Source of the DNA: an uncultured Oscillospiraceae bacterium
Lineage (GTDB): Bacteria > Bacillota > Clostridia > Oscillospirales > Acutalibacteraceae
Length of the DNA stretch: 64,000 nucleotides
NCBI GenBank assembly: GCA_949295415.1
Contig: CASFLA010000052.1
Location: 25,911 to 89,910, forward strand
Direction: 5' to 3'
Position numbers and translations under genes: made by a program. The notes under the pieces were generated by a model. That model was not told the origin of the DNA, made no database searches, and worked only from the letters and a program-made list of their open reading frames with translations. Numbering within the stretch: the stretch's first letter is position 1; each line of letters begins with the position of its first letter. Shown here piece by piece: positions 1 to 64,000 of this stretch.

Positions 1-255
1 ATCCGATACCATACAACAGGCAAAGCTGATATGACATTACCGGAAAAAATAATCTATATTGCCGATTTAACCGAGGTAAACAGAGATTATCCCGATGTTG
101 ATGTTGTCCGAGCACTTTTAAAAGATGATATTGATAAAGCAATTATTTATGCTTTAAAATATACTTTGAAAAAGCTATCGGCGGATAATAAGCCTATTCA
201 TCCAAATACTCTGGATGCTTATAATTTTTTAGTTTTAAACAGTGAGGATTTTTAA
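1..255 (+). CDS. yqeK: HD-domain hydrolase YqeK family, C-terminal part (5' end lies upstream of the window)
   Basis: The frame is open from nt 1 (IRYHTTGKADMTLPEK...), so the Met at 31 is internal. HTTG motif present. Conserved yqeK-rsfS-leuS gene order. Confidence 0.75.
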   Translation: MRYHTTGKADMTLPEKIIYIADLTEVNRDYPDVDVVRALLKDDIDKAIIYALKYTLKKLSADNKPIHPNTLDAYNFLVLNSEDF

Positions 256-620
256 TGGATAGTTTTAACATTTTAAAGATTGCCGCAAATGCCCTTAACA
301 ACAAAAAGGCTATGCAGCTGGAGGCAATTTATATTGAGGAAATAAGCGACCTTAGCGATTATTTTGTTATCTGCACCGCAACCTCAAATGCTCATATAAG
401 AGCGCTTGCCGATGCGGTTGAAGAAAAATTGAAAGAAGCAGGAGTTATGCCGAATCATATTGAGGGTAAAGCATCAGACTGGTTGCTTCTTGATTACGGC
501 ACCGTTGTTATCCATATTTTCGGCAAGGCTTCAAGAGAGTTTTATGCTCTTGACCATATGTGGAATGACGGCGAGCAGGTTGATTTAGATAAAATACTTG
601 AACTTAATTTGGAGGGTTAA
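255..620 (+). CDS. rsfS: ribosome silencing factor RsfS
   Basis: 121 aa with typical RsfS/DUF143 blocks (YFVICTATSNAHIRALADAV, WLLLDYGTVVIHIF). TAATG overlap with the yqeK stop. Confidence 0.9.
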   Translation: MDSFNILKIAANALNNKKAMQLEAIYIEEISDLSDYFVICTATSNAHIRALADAVEEKLKEAGVMPNHIEGKASDWLLLDYGTVVIHIFGKASREFYALDHMWNDGEQVDLDKILELNLEG

Positions 621-622
621 CC

Positions 623-3025
623 TTGAAATACGATTTTAAAAGCATAGAAGAAAAATGGCAAAAGAAATGGGAAGAGGAACAGGCATTCGTTTGCTCGGAG
701 GATACTTCTAAGCCTAAGTTTTACGGTCTTGTTGAGTTTCCTTATCCCAGCGGCGCAGGTATGCATGTTGGCCATATCAAAGCATACTCAGGCCTTGAGG
801 TTGTTTCGAGAAAGAGAAGAATGCAGGGCTATAATGTTCTGTTCCCGATAGGCTTTGATGCTTACGGTCTTCCTACCGAAAACTCGGCAATTAAGTTTAA
901 TATTCATCCGAGAATTTTGACCGACCGCAATATTGAAAAATTCACCTCTCAGCTTAAAAGAGTCGGCTTCTCTTTTGATTGGACTAAGACCATAGATACT
1001 ACCGAAGAGGGTTATTATAAGTGGACTCAGTGGATATTCTTAAAGCTTTTTGAAAACGGCCTTGTTTTCAGAGATAATGCGCTTGTTAATTATTGCCCGA
1101 GCTGTAAGGTCGTTCTTTCTAATGAGGACTCTCAGGGTGGCAAATGCGATATTTGCCATAGCGATATAGTTCAGAAATCAAAAACAGTTTGGTATTTAAA
1201 AATCACCGAGTATGCCGATAAGCTTTTGCAGGGTCTTGAAGAGGTTGATTACCCTGAAAACATTAAAATGCAGCAGAAGAACTGGATTGGTAAATCAACA
1301 GGTGCTTTTGTTGATTTCACTGTTAAGGAATTAGGCGAAAAGCTTCGCGTTTATACCACAAGATGTGATACACTTTTCGGCGTTACCTTTATGGTTATCG
1401 CTCCCGAGCATCCCATTATTGAGGCTAACCGCGATAAAATCAGCAATATTGCCGCACTTGATGCTTATAAAGAGGAATGCGCTAAGAAAACCGAGTTTGA
1501 ACGCACCCAGCTGGCCAAGGACAAAACCGGTGTTAAAATTGAGGGCCTTACCGCAATCAACCCCGTTAACAATAAGGAAATACCCATTTACATATCCGAT
1601 TATGTTATGATGGGCTACGGCACAGGCGCTATTATGGCAGTTCCTGCTCATGACCAACGCGATTACGAATTTGCCAAGAAATTCTCGATTGATATTATCG
1701 AGGTCATTAAGGGCGGAAATATTGAAAAAGAAGCCTATAGTGGCGATGGCGAAATGGTAAACTCCGAGTTCTTAAACGGATTTACCAACAAAAAAGATTC
1801 TATTGACAGAATGCTCGAGTTTATTGGCGAAAAAGGAATTGGCGAAAAGGGCGTTCAGTATAAGATGAAGGATTGGGCGTTCAACCGTCAGAGATATTGG
1901 GGCGAGCCGATTCCGATAGTTCATTGTTCAAAATGCGGAATTGTTCCTGTTCCTTATGATGAGTTGCCGCTTCGCTTGCCTGAGGTTGAAAACTTTGAGC
2001 CCGGTGAGGGCGGCGAAAGCCCGCTTGCAAAGATTGATTCCTTTGTTAACTGCAAGTGCCCGAAATGTAAAGGCGATGCAAAGAGAGAAACCGATACTAT
2101 GCCGCAGTGGGCAGGCTCATCCTGGTATTTCTTGCGCTATATTGACCCCAAAAACGAGAATGTTTTTGCAGATAAAGAGAAGCTTAAATACTGGTTGCCT
2201 GTTGATTGGTATAACGGTGGTATGGAGCATGTAACGCGTCATCTTATCTATTCCCGTTTCTGGCATAAGTTCCTTTATGATATTGGCGAGGTCCCCACTA
2301 ATGAGCCTTATTTAAAGCGTTCAGCTCAGGGCCTTATCTTGGGCGAGGATGGCGAAAAGATGAGTAAATCAAAGGGCAACGTTGTTGACCCCAATGATGT
2401 TGTTGACTCGTTTGGTGCCGATGTTTTAAGAGTTTACATTCTCTTTATGGGCGATTATGGAATGGCTGCCCCTTGGAGTGATAGCAGCGTTAAGGGTTGT
2501 AAGCGCTTTTTGGATAAGGTTGCTGACCTTTTTGATATGGCAAAGGGAACAGGTGTGACACCTAAGTTAGAGTCGGCTATGCATAAAACCATAAAGAAAG
2601 TATCGCAGGATATTGAAGATATGAAATTCAATACCGCGATTGCCGCTATGATGACCCTTGTAAACACAATTTGCGAGGAAAAGACTTTAACTGTTGATGA
2701 GCTTAAAACCTTTGTTCGTTTGCTTTGCCCGTTTGCTCCGCATCTTTGCGAGGAAATGTGGGCCAACTTAGGTGGCGAGGGCCTCTGCTCACTTGCAGAG
2801 TGGCCCACCTATGATGAGAGCAAAACTGTTGATTCTACCGTTGAGGTTGTTGTTCAGATTAACGGCAAATTGAGAGCTAAGCTTATGGTCGCAAAGGATA
2901 TTTCTAAGGATGACGCTATTGCCGCTGCTAAGGCTGATGTAAAAATTGCAGCTGAAATCGCAGGAAAAACCGTTATTAAAGAGATTTATGTGCCCGGTAA
3001 GATAGTAAATCTCGTTGTAAAATAA
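623..3025 (+). CDS. leuS: leucine--tRNA ligase
   Basis: 800 aa with a HIGH-type motif (HVGH) and KMSKS (GEKMSKSKGN). Class I LeuRS architecture. TTG start 2 nt after the rsfS stop. Confidence 0.97.
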   Translation: MKYDFKSIEEKWQKKWEEEQAFVCSEDTSKPKFYGLVEFPYPSGAGMHVGHIKAYSGLEVVSRKRRMQGYNVLFPIGFDAYGLPTENSAIKFNIHPRILTDRNIEKFTSQLKRVGFSFDWTKTIDTTEEGYYKWTQWIFLKLFENGLVFRDNALVNYCPSCKVVLSNEDSQGGKCDICHSDIVQKSKTVWYLKITEYADKLLQGLEEVDYPENIKMQQKNWIGKSTGAFVDFTVKELGEKLRVYTTRCDTLFGVTFMVIAPEHPIIEANRDKISNIAALDAYKEECAKKTEFERTQLAKDKTGVKIEGLTAINPVNNKEIPIYISDYVMMGYGTGAIMAVPAHDQRDYEFAKKFSIDIIEVIKGGNIEKEAYSGDGEMVNSEFLNGFTNKKDSIDRMLEFIGEKGIGEKGVQYKMKDWAFNRQRYWGEPIPIVHCSKCGIVPVPYDELPLRLPEVENFEPGEGGESPLAKIDSFVNCKCPKCKGDAKRETDTMPQWAGSSWYFLRYIDPKNENVFADKEKLKYWLPVDWYNGGMEHVTRHLIYSRFWHKFLYDIGEVPTNEPYLKRSAQGLILGEDGEKMSKSKGNVVDPNDVVDSFGADVLRVYILFMGDYGMAAPWSDSSVKGCKRFLDKVADLFDMAKGTGVTPKLESAMHKTIKKVSQDIEDMKFNTAIAAMMTLVNTICEEKTLTVDELKTFVRLLCPFAPHLCEEMWANLGGEGLCSLAEWPTYDESKTVDSTVEVVVQINGKLRAKLMVAKDISKDDAIAAAKADVKIAAEIAGKTVIKEIYVPGKIVNLVVK

Positions 3026-3053
3026 TTAGTTAAATAACTTAATAAATTATCTC

Positions 3054-3083
3054 TTGACATTAGCATAGTGTTCGGTGTATAAT
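3054..3083 (+). promoter_or_regulatory. sigma-A-type promoter for rpsU (TTGACA-18-TATAAT)
   Basis: TTGACA at 3054-3059 and TATAAT at 3078-3083, about 50 nt upstream of the rpsU ATG. Confidence 0.5.
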
Positions 3084-3135
3084 TATTAAAAATGTTTATT
3101 ACCCTTGCTAATAGGCAAAAGGGAGGGAATATAGA

Positions 3136-3312
3136 ATGAGCCAGGTTCGTGTAAAAGAAAATGAATCATTGGAAAACGCACTCAGACGCTTTAAGAGGCA
3201 AACTCAGAAGGACGGAGTTATTCAGGAAGTCCGCAAGAGAGAGCACTATGAGAAGCCTTCTGTTAAGCGCAAGAAGAAATCGGAAGCAGCCCGTAAGCGC
3301 AAGTTCCGCTAA
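3136..3312 (+). CDS. rpsU: 30S ribosomal protein S21 (58 aa; below the ORF-track length cutoff)
   Basis: Hand translation gives [65 protein letters not shown] Shine-Dalgarno 7 nt upstream. Followed by a terminator. Confidence 0.9.
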
Positions 3313-3323
3313 TTAAAAAACAA

Positions 3324-3358
3324 GAAGCGATCGGATTGCATCCGATTGCTTCTTTGTC
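3324..3358 (+). terminator. rho-independent terminator of rpsU
   Basis: Stem gaagcgatcggat / atccgattgcttc with a 3-nt loop, followed by a T-rich tail. Confidence 0.7.
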
Positions 3359-3374
3359 TTTAAAAGAGGTTTAT

Positions 3375-3860
3375 ATGTCATTATTTAGTGCAACAATTGT
3401 TTTAAAAAGAATAACCGAAATAACTCCCCGGATGCTAAAAGAGCAGGGAATCGAGTATCTTTTGTTAGATGTTGATAATACTCTTTCAACCCACCACGGA
3501 ACTATTCTCATTGACGGGTTAAAAGATTGGATAGAGGGCACCTTGAATAGCGGTATAAAGCTGATGGTGGTTTCAAACTCTAAAAGAAAGAGAATTGAGC
3601 CCTTTGCGGCTAAAATAGGGCTTCCGTTTGTCAGCCTTGCTTTAAAACCGTTCCCTTTTGGTTATAATAAAGCGGTAAAGGCCCTGAACGCAAATAAGAA
3701 AAACAGCGCCATTGTAGGCGACCAGATTTTTACCGATATTTTGGGAGCAAACCTTTATGGTATTAAATCTTTTTTGACAAGGCCTGTTTTATTGGAGGAT
3801 GGCGTAAGCTTTAAAATCCGCCGTTATTTCGAGAAAAAATTACTTAAGGATAAATTCTAA
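3375..3860 (+). CDS. yqeG: YqeG-family HAD-IIIA phosphatase
   Basis: DVDNTL (DxDxT) and GDQIFTDI motifs. The track start at 3336 lies inside the rpsU terminator, so Met at 3375 is preferred. Confidence 0.8.
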   Translation: MSLFSATIVLKRITEITPRMLKEQGIEYLLLDVDNTLSTHHGTILIDGLKDWIEGTLNSGIKLMVVSNSKRKRIEPFAAKIGLPFVSLALKPFPFGYNKAVKALNANKKNSAIVGDQIFTDILGANLYGIKSFLTRPVLLEDGVSFKIRRYFEKKLLKDKF

Positions 3861-3872
3861 GGTGGTGTGAAA

Positions 3873-4727
3873 ATGTCTGCAATTTTCGGCCCTGCCGGTT
3901 GCTCAGAACAGTATATGCAATTAGGCTATAAGGGTAGTCTTGATATTCCGAGAATAACTAAAGAGGTTGGTCTTGATGCTTTTGAGTATCAGTGTGGCAG
4001 AGGTGTTAATATAGGCGAAGAAAAAGCAAGAGCACTGGGTAAGCTTGCCAACGAAGCAGACGTCACGCTTTCGCTTCACGCGCCTTATTATATTTCAATG
4101 TCGAGCGTTGAGGAAGAGAAAAGACTCAACTCAATAAACTATATTTTGAGCAGCGCAAAAGCGGTGGACTTTATGGGTGGCAACCGCATTATAGTTCACA
4201 CCGGATCTTGCGGCAAGCTGCCGCGAGATGAGGCACTAAAACTCGCGATGAATACTATGGAGCTTTCCTTAAAAGCGCTCCAAGATGCAGGACTATCTCA
4301 TATTCATATCTGCCCCGAAACGATGGGTAAGATAAATCAGCTTGGCGATTTTAATGAGGTTATGACACTTTGCGAAATGGATAAAAGCCTCATTCCTTGT
4401 ATTGACTTTGGGCATCTTAACGCAAGAACCTATGGTCAAGTTAATTCAAAAGATGCATTCAAGTATATAATTGAGGAAATGGGTAATCGCTTAGGCGAGG
4501 ATAGAATGAAGCATTTTCATTCGCATTTTTCAAAAATTGAATGGACCAACGGCGGTGAGAAAAAGCATCTTACATTTGCCGATTCGGTTTTTGGCCCAAA
4601 TTTTGAGCCCTTAATGGAACTTATTGCCGAATACTCATTAGAACCAACAATTATTTGTGAGTCGGATAACACTCAGTCACAGGACGCTCTTAAAATGAAA
4701 CAATATTACCTTGAAAGGTTGAAATAA
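3873..4727 (+). CDS. endonuclease IV-like / xylose-isomerase-like TIM-barrel protein
   Basis: Blocks HAPYYISM, RIIVHTGS, CPETMGK and CIDFGHLNAR resemble AP-endonuclease family 2. AAGGTGG SD favours the ATG at 3873 over the GTG at 3867. Confidence 0.7.
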   Translation: MSAIFGPAGCSEQYMQLGYKGSLDIPRITKEVGLDAFEYQCGRGVNIGEEKARALGKLANEADVTLSLHAPYYISMSSVEEEKRLNSINYILSSAKAVDFMGGNRIIVHTGSCGKLPRDEALKLAMNTMELSLKALQDAGLSHIHICPETMGKINQLGDFNEVMTLCEMDKSLIPCIDFGHLNARTYGQVNSKDAFKYIIEEMGNRLGEDRMKHFHSHFSKIEWTNGGEKKHLTFADSVFGPNFEPLMELIAEYSLEPTIICESDNTQSQDALKMKQYYLERLK

Positions 4728-4728
4728 A

Positions 4729-5169
4729 ATGGCAAACAGGAAATTACTTATAATAAACGGACCGAACCTTAATCTTTTGTCGGTTCGTGAGCCCGGTATC
4801 TACGGAAACCAGTCGCTTGAAGAGATAAACAATGCAATTTCCGTTTATGCAAAGGGAATGGATATTAACTGCTCATTCTTTCAGTCAAATTGCGAGGGTG
4901 AGATAGTTTCGGCTTTGCATAGTGTCAGAACCGATTATGACGGTTGCATTTTAAATGCAGGTGCCTATACTCATTACAGCTATGCCATATATGATGCTAT
5001 AAAGGCTATTGAAAAGCCTGTTATTGAGGTTCATCTTTCTAATGTTAACGCAAGGGAAGAGTTCCGCAAAACCTCGGTTATTGCTCCCGCTTGTGTTGGC
5101 AGTATTTCAGGCTTTGGCAAAAACAGTTATTTCCTTGCGGTTAACGTGATGAAAGAAATTTTGAAATGA
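4729..5169 (+). CDS. aroQ: type II 3-dehydroquinate dehydratase
   Basis: 146 aa with INGPNLNLL, REPGIYG and NAGAYTHYS signature blocks. Confidence 0.92.
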   Translation: MANRKLLIINGPNLNLLSVREPGIYGNQSLEEINNAISVYAKGMDINCSFFQSNCEGEIVSALHSVRTDYDGCILNAGAYTHYSYAIYDAIKAIEKPVIEVHLSNVNAREEFRKTSVIAPACVGSISGFGKNSYFLAVNVMKEILK

Positions 5170-6224
5170 TAAGGCTGCAGAACTTTTTGCAAGAAGGTTC
5201 GGCGGCAATTATTGTGACCGATATCGGAAGGCTTTATTTTACAGGCTTTAAGTCGTCATTGGGGTATCTTGCGGTTTCAAGAAATAAGGCAACCTTGTTT
5301 TTAGACGGAAGATATTACCTTGCAGCAAATATGAGTGTTAAGGCTTGTGAGGTTGCGCTGATTAGTGATATTTCTTCTCAACTTAATGAATTTTTTAAAG
5401 CTGAAAAAGTTAAAAAGATTTTAACCGAGAAGGATATCACTCTAACTGAGTTTTCTTATATTTCTAAAATGTTAAAAGACTTCTCGGTTGAGGCTTCGGA
5501 TGAAATGCTCGAATTTATTGACTGCTTAAGAGCTGTTAAATCTGAATGGGAAATTGAGTGCATTAAAAAGGCTCAAAGTATTGCGGAAAAAGCACTCGAT
5601 AAAACCTTGCCCTTAATAAAGGAAGGCGTTACCGAAAAGGAAATCGCGGCGTTTTTGGAATACCAGATGAGCATTTTAGGTTCCGAAAGGCCGTCCTTTG
5701 AAACGATAGTGGTTGCAGGTAAAAAGAGCGCTATGCCTCATGGAGTGCCTGATGATAATAAAATTAAAAACGGCGACTTTGTAACCATTGACTTTGGCGC
5801 TGTTTATAATGGCTACCACAGCGATATGACCAGAACCTTTGCTGTCGGCTCTTGCAGTGGTAAAATGAAAGAGGTTTATAACCTTGTTTTAGAGGCAAAT
5901 CTTGCGGCGGAAAAAGCGGTTATAAAGGGCGCAAAGTGTTCCTTAGTTGATAAAGCGGCAAGAGATGTTATCGAAAACGGTGGTTATGGTAAATATTTTA
6001 CTCATAGCACAGGGCATTCTTTGGGACTTGAAATTCATGAAGTTCCGTCACTGTCGCCTAAATCCGATCAGGTTTTATCGGTTGGAAACATTGTTACCGA
6101 TGAGCCCGGAATTTATATTGACTCAGAATTTGGCGTCAGAATAGAGGATATGCTTTTAGTAACCGAAAACGGTGTTTTAAATCTGACAAATTACCCTAAA
6201 AAATTAGTTGTATTAAATAATTAA
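5166..6224 (+). CDS. M24 family Xaa-Pro aminopeptidase
   Basis: Metal-ligand blocks (DFGAVYNGYHSDMTRT, HSTGHSLGLEIHE, GIYI...GVRIED). ATGA overlap with aroQ. Confidence 0.88.
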   Translation: MIRLQNFLQEGSAAIIVTDIGRLYFTGFKSSLGYLAVSRNKATLFLDGRYYLAANMSVKACEVALISDISSQLNEFFKAEKVKKILTEKDITLTEFSYISKMLKDFSVEASDEMLEFIDCLRAVKSEWEIECIKKAQSIAEKALDKTLPLIKEGVTEKEIAAFLEYQMSILGSERPSFETIVVAGKKSAMPHGVPDDNKIKNGDFVTIDFGAVYNGYHSDMTRTFAVGSCSGKMKEVYNLVLEANLAAEKAVIKGAKCSLVDKAARDVIENGGYGKYFTHSTGHSLGLEIHEVPSLSPKSDQVLSVGNIVTDEPGIYIDSEFGVRIEDMLLVTENGVLNLTNYPKKLVVLNN

Positions 6225-6291
6225 AAATATACTTGCAAATATGGGGAAAATAATGTAAAATAATTGCAGTATATTTATGGAGGTATAAATT

Positions 6292-6849
6292 ATGATTACT
6301 GCCGGCGATTTTAGAAACGGTGTAACCTTTGAAATGGATGAAAAGGTTTATCAGATAGTCGAGTTCCAGCATGTTAAACCCGGTAAGGGCGCAGCATTTG
6401 TTAGAACCAAAATCAGAAATGTTATTGAGGGCTCAGTTATTGAAAGAACCTTCAACCCTACAGAAAAGTTCCCGACCGCTTTTGTTGAGCGTAAAGATAT
6501 GGAATATTCTTATTCCGATGGTGACCTTTATTATTTCATGGATTCTGAGACCTATGAACTCGTTCCCGTAAGCGCAAATGAACTTGGCGATAACTTCAAG
6601 TTTGTTAAAGAAAATATGGTTTGCAAGGTTCTTTCCTATAAGGGCAAGGTTTTCGGCGTTGAGCCGCCTACCTTTGTTGAGCTTACCGTTACCCAGACCG
6701 ACCCCGGCTTTGCAGGCAACACCGCAACCAACGCAACCAAACCCGCTACTTTGGAAACCGGTTGTGAAATCCGCGTTCCGCTCTTCATTAATGAGGGCGA
6801 TGTTATCCGTATTGATACCAGAACCGGCGAATATATGGAGCGCGCATAA
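6292..6849 (+). CDS. efp: elongation factor P
   Basis: 185 aa. [13 protein letters not shown] loop with the modified-Lys context. Full-length EF-P pattern. Confidence 0.96.
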
Positions 6850-6909
6850 TTCTTTGATTTTTTTGAAATAATAGTTCATAAGCCGATATTTCGGCAGGAG
6901 GAAAATATT

Positions 6910-7311
6910 ATGACAATCACTGAAAAAGTTGCTTACATCAAGGGCCTTGCAGAAAATGCAGGCTTTGATAACGATGAGAAGAAGGATAAGGTTGTTACCG
7001 CTCTTATCGATGCTTTAGAGGATATTGCCAACTTGGTTGCCGATATGTGTGACCAGATTGATGCAGTTGATGAGGACCTCGCCGCATTAGAGGAAGACTT
7101 CTATGAGGATGAGGACTACGATGAGTTCGATGATGACGATGACGATGATGACTTCTGCTATGAAGTTGAATGCCCGACCTGCCATGACATTATTTATCTT
7201 GACGATGAGATGATTGACGAGGGCGGCATCAAGTGCCCTAACTGCGGCGAAGAGCTTGAGTTTGATTTTTCATGCGATGAGTGCTGCGGATGCGACGGTA
7301 AGGATGAGTAA
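6910..7311 (+). CDS. highly acidic zinc-ribbon protein (CD1247-N-domain-like conserved hypothetical)
   Basis: 133 aa. N-terminal helical part, a D/E run (8 consecutive Asp), then CPTC...CPNC plus a Cys cluster CDECCGC. Strong SD. Confidence 0.7.
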   Translation: MTITEKVAYIKGLAENAGFDNDEKKDKVVTALIDALEDIANLVADMCDQIDAVDEDLAALEEDFYEDEDYDEFDDDDDDDDFCYEVECPTCHDIIYLDDEMIDEGGIKCPNCGEELEFDFSCDECCGCDGKDE

Positions 7312-7411
7312 TTCCTGCCTTTATAAAAGTTTTATGTGATTAAAAGTCCCCCGCGTTCTTATCGGAAATAAAGCCGATTTGAATTTGGGGGATTTAATTT
7401 TGGGGTGAACT

Positions 7412-8149
7412 ATGGCTGTTTTGCAGACTGCATTGAACTGGACCGCTACTACCGATAATATTGAGCTTAAAGCCTCAGCAATAATTGTTTGCGGCGGCAG
7501 TTCGGGCAGAATGAACGGAATAGATAAGATTTTTGCTAAAATAGGGAATATGCCTGTTGCCGCAAAAACTATTATGGCGTTCGAGGCCTTAAAAGAAATT
7601 TCAAATATAGTTGTAGTAACAAAAGAAGAAAGCGTTTTGCCTATGCAAAAGCTTTGTGACGAGTATGGCTTTAAAAAGGTTACCGATATTGTTGCAGGCG
7701 GAGCTTGCCGCGAGGAGTCGGTTTATAACGGTTTTAAAATGTTAAGTAGTGAGGAGCAGATTGTGCTTATTCATGACGGTGCAAGACCTTTTGTTACAAG
7801 TGAGGTTATTTTGCGCGTTTTAGCTTCGGCTAAGGCTTATTCTGCTGCAACATGCGCTGTCAATGTCAAGGATACAGTTAAGGTTGTAAAACCTGATGGG
7901 CTTATTGTTTCAACTCCCGATAGGAGCACTCTAAGGGCAGTTCAGACTCCGCAGGGCTTTACTTATTCTGTTTTTAAAAATGCTATAGAAGCTGCTAATG
8001 ATTTGAGCGTTTTTACAGATGATTGCTCGTTGATTGAGGCTTTTGGCTACCCCGTTTATACAGTTGAGGGCGATTATAACAATACCAAAATCACAACCAC
8101 AGATGACCTTGGATTTGCAAATTATCTAGTAACTAAGGATGGGAAATAA
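7412..8149 (+). CDS. ispD: 2-C-methyl-D-erythritol 4-phosphate cytidylyltransferase
   Basis: [11 protein letters not shown]-loop-like motif, [10 protein letters not shown] and QTPQGF blocks. 1-nt overlap with ispF. Confidence 0.9.
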
Positions 8150-8625
8150 TGGATATAAGAATTGGCCATGGATATGATGTTCATCGCTTTAGCGAGGGCA
8201 GAAAGCTAATTGTTGGCGGCGTTACCATTCCGTTTAAATCAGGTCTTTTAGGCCATTCCGATGCCGATGTTTTGCTTCATGCGATAAGTGATGCCTTGCT
8301 TGGCGCCGCCGCGTTGGGCGATATAGGTAAGCATTTCCCCGATATCGATGAAAAGTATAAAGATGCTGACAGCCGTGTCCTCTTAAAAGAGGTTGTAGGC
8401 CTTATTAAAGATAAGGGATATGAGGTATCAAATATTGATGCCACCGTTGTTATGCAAAAACCGAAGCTAGCACCCTTTATAGATGAAATGAGAAAGAATA
8501 TTGCTGGGGATTGCCGAGTTTCAATAGATGCTGTAAATGTTAAGGCAACAACCGAGGAGAAGCTGGGTTTCACAGGCGAGCTTTTAGGCGCGTCGGCTCA
8601 TGCAGTCTGCATTATAAAGAGGTAA
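8149..8625 (+). CDS. ispF: 2-C-methyl-D-erythritol 2,4-cyclodiphosphate synthase
   Basis: [22 protein letters not shown] and DIGKHFPD motifs. Confidence 0.96.
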
Positions 8626-8667
8626 TATAAGCCATAAAATTTGCATATTTTCTTTCGGTGATATTTT

Positions 8668-9105
8668 ATGTTTATAACATCATTTAAAATGCCGAAGGGA
8701 ACATTTACATTAAGCTTTATAGCGGCGGTTATTTTATCCGCGGTGCTCGTTGTATCGTTAAATAAAGAAGGCTCAAAAGCTGTTGAGGCAAGAAACAGTC
8801 AATCGGTTTATGATTACATATCTTCATTTCATATAGAGGTTGATATAAAGGCTTTAAAAGAGGATGAAATAAAAGTTCCTGCAGCCTTTAATGATGTTTA
8901 TTATAATTATAATAAAATTCAAAAAGAGCAGGGCTTTGACCTTGAGATATACAAGGGCAAAACCCTTAAAAGATACACATATCCGATTATAAATGTTGAG
9001 GACGAAGGCTCCTTGTTCGCTGAGGTTATGACCTTTGACGGAATAATTGTTGCTGCCGATATTTATTCAACCAATATAGGCGGTAGCATAAGGCCCTTAA
9101 AGTGA
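8668..9105 (+). CDS. membrane-anchored protein, DUF4830-like
   Basis: N-terminal TM helix plus a C-terminal domain resembling DUF4830 proteins of Clostridia. Recognition from memory only. Confidence 0.5.
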   Translation: MFITSFKMPKGTFTLSFIAAVILSAVLVVSLNKEGSKAVEARNSQSVYDYISSFHIEVDIKALKEDEIKVPAAFNDVYYNYNKIQKEQGFDLEIYKGKTLKRYTYPIINVEDEGSLFAEVMTFDGIIVAADIYSTNIGGSIRPLK

Positions 9106-9111
9106 GGAAAG

Positions 9112-9828
9112 ATGGCAGAAAGACTTGATAAGTATATTTCGGTTTCCTTTTCAATTTCAAGAAAAGATGCGAGAAACGAAATAAAAAAAGGCTCGGTTAC
9201 TATAGATAATACTGTTATAAAGGACGCCGCTTTTAAGGTGCCACAAAAGGCAGAAGTAACCCTTGGCGGAAAGAAAGCAGAGTATAAAAAATATATTTAT
9301 GTTATGCTTAATAAGCCACAGGGAATTTTATCGGCATCCACTGATAAACAAAGAGAAACGGTCGTTGATTTAGTTTATAGAACTCATAAAAGAAGCGGTC
9401 TTTTTCCCGTAGGCCGTCTTGATAAGGATACAACGGGCTTTTTGATAGTGACCGACGACGGCGATTTTGGCCATAAGGTTATGTCGCCTAAAAATATGGT
9501 TGAAAAAGAGTATTTTGTTAAGGTGGACAAGCCGATAACCAATGAGGATATAAAGGTCTTGGAGAGCGGAGTTACGCTTGCTGACAAAACGAAATGCCGA
9601 CCTGCAAAAGTGAAACATCTTGACAATACGGAGGAATACCTCTCTATTGTTATAACCGAGGGTAAGTATCACGAAATTAAAAGAATGCTCGGCGTTGTTG
9701 GAGCGGGTGTTGTTTCGCTTCATAGGCATAGAATTGCCGGTGTTGTTTTGGATGAAAAATTAAAAGAAGGCGAATTTCGTGAATTAACCGATGATGAACT
9801 AATGGATTTAGCGAATTCACTAAAATAA
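9112..9828 (+). CDS. RsuA/RluB-family pseudouridine synthase with an S4 domain
   Basis: N-terminal S4 domain (RLDKYIS), catalytic GRLDKDTTG, and YHEIKRM block. Confidence 0.9.
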   Translation: MAERLDKYISVSFSISRKDARNEIKKGSVTIDNTVIKDAAFKVPQKAEVTLGGKKAEYKKYIYVMLNKPQGILSASTDKQRETVVDLVYRTHKRSGLFPVGRLDKDTTGFLIVTDDGDFGHKVMSPKNMVEKEYFVKVDKPITNEDIKVLESGVTLADKTKCRPAKVKHLDNTEEYLSIVITEGKYHEIKRMLGVVGAGVVSLHRHRIAGVVLDEKLKEGEFRELTDDELMDLANSLK

Positions 9829-10000
9829 TCCACAATATTTTGTTATGATTAGTTAAAATTTCATTTAGTTATTTACAAATTATATAAATCGCATAAAATT
9901 ACAACCTTAAGTTTGGACAAATAGGGTATAGATATTTCAAATGTTATTTGCTATAATTTTATAAGTTAATAATGGCTTATAGACTTTAGGAGGAAAAAAT

Positions 10001-11143
10001 ATGGCAAGTCTTTCACTTCGCAATATTTGCAAAAAGTATCCCGGCGGCGTTTTGGCTGTTCAGGATTTCAATCTTGAGATTAAAGATAAGGAATTTATTA
10101 TTCTAGTTGGTCCTTCGGGCTGCGGTAAATCAACAACTCTTCGTATGATTGCCGGTCTTGAAGAAATCAGCGCAGGTGAGCTCTATATAGGCGACCGTCT
10201 TGTTAATGACGTTGCTCCTAAGGATAGAGATATCGCGATGGTTTTCCAGAACTACGCTCTTTATCCTCATATGACCGTTTTTGATAATATGGCATTCGGC
10301 CTTAAGCTTCGTAAGACTCCGAAGGAGGAAATCAAGCGTCGCGTTGAAGAGGCAGCAAGAATCCTTGATATCGAGCATCTTCTCCAGCGTAAGCCTGCTG
10401 CTCTTTCCGGTGGTCAGCGTCAGCGTGTTGCTCTCGGCCGTGCTATCGTTCGTGAGCCTAAGGTATTCCTCCTTGACGAGCCGCTTTCCAACTTGGATGC
10501 TAAGCTTCGTGCACAGATGCGCACCGAGATTTCTAAGCTCCATTTAAGACTTGGAACAACCTTTATCTATGTTACTCATGACCAGACCGAAGCTATGACA
10601 ATGGGAACTCGTATCGTTGTTATGAAGGATGGTATTGTTCAGCAGGTTGATACTCCTCAGCATCTTTATGACCTTCCTTGCAACTCCTTCGTTGCAGGCT
10701 TCATTGGTTCACCTCAGATGAACTTCCTTGATGCTAAGGTTCTTAAAGAGGATGACACATTCTTTGTTGAGTTTGGTTCTGAGGATACTAAGACCCGTTC
10801 CGGTGTTAAGTATAAAATCAGACTTCCTGAATCCAAGAACAAGGATAACTGCCTTGAGCCTTATGCTAATAAAGAGGTTATCATCGGTGTTCGTCCTGAG
10901 CATGTTCATGATGAGGAAGAGCTCATTGCTAAGTTCCCCGATGGTATCGTTGAGGCAAACGTTGAAGTTACCGAGCTTATGGGTGCAGAAAAATATATCT
11001 ACACCGTATGCGAAGGTCAGAACATTAACGGCCGTGTTGCTCCGACTTCTACTGCTCGTCCCGGTGAAACCATTAAGATTACAATTGAGCCCGGAAAGAT
11101 TCATATTTTTGATAAGGATACCAATGTAACCATTACCAACTGA
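10001..11143 (+). CDS. CUT1-type sugar ABC transporter ATP-binding protein (MsmK/MsmX/UgpC-like), no adjacent permease
   Basis: Walker A GPSGCGKST, LSGGQRQR signature, Walker B LLDEPLSNLD, and a MalK-like C-terminal regulatory domain. Confidence 0.9.
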   Translation: MASLSLRNICKKYPGGVLAVQDFNLEIKDKEFIILVGPSGCGKSTTLRMIAGLEEISAGELYIGDRLVNDVAPKDRDIAMVFQNYALYPHMTVFDNMAFGLKLRKTPKEEIKRRVEEAARILDIEHLLQRKPAALSGGQRQRVALGRAIVREPKVFLLDEPLSNLDAKLRAQMRTEISKLHLRLGTTFIYVTHDQTEAMTMGTRIVVMKDGIVQQVDTPQHLYDLPCNSFVAGFIGSPQMNFLDAKVLKEDDTFFVEFGSEDTKTRSGVKYKIRLPESKNKDNCLEPYANKEVIIGVRPEHVHDEEELIAKFPDGIVEANVEVTELMGAEKYIYTVCEGQNINGRVAPTSTARPGETIKITIEPGKIHIFDKDTNVTITN

Positions 11144-11171
11144 TATAAATCTTAATAGTTTGTTGTTCAAA

Positions 11172-11207
11172 AGAAGCACAACTTACCAAAATTGTGCTTC
11201 TTTTTTT
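11172..11207 (+). terminator. rho-independent terminator
   Basis: Stem agaagcacaa / ttgtgcttct followed by T7. Confidence 0.8.
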
Positions 11208-11438
11208 GTTGTTTTAGAACAAACACCCTCAAAACCTATGTGCAAATTGCTTAATTAGGTTTACATAACGCGGAATTTGTAATCAAATTGTAACTTTTTT
11301 GTGTTTTTTGACATTTTGCACTTGAAAAAAAGGTGATTATTGTGTAAAATGATAACGTAATATTACTATGTCCAAATTTGGATTGGTGCAAAAAGAAGTA
11401 GCTTAACCATAGCATCAAAATAGAAAGGGTGTTTTGAA

Positions 11439-12530
11439 TTGTCAAACAGACTTTTCCAGGGTGTTATTCATCAGATCAAGGATGCAATCGATAGAACCGT
11501 AGGTGTTATCGATGAGAACTATACTGTTATTGCCTGCAGCGAGCTTGGCAAGATTGGTGAAACTCATGAGATTATGTTCTCGGCAGGTAATCTTACCTCT
11601 AATGAAGCTTTCGTTAAGGGCCAATATACTTATAAGCCTTTTGGAACTTTGCAGCGTCCTGAATATATTTTGTTTGTTGAAGGTAATGACCCTCAGGCTG
11701 CTAAATATGCTTCAATTCTTTCTATTTCTCTTTCTAATATCAAATTTTATTATGATGAGAAGTATGACCGCAGCAACTTTATAAAGAATATCATCCTTGA
11801 TAATATCCTCCCCGGCGATATTTATCTTAAGGCTCGTGAGCTTCGTTTTAACAGCGATGTTGCAAGAACCGTTTTTCTTATCAGAGTAAATCCTAATAAC
11901 GATATTTCGGTTTATGACATTATTCAGAATCTTTTCCCCGATAAGAATAAGGATTTCATTATAAATATCAGTGATACCGATATTGCTCTCGTTAAAGAGA
12001 TCAAGTCAGGAATCGATTCAACTGACCTTGAGAACCTTGCAGGCTCTATAGTTGATACCTTGGCAAGCGAGTTCTATTATACTAACGCTGTTGTTGGTAT
12101 CGGAACTACTGTTGAGGGATTAAAGGAACTTGCCCGTTCCTTTAAAGAGGCTCAGGTTGCTTTAGAGGTCGGCAAGGTTTTTGATACTGAAAAGGCAATT
12201 GTAAATTATGATAACCTTGGGATTGCAAGGCTTATTTATCAGCTCCCCACAACCCTTTGCGAGTCATTCTTGCGTGAGGTATTCAAGACCGCGTCTATTG
12301 AAACTCTTGACCAGGAAACCTTGTTTACAATTCAAAAATTCTTTGAAAACAACCTTAATGTTTCTGAAACATCAAGAAAACTCTTTGTTCATAGAAACAC
12401 CTTGGTTTACAGACTTGAGAAAATCAAGAAAATCACAGGTCTCGATTTAAGAGAGTTTGACCATGCTATTATCTTTAAGATTGCTTTGATGGTTAAGAAA
12501 TACCTAAGAGCAAATCCTGTTAAATATTAA
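11439..12530 (+). CDS. PucR/CdaR-family transcriptional regulator
   Basis: C-terminal PucR-type HTH (SETSRKLFVHRNTLVYRLEKIKKITGLD). TTG start. Confidence 0.8.
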   Translation: MSNRLFQGVIHQIKDAIDRTVGVIDENYTVIACSELGKIGETHEIMFSAGNLTSNEAFVKGQYTYKPFGTLQRPEYILFVEGNDPQAAKYASILSISLSNIKFYYDEKYDRSNFIKNIILDNILPGDIYLKARELRFNSDVARTVFLIRVNPNNDISVYDIIQNLFPDKNKDFIINISDTDIALVKEIKSGIDSTDLENLAGSIVDTLASEFYYTNAVVGIGTTVEGLKELARSFKEAQVALEVGKVFDTEKAIVNYDNLGIARLIYQLPTTLCESFLREVFKTASIETLDQETLFTIQKFFENNLNVSETSRKLFVHRNTLVYRLEKIKKITGLDLREFDHAIIFKIALMVKKYLRANPVKY

Positions 12531-12539
12531 CGAGAAAGA

Positions 12540-13277
12540 GTGAGAACAATTAACGAGGATTTTTCGATAGCTAAGGGCGCGATCAAAGCTGCACAGCCTA
12601 TAATTGAATTTAAAGGCGTTTCGAAGAACTACACTAACGGAACACGCGCTCTCGATGATGTAAATATTCAAATAAATAAAGGCGAATTTGTCTTTGTCGT
12701 TGGTCCCTCGGGTGCAGGTAAGAGCACATTTATGAAGCTCATTATGCGCGAGGAAAAGCCTAACACCGGTGAGATTACCGTTAACGGCTTTAAGCTGACC
12801 AAAATGAAAAGAAAAGAAGTGCCCTATTTCCGCAGAACAATGGGCATCGTTTTCCAGGATTTCCGCCTTATTCCCAATATGAATGTTTTTGATAACGTTG
12901 CATTCTCAATGCATGTTGTTGGAGCTTCCAGGCAGGAAATCAGAAAAAATGTTTCAAAGGCGCTTAACTTAGTCGGTCTTGCTGAAAAAGCAAGATGCAA
13001 GCCGGCCGAGCTTTCGGGCGGTGAGCAGCAGAGAGTTGGTTTGGCCAGAGCCCTTGTAAACAAACCGAACCTTATTATTGCTGATGAGCCTACCGGCAAC
13101 GTTGACCCCAATATGTCTTATGAGATAGTTGAGCTTTTAACCGAGATTAACCGCAGAGGAACAACAATTCTGATGGTTACTCATGAACATCAGCTTGTCC
13201 GCGATTTTGGTCAGCGTGTCATTATGATTGAAAACGGTAGAATTGTTGCCGATAATGCGAACGGAGGTTTAGCATGA
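12540..13277 (+). CDS. ftsE: cell division ATP-binding protein FtsE
   Basis: Walker [27 protein letters not shown]. Followed by ftsX with a 4-nt overlap. Confidence 0.9.
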
Positions 13278-14281
13278 AACTGACGAGCGTAAAATATCTT
13301 ACCGACAACGGCTTTAAGAATATATGGGCTAATAAGCTGATGTCGGTAGCATCTATCGGTGTGCTGGTTGCGTGTATGTCGGTTATCGGTCTTGCAGTTG
13401 CAATTTCTGCAAACGTTGACCATGCGTTAAACGAACTTGAAAAAGAAAATGTTGTTATGGCTTATTTTGATGATAAGAGCCATGCAATTTATGAAAAAAC
13501 CGAGGATAAGAAAACCGAGGATGATGCGGCCGCCTCTGTTACTGAGGATGATTATGTTGTTAAATCCTATGTTGATGCAATCCTTATCTGTGAAAAGATA
13601 GGTGACCTCGAAAATGTCAGAAGCGTTGAGTTTATCACAAGCGAACAAGCGCTTAAGGATGCAAGAGAATCCTTGCCTGAAGACCAGCGTGAAGCTTTCG
13701 ATAGTTTAGGTGAGGGTGAATTTGGAAACCTTTTCTCAAGCAGCGCAAAGATAACAATGCGCAATTTGGAAAAGTTTTCTGAAACAATAGAGGAAATCGA
13801 AGGAATAACAGGCGTTGCCAGAACCTCATCGGCTCAGGATATCGCTAAGAAGATGATTGCCATTGAAAAGGCAATCAACATTGTCGGTTTCTGGATAATC
13901 GCATTATTGTTGGTTATTTCCATTGTTATCGTTTCTAATACAATTCGCGTAACAATGTATAACAGAAAATTGGAAATCAGCATTATGAAGGCGGTTGGCG
14001 CAACCGATTCTTTTGTCCGCTTGCCCTTTATTGTTGAAGGTGTAACTATCGGCACAGCTTCGGCTTGTATCACCACCGCGATTTTATATTTCGTTTATAA
14101 TGCCGTTAAAGGCGCCGTTAAAACCGAACTTGGTCTTGCTAATGTTGTTCCGTTCTCGGAATTTTTATGGACCGTGTTTGGACTCTTTATTGGTATCGGT
14201 TGCCTCGCCGGCTTACTTTCCAGCGCATTTATGATAAATAAATATTTAAAAAAGGAAGGCAGTGAATTCCGTGCACTTTAA
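13274..14281 (+). CDS. ftsX: cell division permease-like protein FtsX
   Basis: N-terminal TM helix, a large extracellular loop and 3 C-terminal TM helices (FtsX topology). Coupled to ftsE. Confidence 0.85.
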   Translation: MKLTSVKYLTDNGFKNIWANKLMSVASIGVLVACMSVIGLAVAISANVDHALNELEKENVVMAYFDDKSHAIYEKTEDKKTEDDAAASVTEDDYVVKSYVDAILICEKIGDLENVRSVEFITSEQALKDARESLPEDQREAFDSLGEGEFGNLFSSSAKITMRNLEKFSETIEEIEGITGVARTSSAQDIAKKMIAIEKAINIVGFWIIALLLVISIVIVSNTIRVTMYNRKLEISIMKAVGATDSFVRLPFIVEGVTIGTASACITTAILYFVYNAVKGAVKTELGLANVVPFSEFLWTVFGLFIGIGCLAGLLSSAFMINKYLKKEGSEFRAL

Positions 14282-15482
14282 AAGATTTTTAGCTATTTTA
14301 TTATGTGCAGTAACTGTTTTGAGCGTTCCGTTTCTTGCTCCTATAGAAGTTAAAGCCGCAACAAAGGAAGAGCTTGTTGATAGCTATAAAGAGCAGATAA
14401 AGGAACTTGAGGAAGAGCAAAAGCATCTTGAATCAGAAATTAAAGATCTTAAGGCTGATAAAGCCGAGCAGAACACCATCAAGCAGGCTATAAATAGAAA
14501 AATTGCTAACCTGCAGTCACAGATTGACACCTGTAACCACCAGTTATGGACATCAGAAAAACAGGTAGAACAGCTTGGCAATGAAATTAAAGCAAAAAAT
14601 GCCGAGCTAGAAGAAGCAAAGTTTGCTTTTAAAAAGCGTATCAGAGCTATATATATGAGCGGCGGCATGACTGCCTCCTCTCTTGCGCTTTTATTAAGCG
14701 CTGAAAACTTTACCGACCTGCTTTCAAAAACTGAAATAACAAGAAGCCTTACCGCCTATGACAGCGCTCTTACCGAAAGAGTTTCAAATGATATTAAGGA
14801 TATCCAGGCTAAAGAGGCTGAAATTAAAAAGCTTCAGGAAGACCAGGAAGCTATAAAGGCAACCTTGAATGCTAAAAAGGCTGAGCTTAAAGATGATGCC
14901 AAAGAGGTTAATGCTGAGATTTCAGATATCAACAACAGTATCAATGCCGTTCAAAATCAGGCTGATGCCATTGAGGATGCTATTAAAGAGTTTGAAGCTG
15001 AGATTGAGGCGGCTTTAGGCGTTGGTAAGGATCAGATTATGGAGGGTGACTTCCTCTGGCCTCTTGAAAAATACAAAAAAGTCGGCTCGCCTTACGGATA
15101 CAGAATCCACCCCATTACGGGAAAGCGTAAGTTCCATAAGGGTATTGATATCGGTGGCGCAGGAATTAAGGGTCAGCCGATTCGCGCTGCAGCTGATGGA
15201 ACAGTATCTATTGCTTCATATAACTATGGCGGCTATGGTTACTATGTTATGATTAACCATGGTCAAGCATCTGACGGTAAGTCGTATGTAACTCTTTATG
15301 CCCATATGAGCAAGTATATTGTTAAGGTTGGGGATAAGGTTAAGAAGGGTCAAACGATTGGATACGTTGGAACAACCGGCGCATCAACGGGATACCACCT
15401 GCATTTTGAAATTCGTGTTAATGATAACCCGAATAAGCACCCGCTCAATTACGGCACGGTCAATCCTATGAATTTCTTTTAA
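14262..15482 (+). CDS. coiled-coil M23 family metallopeptidase (PcsB/EnvC-like)
   Basis: Signal peptide, ~230-aa heptad-rich region, and a C-terminal M23 domain (HKGIDI, GYHLHFEIR). Either GTG at 14262 or 14271 could be the start. Confidence 0.85.
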   Translation: MNSVHFKRFLAILLCAVTVLSVPFLAPIEVKAATKEELVDSYKEQIKELEEEQKHLESEIKDLKADKAEQNTIKQAINRKIANLQSQIDTCNHQLWTSEKQVEQLGNEIKAKNAELEEAKFAFKKRIRAIYMSGGMTASSLALLLSAENFTDLLSKTEITRSLTAYDSALTERVSNDIKDIQAKEAEIKKLQEDQEAIKATLNAKKAELKDDAKEVNAEISDINNSINAVQNQADAIEDAIKEFEAEIEAALGVGKDQIMEGDFLWPLEKYKKVGSPYGYRIHPITGKRKFHKGIDIGGAGIKGQPIRAAADGTVSIASYNYGGYGYYVMINHGQASDGKSYVTLYAHMSKYIVKVGDKVKKGQTIGYVGTTGASTGYHLHFEIRVNDNPNKHPLNYGTVNPMNFF

Positions 15483-15488
15483 ATCAAA

Positions 15489-15514
15489 ATGCGGACTGAA
15501 TATTCAGTCCGCAT
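15489..15514 (+). terminator. perfect 26-nt palindrome (possible weak terminator)
   Basis: atgcggactgaatattcagtccgcat followed by ttctgc. The T tail is poor. Confidence 0.4.
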
Positions 15515-15538
15515 TTCTGCAATTGGGGCGTTTTATTT

Positions 15539-16726
15539 ATGGAAAAAACTTATTCGTTAAAGCATCTAGTAACCGTTGTCTGTTTTGCTATACTGGTTTC
15601 GGTTTTAATAACTGCATTTGCTTTTCAGTGCTTTGTAATAGCACCAAGAAACGATTTAGATGCTTATAATGCCAAGCTTTCGGAAATCAATAGTCTTGTA
15701 GAAAAATACTATGTTGGTGAGGTGGATGCCGATGTTATGGCAAACTATCTTGCCGCGGGTTATACTGCAGGTTTAAACGATAAATACGCTCAGTATTTTT
15801 CAAAAGAAGAGGCAATAGAAAGCCTCAACAGCTTTAAAGGGGTTAATTCGGGAATGGGTGTTCAGGTTTCTTCTCACCCTGATACCTTGAATATACTGGT
15901 TCTTGAGGTTCATAAGGGCAGCCCTGCCGAAAAAGCAGGTCTAAAACAAAATGACCAAATTGTCAAAATTGATGATAAGAAGGTCAGCGAATATGGATAT
16001 AGCAATACTATGCAGTATATAAAGAGCCAGCCGCTTGGCACAGAATTAACCTTGGTTGTTCTACGCAATCAAAAGGAAGTTTTGGTTAAATTAAAGCTTG
16101 CCAATTATGATTCTCAGTCGGTCTTTTATAGTAAGCAGGGCGATTATGGATATATTCAGATTACCACCTTTAATAATAAATCTCCCGAGCAATTCAAATC
16201 TGTATTAGAAGATTTGAGGGCCAAAGGTGTTAAGGGCTTTATTTTTGACCTTAGAGGCAACGGCGGCGGAACCTTGGATTCGGTTAACGCTATGGTTGAT
16301 ATGCTTATCCCTGAGGGCCTGATGGTTAGAGTCGAATATAAGGACGAAAGATTAAATGAAACATATAATTCCGATAAGTTAGAAGAAAATTTGCCAATGG
16401 TTGTTTTAACTGATGAGTCAACCGCGAGCGCATCAGAATTGTTTTCTCAATCCTTAAAGGACTATAACAAAGCTAAAACAGTTGGCAGAAAAACCTATGG
16501 CAAGGGCGTTGTTCAGAAGACATTCAGTTTGTCTGACGGCTCGCTTATTAAATTCACAATCGGTAAATACTATACAAAAAACGGAACCTGCCTAGATGGC
16601 ATTGGCGTTATTCCCGATATCGCGGTAGAATACCCCGAAAATGAACTGAAATACCGATTTATTAATGGTCTTTCTAAGGATAAAGATTTTATTGCTGCAA
16701 AGCAATATCTTGATTCATTGTCTTAA
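15539..16726 (+). CDS. S41 carboxy-terminal processing peptidase (CtpA/CtpB-like) with a PDZ domain
   Basis: TM anchor, PDZ (GSPAEKAGLKQNDQIVKID), and catalytic blocks FDLRGNGGG, SASASE and GKG. Confidence 0.9.
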   Translation: MEKTYSLKHLVTVVCFAILVSVLITAFAFQCFVIAPRNDLDAYNAKLSEINSLVEKYYVGEVDADVMANYLAAGYTAGLNDKYAQYFSKEEAIESLNSFKGVNSGMGVQVSSHPDTLNILVLEVHKGSPAEKAGLKQNDQIVKIDDKKVSEYGYSNTMQYIKSQPLGTELTLVVLRNQKEVLVKLKLANYDSQSVFYSKQGDYGYIQITTFNNKSPEQFKSVLEDLRAKGVKGFIFDLRGNGGGTLDSVNAMVDMLIPEGLMVRVEYKDERLNETYNSDKLEENLPMVVLTDESTASASELFSQSLKDYNKAKTVGRKTYGKGVVQKTFSLSDGSLIKFTIGKYYTKNGTCLDGIGVIPDIAVEYPENELKYRFINGLSKDKDFIAAKQYLDSLS

Positions 16727-16727
16727 A

Positions 16728-17036
16728 TTATTCATCGTAGTCTTCTAAAATCGTGTTGAGCTCGGCCTCTGAATAGGCGGGAATACCGATTTTTAATAAA
16801 TCTCGGTCATATTGAGGAAGGTCCCTTATATAAGGACTTTCGAGTATTCTTTCGGGCGATTCGTTGCCGTCAATAAAAACGGCAATTTTCCCCTCATATT
16901 CCTTAACTGTGTAAACTATTTGCGATTGGTTATTATAACTATCATTATTGCCGGTTCCGATTGCATCAACCGTCAGGTAAACAGCAGAAAACAGGCATAG
17001 CATAATAAATGCTGTTATCCACATAATTCTGTTCAA
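16728..17036 (-). CDS. small membrane-anchored protein resembling the BofC C-terminal domain
   Basis: TTG start with AAGGAGGGG SD. TM helix, then YTVKEYEGKIAVF...DLPQYDRDLLKIGIPAYSEAELNTILEDYDE, which matches my recollection of BofC_C-type clostridial proteins. Confidence 0.55.
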   Translation of the reverse strand: MNRIMWITAFIMLCLFSAVYLTVDAIGTGNNDSYNNQSQIVYTVKEYEGKIAVFIDGNESPERILESPYIRDLPQYDRDLLKIGIPAYSEAELNTILEDYDE

Positions 17037-17055
17037 ATTAACCCCTCCTTATTTT

Positions 17056-17159
17056 ATAACGATTGTAGTTTGTCTAAACGCTCATAAAGCGTTTAGACAA
17101 GTCACTCAAAAAGTGGCTTTAGCGGCGAAACAAGATGGTTTCGCCTAACCTATTCCATT
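17056..17159 (+). repeat. copy A of a ~105-nt three-hairpin element (candidate 5' leader RNA of the PBP1A gene)
   Basis: About 75% identical to the reverse complement of 34701-34806. Hairpins at 17072-17098, 17099-17119 and 17124-17145. Preceded by TTCAAA-17-TATAAC (17032-17060). Confidence 0.6.
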
Positions 17160-17306
17160 GGTTTTAGTGTTGGCGGGGAATAAGTTTTATATTCAGCAGA
17201 ATATAATATAATTAAAATCTTAACCGGACAAGGAATTAGTAACAATACTGTAACACACAAAACGATAATTTTGTGATAAAATCAAAGTGCATCAAAAGAT
17301 TAGGAG

Positions 17307-19769
17307 GTGTTGCTCGTGAGTGATTTTGAAAACAAAAATAATAACGGCAATGATTATGACCTTGAGTATTTTGCAAGTTCAAAATCCAAAAAAGAGCCCG
17401 AAATATCAGATGATGTTTTTAACTTAGCTTCCTTTAATGAGGATAATTCTCTTTCTAATGAGGATGCTTTTGTTAATCTTAATGAGCCTAAGGCCGAGGA
17501 GCAGGAACAGGAGTTAAGCCTTGCTTCATTCGGCAAGAAGCGCAAGGAAATTAAAAAAGAGCAAATTGAAGATAAAAAAGCATTGCTTAAAAAGAAACTG
17601 AGGACTTTCGGTAAGGTTGCATTATCTGTATTCCTAATCGGCGTTATAACAGGTTGCTTAGTTGTTGGTGCTTTTGCGGTTTATGTTTTTAACTTTGTTG
17701 ATGATACTGTTCATGAGGACCTTGATGAGTTAACTCTTGATTATACAACATCTATTTATACTCTTAATAAAGACACGGGCAAATTCGAGGAATACAAGAG
17801 GCTTCATGGCGTTGAAAATCGTATCTGGGTTGATTTTGGAGAGATGCCTTATAACCTTCGCTATGCTTTTATAGCGGTTGAGGATAAGCGCTTTGAAAAG
17901 CATAACGGTATTGACTGGAAGCGAACCGTTTCCGCCTTTGCCAATATGTTTATTGACCTTTATTCCTCTAATCAGGGTGGTTCAACCATAACTCAGCAGC
18001 TTGTTAAGAACCTTACAGGCGATGATGAGCAGACCCCGATGCGTAAAATCAGAGAGATTATGCGCGCAAGATATTTAGAGGGTGAGTATGAGAAGGATAC
18101 AATCCTAGAATGCTATCTTAATACAATCTGTCTTGCAGGCGGTATGTATGGCGTTGAGGTTGCATCGAACTACTATTTCGGCAAGAGTACGAGTGAATTA
18201 ACCCTTGTTGAGTGCGCTTCCTTGGCATCTTTGGCTAAAAACCCCGAAAAATATAGGCCCGACCGAAATCCTAATAACAATAAAGAGCGTAGAAATACCG
18301 TTCTTAAGCTAATGTATGACCAGGGCTATATAACTAAGGACCAGTATAATGCGGCTAAAGCAGAGGAGCTTACCATTGTTGCGGATAAGTCCTCCGTTAG
18401 CTCAATAGAGGTTAATAACTATTTCGTTGACACCCTTATTGAAGAGGTTATTGACCGATTGGTTGAAGAAAAGGGTATGGATAGGTCTTATGCCTCCAAG
18501 CATTTCTATAACGGCGGATATAAGATTTATTGCACACTTGATGTTGATGTTCAAAACGCGCTCGATAAGGAATATAAAAAAGAAAAAACATATTTTACCT
18601 TACAGAGCCGCAAGGATAATACTAAATACGTTCAGTCTGCGATGACTGTTATGGATTATGAGGGCCATATTGTCGGCATCGTTGGCGGCTCAGGCGTTAA
18701 AACCGATAACCGCGGTCTTAACCGCGCAACCATGTCCTATCGTCAGCCCGGTTCAACCATAAAGCCGCTTGCGGCTTATGCCTTGGCTTTGCAGAAAAAT
18801 CTTATTCATTATTCGCAGATAGTTGATGATAATCCGCTTGATAATTACTATCCCGATAAAACTCCCGGTCCTAAGAATTGGTATAATAAATATCGCGGAA
18901 AGGTAACTATAGCTAAAGCACTTGAAGTATCAATGAATACTATACCTGCTAAGCTTGTTAAGCAGATGGGCGTTCAGAACTCCTACTATTTTGTTGCTAA
19001 CACCTTGGGACTTGACCGCCTTGATGCCACCGAGGACCTTAACCTTTCATCGCTTGGCCTTGGCGGAACACACGAGGGCATAACAACTACCCAGTCTGCC
19101 GCCGCATTCGCTATATTCGGTAACCTTGGTAATTACTATGAACCTACCACATTTATTAAAATGATGGACCAGCACGGTAATACCATTTTAGAGCAGGGCG
19201 ATGGCAGAACTGCTATCGATGAAAATACTGCTACTATTATGAATCAGCTGCTTCAGGGTGTTGTTTACGGATCTGAAGGAACAGGTAGTATTGCTCAGGG
19301 CTTTAGTGAAACCATGAAAGCCTATGCTAAAACCGGAACCTCGAGTGATACTCGTGATTCTTGGTTTGTTGGCGGAACACCCTATTATGTTGGCTCCTGC
19401 TGGTTCGGCTTTGATAGTAACGAAACATTAAGAAACTCAACTCTTGCTAAGAAAATGTGGACTGCTGTTATGAAAGAGGTTCATAAGGACCTTGAGCCTA
19501 AAGAGTTTAAACGCAGTGAGTTTATAACAAGAAGATATTATTGCGAGTCAACAGGCTTGCTCGCAACCGATCAATGCACTCAAACCACTTTAGGATATTA
19601 TAAGACCAACTATTCGTTGCCGGGCAGTTGCACGGCGCACCCGGGTGAGCTTTTGCCTGAATATGTTGACCCTGTTATTCTTCCTGAAGGCGAGGGTGAA
19701 GGAAAGGGAGCTGTTGAGGGCGGTATAACCGACCCCACCGCCCAGCTTCCCACAACACCTGCTAACTGA
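17307..19769 (+). CDS. class A penicillin-binding protein (PBP1A family glycosyltransferase/transpeptidase)
   Basis: GT51 motifs (AVEDKRFEKHNGID, GGSTITQQL) and transpeptidase motifs (SxxK in GSTIKP, KTGT). The start may instead be the GTG at 17316. ~100-aa acidic cytoplasmic tail. Confidence 0.9.
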   Translation: MLLVSDFENKNNNGNDYDLEYFASSKSKKEPEISDDVFNLASFNEDNSLSNEDAFVNLNEPKAEEQEQELSLASFGKKRKEIKKEQIEDKKALLKKKLRTFGKVALSVFLIGVITGCLVVGAFAVYVFNFVDDTVHEDLDELTLDYTTSIYTLNKDTGKFEEYKRLHGVENRIWVDFGEMPYNLRYAFIAVEDKRFEKHNGIDWKRTVSAFANMFIDLYSSNQGGSTITQQLVKNLTGDDEQTPMRKIREIMRARYLEGEYEKDTILECYLNTICLAGGMYGVEVASNYYFGKSTSELTLVECASLASLAKNPEKYRPDRNPNNNKERRNTVLKLMYDQGYITKDQYNAAKAEELTIVADKSSVSSIEVNNYFVDTLIEEVIDRLVEEKGMDRSYASKHFYNGGYKIYCTLDVDVQNALDKEYKKEKTYFTLQSRKDNTKYVQSAMTVMDYEGHIVGIVGGSGVKTDNRGLNRATMSYRQPGSTIKPLAAYALALQKNLIHYSQIVDDNPLDNYYPDKTPGPKNWYNKYRGKVTIAKALEVSMNTIPAKLVKQMGVQNSYYFVANTLGLDRLDATEDLNLSSLGLGGTHEGITTTQSAAAFAIFGNLGNYYEPTTFIKMMDQHGNTILEQGDGRTAIDENTATIMNQLLQGVVYGSEGTGSIAQGFSETMKAYAKTGTSSDTRDSWFVGGTPYYVGSCWFGFDSNETLRNSTLAKKMWTAVMKEVHKDLEPKEFKRSEFITRRYYCESTGLLATDQCTQTTLGYYKTNYSLPGSCTAHPGELLPEYVDPVILPEGEGEGKGAVEGGITDPTAQLPTTPAN

Positions 19770-19787
19770 TACTCGTAAAATAAATAT

Positions 19788-19826
19788 AGTCAGACTTTAC
19801 TTTGTGGTTGTAAATTCTGACTTTTA
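19788..19826 (+). terminator. rho-independent terminator of the PBP gene
   Basis: Stem agtcaga(c)tttac / gtaaa(t)tctgact followed by TTTT. Confidence 0.6.
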
Positions 19827-19876
19827 AGATTTAAAATTATTGATGTAGAAATAGATTCAATGGGGAGCAGGGTAAA

Positions 19877-20752
19877 ATGGTTATTTCTATGTTTAATTTC
19901 TGGTATTTCTTTTGGCTTATATTAGCGGCTGCTACTTTTTTTGGACTATATTTCTTGTTAAAAAACCGCAGCGAGAAAACTCAGAAAATTGTTTTGTTTT
20001 CAATTTTGGCATTTGGCTTTTTGCTTCATTTTCTAAAGGTATTTATTCCGCCTTACAGTGTTGATGAAGCAAGAATGCTGAGAGATAGCTGGTTTGTTAA
20101 TATATGCGCCGCAAATATTGCGCTGTTTCCTTTTATGTTCTTATCTAAAAAGGAATGCTTTAAGGACTATATGTTCTATATCGGCGTTTTAAGCGGCCTG
20201 ATCGCTCTGTTTTATCCTGAGGAGCCGATTGCTAAGGTTAATCAGTTGGCCGAGCAGCTTGATATTGTCCGCTTCTATTTCCACCATTGGATGCTGCTTT
20301 CAGTTCCTCTTTTGATGGTTCTGCTCGGACATCACAAGCTATCCTATAAGCGTGTTTACAGAGCACCGATAGGCTTACTATTGCTGATGCTGTTTATAAT
20401 GCTTAATCAGCTGTTCCAGTCAGAGCTTGGCTTTATTCCGCTAAGAGCAAGAGAGGAATTTTTCTCAATCGGCTATAAAAACACCTCTTACATATGGGGC
20501 CCCGGAGAAAACGATGCAATAGGAAGCTTCTTAGCATTGTTTACGCCAAAGTTTTTCAAAACAGTTTCTGTTGGAGAATTTGTCGGCCAGGAAAAATATT
20601 GGCCTTGGTTCTGGATGATTTGCCCCGTCTTTGTGCTTGTTACACCGTTGTCCATCCTCTTATGTATGATATTTGATGGGAAGAACTTTATAAACGATGT
20701 AAAGCAGTTTAAAACCCGCATTTTTAAAACTAAAGTATTAGAGCATTCATAA
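19877..20752 (+). CDS. polytopic integral membrane protein of unknown function (possibly YwaF/TIGR02206-like)
   Basis: 291 aa with about 8 hydrophobic segments. Family assignment is tentative. Confidence 0.6.
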   Translation: MVISMFNFWYFFWLILAAATFFGLYFLLKNRSEKTQKIVLFSILAFGFLLHFLKVFIPPYSVDEARMLRDSWFVNICAANIALFPFMFLSKKECFKDYMFYIGVLSGLIALFYPEEPIAKVNQLAEQLDIVRFYFHHWMLLSVPLLMVLLGHHKLSYKRVYRAPIGLLLLMLFIMLNQLFQSELGFIPLRAREEFFSIGYKNTSYIWGPGENDAIGSFLALFTPKFFKTVSVGEFVGQEKYWPWFWMICPVFVLVTPLSILLCMIFDGKNFINDVKQFKTRIFKTKVLEHS

Positions 20753-20754
20753 TA

Positions 20755-20796
20755 AAAAACGCGGTAGTGTTAATAACACTACCGCGTTTTTGTTTT
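20755..20796. terminator. bidirectional terminator between convergent genes
   Basis: A-tract, stem cgcggtagtgtta / taacactaccgcg, then T-tract. Confidence 0.8.
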
Positions 20797-22509
20797 TTAT
20801 TTCATTAAAGAATCGCCTGCAAGCTTTAGCTTTTCGCATATAGCTTCGGATTCTCGCTTTGTTCTGCCTATTGCTGAGATATAAATTTTAATCTTAGGCT
20901 CGGTTCCCGATGGACGAACTATCAGCGAACAACCATTTTCAAGCCTTAGCTCAATAACATCTGATTTGGGCAGCTTGATTTCGGCAGTCTTTCCGGTTAA
21001 AAGGTTAGTTGCAACCGATTTGCTATAATCTTTAACCTCTGTAACATCATAGCCTGCAATCGATTTTGGAGGCTCTTGCTTCAGTCCTGCCATAATTGCT
21101 GCCATAGTGTTCATACCGGCTTGCCCCTCAAAGGTGTAGCTTGATTGCTTGTTTATATAGAAGCCATGTTCTTCTTCGATTTCTTCTAAGCGATCAAAAA
21201 GGGTTTTGCCGTTATTTCTGTAGTAGCAAGCCATTTCGCAAATCAGAAGTGAAGCGGTAACGGCGTCCTTATCTCTGACAAAGGTGCCGAAAAGGTAGCC
21301 GTAGCTTTCCTCAAAGCCGAGAATATAACGCTCAGGGTGGCCGATTTCCTCAAGTCCTGCTATCTGTTCTCCAATAAACTTAAAGCCGGTTAAAACGTTG
21401 CGAAGCTCGCAACCGTATTTTTCGGCAATTGAGCAACAAAGGTCGGTTGTAACAATGGTTTTAACCGCAACGGGAGTTTCGGGTAAGGTGCCGAGCTCTT
21501 TACGGCGGGATAGCGCATAGTCAAGCAGTAATACGCCAACCTGATTTCCGGTCATAAGCTGATACTTACCGTCTTTTAAAACGGCGATACCAACACGGTC
21601 ACAGTCGGGGTCGGTTCCAAGTAAAATATCAGGCCGCAGCTCCTCGGCAAGCTTTAATGCGCACTCAAAAGGCTGGCTAAGCTCGGGGTTGGGATAGGGA
21701 GCAGTAGGGAAGTTGCCATCAGGGCTTTCCTGTTCCTTAACAACGGTAATATTTTTAACCCCTGCCATATCAAGTATCCGTCTGACAGGCTTATTGCCCG
21801 TTCCGTGAATGGGAGTATAGATAACCGAGAAATCGGAATTATCAAAAACGCCCTTTGAAATAGACTGTGAAAGACCGTTATTCAAGAAGGCTTCGATAGT
21901 ATCGTCGCCGATATATTCGATTTTACCCGAGGCTAAGCCTTCCTCATAATCCATAAACTTAATTCCTGAGAAGAAATCGGTTTTCTCGATATAAGAAAAA
22001 ACGAATTTACTTGCTTCAACGTTTAACTGACAACCGTCAGGTCCGTAGGCTTTATATCCGTTATACTTAGCGGGGTTGTGGCTTGCGGTTATAACAACAC
22101 CTGCATCGCATCCTAAATGACGAACTGCAAAAGAAAGCATCGGAGTCGGCATGAGTTCGGGATAAATATATGCTTTAATGCCGTTTGCAGCGAAAACCGC
22201 GGCAGTTGTTTTTGCAAAAAGCTCGGATTTAATGCGGCTGTCATAAGCAATGGCAACCTTGCCGTTCTTGGTAATACTATTTATATAATCTGCAATTCCC
22301 TGAGTTGCTCGGCCAACAGTATAGACGTTCATTCTGTTGGTTCCGGCACCTATAACTCCTCTTAATCCCGCAGTGCCAAATTCAAGCTCGCGGTAGAACA
22401 TATCGGTTATAAGCTCCTCGTTACCTTTGGCCGCGATAAGCTCGGGAATAAGGTCGGGGTCTTGGGTTGCATTTTTAGTCCAAATTTCGTAAAGTTTTTG
22501 CTCGTTCAA
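20797..22509 (-). CDS. phosphoglucomutase/phosphomannomutase family phospho-sugar mutase
   Basis: 570 aa. Active-site TASHNPAKYNGYK and metal loop GTDPDCDR. Confidence 0.9.
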   Translation of the reverse strand: MNEQKLYEIWTKNATQDPDLIPELIAAKGNEELITDMFYRELEFGTAGLRGVIGAGTNRMNVYTVGRATQGIADYINSITKNGKVAIAYDSRIKSELFAKTTAAVFAANGIKAYIYPELMPTPMLSFAVRHLGCDAGVVITASHNPAKYNGYKAYGPDGCQLNVEASKFVFSYIEKTDFFSGIKFMDYEEGLASGKIEYIGDDTIEAFLNNGLSQSISKGVFDNSDFSVIYTPIHGTGNKPVRRILDMAGVKNITVVKEQESPDGNFPTAPYPNPELSQPFECALKLAEELRPDILLGTDPDCDRVGIAVLKDGKYQLMTGNQVGVLLLDYALSRRKELGTLPETPVAVKTIVTTDLCCSIAEKYGCELRNVLTGFKFIGEQIAGLEEIGHPERYILGFEESYGYLFGTFVRDKDAVTASLLICEMACYYRNNGKTLFDRLEEIEEEHGFYINKQSSYTFEGQAGMNTMAAIMAGLKQEPPKSIAGYDVTEVKDYSKSVATNLLTGKTAEIKLPKSDVIELRLENGCSLIVRPSGTEPKIKIYISAIGRTKRESEAICEKLKLAGDSLMK

Positions 22510-22635
22510 GTTTCGTTTCTCCTCTAAAAAAACTTTATTTTAATTTTAATACAAATTTTACTCCATGTCAATAACGCAAAATGTCTTGTAACGGGTCGAA
22601 GGGTGTCGAATTTGACATTTTAAACAAAAACTCGC

Positions 22636-22664
22636 TTGACAACCTAATAAAAATAGTGTAATAT
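22636..22664 (+). promoter_or_regulatory. sigma-A-type promoter (TTGACA-17-TAATAT)
   Basis: TTGACA at 22636-22641 and TAATAT at 22659-22664, upstream of the sigma-factor gene. Confidence 0.5.
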
Positions 22665-22714
22665 CAAAAAAATAGGATAATTATATCAATGTCTGTTTAT
22701 TGAGGTAGATAGTT

Positions 22715-23251
22715 TTGCCGCATATGAAAGATTTGACTGCTTTTGAAAAAAATAATGAGGATTTGAATCCGATATTTGTGCTGGTAAAATTTGCTCCGCT
22801 TGTAAAGCTTCGTGCGTTGCATTTTTCCTCCAATGAAAATGAACTTGAGGACCTTATTCAAGAGGGGAATATTGGCCTTTATAATGCAATCTCAAGGTTT
22901 GATGGTGAGCGTTCCTCGTTTAAAACCTTTGCAACCAGATGTATTGACTCGGCTATTATAGATTATTTGAGAAAGTCGGGCAGAAATTCGGTTATTCCCG
23001 CAGCAATGAAGGTTGATATTGAAGGCATTGATATTGCTGATAAAACTCCCGGCCCTGAATATACTGTTTCCATAAAGGATGAATATTCGGCGCTTGTCAA
23101 AAAGGCTAAGGCAGAGCTTTCAAGCTTTGAATTTTCTGTTTTCTCAAGCCTTTTAAGCGGAGCTTCAAAGTCTCAGATTGCAAAAGAGCAGAAGGTTGAT
23201 ACAAAATCAATCAATAATGCTGTTTTCAGAATCCGAGCAAAATTAAAATGA
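22715..23251 (+). CDS. sigma-70 family RNA polymerase sigma factor (regions 2 and 4 only), no adjacent anti-sigma
   Basis: Region 2 (DLIQEGNIGLYNAISRFD...FKTFATRCIDSAIIDYLRK) and a region 4 HTH (SQIAKEQKVDTKSINNAVFRIRAKLK). TTG start. Confidence 0.75.
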   Translation: MPHMKDLTAFEKNNEDLNPIFVLVKFAPLVKLRALHFSSNENELEDLIQEGNIGLYNAISRFDGERSSFKTFATRCIDSAIIDYLRKSGRNSVIPAAMKVDIEGIDIADKTPGPEYTVSIKDEYSALVKKAKAELSSFEFSVFSSLLSGASKSQIAKEQKVDTKSINNAVFRIRAKLK

Positions 23252-23354
23252 TAATATGCCCTTTGTAGCTTAAAAAAGAAAGAGCGTTGTATTCCAAAGA
23301 TGTCGGTGCAATTCCGTCCGGGGCTAAAATACTCAATTGAGAGAGGTAAAAAAC

Positions 23355-23633
23355 ATGTTCGAAGACAAGACCCTTAAATGCAAAGATTGCGGCGAAGAGT
23401 TCGTGTTCACTGCTGGCGAGCAGGAGTTCTATGAGTCCAAAGGATTTGTAAATGAGCCCCAGCGCTGCAAGAAGTGCCGCGATGCAAGAAAGAATGCCGC
23501 AAGGGCCCCGAGAGAAATGCATGAAGCAGTTTGCGCAAATTGTGGTAAACCCGCAATGGTTCCCTTTGTGCCGCGCGATGACCGTCCGGTATATTGCAGC
23601 GAGTGCTTCGCAAAGATGAAGGAAGAGGCATAA
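23355..23633 (+). CDS. CxxC-x17-CxxC zinc-ribbon domain protein
   Basis: CKDC...CKKC and CANC-x17-CSEC. GAGAGG SD favours the ATG at 23355 over 23337. Confidence 0.75.
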   Translation: MFEDKTLKCKDCGEEFVFTAGEQEFYESKGFVNEPQRCKKCRDARKNAARAPREMHEAVCANCGKPAMVPFVPRDDRPVYCSECFAKMKEEA

Positions 23634-23650
23634 TTTTCTGAATTCTTAAG

Positions 23651-23687
23651 GCCGTTTCAGGTTTTGCCTGAGGCGGCTTTTTCTTTT
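23651..23687 (+). terminator. rho-independent terminator
   Basis: Stem gccgtttcagg / cctgaggcggc followed by TTTTT. Confidence 0.7.
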
Positions 23688-23815
23688 CATTTGTTTTTTA
23701 GAGCTTTTTTACCGATATTTCAATAATATAGTAAATTAATTTAATAATTTATTCATAAACTAAACCTTGAATTAGGTTAAAATGAGTTATAAGAAAATTT
23801 TGGGGGGCGTAAAAA

Positions 23816-24508
23816 TTGGCAAACAAAAAAATTCTGATTGTTGATGATGATACTAATATATGCGAATTGTTAAGATTATATCTTGAAAAGGAAGGCTTCA
23901 GCACCGTTATCGCTAATGACGGAGAAGCGGCTATTGTTAAGTTTAACATAGAGGAGCCTGACCTTATTTTACTTGATATAATGCTGCCAAAATTGGATGG
24001 TTGGCAGGTTAGCAGGACTATAAGGAAAACTTCCGATGTTCCTATAATTATGATAACCGCAAAGGGTGAAACCTTTGATAAAATATTAGGTCTTGATTTA
24101 GGCGCTGATGACTATGTGACAAAGCCTTTTGATTCAAAGGAGGTTGTTGCAAGAGTAAAAGCTGTGCTAAGAAGAGCAGGCGGCGCTGATAACGAGGCGG
24201 AAAAAATTGTTAAATTAGATAAGCTGACAATCAATCTTACTAACTATGAGCTTATTGTTGACGGAAAGCAGATTGACACCCCTCCTAAGGAGTTAGAGCT
24301 TATCTATCATCTTGCAAGCAATCCTAACCGCGTGTATTCGCGCGACCAGTTGCTTGATGAGGTTTGGGGCTTTGAATATTACGGCGACTCCAGAACTGTT
24401 GATGTTCATGTTAAGAGATTAAGAGAAAAATTAGAGGGCGTTTCGGATAAATGGTCTATTAAAACTGTTTGGAGCGTTGGCTATAAATTTGAATTAAAGC
24501 AGAATTAA
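23816..24508 (+). CDS. OmpR-family response regulator
   Basis: Receiver domain (DD...D...K) plus a winged-helix trans_reg_C domain (RTVDVHVKRLREKL). TTG start. Confidence 0.92.
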   Translation: MANKKILIVDDDTNICELLRLYLEKEGFSTVIANDGEAAIVKFNIEEPDLILLDIMLPKLDGWQVSRTIRKTSDVPIIMITAKGETFDKILGLDLGADDYVTKPFDSKEVVARVKAVLRRAGGADNEAEKIVKLDKLTINLTNYELIVDGKQIDTPPKELELIYHLASNPNRVYSRDQLLDEVWGFEYYGDSRTVDVHVKRLREKLEGVSDKWSIKTVWSVGYKFELKQN

Positions 24509-24511
24509 AAA

Positions 24512-25936
24512 ATGAAAAATAGATTATTTTATAAGATTTTTCTTTCCACCGCTATTGCAATGGTGCTCAGTATGGTAATCATACTCGCGCTTTTGAGCGT
24601 TACCGTTTCTAACTATCTTTTTAACGAAAAAAAAGAGCTGCTTATGGATAACTGCTCAACTATTTCTTCGGTAATATCGGGCGAAACCGATAACTCAACC
24701 AATTTTTATATAAGCCTTCACGGTATTACTAATGTTGTGTCGAATGCTGTTTCGGGTGATGCCTATATTTGTGATACTGAGGGCAATGTTTTCTTGTGCA
24801 GCTGCAAGGAATGGAGAGAGTCAAAGGTTTGCTCCCATTCTAATCAGGGTGTACCAAAATTGGTTTTGAAAAATGCTGCAGACGGCGAGTTTTTTGAAAT
24901 AGGCAGATTGGGCAATCATTTTAATAACATACATTATACTGCCGCAACACCTTATTATAATTCTGACGGAAGTATTGCAGGTTATGTTCTTATTTCCTCA
25001 GCGGCATCGCTTCTGAAGGCTATGTGGTTCGAGCTTGCAAACATTTATGCCGTTTGTGCGTTATTGCCGCTTATAATTATGTTCGTTGTTATTTTCCTTA
25101 TAACAAAAAAGCTTGTCCGCCCTATAAACCTGCTTTCAAAAGCAGCAAATAATATGTCTAAAGGTGATTTTTCTACAAGAATTCCCGAAGCAGGAAACGA
25201 TGAAATTGCTGACCTTGCAAAATCGTTTAATGCAATGTCTAATTCGCTTTCTCAGCTTGAGAGTATGCGCAGAAGCTTTGTTGCCAATGTTTCGCATGAA
25301 CTAAGAACACCGATGACTACTATCGGCGGCTTTATAGACGGTATTTTAGACGGAACAATTCCAAAAGATAAGAAAGAATATTATTTATCCATTGTTTCTT
25401 CGGAAATAAAGAGATTATCGCGTCTCGTTCAGTCAATGCTATCCTTAGCAAGACTCGAATCGGGCGAGCAGAAAGCCAATTTCAGCGAGGTCTCAATAGT
25501 TAGTGTTATAGCCGAAGTGCTTTTCTCGCAGGAGCAGAGAATTGAGGCTAAAAGCCTGACTGTTGATGGTCTCCAAGAAGGCGCGGATATAACTGTCTTG
25601 GCAGATAGAGACCTTATTTATCAAGCGGTATTTAACCTTGTTGATAATGCTATTAAGTTCGCTGATGAAAGCGGCAGAATTGATTTTTCTGTTTTAAAAG
25701 ACAGCGAAAATAAGGTTCATTTTAAAATAAAAAATGACGGCGAAAGTATTAACCCGGATGAACTGCAATATGTTTTTGATAGGTTCTATAAGGCCGATAG
25801 GTCACGCTCCGATAATAAGGACGGAACAGGCTTAGGTCTATTTATTGTTAAAAAAATAGTTGATATTCATAAAGCAACTATAACGGTTCACAGTATGCCG
25901 GACTCTTATACTGAATTTGAAATTATCTTCCCGTAA
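24512..25936 (+). CDS. sensor histidine kinase (2 TM, HAMP, HisKA, HATPase_c)
   Basis: H-box FVANVSHELRTP, N-box DNAIKF, G-boxes DGTGLGL. Extracellular loop contains four Cys. Confidence 0.9.
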   Translation: MKNRLFYKIFLSTAIAMVLSMVIILALLSVTVSNYLFNEKKELLMDNCSTISSVISGETDNSTNFYISLHGITNVVSNAVSGDAYICDTEGNVFLCSCKEWRESKVCSHSNQGVPKLVLKNAADGEFFEIGRLGNHFNNIHYTAATPYYNSDGSIAGYVLISSAASLLKAMWFELANIYAVCALLPLIIMFVVIFLITKKLVRPINLLSKAANNMSKGDFSTRIPEAGNDEIADLAKSFNAMSNSLSQLESMRRSFVANVSHELRTPMTTIGGFIDGILDGTIPKDKKEYYLSIVSSEIKRLSRLVQSMLSLARLESGEQKANFSEVSIVSVIAEVLFSQEQRIEAKSLTVDGLQEGADITVLADRDLIYQAVFNLVDNAIKFADESGRIDFSVLKDSENKVHFKIKNDGESINPDELQYVFDRFYKADRSRSDNKDGTGLGLFIVKKIVDIHKATITVHSMPDSYTEFEIIFP

Positions 25937-25942
25937 TGGCGA

Positions 25943-27358
25943 ATGATGAAAGGGTGCAATAATTTGGAAAACGAGAATAAGGATATTTTGAGTAATTCTC
26001 CTAAAACAGAAGAAAACGAAATTGAAAACGAAGTATCCGAACATGTTTCAGAGGAGGCTTCTTTAGAAGAACCGTTAGTTGATAACGCCTCAATAAATGA
26101 GCCTGCCACAGAAGATGTAAATACTAATGAACCTCAAGATCCGACCGTTACTTTTTCAACAGTGCCGGAAGCCGAAAAACAATCGGCTAACGGTATAAAG
26201 GTGTTCTTTTCAATAATTGCTGTTGCAGTGCTGTTGGTTATCGCGGTATCTGCAGGATTTATATTCGGCAAGAATACTGCAGGTGGCACAAAGCTTCCCA
26301 GCTTTAATACAACCAGCTTTAATACAACCAGCCTTAATAATAAGGGCGAAAATGCTCCCGTCTCAGATTACACCAAGATATTTGATTCGGTAAAGGATTC
26401 GGTTGTCAGCATTACTGTTTGGACCGATAAAAAGGGTGCAGTTTCCTCTGCAAGCGGTGTTATTTATACAGAAAACGGATATATAGTTACAAACGACCAT
26501 ATATATTCCGCTGTTTCATCACCTCGTTTCCTTGTAACACTTTCAAACGGCAAGGAGTATGAGGCAGAGTTTGTCGCAGGGGATACAAGGAGCGACCTTG
26601 CAGTTTTAAAAATTGAGGCAACGGGTCTTAAGCCCGCCGTATTTGGCAACTCGGCAGAGATTATTATCGGCGAGCAGGTTGTTGCTGTTGGCTTTCCCTC
26701 AGGCGCCGGAACCTTGCCGATACTGACTAACGGAATTATTTCTTCGAGCGGTATCAGGGTTACAACAACATCCTCTTATTCAACTAAAATGATTCAAACC
26801 AATACTGCCATCAACCCGGGCAGCTCGGGCGGCGCGCTGGTTAATATGTATTCTCAGGTTGTCGGTATAACCTCAGCAAAATTAGCTGGCGAAGAGTATG
26901 ATAGCGTTGGTTATGCAATTCCCTCTGTAACCGTTGTTAAAGTGGTTGATTCGCTTATTAAAAACGGATATGTTGCTGATAGAGGACGACTTGGTATAAC
27001 CTATACCGAGGTTGACTATATCTATTCCAAAGCCGAGGATATGCCGCGAGGCATCTATGTCCAGTCGGTTTCCCAGGATAGCGACTTTGTTGGCAAGCTA
27101 AATAAGGGTGATATTATAACCCATGTTAACGATATCGAGATTACCGATAGTGAAATTCTGCTTGATATTATCGAAACAACAATACCGGGGCAGACGCTTT
27201 CCTTCACTGTCAAGAGGTCAAGCGGTGAGATAGAATCGGTTATAGGCGTTTTAATAGCCGATAAGGGCACCTCCAGCTACACCAGCGGCCTTGGCAATAT
27301 GCCTGAAATAGAAAATCCTTTTGGCAATAAAGATGATGACAGTTATTCCGACCACTAA
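25943..27358 (+). CDS. HtrA/DegP-like S1C serine protease with a PDZ domain
   Basis: Catalytic triad contexts TNDHIY, DLAVLK and NPGSSGGAL. C-terminal PDZ. Acidic N-terminal tail plus a TM helix. Confidence 0.87.
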   Translation: MMKGCNNLENENKDILSNSPKTEENEIENEVSEHVSEEASLEEPLVDNASINEPATEDVNTNEPQDPTVTFSTVPEAEKQSANGIKVFFSIIAVAVLLVIAVSAGFIFGKNTAGGTKLPSFNTTSFNTTSLNNKGENAPVSDYTKIFDSVKDSVVSITVWTDKKGAVSSASGVIYTENGYIVTNDHIYSAVSSPRFLVTLSNGKEYEAEFVAGDTRSDLAVLKIEATGLKPAVFGNSAEIIIGEQVVAVGFPSGAGTLPILTNGIISSSGIRVTTTSSYSTKMIQTNTAINPGSSGGALVNMYSQVVGITSAKLAGEEYDSVGYAIPSVTVVKVVDSLIKNGYVADRGRLGITYTEVDYIYSKAEDMPRGIYVQSVSQDSDFVGKLNKGDIITHVNDIEITDSEILLDIIETTIPGQTLSFTVKRSSGEIESVIGVLIADKGTSSYTSGLGNMPEIENPFGNKDDDSYSDH

Positions 27359-27365
27359 GTTGAAT

Positions 27366-27400
27366 AAAACACCGTTCTGAAATTTCAGAACGGTGTTTTT
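27366..27400 (+). terminator. rho-independent terminator
   Basis: Stem aaaacaccgttctgaaa / tttcagaacggtgtttt followed by a T-tail. Confidence 0.85.
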
Positions 27401-27442
27401 AATTTTATACATATAAAATTTTATTTTTTAAATGCTTTTAAA

Positions 27443-27472
27443 GTATTATAAATAATCCTTTCGGCAATAATG
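27443..27472 (+). promoter_or_regulatory. putative forespore (sigma-F/sigma-G type) promoter of sigG
   Basis: GTATT-15 nt-GGCAATAATG resembles the recalled consensus GYATA-15-GGnnAnAHTR, about 28 nt upstream of the proposed sigG start. Confidence 0.4.
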
Positions 27473-27499
27473 GTATTAACAAATTCCGGAGGGATTTTT

Positions 27500-28267
27500 T
27501 TGTATTACAATAAAGTTGAAATTTGCGGAGTCAACACAAGTAAATTGCCTGTTTTAAAAGAAAGCGAAAACGAAAAATTATTATTGCGCGTAAAGCAGGG
27601 AGAAGCTGCCGCAAGGGAAGAACTTATCAGAGGAAATTTAAGGCTGGTTCTAAGTGTTATTCAAAGGTTTACCAACCGCAAGGAAAATATGGACGACCTT
27701 TTTCAAATCGGGTGTATTGGGCTTATAAAGGCCATTGACAACTTTGATACATCGCATATGGTCAGATTTTCAACCTATGCAGTTCCAATGATTATAGGCG
27801 AAATAAGGCGCTATTTGCGTGATAATAGCTCAATGCGAATAAGTCGCTCTATAAAGGATGTTGCATACAAGGCGATGCAGGCAAAGGAAGCGCTTATTGA
27901 AAAAAATCAAAACGAACCCTCAGTTGAGGAAATCGCAGAGGTTTTAGAGCTGCCCGTTTCGGATATCGTAATAGCCTTGGAAAGCATTGTCGAGCCGATT
28001 TCGATTTTTGAATCGGTCTATTCTGATAACGGCGATTCAATCTATGTATTAGACCAGCTAGGCGATGGCAATGATGACGGCGACTGGATATCTGAAATTG
28101 CCTTTAAAGATGCAATTTTTTCCCTCTCTGAGCGCGAAAAACGGATATTGGCATTAAGGTTTTTAGAGGGGAAAACGCAAATGGAGGTTTCTGAAGAAAT
28201 CGGAATTTCGCAGGCTCAGGTATCGAGAATTGAAAAAGGCGTTCTCGATAAAATCAAAAACGAATGA
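27500..28267 (+). CDS. sigG: sporulation sigma factor SigG
   Basis: Near-colinear with B. subtilis SigG from memory (VEICGVNTSKLPVLK, GNLRLVLSVIQRF, FSTYAVPMIIGEIRRYLRDN, ISQAQVSR). GGAGGG SD favours the TTG at 27500 over the track ATG at 27470. Confidence 0.85.
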   Translation: MYYNKVEICGVNTSKLPVLKESENEKLLLRVKQGEAAAREELIRGNLRLVLSVIQRFTNRKENMDDLFQIGCIGLIKAIDNFDTSHMVRFSTYAVPMIIGEIRRYLRDNSSMRISRSIKDVAYKAMQAKEALIEKNQNEPSVEEIAEVLELPVSDIVIALESIVEPISIFESVYSDNGDSIYVLDQLGDGNDDGDWISEIAFKDAIFSLSEREKRILALRFLEGKTQMEVSEEIGISQAQVSRIEKGVLDKIKNE

Positions 28268-28305
28268 ATTTTTAATTTTTCGCATAAATATATGCGGGTG
28301 ATTTT

Positions 28306-28605
28306 ATGAATTTAGGGATTTATGATATGCGCGAAAAACAGGTTGTCTGTATTAAGGATGGGACTATTTTAGGCTATTTATCTGATGTTGAGATGGATAC
28401 CGAAACGGGCCGCCTTGTTTCAATCATAATATTCGGCAAAAGAATGCTCGGAATATTTGGAAGAGAAAATGACCAGCGCATAGCTTGGGAAAATATTAAG
28501 GTTATCGGAGAGGATTCAATTTTAGTTGATTGCGAAGGCTTTTATCAAGTTAAGCCAAAATCGCGCTCAAGATCATTTATTTCTGATCTTTTAAAATTAA
28601 ATTAA
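28306..28605 (+). CDS. YlmC/YmxH-family sporulation protein (PRC barrel)
   Basis: Pattern KQVVCIKDGTILGYLSDVEMDTETGRLVSIII...IAWENIKVIGEDSILVD. Confidence 0.8.
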   Translation: MNLGIYDMREKQVVCIKDGTILGYLSDVEMDTETGRLVSIIIFGKRMLGIFGRENDQRIAWENIKVIGEDSILVDCEGFYQVKPKSRSRSFISDLLKLN

Positions 28606-28761
28606 CACCAATTAAGGTAAATTTTCAAATAATTATCGAACGCCGCTTTTAATTCCGTTATATTTGGGTCAAGAAGGCAGTTTATGAAAATTTTGAAATA
28701 AAACCTATCTTCAAAATGAGGAAAGATAAATTAGGACGGAAATTAAAACGGAGGTTATTTT

Positions 28762-30000
28762 ATGAAAAAAATTATCAAATCATTTTTTTGGAGCCTAACC
28801 GTCGCGTCTGCGGCGGTTTTTGCTATGATAGCCTACCTTGATACCTCACTTTACGAGAATTATTATATTGAGCAAAACGAAGCTTTAAGCTTCGATGGCA
28901 AAGATTATCTTGTTTGCTCAAATGAACGTTCAAAAAGCTCGGAGGTTAATATTGGCTCAGATAGCGGAGTTGGCTCTAAAAATGTAACCGTATCGCTTTT
29001 CGGGGTTATACCTGTTAAAAGGGTTCAGGTTACTGTTACTAAAACCGATGAGGTTTTGGTTTTAGGTCTTCCTTTTGGACTTAAAGTTTATTCCGAGGGC
29101 GCAATGGTGGTTGGCTTTAATGATGTTGACACCCATAACGGCAGTATCAATCCTGCAGTTAATGCCGGGTTAAAATCGGGCGATATAATAACCTATATAA
29201 ACGGCGAATATGTTGAATCAAGCGAGGATATAAGAACTGCGATTTTAGAAAGCGGCGGAAAAACACTTACACTCAAGGTTAAACGTGATGATAGGGAATT
29301 GACATTAAAAATTACACCAAAACAGTCGGCTTTAGATGGCAAGTATAAAGCGGGAATGTGGCTGAGGGATAGCACCGCGGGCATTGGAACGCTTACCTTT
29401 TATAACCCGAGTCTTGATATAGTTGCAGGCTTGGGCCATGGTATATGCGACAGCGATACAGGGATGCTTATTCCTGCAGAAAGCGGACAATTCGTTGGTG
29501 CAGAAATAGTTGGCATAAAAAAATCCACAGCAGATGAAACAGGCGAGCTTCATGGCATTTTTTCAGGCGGGCAAATGGCGGATATGAGTAAAAATTCAAT
29601 AACCGGCGTTTATGGCGTGAACTGTCATAATATTTCGGGTGATGTTACTGCAAAGATTGCCTTAAAACAGGAGATAAAGATAGGAAAAGCGCAAATTCTA
29701 TGCACCTTGGATGATAAGGAACCTAAATACTATGATTGCGTTATAGAAAAAGCATTTACTAGTGACGCGAGCGCAGTTAAAAATATGATTATCAAGGTTA
29801 CCGATAAGGATTTAATCGCAAAAACGGGCGGAATAGTGCAGGGGATGTCGGGTAGCCCCATACTGCAAAACGGAAAACTTATCGGCGCTGTTACTCACGT
29901 TTTTGTCGATGACTCAACCAAGGGTTACGCAATATTTGCGGAGAATATGCTCAATACCGCGCAAAGCATATACAATGAAGAACTAAAGGCAGCATCATAA
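28762..30000 (+). CDS. spoIVB: SpoIVB peptidase (S55)
   Basis: TM anchor, PDZ (AGLKSGDIITYINGE), and catalytic blocks GIGTLTFY, GHGI and GMSGSPIL. Confidence 0.9.
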   Translation: MKKIIKSFFWSLTVASAAVFAMIAYLDTSLYENYYIEQNEALSFDGKDYLVCSNERSKSSEVNIGSDSGVGSKNVTVSLFGVIPVKRVQVTVTKTDEVLVLGLPFGLKVYSEGAMVVGFNDVDTHNGSINPAVNAGLKSGDIITYINGEYVESSEDIRTAILESGGKTLTLKVKRDDRELTLKITPKQSALDGKYKAGMWLRDSTAGIGTLTFYNPSLDIVAGLGHGICDSDTGMLIPAESGQFVGAEIVGIKKSTADETGELHGIFSGGQMADMSKNSITGVYGVNCHNISGDVTAKIALKQEIKIGKAQILCTLDDKEPKYYDCVIEKAFTSDASAVKNMIIKVTDKDLIAKTGGIVQGMSGSPILQNGKLIGAVTHVFVDDSTKGYAIFAENMLNTAQSIYNEELKAAS

Positions 30001-30111
30001 ATGCCCACGTCCCTATGGGGCGTGGGCGAAATAAGCTCCCTTTTTTAAGGGCGCTTGGCAAATGCTACGCAAGAACAATAAAGAAGTATATTGAAAGCGT
30101 TGAATAAATAT

Positions 30112-30141
30112 AAAAAAGGAGGGTTTTACCCCTCCTTTTTT
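30112..30141. terminator. bidirectional terminator (A6, stem ggaggg/ccctcc, T6)
   Basis: aaaaaaggagggttttacccctcctttttt abuts the stop of the minus-strand phosphorylase gene. Confidence 0.75.
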
Positions 30142-32434
30142 AATACTTTACTAAAACATCGCAGGTTGCGCTGTCACTCTTAATTAGATTATTCTCTTGC
30201 TTTTCGCCGTCTAAATAAATTCCTTTGTCAGTCGTTGTTCTTTGGAATCTGATATTATACTTTGTGCCGCGGTATATTTTTGTAATGCTGTAACTGTTCC
30301 AATCGCTTGGAACATGTGGCTCGATTAAAAGCCCGTTATACTGCGCTTTAACACCTAAAATCTGCTCAAAAACACCGTGGATAAGCCAGGCGGGAGTTGC
30401 AGTAAACCAAGCAAAAAGATTCATACCAAAGCGCTCATTGTTCGGACCGTAATAAACATTGCCGATCGAATAAGGCTCGCTTGTTCTGCAAAGGTCTGAA
30501 TTATCGGGGTGGTTTGGAATGGCTCTTCTGAAAGTATCAACCGCAAGATCGTAATCGCCCGTTGCAACATCGGCAAAAACCTTGAATGCCGCGCCGTGAT
30601 TATAAACTGCGCTGTTTGCAAAGGTGCCGGGAGCCTGATTCTGCAATCTGCCGCAACGCTCGCCGTGGAAAACAAAGGGCGGGTAATTAAGAAGAGGACC
30701 AAACGGAGTTTGCAGATAAATTGAAATTGAGCGCTTGATTTTCTCTATTTTTTCTTCGCTATCAATTATGCCTGAAAAGAGAGCCCAGGTCTGAACATTG
30801 AGGAATATTTTGCCCTCCAAATTCTTATGAGAACCAATTGGCTCGCCGTCCTCAAAAAACGCGTATGTAAACCAGTTTCCGTCCCAGGCAACGCGGTTAA
30901 AGATTTCTTTCAGGTCATCAGAGCGTGAGCGCATCAGATGAGCTTTCTCTTCATCGCCGATTTCGTTATAAAGCTCGAGCATAATGTTCTGCGCATAGAA
31001 GGTTGCAACAGTTACCCAAGCTGATGTTGCATCATCGCCGTATTTGTTTATGCCGCCGAGGCCGTCAAGCCAATCGCCGTCACGAACGCGGATGAGTCCA
31101 TTTTTGCCGCGGTTTTCATAGAGATATGAAAGCGCTCTGAAAATATGGTCCTCAAGCGATGAGGTTTCATTACTATCTAAAAAGGTAAGGGGTTTATCCA
31201 AAATCGAGAAGTCGCCCGTCTCCTTAATATAGGCAGAAACGGCATTAGGCGCCCAGATAGGCGAATCGGAAAAATCGCGAACATCCAGCTCATCGTTAAC
31301 TTTGGAAAATTGCCTTGGGCATCTGCCGTCAGCATACATTTTTGATAGCGTTAAAACTATCTTTTCCTTGGCTTTTTCTGCATCAACCAAGCAATAACCC
31401 CAGGAATCCTGCAAGGCATCGCGGTAGCCGATAAGCCTACCGCCGCGGTCAAATCTGTAGGTCAAATAAAGGTTGTTTTTAAGCCAATAATTTGCAAAGT
31501 TTTCCATAACCTTATCGGGTAGGGAGCAGATATTATTTTGGAAAATTTTGTCCCACTTTGCTTTTACTCTGCAAAGTTCCTTTTGGTTTGTTTCCGCATT
31601 AAGGCAGGCTTCGGCAAGTTTCTGCTCATCTATGCTATCGCAAGCGGCGGACACAACAAACCAGTTATATGCCTCGCCCTTTTTAAGCGAAATTGTGTTA
31701 GCCAAAGAAACTCTTTTATAGTTAACCTCGGTTTTGACGAAAATTGTATCAGGAATATCCTCCTCGGTTATTTTTAAAACCTCATTTGCCGCAAAAATAC
31801 CCGTTATATTGTGCGCTAAGGCGGTTATTTTGTTTTTCCCAATGCTTGTTTCGAGGGTGGGGAGGGTTTTATCAATACCAGCAAGCCAAAATCCCCAATC
31901 CTGCCTCGCAAAGAGTGATACGGTAGCATCCTTTTCGGAGAGAAGCTTTATATCCCAGCATTCGCAGGGCGCTTCTTCTGGCACAAACATAGTCAGTTCG
32001 ATTTTAATTCCGTCGATTTCGCCTTTATAAACGGCAGTTCCTGGGGAAACGGTTAAGGAATAGTTTTCCGACTCTAAGAAGAAATCAAAAACCTTGCCGC
32101 CGTCAACCGAAATATCGAGAAAACGCCTGCCGTTAGGAACTCTTATTATGTAGTTTCCGCCTTTTTCGAGCAGTTTTGTGACCCTAACGCCGCTTATATG
32201 GCGAAGCAAACCGCTTCCGATATTTGAAACGCAGGAAAAAACCTTATCGTTGCAAAGATATTGAAGCCAAGGGCGTGGTGTGTCGCGGCGGGTAATAGTA
32301 TAGGACCTGCCGTCATCCGCAAAAAAACCGAACTTATCGGTCTTGTTATAGTAATCTTCCAACGGCAGATTATTGTGCTTAACATCGGGAGTGTAAACTT
32401 TGTTTTCTAAAATACCCAAAGAACTCGCCTCCAA
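30140..32434 (-). CDS. GH94-like glycoside phosphorylase (cellobiose/chitobiose phosphorylase superfamily)
   Basis: 764 aa. Blocks YRDALQDSWG, GDWLDGLG and ANSAVYNHGAAF resemble the (alpha/alpha)6 catalytic-domain motifs of GH94. Specificity is not inferable. Confidence 0.65.
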   Translation of the reverse strand: MEASSLGILENKVYTPDVKHNNLPLEDYYNKTDKFGFFADDGRSYTITRRDTPRPWLQYLCNDKVFSCVSNIGSGLLRHISGVRVTKLLEKGGNYIIRVPNGRRFLDISVDGGKVFDFFLESENYSLTVSPGTAVYKGEIDGIKIELTMFVPEEAPCECWDIKLLSEKDATVSLFARQDWGFWLAGIDKTLPTLETSIGKNKITALAHNITGIFAANEVLKITEEDIPDTIFVKTEVNYKRVSLANTISLKKGEAYNWFVVSAACDSIDEQKLAEACLNAETNQKELCRVKAKWDKIFQNNICSLPDKVMENFANYWLKNNLYLTYRFDRGGRLIGYRDALQDSWGYCLVDAEKAKEKIVLTLSKMYADGRCPRQFSKVNDELDVRDFSDSPIWAPNAVSAYIKETGDFSILDKPLTFLDSNETSSLEDHIFRALSYLYENRGKNGLIRVRDGDWLDGLGGINKYGDDATSAWVTVATFYAQNIMLELYNEIGDEEKAHLMRSRSDDLKEIFNRVAWDGNWFTYAFFEDGEPIGSHKNLEGKIFLNVQTWALFSGIIDSEEKIEKIKRSISIYLQTPFGPLLNYPPFVFHGERCGRLQNQAPGTFANSAVYNHGAAFKVFADVATGDYDLAVDTFRRAIPNHPDNSDLCRTSEPYSIGNVYYGPNNERFGMNLFAWFTATPAWLIHGVFEQILGVKAQYNGLLIEPHVPSDWNSYSITKIYRGTKYNIRFQRTTTDKGIYLDGEKQENNLIKSDSATCDVLVKY

Positions 32435-32619
32435 AACAGTTTATAAGCATATGTTAACTTATTTGATTTTAAAACACTACATATATCTTCAGATAATATT
32501 CCAATTTTTCAGGTTAATCTTATATTTTTGCATCGCGAGTGCCTGATTTTAAAAAAATTTATTTTTTATTAAAATATATTAAGCAAAATATGGTATAATT
32601 GTAATGTAAAGTATGCGAG

Positions 32620-33603
32620 GTGATTGTTTTGAATAATAAAAAACGGAATGCGCTCATTATCGGTGCGGCTGTTGGGGCTGGTTTGGCTTCCTTAGCTGCG
32701 GTATCATATTCGATTACCAAAACTTTAATGAAGGTTGCACTTGACCGCGAAGTGCCCAGGGGTATTGAGAGGGGAAGAAATCGCCTTATGGGCTCGGGCG
32801 AGATTGCCGAGGTTTTACCCATTTTGGAAGATGCGGGTAAGGAATTGGAAGCCTTGAACCTTGAGCAAATCACTATAACCGCCCCTGACGGCGTTTCACT
32901 TGTTGGCCATTATTATGATTGCCCTGATGCCAAACGCGTTATTATCGCTATGCACGGCTGGCGCTCAAGCTGGGCGAACGATTTTGGGATTATCTCAAAA
33001 TTCTGGCATAATAACGGTTGCAGTGTTTTATATTGTGAGCAACGCGGTCAGGGAAACAGCGGCGGAGAATATATGGGATTTGGCGTGCTCGAGCAGTTTG
33101 ACTGCCTTAAATGGATAGAATATATAAACGAAAGATTTGGCGGTTCTTTGCCGATTTACTTAGGAGGCGTTTCAATGGGCGCTTCAACCGTTCTGTTTGC
33201 ATCGGGCAATGATTTGCCGAAGAGTGTTAAAGGTATTGTTGCTGATTGCGGTTTTAATTCGCCCCATGGCATATGGAAGTATGTTACCGAGAATAATTTA
33301 AAACTGCCTTATGCGCTTTATAAGACGGTTGCAAACAAGATTTATCTTTCAAAAACTCAGGTTGATATTAACACCGTTTCCTGCACCGATGCGCTTAAAA
33401 ACTGCAAGGTACCTGTGTTGTTTATTCATGGAACCGATGATAAATTTGTTCCCATTACTATGACCTATGAAAACTATAAAGCCTGCGCTTCAAAAAAGAG
33501 ACTTTTTGTTGTTCCCGGCGCTGACCATGGAATGAGTTATCTTGTTGATAGAGAGGGATATGAAGCTGAGGTCAAGGCATTCTGGGCGGAAAATGATAAA
33601 TAA
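32620..33603 (+). CDS. membrane-anchored alpha/beta hydrolase
   Basis: Nucleophile elbow GVSMGAS, HGW oxyanion region, late D and H (GADHG). N-terminal TM helix. The true start may be the TTG at 32629. Confidence 0.8.
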   Translation: MIVLNNKKRNALIIGAAVGAGLASLAAVSYSITKTLMKVALDREVPRGIERGRNRLMGSGEIAEVLPILEDAGKELEALNLEQITITAPDGVSLVGHYYDCPDAKRVIIAMHGWRSSWANDFGIISKFWHNNGCSVLYCEQRGQGNSGGEYMGFGVLEQFDCLKWIEYINERFGGSLPIYLGGVSMGASTVLFASGNDLPKSVKGIVADCGFNSPHGIWKYVTENNLKLPYALYKTVANKIYLSKTQVDINTVSCTDALKNCKVPVLFIHGTDDKFVPITMTYENYKACASKKRLFVVPGADHGMSYLVDREGYEAEVKAFWAENDK

Positions 33604-33604
33604 A

Positions 33605-33641
33605 AATAACACCGTTTGGTCTTTATCCAAACGGTGTTATT
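33605..33641. terminator. bidirectional hairpin terminator overlapping the fkbM-like stop codon
   Basis: Stem aataacaccgtttgg / ccaaacggtgttatt. Confidence 0.7.
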
Positions 33642-34677
33642 TCTTGAATATATAATATGTATCCCAGCAGGGAATATAGGGATAATGGCGGATAAACATT
33701 TTATAATCAGGGTTTAGTGATAAAACGAGTTTTGGAATTTCGAATAAATCCTCGCTTCTGTGGTATGCCGAAATATAAAGGGTTGGACTACATTTTTTAA
33801 TCGTTTCTGCGCCCGATAAAATAGCTTCTGCCTCGGCACCTTCAACATCGAATTTTATAAAATCGGGAGCGCCAAAATCGTCAGCAAGCTTATCTATTGA
33901 AACCGATTTTATAGTTTCCTTTCCGTTTCCTATTGATTGATTTCTACCCGATTTGCCCGAAAAAGAAACCTCTCCGTTTTCTTTAGAAACGGCGGCATTG
34001 AGTGGGATAATCTTAGTAGCTTTTCCTGCTAAGCTTTCTAATTTTCGAAAATTTTTCAACGCCGGCTCAACCGCAATTATTTTTGATAAATTAGGTTGCA
34101 GCATTAAAAACTGCTCGGCGGTATCGCCGATATATGCGCCAAGGTCAAAAATAACTGCGTTTTTCTTAATATCAACTAAGGTATTAAAAGTTTCGTTCTC
34201 GCTATCCTCGGCCGCCTTTAAGGCTAAGAATGAACCGCTTAATTTAAACTCGACAATACTTTTAAAAGCCTCACTTGAGCGAACATCGGAAAAACGGCTT
34301 AAAATGCTATTATAAGCTTCTTCGTGCGCCTTGAAATATGCTTTATCAAAAACAGTTTCGCCAAAAACGGGAACATCAACAATATAAAGTTCCTGTTCGT
34401 TGGCTATTCTTTCGATATTGTTTAAAACCTCGGGTCTTTTAGTTCCGAATGCAGTAAGAACGATAAACTGACCGAACAGCTCTTTGGCTCTGCTATAGGT
34501 TATAACCTCGAAGTTATGAAACCTTTGACCGCGCACAAAGTCATCACTCGCAAAAACTCCCTTAATGCTAACTCTATCAGCTTCAAGGCGGGATATTATT
34601 TTATCTGCTCCGTTGCCCATTCCGTATAAAAGAATAGGTTTTTCGGTTGTTTTAAGATATTCCCATAAAAACTGCAT
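33637..34677 (-). CDS. FkbM-family methyltransferase
   Basis: FDLGAYIGD SAM motif, IIAVEP, and IKFDVEGAEAEAL-type C-terminal block. Confidence 0.8.
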   Translation of the reverse strand: MQFLWEYLKTTEKPILLYGMGNGADKIISRLEADRVSIKGVFASDDFVRGQRFHNFEVITYSRAKELFGQFIVLTAFGTKRPEVLNNIERIANEQELYIVDVPVFGETVFDKAYFKAHEEAYNSILSRFSDVRSSEAFKSIVEFKLSGSFLALKAAEDSENETFNTLVDIKKNAVIFDLGAYIGDTAEQFLMLQPNLSKIIAVEPALKNFRKLESLAGKATKIIPLNAAVSKENGEVSFSGKSGRNQSIGNGKETIKSVSIDKLADDFGAPDFIKFDVEGAEAEAILSGAETIKKCSPTLYISAYHRSEDLFEIPKLVLSLNPDYKMFIRHYPYIPCWDTYYIFKK

Positions 34678-34700
34678 TTTATCACCTCGGTTTTAATCAT

Positions 34701-34806
34701 AATGGAAAAGGACAGACAAAACAATTCTGTTTCGCCGCAAACAAGCCGCTTAAAAAGTGGCTTGCCGAAACGCTTAAAAAGCGTTTCAACTAACTACAAT
34801 CATTAT
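34701..34806 (-). repeat. copy B of the ~105-nt three-hairpin element (candidate 5' leader RNA of the FkbM gene)
   Basis: Its reverse complement aligns with 17056-17159. Preceded on the minus strand by TTGTTT-17-TATAAT (34833-34805). Runs into the SD GAGGTG and the ATG at 34677. Confidence 0.6.
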
Positions 34807-34851
34807 TATATTATAAAGAGCCGATTTAAACAAGCGAAATGCTGATTTTTG

Positions 34852-34880
34852 TTGAAATCGGCGGTTAGGTGTGCTATAAT
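34852..34880 (+). promoter_or_regulatory. sigma-A promoter with extended -10 (TTGAAA-17-TGcTATAAT)
   Basis: TTGAAA at 34852-34857 and TATAAT at 34875-34880, preceded by TGc. Confidence 0.6.
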
Positions 34881-34913
34881 CTGCTTGAAATCAACTGTTG
34901 TCAGAGGTGCTTT

Positions 34914-35558
34914 ATGAAACATTCAACTCTAAAAATTATCGATAATATGGTTACTGCGTATCCTGCGCTTAATAATAACAGGTCTGCGGTTACTGATGCA
35001 GTCCGGTTCCTTTGCGAAACCTATAAAAATGGCGGCAAGCTGCTTATCTGCGGCAACGGTGGAAGTGCTTCGGATGCTTTGCATATTGTTGGCGAGCTGA
35101 TGAAGGATTTTTGCATTGTGCGTCCTTTGGGCGATGAAATAAAGAGCAAAATTGCCGCGGTAAGTGAAAACGCAGAATATATATGCTCAAATTTGCAGGT
35201 TTCTTTGCCGGCGGTTGCGCTTGTTGGTTCTGCGGCTATAGAAACCGCCTTTGCTAATGACCGCGCGCCTGACCTTTGCTTTGCACAACAGGTTATGGGT
35301 CTTGGAAATAAGGGCGATATTTTGCTCGGCATTTCAACATCGGGTAATTCCAAAAATGTTATCTATGCCTTGGAGGTTGCAAAAGCAAAAGGTCTCAAGA
35401 CTATTGCTTTAACCGGCAAGGGCGGAGGCAAAATGGCAACCAAATGTGATGTTTTGATAGATGCCCCCGAAACCGAAACCTATAAGGTTCAGGAATTGCA
35501 TTTGCCGATATACCATGCAATATGTCTTGCAGTTGAAAACGAATTTTTCGGAGAATAA
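34914..35558 (+). CDS. gmhA: SIS-domain sedoheptulose-7-phosphate isomerase-like protein
   Basis: GNGGSASDALHIVGEL and ISTSGNSKNV blocks. The Met at 34914 has an SD; the track start at 34869 is probably too early. Confidence 0.75.
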   Translation: MKHSTLKIIDNMVTAYPALNNNRSAVTDAVRFLCETYKNGGKLLICGNGGSASDALHIVGELMKDFCIVRPLGDEIKSKIAAVSENAEYICSNLQVSLPAVALVGSAAIETAFANDRAPDLCFAQQVMGLGNKGDILLGISTSGNSKNVIYALEVAKAKGLKTIALTGKGGGKMATKCDVLIDAPETETYKVQELHLPIYHAICLAVENEFFGE

Positions 35559-35572
35559 AAAAAGACCTGAAG

Positions 35573-35614
35573 AAGGGAGACACTTCGTAAAGAAGTGTTC
35601 TCCCTTGGTTTTCG
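35573..35614 (+). terminator. rho-independent terminator of the gmhA-like gene
   Basis: Stem aagggagacacttc / gaagtgt(t)ctccctt followed by ggttttcgtt. Confidence 0.7.
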
Positions 35615-35620
35615 TTACAC

Positions 35621-35679
35621 AACAAAAATAATAGCCCACCTGAACGGTGAACTATTATTGTGGCGGAGAGAAGGGGATT
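35621..35679. repeat. left 59-bp direct repeat (duplicate of the tRNA-Ser 3' end plus its terminator)
   Basis: 58/59 identical to 38014-38072. The single mismatch is at 35650. Confidence 0.92.
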
Positions 35680-35712
35680 TTTAAAGAAAATGCCAAAGAG
35701 AATAAAATCAGC

Positions 35713-35925
35713 TTAATTTATGCAAGTAAAGCGCTTAAACACCTTGCCGTCTCTTTCTATCGTTTCGTTCCACAGCGAAGCAGGGCGAACCCAAAGCGTG
35801 CCGCCATCATAAAGCGCTTTATAGATTACCATCGGCTCGAGGGTTTCGGAATTTTTGGCAATGCCGATAACCTCATATTCATTTCCTTTAAAATGGCGAT
35901 ACCGCCCTAATTTAATCTCTTCCAT
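35713..35925 (-). CDS. DUF1653 domain protein
   Basis: 70 aa. Pattern GRYRHFKGNEYEVIGIAKNSETLEPMVIYKALY...WVRP is typical of DUF1653. GGAGG SD. 21 nt after the upstream gene. Confidence 0.75.
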   Translation of the reverse strand: MEEIKLGRYRHFKGNEYEVIGIAKNSETLEPMVIYKALYDGGTLWVRPASLWNETIERDGKVFKRFTCIN

Positions 35926-35946
35926 AGTTTGCCTCCAAAACTTAAA

Positions 35947-36711
35947 TTAAGCCAGGATAGTGTTTAATATTGTTAGGATATCGGTATTATGATTTCTGCT
36001 TAACATACCGAATATTTTAAGCATTTCAATAAACACTTTAATATTTTCTGAATTGATTTTAAACTCTGCCATTTCTTTTGTTTTGGCAGTTCTGCCAAGG
36101 AGTTGTTCTGAATTTTCCAATTCTGTTATAGGAAAGCAGAAATAGAGCATAGGTTGCACACCTATCGCATATTGCTTTTCTTTTATGATTATTTCGGTTA
36201 CCACTTCAAAATTGCCGAATTTATGAACAAGCATAGGGTATTCAACCTGTGTGCGCAAAAACTTTAATCCGTTCAATTCGGTTTCAACGAAATTTGTTCG
36301 CCTTATTGCTAATTGAGGATGTGTTATGGAATTGTCGAAGAAATTACTGTCATTAAGTGATGTAAGGTAGTTTTTAACATTTAACAGCTCTTCCTGGGTG
36401 ATAGTTCCCCAATCGTAAAAATACTTTATGTATTCTGAAAGCTCATATAATGCTTTTTCTTTGCCGTTAGCGCCTGTAAAACGAATACTCGGCATAGTGG
36501 TTCTGCTGAGCTTTTCAGTATCTGCTGTTATTACGTCGTATCCTATTTGCCACTCCACATAACAGTTTTGAGCAAAGGGTTCGCTTCTGGTTGAAACGGG
36601 CACGCCGTATTCATTCAAAATACTTCTGCGCTTAATTCTTGTTTTTTCAGTGCCTTTGGTTAGGGGAATAGCAACCTTTAATTCATTATCTTTTATACTA
36701 CTAATAAACAT
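35947..36711 (-). CDS. hypothetical 254-aa protein, methyltransferase-linked (candidate restriction endonuclease or other effector)
   Basis: GGAGGG SD, 32 nt downstream of the MTase stop, same strand. I could not recognise any family. Confidence 0.6.
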   Translation of the reverse strand: MFISSIKDNELKVAIPLTKGTEKTRIKRRSILNEYGVPVSTRSEPFAQNCYVEWQIGYDVITADTEKLSRTTMPSIRFTGANGKEKALYELSEYIKYFYDWGTITQEELLNVKNYLTSLNDSNFFDNSITHPQLAIRRTNFVETELNGLKFLRTQVEYPMLVHKFGNFEVVTEIIIKEKQYAIGVQPMLYFCFPITELENSEQLLGRTAKTKEMAEFKINSENIKVFIEMLKIFGMLSRNHNTDILTILNTILA

Positions 36712-36743
36712 AGATTCCCTCCGTTAGTTACTTTGGTAAAAGC

Positions 36744-37862
36744 TCATTTACTGAATAATTGTGCAAAATAATTATCTATCAAAGCATAGTTGTTGTTATG
36801 AGTATATTTAATACCTTTGTTTTTAAGCCAAGGGTATCTTTCGATACTGTTGGTTATAAAAACATCTTTTATGGGTTTGAACTTCTCGTTGTCTATAAAC
36901 ACATCAATATTGCCGTAATAATAAGGAAGTTTTTCTATATATCGCTTAAAAACATCAACATAACAATAATATTCAAACTTTCTTTTATCGACTATGATAG
37001 CGTTAGGCCCGTATTCCTCAATAAAGGTTCTACTACGGTTTAACGCGTTTATATCACGCATGGTGAAAAACAAAATATCATTTTCTTTGGGCTGGTCATA
37101 TTTTGACGGATATTTTGAAATGTAATTCTTTATTGAGTCATAATCAATACGGAATGTTTTGCCATCGATAGTTTTAAAGACTGTGTTCAAAATTTCATTG
37201 TAGGGCATTCCTTTTGAATCCCTTTTATATAATGCTATTATAATCGGGAACCCTTTCGTTTTAGATGTAAAACTAAAGCTTTGACTGTTTATAATCGAAT
37301 GGTCAATCAATGAATAATTACTATAAAATGGTTTTAGCAAATTGTAATTTGCTTTTTTAATCATGTATGAAAGGGGATGTAAAACAGCAACGTAATCAGC
37401 TTTAAGTTTATTGAATGAAAGCATAAAAGATATGCCGAGGTCTCTGGTTTTCAAATCGGGATCTACTGCACAGGGCTTTTGACTTTTCAAATCACTTTTA
37501 ACCCTTGAGGTTGTATCATTATAAGGGGGGTTGCCGATAATAATTATTTTGCTGTCTGATTGCAAGTTCACTGATTCTCTTGAGAAACCGGATAAAGTAT
37601 TGAGGCAATAATAATCACTTCTTTTATCATTCATGGTTGCAACTTCGATTGCTTTTGCATCAATATCGCATCCTATAGTTTTCAAATTTTCAAGCACTCG
37701 CAGAAATGAACCATAACCACATGATGAATCAATGTAAACATAATCGTCATAATTGGAGATGTTATGCTTAATTTTATCTATCAGATTTTCAACAAAAGCT
37801 TCGGGTGTATAAAAACAGCCAAAGTTCGTCATTTCTTTATATGTAAGGTGGTTTTGAGGCAT
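36744..37862 (-). CDS. gamma-class (TaqI/Eco57I-like) N6-adenine DNA methyltransferase
   Basis: Motif X FYTPEAFV, motif I DSSCGYGSFL, and motif IV IIIGNPPYND, in that order. AAGGAG SD favours the ATG at 37862 over 37871. Confidence 0.85.
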   Translation of the reverse strand: MPQNHLTYKEMTNFGCFYTPEAFVENLIDKIKHNISNYDDYVYIDSSCGYGSFLRVLENLKTIGCDIDAKAIEVATMNDKRSDYYCLNTLSGFSRESVNLQSDSKIIIIGNPPYNDTTSRVKSDLKSQKPCAVDPDLKTRDLGISFMLSFNKLKADYVAVLHPLSYMIKKANYNLLKPFYSNYSLIDHSIINSQSFSFTSKTKGFPIIIALYKRDSKGMPYNEILNTVFKTIDGKTFRIDYDSIKNYISKYPSKYDQPKENDILFFTMRDINALNRSRTFIEEYGPNAIIVDKRKFEYYCYVDVFKRYIEKLPYYYGNIDVFIDNEKFKPIKDVFITNSIERYPWLKNKGIKYTHNNNYALIDNYFAQLFSK

Positions 37863-37911
37863 ATAACACATCTCCTTTCTGAAATAATAAATAAATATAA
37901 ATTACAATTAC

Positions 37912-37940
37912 ATTATAAAACTTTTAATTTGCTTCTGCAA
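37912..37940 (-). promoter_or_regulatory. sigma-A-type promoter of the island operon (TTGCAG-17-TATAAT)
   Basis: On the minus strand, -35 at 37940-37935 and -10 at 37917-37912. Confidence 0.5.
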
Positions 37941-38013
37941 CTAAAATTTGCTTTAGTTATTTCGTTTGTCAAAATATCGTTTGCTCCCTCCTTGTTCGAA
38001 TCCCCTTAATAGA

Positions 38014-38072
38014 AACAAAAATAATAGCCCACCTGAACGGTGGACTATTATTGTGGCGGAGAGAAGGGGATT
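38014..38072. repeat. right 59-bp direct repeat (authentic tRNA-Ser 3' end plus terminator)
   Basis: 58/59 identical to 35621-35679. Its last 19 bp are tRNA nucleotides from the T-loop to CCA. Confidence 0.92.
38017..38053 (-). terminator. terminator of tRNA-Ser
   Basis: Minus strand: aataatagtccacc-gttc-aggtgggctattatt followed by TTTTGTTT. Confidence 0.6.
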
Positions 38073-38145
38073 CGAACCCCTGAATGGGTATTAGCCATTA
38101 CACGATTTCCAATCGTGCGCCTTAGACCAGCTCAGCCATCTCTCC
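38054..38145 (-). tRNA. tRNA-Ser (anticodon GGA), type II with a long variable arm and encoded CCA
   Basis: Hand-folded cloverleaf. Acceptor GGAGAGA/TCTCTCC, anticodon stem CACGA/TCGTG with loop TTGGAAA, variable stem AATGG/CCATT, T arm AGGGG-TTCGAAT-CCCCT, discriminator G plus CCA. 92 nt. Confidence 0.93.
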
Positions 38146-38168
38146 GTACATATTTGGTTGACTAACCC

Positions 38169-38197
38169 ATTATAATGTCCCGTTCTCTAAAAATCAA
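38169..38197 (-). promoter_or_regulatory. sigma-A promoter of tRNA-Ser (TTGATT-17-TATAAT)
   Basis: On the minus strand, -35 at 38197-38192 and -10 at 38174-38169, about 24 nt upstream of the tRNA 5' end. Confidence 0.5.
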
Positions 38198-38361
38198 GAC
38201 CTTTTTTAAATTTTATTTACAGTAATTTTCAATTCGCTGTTAACATTTGGGAGAATTGAAAGAATGCGATGCGCCTTGCCAACAATAATACTTTATGTGA
38301 TATGCACCCCAAAAATTAGACGCTTTTGTGGTGCATATCAAGGAAACTACTGCGGTTTTAA

Positions 38362-39177
38362 TTATATATTCTTATATTGTTGAGGTGAAACACCGGTTAT
38401 TGATTTAAAAACTCTTGAAAAATAAAACTGGTCATCAAAACCAACATAGGTGGCTATATCTTTTATAGACATTGAGTTGTTGAGCAGCAACGCCTTTGCC
38501 TGCGCAATTCTTAAACTATTTCTATATTCAACGGGGCTCATACCCGACCATTCTTTAAACAGATGATGAAAATAGCCCTCGCTGACTGCACAGATGGAAG
38601 CATATTTTGAAATTTTCTCGTTTCTGTTCCATTCCTTATTGAACTGCCTGATGCCGCGCCTTATAGGATAATAGTCATCTGCTTTGTCGTTCATACACGA
38701 AACTATAGTGTCAAAAAGTTCATAAAGCTTTGATTGCTTTTTGAGGTTGTTGACATTTATATCGTTGCAAACACGGGAGAGCTCGCTCATAACCGATTCT
38801 ATCTGCGAAAAGCTATCTTTTGCTAAAACCGTAATGTTCTCACTGAGCATTATGTCATTCCCGCTTAAATCGCCTATATTAAAATTCATCGTATAAGAAT
38901 CAAATCTTTTGACAGAATCCGGGTCTTTACTGAGGCTCATTACATATTTTGTGCCTTTAGGGACTAAAACAAGGTCGCCGCATTCAAGAGTTATCGGCTC
39001 GCGGTCAATTTCGGTGAGGGTCATAGTAATATCCTTGCTACACACCAAAATTAAAGCATTGGTATATCGAGGCTCATCTTTAAAAACGCTGAATCCGTCA
39101 TTGTTGCGCCACCTTTGCGCAACAATGCTAAGACACCTTAACTGAACATCTTCGGTAACGATATCATAAAAATTCAT
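38362..39177 (-). CDS. AraC-family transcriptional regulator (cupin sensor plus 2 HTH)
   Basis: C-terminal AraC HTH blocks (ISKYASICAVSEGYFHHLFK, IKDIATYVGFDDQFYFSRVFK). Confidence 0.88.
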   Translation of the reverse strand: MNFYDIVTEDVQLRCLSIVAQRWRNNDGFSVFKDEPRYTNALILVCSKDITMTLTEIDREPITLECGDLVLVPKGTKYVMSLSKDPDSVKRFDSYTMNFNIGDLSGNDIMLSENITVLAKDSFSQIESVMSELSRVCNDINVNNLKKQSKLYELFDTIVSCMNDKADDYYPIRRGIRQFNKEWNRNEKISKYASICAVSEGYFHHLFKEWSGMSPVEYRNSLRIAQAKALLLNNSMSIKDIATYVGFDDQFYFSRVFKSITGVSPQQYKNI

Positions 39178-39340
39178 AAAATTATTCCATCCATTTTAAG
39201 AATTTACAAATATATTATACGATATAATGTGAGAATTGTCCATATTTTTTTAAAACGACTATTCCATTGCGGTAAAGAAGACTGTATATTTGTTGTAAAG
39301 AGGTAATCTCTTTTAAACCTATATTAAAGGCGGTTTTATT

Positions 39341-40462
39341 ATGAAAAAGATGAAGGTTGCTCTTATCGGCTCAGGTATGATAAGTAATATTTACTTGCAA
39401 AACCTTAAAAGCTATAATGCGATTGAGCTTGTTGGCTGTTCGGATATTATCCCCGAGCGCTCTAAGGCGAAGGCTGAGAAGCATGGCATTCGTCAGATGA
39501 CCAATGAGGAAATATTCAACGACCCTGAGATAGAGCTTGTTGTTAACACAACCTATCCCTTGGCTCATTATGAGGTTTCCAAGCAGGCGCTGGAAGCAGG
39601 CAAGCATGTTTACTGCGAGAAGATGACCACTGAAACCATCGAACAGGCAAATGAACTTATGGCTTTGGCTGAATCAAAAGGTCTCTTTATTGGCGGTGCG
39701 CCTGATACCTTCTTAGATGGAAGCACTCAGCTTGCAAGGCAGATTATTGAGAGTGGAATAGTTGGTAAGCCGGTTATGGTTGATGCTATGCTCAGCCGTT
39801 CTTATCATCATGAGCGTAATTACACAGGAAGCGAAAAGCGTTTTGCTTTCCACCGCCATGGCGGAATTATTTTTGATATGGGTTCTTATTACCTTACTGA
39901 AATGGTATTCTTGCTCGGCGCTATTAAGAGAGTTTCGGGCTTTGCCCAGATAAGAGACGCCGACAGAACATATATGAACCCAAAATGCCCAATGTTCGGT
40001 CAGCAGATGTTGGTTGAATCCTGGAATAATGCAACAGGTTCATTAGAGTTTGAATCGGGTGTTTTAGGCCATCTTACCATTACTTCTGAGGGCGGCTCAA
40101 CCGCTAACCGTTTTGTAATTTACTGCACCGACGGTAAGATAGACCTCGGCGACCCCAATAACTACGAAAATGTTGTTAAGGTTTATAATAAAAAGGGTGA
40201 TGAGAGTATTATTCATACTCCCTTTGCTTTCAATTCCGATAATCATCGCGCAATAGGTATTCTTGATGCAGTTTATGCTATAAAGAACGGCAGAAAGCCG
40301 CGCTGCAACGCCGAGCTTAACCGCCATGTTTTAGAGGCGGCCTTAGGTATCTGCGAAAGTGGACAGACAGGTTCGGTTTATAATATGACAACCACTTGTG
40401 AGCAACCCCAGCCCTTGAAGCCTGGTTACACCGAGTATCCTGAGCTTGTTTTTGATCTTTAA
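39341..40462 (+). CDS. Gfo/Idh/MocA-family oxidoreductase
   Basis: N-terminal Rossmann VALIGSGMIS and the EKM-type motif (YCEKM). Confidence 0.88.
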   Translation: MKKMKVALIGSGMISNIYLQNLKSYNAIELVGCSDIIPERSKAKAEKHGIRQMTNEEIFNDPEIELVVNTTYPLAHYEVSKQALEAGKHVYCEKMTTETIEQANELMALAESKGLFIGGAPDTFLDGSTQLARQIIESGIVGKPVMVDAMLSRSYHHERNYTGSEKRFAFHRHGGIIFDMGSYYLTEMVFLLGAIKRVSGFAQIRDADRTYMNPKCPMFGQQMLVESWNNATGSLEFESGVLGHLTITSEGGSTANRFVIYCTDGKIDLGDPNNYENVVKVYNKKGDESIIHTPFAFNSDNHRAIGILDAVYAIKNGRKPRCNAELNRHVLEAALGICESGQTGSVYNMTTTCEQPQPLKPGYTEYPELVFDL

Positions 40463-40494
40463 TTATAAAAAATTCACTTTAAGGAGAAACAGTT

Positions 40495-41280
40495 ATGTAT
40501 AAATACGGTTTGCAGATGTATACTCTTCGCAATTTTATGAAAACCCCTGAGGACCTTGACAGCACCTTAAAAAAGGTTGCCGATATGGGTTATCAGAATG
40601 TTCAGATTTCACCACCTGCTTTTACTAATTCCGTTGCCTTGGCAGAGCAGCTCAAAGGCTATGGTCTTTCGGCAGACTCAGCTTTCTGCAATGTTTATAA
40701 AATACCCGAAAGCATCGGCGATATTGTTACTGCCGCAAAGGCACTCGGCACTGATGTTTTAAGAACCGACTCTATTCAGAATGCAGACAGATATTCTATT
40801 GAGGGCTATAAGAGCTTTGCAGAGCATATGAATGTTTGCGGCAAGCTTCTTAAAGAAAATGGTCTTAAATTTATGTATCATTTCCATTCCTTTGAGTTTA
40901 TTAAGCTCGGCGAAAATCTTCGCGGAATTGATATTCTTCTCAATGAAACCGACCCTGAATGCGTTATGTTCCAGCCTGACGTTTTCTGGCTCACTGCATC
41001 GGGCACAGAACCGAGTGAGGCACTTAAAATGTTCAAGGGCAGAGCAGAATATATGCACCTTAAGGATTATGTTATCATTAAGAATGATACCGCAGTTTTA
41101 GAGGAAACCAAGAGAGCGTCTGCTCCTGTTGGAACAGGTAATCTTAACTGGGATGCAATTATCAAAACTGCAAAAGATATCGGAATCTATAACTTTGTTG
41201 TTGAGGATGATATGGGCTCACTTGACCCGTTTGACAGTGCAAAGCAGAGTATTGACAATATGAAGAAATTAGGCTTCTAA
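40495..41280 (+). CDS. sugar phosphate isomerase/epimerase (xylose-isomerase-like TIM barrel)
   Basis: 261 aa with a typical AP_endonuc_2 fold pattern (YHFHSFE, MHLKDY, VVEDD). Confidence 0.82.
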   Translation: MYKYGLQMYTLRNFMKTPEDLDSTLKKVADMGYQNVQISPPAFTNSVALAEQLKGYGLSADSAFCNVYKIPESIGDIVTAAKALGTDVLRTDSIQNADRYSIEGYKSFAEHMNVCGKLLKENGLKFMYHFHSFEFIKLGENLRGIDILLNETDPECVMFQPDVFWLTASGTEPSEALKMFKGRAEYMHLKDYVIIKNDTAVLEETKRASAPVGTGNLNWDAIIKTAKDIGIYNFVVEDDMGSLDPFDSAKQSIDNMKKLGF

Positions 41281-41304
41281 TCATTCAAAAAGGAGGAAAG
41301 AAAT

Positions 41305-42663
41305 TTGAAAAAGTTTCTTAACATTCTAATGTCAGCTGTTTTGTTAACCACAATGTTAGCCGCTTGCGGCAATCCCGAGCAAGCAGGCTCAAATGCCCAA
41401 TCCGTAGCCGGTGATTTATCAGCTTCTGTTGATACTGACGGTGATGCGAAAGTCTTTAACATAAATGTTCATTCGGGCAATAATAAGAAATTCACTTTGA
41501 ACAGAAATTTCTCTGCTAACAAGGAGAGTATTTCCTTGATTCTCGTTGTTGGTCAGTCAAACTTTATGGTTGGCCAAGGACACAATTCTGAGATGAAGTA
41601 TTATAACTCCGGCGAAATAACAGAAAAACCGGAGGATACCATCGTCCCTGAAAAGGGCAAGGCTTATACAAGCGGCTATCAGCAGTCTATTACACAGCTT
41701 TCTGATGCTAATGATATGTATTATGTTTCAAGTCCCAAAAACGAAGGCGGTTCAAGAAGCGGTGTGACTCCTCCGTTTGCAAAGCGTTGGAATGAAATAA
41801 CCGGAACAAAGGTTGTCTTTATACAGGTAGCTCAAGGTGCAACCTGTATGCACGAGTGGACTCCAAATTTCCAAAACTATACCTGCACCTGTCCTCACGG
41901 TCAGCAGTATGCACTTTATAGCTTAGCAAAATCGCTTTATAAGGAAAGCTATGAGGCGCTGAGCAAGGATTATAATATAATGTATACCGGCTATATCTGG
42001 AATCAGGGCGAAAATGATGAGAAATATGGCAAAAATCAGAGTAATACTATTCATGATGCAGAGGCATACTATAATGCATATTTAGATATGCATAACGGCT
42101 TTATGCGTGAGTTAGAGCTTGATTTCGGCGGAATTTCGGTTGTTCGTTCGGCATATTCGGGCTCAACAGCGCAGAACAGTATGGTTCTTACTTTCCCGAG
42201 AATTGCTCAGTATAAGCTTTGCAGTGAGGTTCCTAACCTTTATATGCTTTCAACTATTGGCGAAACCTGCGATGTTAGTATGATGAATCAGGGCGAAACC
42301 ATTCATTATGCTCAGAGCACCTTTAATAAAATGGGTGTTCAAATGGCAGATAGCCTTGCAAACCACCTTGGCATTGCCAAGAATAAGGCTAAATATTCGG
42401 GAGTTAAGGTTTATGGCGCTGACGGCGCGTTGCTTGCCGCTTTTGATGCCGAAGGTAAATTAAAAGAGGGAAGCGATATCTTAACAAGAGGCGGCGCAAT
42501 GGGCAAGCTTCTTATAAAGTTTGATACTTTAGGAACTGCTTACACCATTGATACCGCGGTTGACGGCAAGAAGTCAGAACTTATGGATGGGTATGGCAAT
42601 CTTGACTGGTCTAAAATACCTAATACAAAAAAAGAGTTAAAAATGGTTGTAACTCTAGATTAA
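41305..42663 (+). CDS. secreted lipoprotein, sialate O-acetylesterase-like carbohydrate esterase
   Basis: Lipobox LAAC-G after a signal peptide. GQSNF motif (LVVGQSNFMVGQG) and WNQGEND motif, as in the DUF303/9-O-acetylesterase family. TTG start with AGGAGG SD. Confidence 0.7.
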   Translation: MKKFLNILMSAVLLTTMLAACGNPEQAGSNAQSVAGDLSASVDTDGDAKVFNINVHSGNNKKFTLNRNFSANKESISLILVVGQSNFMVGQGHNSEMKYYNSGEITEKPEDTIVPEKGKAYTSGYQQSITQLSDANDMYYVSSPKNEGGSRSGVTPPFAKRWNEITGTKVVFIQVAQGATCMHEWTPNFQNYTCTCPHGQQYALYSLAKSLYKESYEALSKDYNIMYTGYIWNQGENDEKYGKNQSNTIHDAEAYYNAYLDMHNGFMRELELDFGGISVVRSAYSGSTAQNSMVLTFPRIAQYKLCSEVPNLYMLSTIGETCDVSMMNQGETIHYAQSTFNKMGVQMADSLANHLGIAKNKAKYSGVKVYGADGALLAAFDAEGKLKEGSDILTRGGAMGKLLIKFDTLGTAYTIDTAVDGKKSELMDGYGNLDWSKIPNTKKELKMVVTLD

Positions 42664-42685
42664 AAGTTGTATAATGTCCTAGAAG

Positions 42686-42717
42686 AATCCCGTTGCTAGA
42701 TTTAGCAACGGGATTTT
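42686..42717 (+). terminator. rho-independent terminator
   Basis: Stem aatcccgttgcta / tagcaacgggatt followed by TT. Confidence 0.75.
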
Positions 42718-42739
42718 AACAGAAAAAAAGGAACAAAAT

Positions 42740-43459
42740 ATGAAACAAGAAAACAAAAAGGCGCTATTCGAGGGAATGCATAGCGGAATACCGATAGGTC
42801 TTGGTTATTTTGCGGTTTCTTTCTCGCTCGGAATAGCGGCTAAAAATGCAGGGCTTAGCTCATTAGAGTCGTTTTTCGCAAGCCTTATGTGCAACGCCTC
42901 GGCAGGTGAATATGCAGGCTTTACTATAATTGCCGCAAGCGCAGGGCTTTTACAAATGGCGATTGTAACGCTTATAGTTAACGCAAGATATATGCTTATG
43001 AGCTGCGCGTTAAGCCAAAAAATGTCAAGCGATATGAAGTTTTGGCATAGATTGCTTTTGGGTTTTTATGTAACTGATGAATTTTTCGGTATAGCTATAG
43101 CGCGACCGGGTAAGTTAAACCCGTTTTACTCTTATGGTGCAGTCTTGGTTGCTTCGCCGTTGTGGGCTATAGGAACATATCTTGGAACGGTTGCAGGCAA
43201 TTTATTGCCGCTGAGTCTGGTTAGTGCATTTTCGGTTGCTCTATACGGAATGTTCTTGGCAATTATTTTGCCAACCGCAAGAAAAGATAAGAAAATAGCA
43301 GGTATTATCCTGGTTTGCTTTATATTAAGCTTTATTGCACAGTATTGGCCGCTCTTAGATGCAGTGCCCGATGTTACTAAAACCATTATTTTAACGGTTG
43401 TAATTTCTGCTGCAGCGGCGCTTTTATTCCCGAGAAAAGAGGTGGCAGAAAATGAGTAA
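42740..43459 (+). CDS. azlC: AzlC-family branched-chain amino acid exporter subunit
   Basis: 239-aa polytopic protein with AzlC-like blocks (NARYMLMS). Overlaps azlD by 8 nt. Confidence 0.82.
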   Translation: MKQENKKALFEGMHSGIPIGLGYFAVSFSLGIAAKNAGLSSLESFFASLMCNASAGEYAGFTIIAASAGLLQMAIVTLIVNARYMLMSCALSQKMSSDMKFWHRLLLGFYVTDEFFGIAIARPGKLNPFYSYGAVLVASPLWAIGTYLGTVAGNLLPLSLVSAFSVALYGMFLAIILPTARKDKKIAGIILVCFILSFIAQYWPLLDAVPDVTKTIILTVVISAAAALLFPRKEVAENE

Positions 43460-43760
43460 TATTGCTTATATTCTTGTTATGGCCGCCGTAACCTATGCGG
43501 TGCGCGTTCTGCCGCTTACGCTTATCAGAAAACCGATTAAAAACACCTTTTTAAAATCATTCCTTTATTATGTTCCTTATGTTACTCTCGCGGTTATGAC
43601 TTTTCCCGCAATTATTGAGGCAACAAGCAGTCCCATATCGGGAATAATCGCATTTATAGCAGGTGTTATTGTTGCATTTTTCGGCGGCAATATTTTTACA
43701 ACTGCGGTTGTTTGCTGTGTTGCGGTTTTTGCAGCTGAGCTTGTTTTGCCTTTTATTTAA
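43452..43760 (+). CDS. azlD: AzlD-family branched-chain amino acid exporter subunit
   Basis: 102 aa with 3-4 TM helices, coupled to azlC. Confidence 0.8.
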   Translation: MSNIAYILVMAAVTYAVRVLPLTLIRKPIKNTFLKSFLYYVPYVTLAVMTFPAIIEATSSPISGIIAFIAGVIVAFFGGNIFTTAVVCCVAVFAAELVLPFI

Positions 43761-44131
43761 AACATTCCCAAAAGATTGAACTTTTCATTTTCCTTGATGT
43801 TATCGAGCAGTAGCCTCAGATTAGAGATAGAGTTTTCAAAATCACAGTCGCTTTTTTCTATACTGTTGTTTAGAGCTACTATTTCGAAAGAAATTTCATC
43901 TATTGCCTCGTTGTTTAAAAACAACGAAAGCCACATATTATATTTCTGCCAAGAGGTATAGGCGCTTGCCGCATATCTTTTGGCAGTTTTTTTATCCTCA
44001 AAATAAATCTGCTCGGTTTTCCTTAATTCCAAATTAAGCGAATCGAACGCCTTTTTTATAATCATAACCTCTCCGACGCAAAGGCTTATGGCAATCAAAA
44101 GCATTGCAACGGCTATATAAAGTCTTTTCAA
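43757..44131 (-). CDS. DUF4363-like membrane-anchored protein
   Basis: 124 aa with an N-terminal TM helix. Pairs by a 4-nt overlap with the DUF421 gene, as is usual for DUF4363/DUF421 pairs. Confidence 0.6.
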   Translation of the reverse strand: MKRLYIAVAMLLIAISLCVGEVMIIKKAFDSLNLELRKTEQIYFEDKKTAKRYAASAYTSWQKYNMWLSLFLNNEAIDEISFEIVALNNSIEKSDCDFENSISNLRLLLDNIKENEKFNLLGMF

Positions 44132-44814
44132 ATTTTCTTCTCCTTTTTTATGATTGAATAGGTTCCTTTTTCATCACATGTCATAATTAAAACGTCAGAT
44201 ATTTCAAGGTTCTGATTTAATAAATGCTGCTCGATTTGGGCTTTGGTTCGTTTTGAAAATTTAAGCCCCTCTTTGTTAAGCTTGCCATCGTTAACAATGA
44301 GGCAGGGGAAAAGACTTTCTGCCTTTGTTCCTTTTAGATTCTCGACCGCTGCCGGTTGCTTTTCAGGCTTTAACATAACACTTAACTGTCCGTTGGTTTC
44401 TAAAATCGCGTATTTAACATCGTTTAAATCAAAAATTCCTTGGTTTCGTAAAACCTCACATAAATCCTGAACCGTAACTCTTAACTGCTTTAGTCTTTTT
44501 TCGTCAACAACGCCGTTTGAAATAATAACGGCAGAGCTACCGTAAAAGGTTCGGCGAAGCAGGGGAGATTTCATGGTTAAAACAGAAAGGAGTATTTCTA
44601 AAAAGCAGAGCGTAAACACCGCAACAACACCCGTTAGTATTGGCTGATCAAGGTTTTGAATAGGTATTGCGGCAATTTCCGAAATTAAAATTGTTATAAC
44701 CAGTTCTCCGGGTTGCATATCGCCGATTTGGCGCTTGCCCATAACTCTTATTGCGGTTATAACGAGAAAATATAAAATAGCAGTTCGAATTATTGTATTA
44801 AACAAGTAAATCAC
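44128..44814 (-). CDS. DUF421 (YetF/YrbG-like) membrane protein
   Basis: N-terminal TM helices (RVMGKRQIGDMQPGELVITI) plus a C-terminal soluble domain. Confidence 0.75.
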   Translation of the reverse strand: MIYLFNTIIRTAILYFLVITAIRVMGKRQIGDMQPGELVITILISEIAAIPIQNLDQPILTGVVAVFTLCFLEILLSVLTMKSPLLRRTFYGSSAVIISNGVVDEKRLKQLRVTVQDLCEVLRNQGIFDLNDVKYAILETNGQLSVMLKPEKQPAAVENLKGTKAESLFPCLIVNDGKLNKEGLKFSKRTKAQIEQHLLNQNLEISDVLIMTCDEKGTYSIIKKEKKI

Positions 44815-44837
44815 CGAGGTTAGTATTGCCCGAGTTT

Positions 44838-44876
44838 TAAAAAATATGCACCCGACAGCTTAATACTATCGGGTGC
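44838..44876 (-). terminator. terminator downstream of rex
   Basis: Minus strand: gcacccga...tcgggtgc followed by ATATTTTTT. Confidence 0.7.
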
Positions 44877-44891
44877 TTTAATAATTATCTA

Positions 44892-45542
44892 TTATTCTTC
44901 TACAGGCTCGGACTTTTCTGAAATATTGTAGCAAAGTGTCATAAGACTATCACTCAAATGAACATTTTCAACGACAACATCAGGGTATTCCAAAGAGAAA
45001 TCATAATGTGTGAAGTTCCAGAAGCCTTTAATACCAAGTTGGACCAGCTGGTCGGCAACGGCGTGAGCCTCGGTTTTAGGAATACAGAGAATAGCAATAT
45101 CGGGCTTGTTCTCGCGGCAGAATTCATCAAGTCTATCCATATTATGAACGGGTAGGTTCTGAATTGTCTGCCCCAAAATCGATTGTTTTTTATCAAATAT
45201 GCCGATAAGGCGGAAGCCATTGGTGGTCATATCAAAGTGCATAGCAAGAGCCTTGCCCATATAACCGGCACCGATGAGTATAGCCTTCTTTATATCGCAA
45301 AGGCCAAGGATTTTACCAATTTCTTCTCTTAATAAATCGATATTGTAGCCATAGCCCTGCTGACCAAATTCTCCGAAGCAGTTAAGGTCTTGCCTTATCT
45401 GACTGGCGGTAAGGCCCATTCTTTCTGAAAGTTCCTTAGATGAGATGCGATGCATACCGTTGAGCTTAAGGTCGCCTAAAAAGCGGTAGTATCTGGGCAG
45501 ACGCTTGATTACAGAGGTAGAAACGCTGCGTGATTTACTCAT
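44892..45542 (-). CDS. rex: redox-sensing transcriptional repressor Rex
   Basis: RLPRYYRFL winged-helix block, ISSKELSERMGLTASQIRQDL, and Rossmann GAGYMG. Confidence 0.92.
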   Translation of the reverse strand: MSKSRSVSTSVIKRLPRYYRFLGDLKLNGMHRISSKELSERMGLTASQIRQDLNCFGEFGQQGYGYNIDLLREEIGKILGLCDIKKAILIGAGYMGKALAMHFDMTTNGFRLIGIFDKKQSILGQTIQNLPVHNMDRLDEFCRENKPDIAILCIPKTEAHAVADQLVQLGIKGFWNFTHYDFSLEYPDVVVENVHLSDSLMTLCYNISEKSEPVEE

Positions 45543-45557
45543 TACTTTTTACCTCTT

Positions 45558-46724
45558 TTATGAAAGCTTTTTAACAGTTTCCATTACATAGTCGCCGAAT
45601 TCGGTGCAGGTGCAGCCTGTGTCGCGGCCGGTAATAGCGAGCTTCTTTTCTTTAAACATACAGATATCGAGCGCCTGCTCTAACAGGTCTGCTTTTTCCT
45701 GCTCACCGATATGTGAAAGCAGCATAACTGCGGCTCTGAGCATTGAACAAGGGTCTGCAAACTTGTCGCGGCCTTCTTTAACCATTCTCGGAGCAGAGCC
45801 GTGGATAGCTTCAAACATAGCATATTTCTTACCGATGTTTGCGCTTCCTGCGGTGCCAACGCCACCTTGGAACTCTGCGGCTTCATCAGTGATAATATCG
45901 CCGTAGAGGTTGGGCAGAACGAATACCTTGAAATCTCTGCGGCGCTTTTCATCAATCAACTTTGCGGTTGTAATATCAATATACCAGTCATCAGTAATGA
46001 TTTCGGGGTATTCCTCGCCAACCTTCTGACAGATTTTAAGGAATTTACCGTCGGTTGTTTTGATAACGTTTGCTTTAGTAATGATAGAAACGCGCTCTTT
46101 CTTGTTCTTTCTTGCGTATTCATAAGCTAAACGGGCGATTCTCTCACAACCCTCACTTGTTGCAACAACAAAATCAACTGCTAAATCATCAGAAACATTA
46201 AGTCCATCAGAACCAACCGCATAGCCACCCTCGGTATTCTCGCGGAAGAAGGTCCAGTCAATACCTTTCTCGGGAACGCGAACGGGACGAAGATTTGCGA
46301 AGAGGTCAAGTTCCTTTCTCATTGCAACATTGGCGCTTTCAATATTGGGCCACGGGTCACCTGCTCTGGGAGTGGTGGTAGGTCCTTTTAAGATGACCTG
46401 ACATTTTTTGAGTTCTGCCAAAACATCATCAGGAATAGCCTTGTTTACTGCAACACGGTTTTCAATGGTGAGACCGTCAATTTCTTTAAATTCGATTTTG
46501 CCGGCATCAACCTTATCTGCCAATAAGAAACGGAGAACTCTCTCTGCTTCATGGGTGATAACGGGACCGATTCCGTCGCCTCCGCAAACACCGATTGTAA
46601 GCTTATCGAGCTTAGAATAATCAACAAACTCTTTATCCTGTTTAATTCTTTCGGCGCGTTCCTGCTGTTTTATCAGCAGTTCTTCAAACTTTTTAACAGC
46701 GCTTTTAATATTTTCGTTGTTCAT
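45558..46724 (-). CDS. isocitrate/isopropylmalate dehydrogenase family enzyme (probable NAD-dependent isocitrate dehydrogenase)
   Basis: Blocks GDGIGPV, NLRP and NLYGDIITDEAA, plus GSAP. Placed directly after aconitase. Confidence 0.8.
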   Translation of the reverse strand: MNNENIKSAVKKFEELLIKQQERAERIKQDKEFVDYSKLDKLTIGVCGGDGIGPVITHEAERVLRFLLADKVDAGKIEFKEIDGLTIENRVAVNKAIPDDVLAELKKCQVILKGPTTTPRAGDPWPNIESANVAMRKELDLFANLRPVRVPEKGIDWTFFRENTEGGYAVGSDGLNVSDDLAVDFVVATSEGCERIARLAYEYARKNKKERVSIITKANVIKTTDGKFLKICQKVGEEYPEIITDDWYIDITTAKLIDEKRRRDFKVFVLPNLYGDIITDEAAEFQGGVGTAGSANIGKKYAMFEAIHGSAPRMVKEGRDKFADPCSMLRAAVMLLSHIGEQEKADLLEQALDICMFKEKKLAITGRDTGCTCTEFGDYVMETVKKLS

Positions 46725-46739
46725 AATTATAAATCCTTT

Positions 46740-48677
46740 CTATTTGGAATTATCTCTTGTGTAATTAAGCAGTCCGCCGGCAAGAATAATAGCCTTGGTT
46801 CTGCCTGAAAGCTGAGGGACGACCTCATATGCTTCGCCTGTGGTTTTATTCTTTAAAATAACCGGCTTATCGTTTATAATATTGTTCTTTATATCGGTAA
46901 ATTGAAGCTCATCAAACTGACTTATCTTGTCATAATCGGCTGGGTTTTTGAAAGTAAGGGGAAGAATACCTGCATTTATAAGGTTTGCAACATGAATTCT
47001 TGCAAATGATTTTGCAACAACTGCCTTGATGCCAAGGTATAAAGGAACCAATGCTGCATGCTCACGCGATGAACCCTGACCGTAGTTTTCACCACCTATA
47101 ATAATTCCTTTGCCTTCTTTTATGCAATTCTCGGGGAACTGCTCGTCACAAGCAGTAAAGCAGAAATTGGAAAGATACGGAATGTTTGAACGGTAGGGAA
47201 GAATCTTTGCGCCTGCCGGCATAATATGGTCAGTTGTGATGTTATCGCCAACCTTCAGAACTGCCTTTGCGGCTATTGTATCGCCGATAGGCTCTGCCTT
47301 GGGGAAAGGCTTTATATTAGGACCGCGAAGAATCTCGACATCCTTTGCATCCTCTATGGATGCAGGTGCATCAACCATATTATCATTTATCATAAACTTG
47401 TCGGGCAAGGTAATGCTCTTGATATCGGCATCAAGCTCTCTCGGGTCAGTAAAATAACCTGTAAGCGCCGCCGCTGCTGCAGTTTCAGGGCTTACTAAGT
47501 AAACGCCTGCATCCTTAGTTCCTGAACGGCCTTCAAAGTTGCGGTTAAAGGTTCTTAAAGAGATACCCTTGGAATTGGGCGATTGACCCATCCCGATGCA
47601 AGGACCGCAAGCACATTCCAAAATTCTGACACCTGCTGCAATAAGCTTAGATAATGCTCCGCATTCGGCAAGCATATTAAATACCTGCTTACTTCCCGGC
47701 GCAATACCAACCGAAACAGAGGGGTCAACCGTCTTGCCGTCAAAAATAGCGGCAACTTTTAACATATCATAAAGGGAAGAGTTGGTGCAGCTTCCAATCA
47801 GAACCTGGTCAACCTTAAGACCTTTAAGCTCACTGACGGTTTTGATATTATCAGGCATATGAGGTGCTGCGGCAAGAGGCTCTAATTCTGAAAGATTAAC
47901 AGAGATTTCCTTATCATAAACTGCATCCTCATCGCTATATAAAGGAGTAAAGTCTTGCTCGCGACCTTGGGCTAATAAAAATTTTCTTGTTATCTCATCA
48001 GAGGGAAAAATAGAGGTGGTAGCACCAAGCTCTGCACCCATATTGGTTATGGTTGCTCTTTCGGGAACAGAAAGGGTTTTAACGCCCTCGCCGGCATATT
48101 CAACTATATATCCAACGCCACCTTTAACGCTTAACTGGCGCAAAACCTCTAAAATAACATCCTTGGCCGAAACAAAGGGTGATAGCTTGCCGAGCAGATT
48201 AACCCTGATCATTTTGGGCATAGGAGTATAGTAAGCACCGCCGCCCATAGCAACAGCAACATCCATTCCGCCGGCTCCGATAGCCAGCATTCCGATACCG
48301 CCGCCTGTTGGGGTATGAGAATCAGAACCGATTAAAGTTTTGCCGGGAATGCCAAAACGCTCCAAATGAACCTGATGGCAGATACCGTTACCGGGTCTTG
48401 AATAATAAATGCCGTGCTTTTTAGCAATTGACTGAATAAATCTGTGGTCATCAGCATTCTCAAAGCCGGTCTGCAAGGTGTTATGGTCAATATATGCTAC
48501 TGAGCGTTCGGTTTTAACGCGATCAACGCCCATAGCCTCAAACTCTAAGTATGCCATTGTTCCGGTTGCGTCCTGAGTAAGAGTTTGGTCAATTTTAATA
48601 CCGATATCCTCTCCGGGAATCATTGAACCGTCAACTAAATGCGCTTTTATAATTTTCTGTGCAATTGTAAGTCCCAT
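46740..48677 (-). CDS. aconitate hydratase (short ~640-aa type)
   Basis: Fe-S ligand contexts (GSDSHT, IGSCTN, CGPCIGMG) and a C-terminal swivel domain (GGENYGQGSSREHAA). Confidence 0.88.
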   Translation of the reverse strand: MGLTIAQKIIKAHLVDGSMIPGEDIGIKIDQTLTQDATGTMAYLEFEAMGVDRVKTERSVAYIDHNTLQTGFENADDHRFIQSIAKKHGIYYSRPGNGICHQVHLERFGIPGKTLIGSDSHTPTGGGIGMLAIGAGGMDVAVAMGGGAYYTPMPKMIRVNLLGKLSPFVSAKDVILEVLRQLSVKGGVGYIVEYAGEGVKTLSVPERATITNMGAELGATTSIFPSDEITRKFLLAQGREQDFTPLYSDEDAVYDKEISVNLSELEPLAAAPHMPDNIKTVSELKGLKVDQVLIGSCTNSSLYDMLKVAAIFDGKTVDPSVSVGIAPGSKQVFNMLAECGALSKLIAAGVRILECACGPCIGMGQSPNSKGISLRTFNRNFEGRSGTKDAGVYLVSPETAAAAALTGYFTDPRELDADIKSITLPDKFMINDNMVDAPASIEDAKDVEILRGPNIKPFPKAEPIGDTIAAKAVLKVGDNITTDHIMPAGAKILPYRSNIPYLSNFCFTACDEQFPENCIKEGKGIIIGGENYGQGSSREHAALVPLYLGIKAVVAKSFARIHVANLINAGILPLTFKNPADYDKISQFDELQFTDIKNNIINDKPVILKNKTTGEAYEVVPQLSGRTKAIILAGGLLNYTRDNSK

Positions 48678-48708
48678 ATTATCTCAACTCCAGTTTAGTT
48701 ATGGAGAT

Positions 48709-48737
48709 ATTATCCTATATTTGCAGTTTATTGTCAA
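48709..48737 (-). promoter_or_regulatory. sigma-A promoter of acn-icd-rex (TTGACA-17-GATAAT)
   Basis: On the minus strand, -35 at 48737-48732 and -10 at 48714-48709. Confidence 0.5.
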
Positions 48738-48748
48738 CAATTTAACAC
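48731..48748. promoter_or_regulatory. candidate Rex operator (TTGTCAAcaatTTAACAC)
   Basis: 12 of 14 matches to the clostridial Rex consensus TTGTTAA-N4-TTAACAA. Overlaps the -35 of the acn promoter. Confidence 0.4.
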
Positions 48749-48913
48749 AATAAAAAGATAATCTTAACAACTTTGTTAAAATAATAAACTATTTGTTTAA
48801 TAAAATAACAGTATTTAGGCAGTTATAATAAATATTTTTCTATTATTTTAGGGTGAAAATGCACAAAGGTCAGGGAAAGTCAAAAAATTTTTTCAAAATT
48901 TAAAGAAAAACTA

Positions 48914-48942
48914 TTGACAATTGGAAAATTTATGTTAATATA
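48914..48942 (+). promoter_or_regulatory. sigma-A promoter of the hrcA operon
   Basis: TTGACA at 48914-48919, 16-nt spacer, then TAATAT. The CIRCE element lies immediately downstream. Confidence 0.5.
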
Positions 48943-48948
48943 AGGTTG

Positions 48949-48975
48949 TTAGCACTCGCAAGCGGAGAGTGCTAA
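48949..48975. promoter_or_regulatory. CIRCE operator (HrcA binding site)
   Basis: TTAGCACTC-gcaagcgga-GAGTGCTAA is a perfect match to TTAGCACTC-N9-GAGTGCTAA. Confidence 0.95.
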
Positions 48976-49002
48976 AAGTGGGAAGTAAGGGGTGAGCTTA
49001 AG

Positions 49003-50037
49003 GTGCAACTCAGCGAGAGAAAAAGAATAATTCTTTCAGCTTTAATTAAGAATTATATCAAAACAGGCGAGCCGATTGGCTCAAAACTGCTTATCGAATT
49101 AAGCGGTCTTGATGTTTCGTCTGCAACCCTTCGCAATGAAATGAGTGAGCTTTGTGAGCTCGGGCTTTTGGATCAGCCTCATACCTCTGCAGGAAGAAGA
49201 CCCACAAGCGTTGGCTACAACTTCTATTTTAAAAACCTTATGAAAAGGCGTGAAGTTCCTGCCGATTTAAGAATAATAATTGATAAGATGCTTACCGATG
49301 CTTCTAAAGACCCTGAGCATTTATCCTCTATAGCAGGTCAGGTGCTTTCGGATATGACCGGCTTCCCAACGATTATGGCAACCGTAACCAAGGATGAAAC
49401 CTTTATCCATAAAATTCAGGTTTTGCCTATGGGAATCAGAACGGTTCTGATTTTACTTATTACCTCTGACGGTCTTGCAAAAAGCAGAATTTGCCGCAGC
49501 GCGTTTAACCTTGCGCCCAATGTTCTTTCCGAGTTTTTGAAAACCGTTAACGAGGATATTATAGGAATTGAGCTTAAAAGTTTTACTCCCGCTTTCTTGC
49601 AATCATTGGTTGCAAAATCTAATGATATTTCTTTATACATAACGCCGCTGCTGACAACTGTTTATGAAATGGCAGAGGAGCTGCAGTCAAAAAGCATCAG
49701 CGTTAAGGGAGAGTCAAATCTCCTTAAATGCTATTCTAACGAGTATGATGCAAGAGCAATTCTAAGCTTGCTGACAAGGCAGGAATCTCTGTTCTCAATA
49801 CTTACTAACACTAAAGATGATATTGAAATTGTATTCGGTGATGAAACGGGAATTGAAGAATTAAAGCCCTCGAACCTTGTTGTTGCAAAATATTGCTTAG
49901 GAGACAAGGATATCGGCAGAATCGGCGTTTTAGGACCAACAAGAATGGCCTATGAGCATATAATTCCGAGTGTTGAATACTTTGCAACTAAGCTCGGCGA
50001 GGTTATGACTCAGGCAATCAGAGATTTCGATGAATAA
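49003..50037 (+). CDS. hrcA: heat-inducible transcription repressor HrcA
   Basis: N-terminal wHTH (LSERKRIILSALIKNYIKTGEPIGSK). GTG start. First gene after CIRCE. Confidence 0.92.
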   Translation: MQLSERKRIILSALIKNYIKTGEPIGSKLLIELSGLDVSSATLRNEMSELCELGLLDQPHTSAGRRPTSVGYNFYFKNLMKRREVPADLRIIIDKMLTDASKDPEHLSSIAGQVLSDMTGFPTIMATVTKDETFIHKIQVLPMGIRTVLILLITSDGLAKSRICRSAFNLAPNVLSEFLKTVNEDIIGIELKSFTPAFLQSLVAKSNDISLYITPLLTTVYEMAEELQSKSISVKGESNLLKCYSNEYDARAILSLLTRQESLFSILTNTKDDIEIVFGDETGIEELKPSNLVVAKYCLGDKDIGRIGVLGPTRMAYEHIIPSVEYFATKLGEVMTQAIRDFDE

Positions 50038-50061
50038 ATTTTAGCAGAAAGGATGATATTT

Positions 50062-50589
50062 ATGGCTGAAAATGAGAAAAATGTTGATGTTGAAGCTTCC
50101 GGTGAAAAGCCTGTCGCTAAAAAGAGTTCACAGAAGAAAAATAAATATCAGGAAGAAATCGCTGCTTTGAAAGAGGAAATAGCAAAGCAAAAGGATTTAC
50201 TTCTCAGAACCGCCGCAGAATTTGATAACTATAAACGCAGAACAACCGAGCAGAGTGTTTCGGCCGCCGAATATGTTAAGGCGGGAATGCTAAAAAAACT
50301 GCTTCCTGTGTTTGATAATGTTGACCGCGCGGCTTTGGCTGATAAGGAAAGCGCCGATTATGCAAAAGGCGTTGAATTAACGGTTAAAATGCTGACTGAG
50401 GCAGTTACGGAGCTTGGAATGGTTGAAATAGGCAAGGTTGGCGAAGCCTTTGACCCTAAATTCCATGAGGCCGTTATGCATATAGATGATGAGTCGCTTG
50501 GCGAAAATGTTATAAGCCAAGTGCTCCAAAAGGGCTACAAAATAGGGGATACGGTTATTCGTCCCGCTATGGTTGCAGTTGCTAACTAA
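50062..50589 (+). CDS. grpE: nucleotide exchange factor GrpE
   Basis: LLRTAAEFDNYKRR block and a C-terminal beta domain (FDPKFHEAV...RPAMV). The ATG at 50062 has the better SD spacing. Confidence 0.92.
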   Translation: MAENEKNVDVEASGEKPVAKKSSQKKNKYQEEIAALKEEIAKQKDLLLRTAAEFDNYKRRTTEQSVSAAEYVKAGMLKKLLPVFDNVDRAALADKESADYAKGVELTVKMLTEAVTELGMVEIGKVGEAFDPKFHEAVMHIDDESLGENVISQVLQKGYKIGDTVIRPAMVAVAN

Positions 50590-50629
50590 GTTTTAAACTA
50601 TTAAATATTTATTTTTGGAGGAAATTATT

Positions 50630-52480
50630 ATGGGAAAAATTATTGGTATTGATCTTGGAACAACTAACTCTTGCGTTGCCGTTATGGAAGGCGGCGAGGC
50701 AGTTGTTATTCCTAACGCTGAAGGCGGCAGAACAACTCCTTCCGTTGTTGCTTTCTCAAAAGCAGGCGAGAGAATGGTAGGCCAGGTTGCAAAGCGTCAG
50801 GCTATCACTAACCCTGACAGAACAGTTGTCTCTATCAAAAGAGAAATGGGAACAGAATATACCGTTGATATTGACGGCAAGAAATATACTCCTCAGGAGA
50901 TTTCGGCAATTTTGCTCCAGAAGCTTAAAGCCGATGCTGAGAGCTATCTCGGAACAACCGTTACCGAGGCAGTTATAACTGTTCCTGCATACTTTACTGA
51001 TGCTCAGCGTCAGGCAACCAAGGATGCAGGTAAAATTGCTGGCCTTGATGTTAAGAGAATTATCAATGAGCCTACTGCAGCAGCATTAGCTTTCGGTGTT
51101 GATAAGGAAGATGACCAGAAGGTTATGGTTTATGACCTCGGCGGCGGAACATTCGACGTTTCGATTATCGAAATGGGCGACGGCGTTCAGGAGGTTCTTG
51201 CAACTGCAGGTAACAACCGTCTTGGCGGTGATGATTTTGATAAACGAATTATGGATTGGATTGTTGCCGATTTCAAAAAACTGAACGGTATCGACCTTTC
51301 TAACGATAATATGGCTATGCAGCGTATCAAAGAGGCTGCAGAAAAGGCAAAAATTGACCTTTCGGGTATGACCTCTGCAGATATTAACCTTCCCTTTATT
51401 ACTGCAGATGCAACCGGTCCTAAGCATTATGAGACAACCATTACAAGAGCTAAGTTCAACGAGCTTACTGCTGACCTTGTTGAAGCAACTATGGGTCCCG
51501 TTCGTCAGGCTCTTTCTGACTCGGGTCTTTCAACCAACGATATTAACAAGGTTCTTATGGTCGGCGGTTCTTCAAGAATTCCCGCCGTTCAAGAGGCAGT
51601 TAAGAAGTTTATCGGCCGTGAGCCCTTCAAGGGCATCAACCCCGACGAATGCGTAGCACTTGGTGCCGCATTGCAGGGCGGTGTTTTAGGCGGCGATGTT
51701 AAGGGGCTTCTCCTTCTCGATGTTACTCCTCTCTCTCTCGGTATTGAAACAATGGGCGGAGTTTGCACCAAGGTTATTGACCGCAACACCACAATTCCTA
51801 CTAAGAAGAGTCAGATTTTCTCTACCGCGGCTGACGGTCAGACCTCCGTTGAGGTTCACGTTCTTCAGGGCGAAAGAGAGTTTGCAAAAGATAATAAAAC
51901 TCTCGGCGTATTCCATCTTGACGGTATTGCTCCTGCACCGCGTGGTATCCCGCAGATTGAAGTTTCGTTTGATATTGATGCAAACGGTATCGTAAATGTT
52001 TCTGCTAAAGACCTTGGCACAGGCAAAGAGCAGTCTATCACCATTACTTCTTCAACCAATATGTCTAAGGACGATATTGACAAGGCAGTTAAAGAGGCTG
52101 AACAGTATGCCGCTGAGGATAAAAAGCGTCGCGAAGAGGCTGATTTACGCAACAATGCTGACCAGCTTGTTTACACCTCTGAGAAGACTGTTGCTGACTT
52201 CGGCGATAAATTGACCGAGGAAGAAAAGAACGATATTACCAATGCCGCTAACGAGCTTAAAGAGGCTTTGAAGGGCACCGATATCGAGGCTATCAAAGCA
52301 AAGCAGGATGAGCTTCAGAAGAAGGTTTTTGCTGTATCTGAGAAGGTTTATAAGGCCGCTCAGGAGGCTGCAAATGCCGCAAATGCCGCAAATGCTAACG
52401 GTGCAGATGCAGGTGCTGCCGCTGACCAGGGTAATGTGTATGATGCAGATTATACCGATGTTGATGACACAAATAAATAA
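50630..52480 (+). CDS. dnaK: molecular chaperone DnaK
   Basis: [22 protein letters not shown] and the full Hsp70 pattern. GGAGG SD before the ATG at 50630. Confidence 0.98.
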
Positions 52481-52493
52481 ACATTAAAAGTTA

Positions 52494-52519
52494 ATACGGG
52501 TGCTGAAAAGCACCCGTAT
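52494..52519 (+). terminator. dnaK-dnaJ intergenic hairpin (partial terminator or processing site)
   Basis: Stem atacgggtgc / gcacccgtat with loop tgaaaa. The T-run is displaced by 8 nt. Confidence 0.45.
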
Positions 52520-52552
52520 ATACATATTTTTGGCACTGAGGAGTGTTAGCAC

Positions 52553-53719
52553 TTGGCAGATAAAAAAGACTATTATGAAGTGCTTGGCATTGATAGAAGC
52601 GCCGGTGAGGACGAGATAAAAAAAGCCTATCGTAAGATGGCTAAAAAGTATCATCCTGACTTAAATCCCGGCGATAAAGAGGCAGAAAAGCACTTTAAAG
52701 AGGCGGCAGAGGCCTATGAGGTTTTATCTGACGCTGATAAAAAAGCAAGATATGACCAGTTCGGCCACGCGGGAGTTGACCCCAACTTTGGAGCAGGCGG
52801 CGGTGGAGCAGGCGGCGGTGGAGCAGGCGGCTTAGGCGGCTTCGGAGATTTCGGCGATTTAGGCGATATCTTCGGCAGCTTCTTTGGCGGCGGCTTCGGT
52901 GGCTCAAGAAGGGCTGACCCAAATGCTCCGAGAAGAGGTCAGGACACCTCGGCTTCGGTTATACTTAGCTTTGAAGAAGCGGCAAAGGGCTGCGTTAAGA
53001 AAATCAAGGTAACCAGAATTGAAAACTGTGCTGACTGCGGAGGTAGCGGTGCGGCTAAGGGCTCATCGCCTAAAACCTGCCCGATTTGCCATGGCGCAGG
53101 CTATGTCAATGTTACTCAGAGAACACCGTTTGGCGCAATGCAGACCTCGCGTCCTTGCGATAACTGTCACGGAAGCGGAAAAATTATTGATAATCCTTGC
53201 AAAACCTGCAACGGTAAGGGCAGAGTTCGCCGAACAACCGAAAAGGAAATCAATATTCCTGCCGGTGTTGATGACGGACAGTATATCAATCTTCGCGGCG
53301 GTGGAGATATGGGTGTTAACGGTGGGCCTGCGGGTGACCTTCGCATCAATATTTCAATCCGTCCGCATCCTATTTTTGTTCGCGATCAGTTCGATGTTTA
53401 CTGCGAGGTTCCGGTTAGTTTTACTCAGGCGGCTTTGGGCGGAGATATAACCGTTCCAACGCTTGACGGCAAGGTTAAATTCACTATACATGAGGGAACT
53501 CAGCCGGGAGATGAGTTTAAACTAAGAGGCAAGGGTATCCAACGCCTTAATTATTCAGGTCGTGGAGACCAGTATGTTAAAATAGTGGTAGAAGTTCCGC
53601 GCAATCTTTCAAAACCGCAGAAAGAAATGCTGGAAAAATTCGAACAAAGTGTTTCTGACGATAACTATAAAAAGCGAAAAGGCTTTTTAAATAAGTTGAA
53701 AGAGTTTTTCAGAGATTAA
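52553..53719 (+). CDS. dnaJ: molecular chaperone DnaJ
   Basis: J domain with HPD, G/F linker, four CxxCxGxG zinc-finger repeats. TTG start after GAGGAG. Confidence 0.97.
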
Positions 53720-53733
53720 ATAACGCTGTGCAT

Positions 53734-53770
53734 TGCCCAAATGTTCTTAAGGACACTTGGGCAGTTTTAT
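53734..53770 (+). terminator. terminator of dnaJ
   Basis: Stem tgcccaa(a)tgt / aca(c)ttgggca followed by gttttatt. Confidence 0.6.
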
Positions 53771-53940
53771 TCGCCTTGCGGCGAGTGATATTGCTCCGCA
53801 GAAATATTTGAACTTCGTTCAAGTGATATTGCCTTCGGCAGTTTTTGGCGAATAAAATATCACTAAAAACCGTAGGTTTTAATATCACGATTGCCATAGG
53901 CAGTCATACCACTCTGTGCGAAAAGCACAGAATATCACTA
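53767..53940. repeat. non-coding region dense in short hairpins and the 8-mer GTGATATT / AATATCAC
   Basis: GTGATATT at 53785 and 53823. AATATCAC at 53856, 53881 and 53931. Seven short hairpins. 9-bp long-range complement 53767-53775 / 53847-53855. Confidence 0.55.
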
Positions 53941-53949
53941 AAAAAATTA

Positions 53950-53993
53950 CTACCCGAAAAAGAGTTTTGTTTTCTCTTCTTCGGGTAGTTTTG
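53950..53993. terminator. long bidirectional terminator hairpin
   Basis: ctacccgaaaaagag...ctcttcttcgggtag, flanked by A7 upstream and TTTT downstream. Confidence 0.75.
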
Positions 53994-54095
53994 TCTTATG
54001 CTGTCACAAGCAGGAAATTTGTGTGCCAAATTTCGCTTTTATTAAAGATAACTGTCCTTAGCAACCCTGCTCATTACGCACAGCATTTTTTTGTT

Positions 54096-58384
<4,289 letters not shown>

Positions 58385-58534
58385 AATCAAAACCTCTAAT
58401 TTAAAATAAAGATACAATATACCCAATTTATAATATAATTATACACTAGCTTCAATATATTATCAACTTAAAATGCACAAAAATTTATATATTCGCATAG
58501 TCCGACAAAATAATTGCTATGTTTAAGATAAAAT

Positions 58535-58569
58535 AAAAAAAGCCGACCATTAAGGTCGGCTTAAAAAAA
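58535..58569. terminator. bidirectional terminator (A-tract, agccgacc/ggtcggct, T/A tracts)
   Basis: On the minus strand the hairpin follows the stop of the tiny peptide gene and is followed by T7. Confidence 0.7.
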
Positions 58570-58572
58570 GGA

Positions 58573-58689
58573 TTAGCAGCAGCCGTTATCGCAACCGCAT
58601 CCGTTGCCGTTACCATTTCCGCAGCAGAAGAAAACGATAATGAGAAGTATAATAATCCAGCAGCAGTTATTTCCACCAAAACCACACAT
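58573..58689 (-). CDS. 38-aa Cys/Gly-rich tiny transmembrane peptide (YjcZ/tiny_TM-like sporulation peptide family)
   Basis: Hand translation gives MCGFGGNNCCWIIILLIIVFFCCGNGNGNGCGCDNGCC. AAAGGAGGA SD 8 nt upstream. Terminator directly after the stop. Confidence 0.65.
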   Translation of the reverse strand: MCGFGGNNCCWIIILLIIVFFCCGNGNGNGCGCDNGCC

Positions 58690-58883
58690 AATTGATATCC
58701 TCCTTTCCCTTGCTTCTATTGCATTTTATGAGAATTTTTGAAATGTGTGAAAATGCGAAAATAAAAATCAATTTAAAACAAGAGATATTTAAAGAAAACA
58801 AAAGAAAATAGAAGAAAACAGAAGAAAATATATTATAAATTGAAAAATTAAATATATGGAGTTAAATCTGACAATAATTTGAG

Positions 58884-58900
58884 TTTGACTTTCTTTGACC
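58884..58900. promoter_or_regulatory. CtsR operator
   Basis: The reverse complement GGTCAAAGAAAGTCAAA matches the heptad direct repeat RGTCAAA-NAN-RGTCAAA exactly. Confidence 0.88.
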
Positions 58901-58913
58901 TTTACTGTATAAT
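58885..58913 (+). promoter_or_regulatory. sigma-A promoter of ctsR-mcsA-mcsB-clpC (TTGACT-17-TATAAT)
   Basis: -35 at 58885-58890 and -10 at 58908-58913. The CtsR box covers the -35 and the spacer. Confidence 0.7.
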
Positions 58914-58955
58914 TTACTCAAACCAATAAAGTTAGAATAAAAGGGCAGGAAAAAT

Positions 58956-59408
58956 ATGAGATTGAGCGACCTTATAGCAGAGGAAATTAACAGACTAATT
59001 GACGAATCATTAGATAACACCGCCGAAATTCAGCGTAACGAGCTTGCTTTAAGAGTTGGTTGCGTTCCAAGCCAGATTAACTATGTTTTATCATCGAGAT
59101 TCATTCCGGAGCAGGGATATATCGTTGAAAGCCGCAGAGGCGGTGGCGGATATATAAAAATAACAAGAGTTCGTCTTGATAAAGCATCGGCTTTAATGCA
59201 TCTCGTTAATACCTTAGGACCTGATATTGATGATGCAACTGCCAGAATTATTCTTGATAACTGCCATAGAAGCGGCCTTATTGATGAAAAGGCGGCAAAG
59301 CTTATGTATTCCGCAATTTCCTCCTCGGTTATGAGGGGAGTTCCCGTTACTTTAAGGGATGAATTAAGAGCGGTTATATTAAAAAATATGATACTTTCAC
59401 TCGTTTAG
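58956..59408 (+). CDS. ctsR: transcriptional repressor CtsR
   Basis: MRLSDLIAEEI..., VPSQINYVLSSRF and ESRRGGGGYIKI blocks. Confidence 0.93.
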   Translation: MRLSDLIAEEINRLIDESLDNTAEIQRNELALRVGCVPSQINYVLSSRFIPEQGYIVESRRGGGGYIKITRVRLDKASALMHLVNTLGPDIDDATARIILDNCHRSGLIDEKAAKLMYSAISSSVMRGVPVTLRDELRAVILKNMILSLV

Positions 59409-59431
59409 AAAGGATTTCAGGTGATTTAAAA

Positions 59432-59944
59432 ATGATTTGCAGCAAATGCGGCAAAAACGCCGCCACTAACCATATTCATACCGTTATAAACGGCATAGTC
59501 AAGGATGTATATTTATGCCCTTCCTGCGCTCAGGAAAGTAGCGTTAGCGCCTTTTCAAACGGCGATTTATTTGAGATGTTTTCATATCTTTTGAATGGAG
59601 AAAAAACTGCCGTAGAAAGCCATAAAAAATGCGAGCTTTGCGGTTCTACTATTGAAGATATTTCAAAAAGCGGTAGGGTTGGTTGCGATAAATGTTATGA
59701 TGTTTTCAAAGCCGAGCTTGAACCCTTGCTGATTCGTATTCACGGCAGAACCCAGCATATCGGCAAAAAACCAAAAAGCGCGGTAGAATCAAGCGTTGGC
59801 GAGATTTTTGATAAGCAAAATAAGGGCACTGAAAATGATGAAATTGCCGTTTTAAAGGAGCAACTTAAAAAGGCTATCGCGGACGAAAATTATGAGCAGG
59901 CGGCAGTTATCCGTGACGAAATAAAGCTAAAGGAGGCAAAATAA
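59432..59944 (+). CDS. mcsA: McsA (zinc-finger / UVR-motif activator of McsB)
   Basis: Two CxxC pairs twice, plus a C-terminal UVR motif (AIADENYEQAAVIRDEI). Confidence 0.88.
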   Translation: MICSKCGKNAATNHIHTVINGIVKDVYLCPSCAQESSVSAFSNGDLFEMFSYLLNGEKTAVESHKKCELCGSTIEDISKSGRVGCDKCYDVFKAELEPLLIRIHGRTQHIGKKPKSAVESSVGEIFDKQNKGTENDEIAVLKEQLKKAIADENYEQAAVIRDEIKLKEAK

Positions 59945-60949
59945 ATGCTTTGGTTTGAAAATAAGAATAAAACTGCCTCTTTATCAACAAGAATCAGGCT
60001 TGCGCGCAACCTTAAAAACGTGCCTTTTCCTTCGCGCTTAAAGCCGTCAGAACTTAAAAACATTTCAAGCAGTATTGCAAGAAAAATAATGGCCTGCGAT
60101 TTTGGAATGAAAATGCGTATGGTTGATATGGATAGTTTGGGTGAGGTTGAGGCATACGCTATGGTTGAGCGCCATATTATTAGTCCTAAGTTTGCTGCTA
60201 ATCGTGAGGGCAGAGCCTTATTGCTTTCGGAGGACGAATCGGTAAGTATAATGCTGGGTGAAGAGGACCATATAAGAATTCAGGTTATTAAAAGCGGTCT
60301 TTGCCTTAAAGAAGCCTATAGTCTTGCCGAAAAAATCGAGGATACAATAAGCTCTGTTTTAGATTTTGCATATTCTGATTCTTTAGGCTTTTTAACCGAA
60401 TGCCCAACCAATCTCGGAACCGGTATGCGGGCATCGGTTATGCTTCATTTGCCTGCAACAGAAAGCACAGGAGAACTTAAAAATCTTGCCGCCGCCGCAA
60501 GCAAGATAGGTCTTACCTTCAGGGGCTTCTATGGCGAGGGAAGTGATGCCAAGGCATCGGTTTATCAGCTTTCAAATCAAATTTCGCTCGGAGTTTCAGA
60601 GGAAAATGCGTTGAGCAATCTTGAAAATATAGCGAAACAAATTATTGAAAGAGAAGATAAGGCTCTCGAAAAATATAATAAAGAAGCCTTACAGGATAAG
60701 GTTTACCGTTCGTTAGGAATTTTGAAATTTGCAAGAAGGCTTGATACTAAAGAAATGATGACGCATTTATCGGCTTTAATGCTTGGAGAACGGGCAGGAA
60801 TAATTGATTTAAAAGATAAAGTTCCGCTAACGGTATTTATTACTCTGCAGCCGTCAATGATAAAGCGTGTGGCCGGAGAAATGGAGCCAAATGAGCGCGA
60901 TATTTACAGAGCCGAGGCTATGAGAAAATATTTTGAAACAATAGGATAG
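59945..60949 (+). CDS. mcsB: protein arginine kinase McsB
   Basis: Phosphagen-kinase-like core (EEDHIRIQ, CPTNLGTGMRASV). Confidence 0.92.
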   Translation: MLWFENKNKTASLSTRIRLARNLKNVPFPSRLKPSELKNISSSIARKIMACDFGMKMRMVDMDSLGEVEAYAMVERHIISPKFAANREGRALLLSEDESVSIMLGEEDHIRIQVIKSGLCLKEAYSLAEKIEDTISSVLDFAYSDSLGFLTECPTNLGTGMRASVMLHLPATESTGELKNLAAAASKIGLTFRGFYGEGSDAKASVYQLSNQISLGVSEENALSNLENIAKQIIEREDKALEKYNKEALQDKVYRSLGILKFARRLDTKEMMTHLSALMLGERAGIIDLKDKVPLTVFITLQPSMIKRVAGEMEPNERDIYRAEAMRKYFETIG

Positions 60950-60961
60950 GAGAGATTTTTA

Positions 60962-63424
60962 ATGAAATATAATTTTGGAGGATTTACAGGGAAGGCGAAC
61001 GCTGCTCTTAATTTTGCTATTTCCTTTGCCGCCGAATTCGGTCATACTTATATCGGCAGCGAGCATCTTTTGTTAGGCCTCTTGGCAGTTCCTGACAGTG
61101 TTGCTGTAGCTGTGCTGTCTGAGTTCGGAGTTTCAAAGGAAAATGTAACCGAGCTGATTAAAGAAAATATAGGTTTGGGTGTTAAAACCAAACTGACTCC
61201 CGAGCATATGACGCCGAGAGCAAAGCGTGTTGTTGAGGTTGCTCAAATGACTGCGAGAGAAATGGGCAATTCCTTTATCGGAACGGAGCATATTTTGCTT
61301 GGAATTTTAAGCGAGGGCGATAATTACGCAATTAGATTTTTAAACGATTTAGGCGTTGATGTTGCATTGCTTACAGAAAAAGCGCTGGAATATGCAGGCG
61401 CATCAAAGGGCACTGATAATTCAGAGCCTCCCGCAAGCGAAAAAAAAGGAAAAACTAAGGGCAAAGCCAATCAAACACCTACTTTAGATAAGTTTGGCAG
61501 GGACCTTACCGAAATGGCCAAAATGGGTAAAATAGACCCCGTTATCGGACGCTCGGAGGAGATAGAAAGGGTTATTCAAATCCTTTGCCGCAGAACCAAA
61601 AACAACCCTTGCCTTATTGGCGAGCCGGGTGTCGGAAAAACTGCCATTGCAGAGGGACTGGCATTGAAAATCGCAGAAAATGATGCTCCCGATTTGCTTA
61701 ACAACAAGCGTGTTATTGCCCTTGACTTGACCGGAATGGTTGCAGGAACAAAATATCGCGGAGATTTTGAGGAGCGCATTAAAAATGCTATTGATGAGGT
61801 CGCAAAAGCCGACGATGTTATACTTTTTATTGATGAAATTCATACAATAGTCGGCGCAGGCGCATCTGCAGATGGTTCTATTGATGCCGCGAATATTTTA
61901 AAACCCTCGTTAGCAAGGGGAGAGTTGCAGGTTATCGGTGCAACAACCTTAGATGAATACCGCAAAAATATTGAAAAGGATGCGGCTTTGGAAAGAAGAT
62001 TCCAGCCTGTTATTGTCGGCGAGCCCTCGGAAGAGGATGCGGTCTTGATTTTAAAGGGACTGCGCGATAAATATGAGGCTCATCACAGGGTTAAAATTAC
62101 CGATGAGGCTATAGATGCGGCGGTTAAACTATCGGCAAGATATATAAGCGACCGCTTTTTGCCCGATAAGGCAATCGACCTTATTGATGAGGCGGCTTCA
62201 CGCGTCAGACTTAGCGCCTCAACTGCGCCTGACGAAGTGAAAATACTTGAGCAGGAAATCGAGCAATTATCAAGTGAAAAAAATGCCGCAATTTGTGCTC
62301 AGAATTTTGAAAAAGCTGCCGCGTTACGCGATGAAGAACGCCAAAAAAACGAAAAATTAGAAGAGCTTAAAAAAGAATGGTCAAAATCATCGGAGCAGTT
62401 TTCGGGCGCGGTAACTGCCGAAAATATTGCCGAGCTTATTTCAAAATCATCAGGTATTCCCGTCAGTCAGTTAACAGAAGAAGAAAGCGAAAGACTCTTA
62501 AAGTTAGAGGAAACTTTGCATAACAGAATTGTTGGGCAAGAAACGGCAGTTACTGCCGTCAGCAAGGCTATTCGCAGAAGCCGTGTTGGTCTTAAAGACC
62601 CCAACCGACCTATCGGCTCGTTTATATTCTTAGGCCCCACAGGTGTTGGTAAAACCGAGCTTTGCAAGGCACTTGCAGAGGCTATGTTCGGTAATGAAAA
62701 TTCCATTATCCGACTTGATATGTCGGAGTATATGGAAAAGCATACCGTTTCGCGACTTATTGGCTCGCCTCCCGGCTATGTTGGTTTTGACGAGGGCGGT
62801 CAGTTAACTGAAAAGGTGCGCCGAAGTCCCTATTCTGTTATCCTTTTTGATGAAATCGAAAAAGCGCATCCCGATGTTTTTAATATTATGCTGCAGATTC
62901 TTGATGACGGAAGACTGACCGATTCCAAGGGCAGAACTGTTAATTTTAAAAACACCGTTGTTATAATGACCTCAAATATCGGCGCCAGATTTTTGACCGA
63001 GAAAAAGAATGCTTTAGGCTTTTATGAGGCGCAGGAGGGCTCCGACGAAGCCGTAGCAAAGGACAAAATGCTAGAGGAATTGAAAAAGACCTTCAGACCC
63101 GAGTTTTTAAACCGAGTTGACGATATAATTGTCTTCCATAAGCTTTCAAAAGAGGATATTTTTAATATTGCTGAAAAGCTGCTGCTGGGCTTAAAAACGA
63201 AGCTGAAGGATATGGAAATAGAGGTTGAATTCAGTTCTTCTGCTATTGAAAAAATTGCCGATGCAGGCTTTGATGATGTTTATGGTGCAAGACCCCTAAA
63301 GCGCGCTATACAAAGCCTTATTGAAGATGAAATCAGCGAAAAAATCTTAAGCGGCGAAATAAAAAAAGGAGAGAATATTCTCCTCGAGTATAACGGCTCG
63401 AAATTTATTTTTACTAAGCAATAA
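60962..63424 (+). CDS. clpC: ATP-dependent Clp protease ATP-binding subunit ClpC
   Basis: Clp_N repeats, two AAA+ modules ([16 protein letters not shown]), and a UVR linker ([11 protein letters not shown]). Confidence 0.96.
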
Positions 63425-63434
63425 ACTTAAAAAG

Positions 63435-63476
63435 AACCACCTTCATAAAATAATATTGAAGGTGGTTTTTTGTTTT
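63435..63476 (+). terminator. rho-independent terminator of clpC
   Basis: Stem aaccaccttca / tgaaggtggtt followed by TTTTTTGTTTT. Confidence 0.85.
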
Positions 63477-64000
63477 CGGTTTATATACTGCAAGACTTTC
63501 TAAAACAAAAGGATGATGAAAAAGAAATAGGGGTTTTTCAAAAGAAAAAAACCGATATTTACTGCGCGGTTTTATATGCGCTTTTGAACTACAACAAAAT
63601 AAAATGTAAAATTATAAAGCCGTTAGGCTTGGAACGCGATTTTAAAGTTAAATCAAAGAGCAGCGAGAGCATAATTTATGCACCCGTTTTTGCACTATCC
63701 AATTGCGCCGACATTGCCTTTATCTATACCGATTGCACCGAGAATTTTTCTCAATCCTTTAAGCTTGCATCAATACTGCGCAAAGCAAGATCCGGTAACG
63801 CTGATAAAGTTATTTTTATCAATCCTTTAAAAAGCACGGATTTTTTAGCGAATTTCTCTCCCGTGGTCTTTGATGTTTTAAGAATCAGTGATGCTAAGGG
63901 TTATGAAAATTCGGCCGACCCGTTTATTATGGCGTTTGTAACCGCAAAGGCTTTTTGCGAGTTTTTCGGCATCGAGTTTAAAAGCGATAATTTTATGCAT
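63470..64000 (+). CDS. open reading frame of unknown function running off the window end (not radA)
   Basis: 177 stop-free codons by hand translation (LFSVYILQDFLKQKDDEKEIGVF...FKSDNFMH). The only plausible start is the TTG at 63470, after GAAGGTGG. Not in the ORF track because it has no stop. Confidence 0.4.
   Translation, partial: MFSVYILQDFLKQKDDEKEIGVFQKKKTDIYCAVLYALLNYNKIKCKIIKPLGLERDFKVKSKSSESIIYAPVFALSNCADIAFIYTDCTENFSQSFKLASILRKARSGNADKVIFINPLKSTDFLANFSPVVFDVLRISDAKGYENSADPFIMAFVTAKAFCEFFGIEFKSDNFMH

Follow-up and report, generated by a model that had tools for sequence, protein, structure and literature searches.

Here we describe a restriction-modification locus in an uncultured gut bacterium of Clostridia type, together with the direct repeat that surrounds it. 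The window, which is the whole 64-kb stretch of DNA that was analysed, carries on its minus strand a tRNA-Ser(GGA) gene with an encoded CCA end (38054-38145; identified by ARAGORN and by Rfam, RF00005 at 55.7 bits). The 156 nt on the 5' side of this gene (38146-38301, minus strand) contain a promoter, TTGATT-17-TATAAT, at 38197-38169. On the 3' side lies an insert of 2334 bp that is bounded by two copies of a 59-nt repeat in direct orientation.

The left copy (DR-L; 35621-35679, minus strand) and the right copy (DR-R; 38014-38072, minus strand) match at 58 of 59 positions (A at 35650 versus G at 38043), are spaced 2393 bp apart, and are the only copies in the window; two matches to the 59-mer were obtained in 0 of 100 shuffled sequences. 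DR-R comprises the final 19 nt of the functional tRNA-Ser gene and the 40 nt that follow it, including a terminator hairpin (38020-38052) of 14 pairs with a 5-nt loop and a subsequent T-run. DR-L is a tRNA-less duplicate with the same 19 nt and its own terminator hairpin (35627-35659). Each copy scores as an intrinsic terminator on the minus strand, with RNA folds of -25.1 kcal/mol (right) and -20.8 kcal/mol (left). The edge of the repeat cuts the T-loop of the tRNA at TTCG|AAT, which we take to be a classical crossover position of tRNA-targeting integrases. Directly to the left of DR-L is a further intrinsic terminator hairpin on the gmhA side (35571-35620, plus strand; -25.2 kcal/mol, z = -4.3). 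The repeats, the nature of the right copy and the position of the left copy just past the gmhA-side terminator are thus as an earlier note on this DNA had described them. The 50-nt gmhA-side hairpin was also considered as novel filler DNA, a candidate that was dropped because its right edge bears a motif, ACACAAC, that relatives (L094, L090, L086) also have in the spacer separating gmhA from the ABC ATPase gene. This suggests a native, fast-evolving gmhA terminator; no template for the hairpin was found elsewhere in the window.

The insert is filled by the three minus-strand open reading frames already recognized in the earlier note (36744-37871, 35947-36711 and 35713-35925), which are separated by 32 and 21 nt and leave 142 and 33 nt at the ends of the insert. 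No other mobile-element genes are present. The sequence of the cargo identifies it as a complete Type II restriction-modification operon of the PabI type. The first gene (M; 36744-37871, minus strand) encodes a gamma-class N6-adenine DNA methyltransferase of the M.PabI type and bacterial lineage (PADLOC MTase_II PDLC03275, 2.4e-71), with a length of 375 aa from the first ATG or 372 aa from the ATG at 37862 chosen by the gene callers. Motif I (DSSCGYG) lies ahead of motif IV (NPPY), with the target-recognition domain at the C-terminal end; a relative of M with a solved structure was not detectable by sequence.

The second gene (R; 35947-36711, minus strand) encodes a 254-aa restriction DNA glycosylase / AP lyase of the R.PabI family (R.PabI, R.HpyAXII, R.CcoLI), whose members have the HALFPIPE fold and recognize GTAC. 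The protein matches the family profile end to end (Pfam RE_R_Pab1, PF09522; 6.2e-44, 149 bits against a cut-off of 25) and was also recovered in the PADLOC search that the earlier note had suggested (REase_II, 1.4e-21). Among solved structures it matches R.CcoLI (PDB 7cfa; 7.4e-54 over residues 13-253) and PabI (2dvy; 5.6e-19), and it is approximately 43% identical to R.CcoLI-like enzymes. Residues Y58, K86, H241 and D244 are invariant across an alignment of 38 homologs (A3). In HMMER alignments, read by eye, Y58, H241 and D244 pair with the Tyr, His and Asp of the catalytic triad and K86 with the AP-lyase Lys, all of which R thus shares with R.CcoLI. The catalytic residues of PabI are Tyr68, His211 and Asp214, and the AP-lyase Lys of mesophilic members is Lys71 of CcoLI (PMC7806768). 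R follows M in the same orientation after 32 nt, and M lies directly 5' of R in 80 of the 80 metagenome loci that include that end. The same order and methyltransferase class, a gamma-class M upstream of R, have been reported for the bacterial PabI lineage (PMC4615327).

The last gene of the operon, a passenger (35713-35925, minus strand), encodes a 70-aa DUF1653 protein (Pfam PF07866, 1.2e-26; PDB 3be3, 3.9e-9). Literature and structures were uninformative about this family, which is named in a single unrelated paper and has no named structure, 3be3 being an uncharacterized protein. Its co-transcription with M and R distinguishes the operon from the PabI family at large; the gene is missing from the PabI cassettes of L098-L177 and accompanies the cassette in this clade only. 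A putative operon promoter, TTGCAG-17-TATAAT (37913-37941, minus strand), is conserved in the relatives with 97% identity (alignment A2). Both hexamers are located at 37941-37913 as proposed in the earlier note, but the -35 hexamer is weak and fits the consensus at three of six positions only, which is why a consensus scan did not list it. DR-L is the terminator of the M-R-DUF1653 operon.

In the earlier note the cargo had been read as a methyltransferase, an unknown protein and a DUF1653 protein. The first and last assignments hold, whereas the unknown 254-aa protein is the R.PabI-family enzyme, and the suspected defence-type unit proved to be a complete restriction-modification system by Pfam, PADLOC and PDB matches. 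The corrected annotation makes the middle gene the restriction enzyme of a base-excision (PabI-type) system, and the operon is an ordinary member of this already known kind. It also places a little-sampled family in uncultured gut Clostridia, whereas the bacterial members in a 2015 survey were almost only from Epsilonproteobacteria (Helicobacter and Campylobacter; PMC4615327).

The specificity of the system is predicted to be GTAC, the sequence recognized by the PabI family, and the genome around it is depleted in this tetranucleotide. No other 4-nt palindrome in the window is as depleted as GTAC, of which 4 occurrences were observed and 57.5 expected (ratio 0.07). The ratio of observed to expected occurrences was 0.22 in loci of the same species and 0.99 in unrelated control loci, and relatives with 78-87% identity had none against 11.5 expected. 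A depletion that extends across the clade points to a long residence of the operon. Characterized methyltransferases of the PabI type produce GTm6AC. M would protect the GTAC sites of the host by methylation, and R, as a glycosylase / AP lyase, would excise adenine from unmethylated GTAC in incoming DNA. The G + C content of the insert (33.7%) is lower than that of the window (40.4%), as the earlier note had stated, but the flanking 400-nt windows have 40-47% and do not reach the 53% quoted there. The low value is also compatible with a foreign origin.

At least nine related contigs carry the block of tRNA-Ser, terminator, M, R and DUF1653 at the same locus with approximately 97% nucleotide identity. 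Nine of them (L095, L096 and L182-L188) match the window from 35677 to 38301, the latter position being the outer edge of the common block. A further contig (L097), also from this locus, begins inside the M gene and carries the cassette at 81% identity, followed by the same SBP context as in the contigs with ~97% identity. These relatives had been considered as three independent contexts (L095, L096, L097) that define the end of the cassette at 35680, which was dropped because they share one common context. A recent horizontal transfer of the ~97% block was likewise dropped: AraC of the same strains (L189-L193) agrees with that of the window at 94-97%, so that 97% represents ordinary within-species divergence. 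The 59-mer is single-copy in every related contig that reaches the tRNA end, and DR-L is absent from L095, L096 and L182-L188.

Overlapping contigs (L189/L181, L095, L097/L183 and L086/L094) give the order AraC, GH2, MFS, tRNA-Ser, M, R, DUF1653, SBP, permease, ATPase, gmhA. This order is kept in the window, without the GH2-MFS pair and without the ABC operon, and DR-L occupies the place that the three-gene amino-acid ABC-transporter operon has in the relatives. The ancestral state on the gmhA side was inferred from relatives that are 13-22% diverged, as no contig with at least 95% identity covers that side. In four contigs that extend past the ATPase gene (L182-L185; ~97%), other genes and not gmhA come next, which indicates that a simple deletion model understates the fluidity of the locus. 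A third arrangement is present in L189, where a terminator-like hairpin lies beside the MFS gene in opposite orientation.

Since same-locus relatives with one repeat copy already contain the cassette, the repeat must be younger than the arrival of the cassette at this site. Together with the depletion of GTAC in both the window and its relatives, this makes the operon an old resident at tRNA-Ser(GGA) in the clade; on the available alignments, only the second repeat copy is new, and DR-L is specific to the lineage of the window. The duplication appears to be recent, because the two copies in the window match at 58 of 59 positions while the terminator differs from that of L095 at 6 of ~40 positions. 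A reading of the mini-island of the earlier note as a recent 2.3-kb insertion that generated the repeats is therefore not supported, given the one-copy relatives with the cassette, the GTAC depletion and the lack of an empty site in the scans described below. As an observation against such an insertion, the earlier note had named relatives with the same genes between the same repeats; half of this holds, as the relatives do have the same genes at the same site, but with a single repeat copy. The locus calls for caution in the prediction of islands, as a repeat of a tRNA end around defence genes of low G + C content mimics a fresh integration, while population comparison and the clade-wide GTAC depletion show old genes and a new repeat.

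We consider it probable that a long-standing PabI-family operon 3' of tRNA-Ser(GGA) acquired the second repeat copy by recent illegitimate recombination, in one or two events. In the preferred route, a tandem duplication or template switch would have led from the end of the cassette back into the T-loop of the tRNA, and a subsequent deletion or switch would have used a 3-nt microhomology (GTT) at the stop codon of the ATPase gene. The outer junction does have this GTT microhomology beside the ancestral ATPase stop codon, and the inner junction has no clear microhomology. By another route, the cassette would have been lost and a circular molecule of cassette plus terminator re-inserted by homologous recombination. 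We infer both the order and the mechanism of these steps from the junction sequences. The new copy would replace the intrinsic terminator of the operon that was lost with the deletion. The two copies would also turn the operon into a cassette that is open to RecA-type recombination by the host, so that the 2393-bp unit could be excised or amplified with the tRNA gene left undamaged. An excisable or amplifiable state is reportedly what the "virus-like life cycle" model of the Kobayashi laboratory requires of restriction-modification units.

For restriction-modification units, insertion with long target duplication was reportedly described by Nobusato et al. in 2000. Applied to the window, this would mean a true insertion, by re-insertion into a strain that lacked the cassette and the ABC operon, which we regard as rather unlikely. 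A prior loss would have brought tRNA-Ser, with its terminator, directly next to the gmhA terminator, and circular or linear DNA from a sister strain, consisting of the cassette and 59 bp of tRNA flank, would have entered by a Campbell-type crossover that duplicated the 59-bp target. A donor would be at hand in the sister strains, in which the cassette is contiguous with exactly this tRNA flank, and the near-identity of the copies fits a recent event. The unit also resembles those compiled by Furuta, Abe and Kobayashi (2010; PMC2853133): it consists of restriction-modification genes only, measures 2.3 kb (well within 20 kb), has no recombinase or other mobility gene, has a lower G + C content than its surroundings, and is flanked by near-perfect repeats longer than 30 bp (59 bp, two copies across the 64 kb of the window). 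An analogue was found in L171, where a PabI cassette is enclosed by two 41-nt copies (40 of 41 identical) of a different tRNA-Ser(GGA) end and terminator, with a putative DEAD-box helicase gene beyond, and M-R units of ~2 kb with 88-98% identity are present in many contexts. Against re-insertion stand the three events that it requires (deletion, circle formation and integration) and the agreement between the identity of the cassette (97%) and that of the flanking AraC (94-97%), which gives no signal of transfer.

The published cases of long target duplication rest on an empty site with one repeat copy (PMC2853133), whereas the one-copy relatives of the window keep the cassette. The check for an empty site in relatives that the earlier note had suggested turned out negative, as all one-copy relatives recovered still carry the cassette. 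When the gmhA-like protein was used as the seed for scanning GTDB genomes, no relative exceeded 57% identity, and an exact DNA pattern from the repeat had no match in JGI metagenomes. In the closest gmhA homologs (80-89% aa identity), gmhA is followed by the ABC ATPase gene and not by a tRNA, and the contigs of the strains with AraC homologs (94-97%) either end inside the tRNA or carry GH2-MFS. With no cassette-free tRNA-Ser site recovered in the genome and metagenome scans, whose sampling was limited, target duplication could not be demonstrated.

An integrase-mediated relic at the T-loop of tRNA-Ser, with the repeats as attL and attR and the integrase lost or acting in trans, is very unlikely. 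Like tRNA islands and CIME-type elements, the insert lies at a tRNA 3' end, and the repeat contains a tRNA 3' segment that starts in the T-loop (TTCG|AAT). Furuta et al. regard an overlap with a tRNA 3' end, such as the repeat has here, as a sign of the integrase class; restriction-modification islands with an integrase and tRNA 3' repeats are on record as a class (PMC2853133). The window differs from such elements in that three intact open reading frames fill the insert, leaving no integrase gene or remnant; in line with the earlier note, which had seen no integrase or transposase, no match to integrase or transposase families was found in the cargo, in ~3 kb on the gmhA side or in ~9 kb on the AraC side. 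Most of the repeat is not tRNA but extends 40 nt into a fast-evolving, species-specific terminator, and relatives without the distal repeat keep this cassette at the corresponding tRNA, next to a single copy. The duplication in L171 includes only 4 nt of the tRNA, which does not agree with a crossover in the loop.

That the second 59-mer is an assembly artefact or a two-strain chimera is hardly credible: although one sample pair (ERZ16268220 / ERR10610611) is the source of the window as well as of the ENA and Logan contigs that match it, the ENA scaffold (L001/L003) and a single Logan contig assembled with k = 31 (L002; window 35573-38083, from the gmhA terminator through both copies to the tRNA) match exactly across both copies, the cargo and both outer junctions, and the central mismatch should leave no 31-mer common to the copies that could mislead an assembler, just as the junction of cassette end and T-loop, which has no common k-mer, should not arise by k-mer chimerism.

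More than 1100 homologs were seen. None was present on a phage, and conjugative plasmids of Campylobacter alone carried one (43.5%). Flanking repeats in other PabI loci gave a mixed picture, with L171 as the clean analogue; repeats in L146, L129/L156 and L172 were not counted, being far outside the cassette homology or at contig ends. PabI cassettes in metagenomes show a strong enrichment immediately 3' of tRNA genes. A same-strand tRNA gene lies within 500 nt 5' of M in 5 of 33 independent PabI contexts, and in three more short contigs, as against 2 of 865 ORFs (0.2%) in control loci. The tRNAs concerned are Ser-GGA, Ser-TGA, Ser-GCT, Ala and Asp. Neither tRNA adjacency nor long target duplication is mentioned in the PabI-family papers cited here. 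It is conceivable, if distinctly doubtful, that PabI cassettes land 3' of tRNA genes and their terminators independently of integrases, either by homologous recombination anchored on the conserved tRNA or through breaks at terminator hairpins. Each route could sometimes duplicate the tRNA end together with the terminator, as in the window and in L171. The adjacency of PabI cassettes to tRNA 3' ends bears on how defence cassettes without a recombinase choose their sites.

The window contains exactly two copies of the 59-bp direct repeat described in the earlier note (35621-35679 and 38014-38072); they are 58/59 identical, lie 2393 bp apart and were reproduced by no shuffle. A tRNA-Ser(GGA) gene was located at 38054-38145 on the minus strand (ARAGORN and Rfam), so the right copy represents its last 19 nt plus 40 nt carrying a 14-pair hairpin and a T-run. 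By score, both copies are intrinsic terminators on the minus strand, with folds well below those of shuffled controls; the reading of the right copy as a tRNA 3' end with its terminator is thus confirmed. The 2334 bp between the copies are filled by three minus-strand ORFs and have a G + C content of 33.7% vs 40.4% for the window, in line with the lower value noted before. The two-copy structure is not an assembly artefact, since a Logan contig (k = 31; L002) runs across the two copies as well as the outer junctions on either side, in agreement with an ENA scaffold. The tRNA terminator is enclosed by a perfect inverted repeat of 14 nt (37996-38009 and 38064-38077; GTTCGAATCCCCTT and AAGGGGATTCGAAC), of which one arm lies just within the cassette and the other across the repeat/T-loop boundary.

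Judged from its predicted proteins, the cargo is a complete restriction-modification system, a PabI-type operon. The earlier note had named the methyltransferase and the DUF1653 protein correctly and left the 254-aa protein (35947-36711) as unknown; the latter is an R.PabI-family enzyme (Pfam RE_R_Pab1, 6e-44) that matches the crystal-structure sequence of R.CcoLI (7cfa) at 7e-54 and R.PabI at 6e-19. In alignments read by eye, its residues Y58, H241 and D244 correspond to the catalytic Tyr68, His211 and Asp214 of PabI, and K86 to the AP-lyase Lys71 of R.CcoLI (roles from PMC7806768); all four are invariant across 38 homologs. The 375-aa methyltransferase encoded upstream (36744-37871) matches the PADLOC Type II methyltransferase model (2e-71) and has motif I ahead of NPPY and a C-terminal target-recognition domain, the gamma-class layout reported for bacterial homologs of M.PabI. 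The only structural relative of the DUF1653 protein (35713-35925) is an uncharacterised structural-genomics entry. All characterised members of the PabI family recognise GTAC and excise its unmethylated adenine (PMC7806768, PMC10273834). The operon belongs to two known kinds, the PabI family and the restriction-modification units located between long direct repeats.

The evidence speaks against a recent acquisition of this operon. A restriction enzyme of 98% identity and the other members of its cluster are present on contigs from nine or more further samples (L095, L096, L182-L188). These contigs match the window only over 35677-38301 (~97%), a stretch made up of the tRNA with its terminator, the 156 nt on its upstream side and the three genes. 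Wherever one of them extends to the tRNA end, the 59-mer is present just once, and past DUF1653 they run into a different terminator and then an ABC-transporter operon (SBP, permease, ATPase); the same downstream context follows an 81%-identical cassette on contig L097. The locus of the relatives, rebuilt from overlapping contigs (L181/L095, 82%; L097 and L183/L086, 85%; L183/L094, 92%; L189-L192 joining AraC to GH2-MFS), reads AraC, GH2, MFS, tRNA-Ser, methyltransferase, restriction enzyme, DUF1653, SBP, permease, ATPase, gmhA, and the window has the same order without GH2-MFS and without the ABC operon. Because AraC of L189-L193 is itself 94-97% identical to that of the window, the tRNA-cassette block with its 97% shows ordinary within-species divergence and no signal of transfer. 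The tRNA of the window (38085-38105) differs from that of the ~97% relatives (L095 2790-2812) at two positions, which compensate each other within the variable arm (GTAATGG...CCATTC vs GTAACGG...CCGTTC); L095 also largely keeps the 14-nt inverted repeat.

Independent support against recent acquisition comes from GTAC, the most depleted 4-nt palindrome of the window (4 observed vs 57.5 expected), which is also depleted in same-species loci (5 vs 22.3) and in 78-87% relatives (0 vs 11.5), vs a ratio of 0.99 in unrelated control loci (849 kb). Depletion of this kind results when a genome has long been exposed to a restriction system specific for GTAC. The mini-island of the earlier note, read as freshly integrated, has partial support: the repeats stand, and the cassette in at least nine samples, the single 59-mer on those contigs that reach the tRNA end and the GTAC depletion speak against a recent arrival. 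One of the four GTAC sites (38146-38149) abuts the 5' end of tRNA-Ser and is kept in L095. GATC is strongly depleted as well, with observed/expected ratios of 0.15 in the window (1-64000), 0.11-0.25 in relatives (L086, L089, L090, L094, L181, L182, L185, L189, L190) vs 0.83 in control loci, and ACGT and CATG are moderately depleted, which suggests further restriction systems in the clade, e.g. a GATC-specific one.

Comparison with these contigs indicates that the left copy is specific to the lineage of the window. It is also recent: the two copies differ at 1/59 positions, whereas a comparison of this terminator in the window and in L095 gives 6 differences over ~40 positions. The left copy occupies the exact place of the relatives' ABC operon. 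Its outer edge (window TTTTTGTT/GTGTAACG; relatives TAA/GTTGTGT, TAA being the ATPase stop) shows microhomology of 3 nt (GTT) at the stop codon, and the inner edge links CTTTAA, the end of the cassette, to AATCCCC from the T-loop of the tRNA, with one ambiguous A. We infer that illegitimate recombination produced the left copy, along one of three paths. The 19 nt, terminator and cassette may have been duplicated in tandem, with the second cassette then deleted together with the ABC operon; the template may have been switched in two steps; or the cassette may have been lost and a circle bearing cassette and native 59-bp flank re-inserted in the Campbell manner, which would correspond to the "long target duplication" described by Nobusato 2000 and Furuta 2010. 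Neither a cassette-free site nor a close relative on the gmhA side was found among the relatives recovered. An integrase origin of the repeat pair is unlikely, given that the cargo and the neighbouring genes shown hold no recombinase gene or remnant (as already noted earlier), that the repeat is mostly species-specific terminator sequence and that relatives keep the cassette with a single 59-mer.

At present, the left copy stands in for the lost terminator of the operon, as terminator scores and folds on the minus strand suggest. Through the 59-bp copies, host homologous recombination could release a circle of 2393 bp with the tRNA left intact. As is established for Type II systems, post-segregational killing would work against such a loss of the cassette. 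Alternatively, recombination between the copies could multiply the unit; PMC2853133 cites documented cases in which restriction-modification genes were amplified between long direct repeats. The architecture of the window is repeated independently on metagenomic contig L171 (829-3342), where a different tRNA-Ser(GGA) is followed by a 41-nt repeat made up of the final 4 nt of that tRNA and the terminator, a small ORF that may encode an HTH protein, methyltransferase, restriction enzyme and a second copy (40/41), with a putative DEAD-box helicase gene (N-terminal motifs) beyond.

In 80 metagenomic loci with R.PabI homologs, the methyltransferase always precedes the restriction enzyme and DUF1653 is absent; units of ~2 kb with 88-98% identity were found in many unrelated contexts. 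A same-strand tRNA (Ser-GGA twice, Ala-CGC, Asp-GTC, Ser-TGA) ends at most 500 nt upstream of the methyltransferase in 5 of 33 distinct contexts, and in three further short contigs, vs 2 of 865 control ORFs (binomial P ~1.5e-8), an enrichment of ~60-fold. Neither tRNA adjacency nor long target duplication of the family is mentioned in the 2015 PabI transmission paper or the 2023 review, and this statistic is the one lead worth pursuing. Cassettes directly 3' of different tRNAs and on their strand (among L098-L177) include those at L132 4525-4845, L143 2123-2322, L157 4598-4845, L170 40-225, L136 193-446 and L173 38-458; several share a conserved promoter, CTTATCAATAnTAnAAAAAACTGATATAAT, that starts right after a terminator. 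Judged from N-terminal sequences, no integrase-like ORF is obvious downstream of the tRNA-adjacent cassettes. A motif AAGTAAAATAAGGGGTTCT...CGATT, which may be an att-like or repeat element, lies ahead of the cassette once in L136 (277-400) and twice in L173 (128-420), downstream of two different tRNA-Ser(GGA) genes.

Homology between the window and the AraC-GH2 strains breaks off within the loop belonging to the ancestral AraC/GH2 terminator (38302-38349 and 38341). At that point, ahead of the upstream block of the tRNA that begins at 38301, the window carries another hairpin (arms 38289-38314 and 38324-38349); the junction of the GH2-MFS deletion therefore also lies at a terminator. Contig L189 (5061-5147), from a strain with ~95% identity to the window, shows a third arrangement of the locus, perhaps an inversion, in which AraC-GH2-MFS is followed by 87 unrelated nt and, at the contig end, a hairpin homologous to the tRNA-Ser terminator in opposite orientation. 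The intergenic region between an FkbM-type methyltransferase gene and gmhA (34701-34806) is ~75% similar over 106 nt to 17056-17159, which may reflect a shared regulatory or leader element.

Follow-up and report, generated by a model that had tools for sequence, protein, structure and literature searches.

A PabI-family restriction-modification pair with a predicted restriction DNA glycosylase in a gut Clostridia lineage

Organization of the locus

The window analysed here is a 64-kb stretch of DNA from a gut bacterium of the Clostridia (Acutalibacteraceae). On its minus strand lies a compact unit of three genes, comprising a DNA methyltransferase (M), the open reading frame that is the subject of this report (R) and a small gene with a DUF1653 domain. 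The unit directly follows a serine tRNA gene and is bracketed by two copies of a short direct repeat. The features, in order of position, are as follows.

35621..35679, minus strand: direct repeat, copy 2; orphan 3' fragment of tRNA-Ser with terminator hairpin, just after DUF1653
35713..35925, minus strand: DUF1653 gene, 70 aa, 21 nt downstream of R (Pfam PF07866, E=1.2e-26)
35947..36711, minus strand: R gene, putative PabI-family (HALFPIPE) restriction DNA glycosylase/AP lyase with predicted target GTAC (Pfam, PADLOC, PDB, AF2, Foldseek)
36717..36722, minus strand: Shine-Dalgarno sequence GGAGGG, 5 nt before the R ATG (direct sequence reading)
36744..37871, minus strand: M gene, gamma-class N6-adenine-type DNA methyltransferase with a C-terminal target-recognition domain (TRD) (motifs, PADLOC, homology)
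38014..38072, minus strand: direct repeat, copy 1; last 19 nt of tRNA-Ser with intrinsic-terminator hairpin (repeat search, terminator scan, alignment)
38054..38145, minus strand: tRNA-Ser(GGA), immediately upstream of the M-R unit (ARAGORN)

Read from the window sequence, R is an ATG-initiated frame of 254 aa, and the interval between the M stop codon and the R start measures 32 nt (36712..36743). An initial annotation of this DNA had placed the same reading frame on the strand of the methyltransferase, behind a 32-nt gap and a GGAGGG Shine-Dalgarno sequence, and all of this was confirmed. M is an open reading frame of 375 aa in which the motifs occur in the order FYTP, DSSCGYGSF, GNPPY; translation probably begins at the second ATG (37862), which would make the protein 372 aa long, because a GGAG box abuts the first ATG and because gene callers and homologues alike give 372 aa.

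Family assignment of R

Pfam model PF09522 (RE_R_Pab1) matches residues 135-252 of R with E=6.2e-44 and 149.4 bits, against a gathering score of 25 bits, and the PADLOC model REase_II PDLC03538 matches at E=1.4e-21. When R was searched against PDB sequences, residues 13-253 aligned with R.CcoLI of Campylobacter coli (7cfa_A; E=7.4e-54, 46% identity), and R.PabI was recovered in two segments (2dvy, E=5.6e-19), with further R.PabI entries (3waz, 5iff, 6l2n) at about 1e-18. NCBIfam returned no model matching R; NCBI names nevertheless label proteins 65-72% identical to it as 'R.Pab1 family restriction endonuclease'. By sequence homology R is a member of the already described PabI/HALFPIPE family, not the representative of a new one. 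The initial annotation had recognized no known family and favoured a new family of restriction endonucleases (REases); the first statement is overturned by the RE_R_Pab1 match, and the second gives way to a family with solved structures (2DVY, 3WAZ, 7CFA).

The same annotation had found no classical nuclease signature, and in this it was correct. PD-(D/E)XK, HNH, GIY-YIG and PLD families were absent from R in Pfam at E<=1, where RE_R_Pab1 was the sole match, and a Foldseek comparison with the PDB retrieved no nuclease fold. Enzymes of the PabI/HALFPIPE family do not hydrolyse phosphodiester bonds; they restrict DNA by removing adenine from GTAC, in a metal-independent step that methylation to GTm6AC blocks, and by then cleaving the site as AP lyases (PMC7806768; PMC10273834). 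Nuclease motifs are thus lacking in R because the family excises the adenine base instead of cutting the backbone. That R might found a new phosphodiesterase REase family, or act as a methyltransferase-coupled effector outside restriction, would accord with the missing PD-(D/E)XK, HNH, GIY-YIG and PLD motifs and the lack of an NCBIfam model, but we give this virtually no credence in view of the strong Pfam, PDB-sequence and fold matches to PabI, the full retention of catalytic residues, and the more than 1,100 homologue clusters carrying PF09522, whose names, where given, are 'R.Pab1 family restriction endonuclease'. The suggestion of a non-restriction effector in a non-classical module likewise fails, since PF09522, the homology with R.CcoLI and the conserved catalytic residues place R in a restriction family.

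Predicted structure and functional residues

An AF2 model of the R monomer, computed from an alignment of 32 homologues, had a pLDDT of 89.4 and a pTM of 0.86, and the predicted structure has the HALFPIPE fold. Foldseek returned 14 matches in the PDB at E<=0.001, every one an R.CcoLI or R.PabI chain; the best of these had TM values of 0.7-0.84, the next match stood at E=0.33, and no nuclease structure was among the matches. The initial annotation had proposed AlphaFold and Foldseek as a way to look for a cryptic nuclease fold in R; the R.CcoLI and R.PabI chains were the only significant matches.

Residue roles were taken from the published work on R.PabI (the triad Y68, H211, D214) and on the R.CcoLI sites (PMC7806768) and were transferred to R by alignment, in which 16/16 functional residues named for R.CcoLI are kept. 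The glycosylase triad Y52/H222/D225 corresponds to Y58/H241/D244 of R, and the AP-lyase apparatus K71/D53/N67 to K86/D59/N82. All ten GTAC contacts of R.CcoLI (K17, R19, E47, Q49, I50, Q158, Q164, M166, Y168 and F215) are identical in R, where they are K23, R25, E53, Q55, I56, Q180, Q186, M188, Y190 and F234. By base, K23, R25, E53, Q55 and Y190 correspond to contacts with G, Q186 and M188 with T, I56 and F234 with A, and Q180 with C. K154, R32 and E63 of R.PabI map to K179, R25 and E53. Among the 32 homologues (59-98% identical to R) the mapped positions are invariant or nearly so, and Y58, H241 and D244 are invariant. The segment YDVITADTEK, which the initial annotation had singled out as a weak nuclease candidate, does hold functional residues, namely the catalytic Tyr58 and the lyase-supporting Asp59, but the chemistry that they predict is that of a glycosylase and not of a PD-(D/E)XK enzyme.

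The beta-sheet insertion that follows the catalytic tyrosine is present in R and is modelled at pLDDT >90. Next to the lyase lysine, R has a loop with 9 more residues than R.CcoLI, so that its AP-lyase efficiency could differ; the lengthened insertion includes a clade-invariant Lys67.

The methyltransferase partner

M is matched by the PADLOC model MTase_II PDLC03275 at E=2.4e-71. It is homologous to the M.PabI-type partners of bacterial systems. With one of these, the methylase encoded beside an annotated R.Pab1 gene on a conjugative plasmid of Campylobacter coli, it shares 40% identity from end to end, and the alignment extends through the C-terminal target-recognition region; a search of the PDB gave no sequence relative of M. 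Of the 77 related loci with an M match, 76 have the M homologue directly upstream of R in the same orientation, and the five related loci with no such match have no room upstream of R. This arrangement is the one reported for the bacterial PabI lineage, in which M precedes R and the M proteins are gamma-class enzymes with a C-terminal TRD (published survey). The view of R as the restriction partner in a two-gene type II restriction-modification (R-M) pair, put forward when the locus was annotated, is upheld. At one locus from an Acutalibacteraceae metagenome-assembled genome (MAG), L068, the order is R-then-M and the methyltransferase is just 34% identical, which may reflect a partner swap or a different sub-lineage.

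Avoidance of GTAC in the window

GTAC occurs at 4 sites in 64 kb, where 93 +/- 8 are expected from dinucleotide-preserving shuffles and 57.5 from a second-order Markov model. The observed/expected ratio (O/E) of 0.07 under the Markov model is the lowest of all 256 tetramers in the window. The same avoidance is found in Helicobacter and Campylobacter genomes that carry the PabI family (PMC10273834), and across the loci related to ours the ratio for GTAC is 0.46 overall, the Clostridia loci being the most depleted. The avoidance in the window could also stem from a different GTAC system located outside it in the genome.

These observations bear on the specificity of R. A PabI-family enzyme might recognize a sequence other than GTAC, or might act only as a glycosylase and leave strand breakage to AP endonucleases of the host. 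Such variants would be in keeping with the modest identity of R to the characterized members (26-46%), with a loop by the lyase lysine 9 residues longer than in R.CcoLI, and with R.PabI itself being a weak lyase (PMC7806768). We consider them very unlikely, however: the ten GTAC contacts are kept along with K86 and D59, GTAC is the most avoided tetramer in the window, and M can be aligned with its Campylobacter counterpart through the C-terminal target-recognition region. At identities of 26-46% to the characterized enzymes, the proposed GTAC specificity of R is drawn from the conserved contact residues together with GTAC avoidance.

One of the four GTAC sites (38146) abuts the 5' end of tRNA-Ser upstream of M, and was considered as an autoregulatory operator. 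Among 69 related loci, 11 have a GTAC site within 300 nt upstream of M, and the density there (0.68/kb) shows no enrichment over that elsewhere (0.53/kb); the candidate was rejected.

Other palindromic tetramers are also depleted across the whole window, GATC occurring 27 times against 175 expected (O/E 0.15), CTAG 15 times against 73, and ACGT 27 times against 78. Their depletion hints at other restriction pressures in the lineage, of which that on GATC would be the strongest.

History of the locus

The R-M genes have a GC content of 0.30-0.36, compared with 0.40-0.46 in the flanks, and a locus designated L003 carries a 97% identical block in flanks that are apparently different from those of the window. 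Both features would suit a recent horizontal acquisition of the AT-rich pair. This is ruled out by the occurrence of the unit at the same locus in a sister species (L087), and by synonymous divergence of R and M that equals or exceeds that of the host flanks. In the sister species the order is AP-endonuclease-2, GFO/IDH oxidoreductase, AraC, GH2, MFS and then tRNA-Ser(GGA)-M-R-DUF1653, followed by three ABC-transporter genes, SIS and Methyltransf_21.

Pairwise comparison with the L087 orthologues gave the following values.

R: dS 1.34, dN/dS 0.055
M: dS saturated, dN/dS 0.015
AraC (host flank): dS 1.29, dN/dS 0.096
SIS (host flank): dS 1.24, dN/dS 0.098

Since dS for R and M is equal to or above that for the host flanks, the acquisition is old. 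The comparison indicates that the M-R pair predates the split of the species and has since been passed down vertically under strong purifying selection, which fits the extreme avoidance of GTAC.

The possibility that R is an inactive relic, its methyltransferase now being an orphan or epigenetic enzyme, has a precedent in a published survey, according to which R.PabI homologues in Helicobacter and Campylobacter suffer disruption more frequently than the M genes paired with them. Here it is extremely unlikely, given an intact reading frame behind a strong Shine-Dalgarno sequence, the integrity of all functional residues, a dN/dS of 0.055 for R over a dS of about 1.3, and extreme GTAC avoidance. 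The low dN/dS, combined with a dS that matches the host flanks, argues that R is both old and functional.

The DUF1653 gene is under purifying selection as well (dN/dS 0.07-0.15). It follows R in close relatives only (L001-L003, L087 and L088) and in none of the other related loci. A role for DUF1653 as a general third component of the system was therefore rejected, the gene accompanying the pair only in this Acutalibacteraceae lineage and having no PADLOC match.

The window and the sister-species locus differ in what adjoins the tRNA-M-R-DUF1653 block. A cassette of a GH2 glycosidase and an MFS transporter, present in L087, is missing from the window on one side, and a three-gene amino-acid ABC transporter is missing on the other (window 38220-38343 and 35571-35680 compared with L087 2523-5650 and 8183-10666). 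The 7-kb contig of L003 also has MFS and ABC flanks, and L003 appears to share the L087 arrangement.

The tRNA-Ser gene and the direct repeat

The same tRNA-Ser precedes M in L003, L085 and L087. In the window the direct repeat is 59 nt long, with 58/59 positions identical and a spacing of 2393 nt, and its copies bracket exactly M, R and DUF1653. Copy 2 is absent from L003 and L087; it sits precisely at the end of the homology with L003, where the ABC cassette is missing. It is likely to be the transcription stop for M-R-DUF1653. The repeat resembles a junction of the att type or a 'long target duplication'; alternatively, it may be a scar left when a rearrangement removed the ABC cassette, and in either case it supplies a terminator after DUF1653.

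On a bolder reading, the 2.39-kb M-R-DUF1653 unit would be a mobile cassette without an integrase that inserts at tRNA 3' ends and produces a long target duplication, with DUF1653 as a third functional component, for example a regulator of the toxic glycosylase. The unit indeed contains no integrase. Look-ups of the flanking proteins for an empty site, in which tRNA-Ser and terminator would be joined to SIS, gave occupied loci only; two pattern scans of metagenomes did not find the empty junction, and were uninformative in that the occupied junction was equally absent. We regard the cassette reading as speculative and rather unlikely.

Other PabI-type pairs of Clostridia also lie downstream of tRNA genes, namely tRNA-Ser(TGA) in L005 and L006 and tRNA-Arg(CCG) in L022, where a near-tandem repeat of 113 nt begins within the 3' end of the tRNA.

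Distribution of the family

Homologues of R form 1,116 clusters at E<=1e-3, and those with names are 'R.Pab1 family restriction endonuclease'. A scan of species-representative genomes yielded 205 stretches encoding R homologues. Many are from MAGs of Patescibacteria/CPR, Clostridia, Verrucomicrobia and Rickettsiales, Asgard archaea are represented by MAGs too, and Spirochaetes and Campylobacterales complete the list. Of these genomes an Acutalibacteraceae MAG is the nearest, at 98% identity. No match to R was found in the phage collection, and plasmid matches were confined to Campylobacter conjugative plasmids. PabI systems are reported to be mutually exclusive with Ku and LigD (PMC10273834).

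Four proteins of ~625 aa (P0158, P0165, P0166 and P0181) consist of an M.PabI-type methyltransferase fused in frame to a complete R.PabI domain, the methyltransferase part being 58-66% identical to the M of the window. They are apparent single-chain M-R restriction glycosylases, a form for which we found no description in the papers that we read.

Discussion

R is very probably the restriction subunit of a PabI-family type II R-M system, with a predicted activity of the base-excision or 'restriction glycosylase' kind. Family membership, the predicted fold, residue conservation, linkage to M, purifying selection and GTAC avoidance are the observations on which this reading is built; from them we infer, for this particular pair, the activities of the enzymes, their specificity for GTAC and the m6A nature of the modification.

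Work on the family provides a model for how the pair would operate. In the PabI family a homodimer forms the half-pipe groove that binds DNA; at GTAC it bends and unwinds the duplex, with G and A being flipped out. In mesophilic enzymes a lysine cleaves the resulting AP sites; in R.CcoLI this is Lys71, supported by Asp53 and carried in an inserted beta-sheet (PMC7806768; PMC10273834). By analogy, the gamma-class methyltransferase encoded upstream of R would convert GTAC in host DNA to GTm6AC. At unmethylated GTAC, R would bend and unwind the DNA, with G and A flipped out. Following adenine excision, the attack on C1' of the abasic sugar would come from Lys86, which the inserted beta-sheet holds in position and Asp59 supports. 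Strand breakage by beta-elimination, the AP-lyase step, would then lead to a double-strand break whose ends are difficult to ligate.

RsaI is a classical type IIP GTAC endonuclease, and enzymes of its class are Mg2+-dependent phosphodiesterases. R resembles the classical type IIP GTAC enzymes in its predicted 4-bp palindromic target and in the two-gene logic of the R-M system; it differs from them in having neither a phosphodiesterase motif nor a phosphodiesterase fold.

Within the family, the closest characterized likeness is to R.CcoLI (PDB 7CFA), which with its relative R.HpyAXII of Helicobacter pylori represents the mesophilic bacterial branch. The homology is full-length at 46% identity and the predicted fold superimposes with a TM of 0.78-0.84; the Tyr/His/Asp triad, the ten GTAC contacts, and the lyase lysine with its supporting aspartate in the inserted beta-sheet are shared, as are the co-directional order of M then R and the avoidance of GTAC in host DNA. 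R departs from R.CcoLI in its host, which belongs to the Clostridia and not to the Campylobacterales, in the 9 additional residues of the active-site insertion, among them the clade-invariant Lys67, and in a longer N-terminus, which in the AF2 model forms an extra first strand as in R.PabI.

R.PabI of Pyrococcus abyssi (PDB 2DVY, 3WAZ), the founding restriction DNA glycosylase, is the more distant relative, with an identity of only about 26%, although R retains the HALFPIPE fold and equivalents of Y68/H211/D214, K154, R32 and E63. R.PabI is without the beta-sheet insertion by which the lysine is directed at the active site, and its AP-lyase activity is weak (PMC7806768). In archaeal PabI systems M and R are arranged tail-to-tail, and M is longer and possibly non-orthologous (PMC7806768 and published survey).

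A protein that looked like a novel effector is thus filed, by a standard Pfam scan, in the sole known family of enzymes that restrict DNA by base excision. According to published surveys, the PabI family is confined to a few thermophiles and to Campylobacter and Helicobacter (PMC10273834 and another survey). Its range in the databases searched here is far wider, with more than 1,100 clusters and 205 species genomes in many phyla, including gut Clostridia and CPR. A gut-derived mesophilic homologue with a complete lyase apparatus could serve comparative enzymology. In this gut Clostridia lineage the avoidance of GTAC is as extreme as in Helicobacter, and the system has been kept at one locus across species; both features fit a long-term coexistence with a toxic glycosylase.
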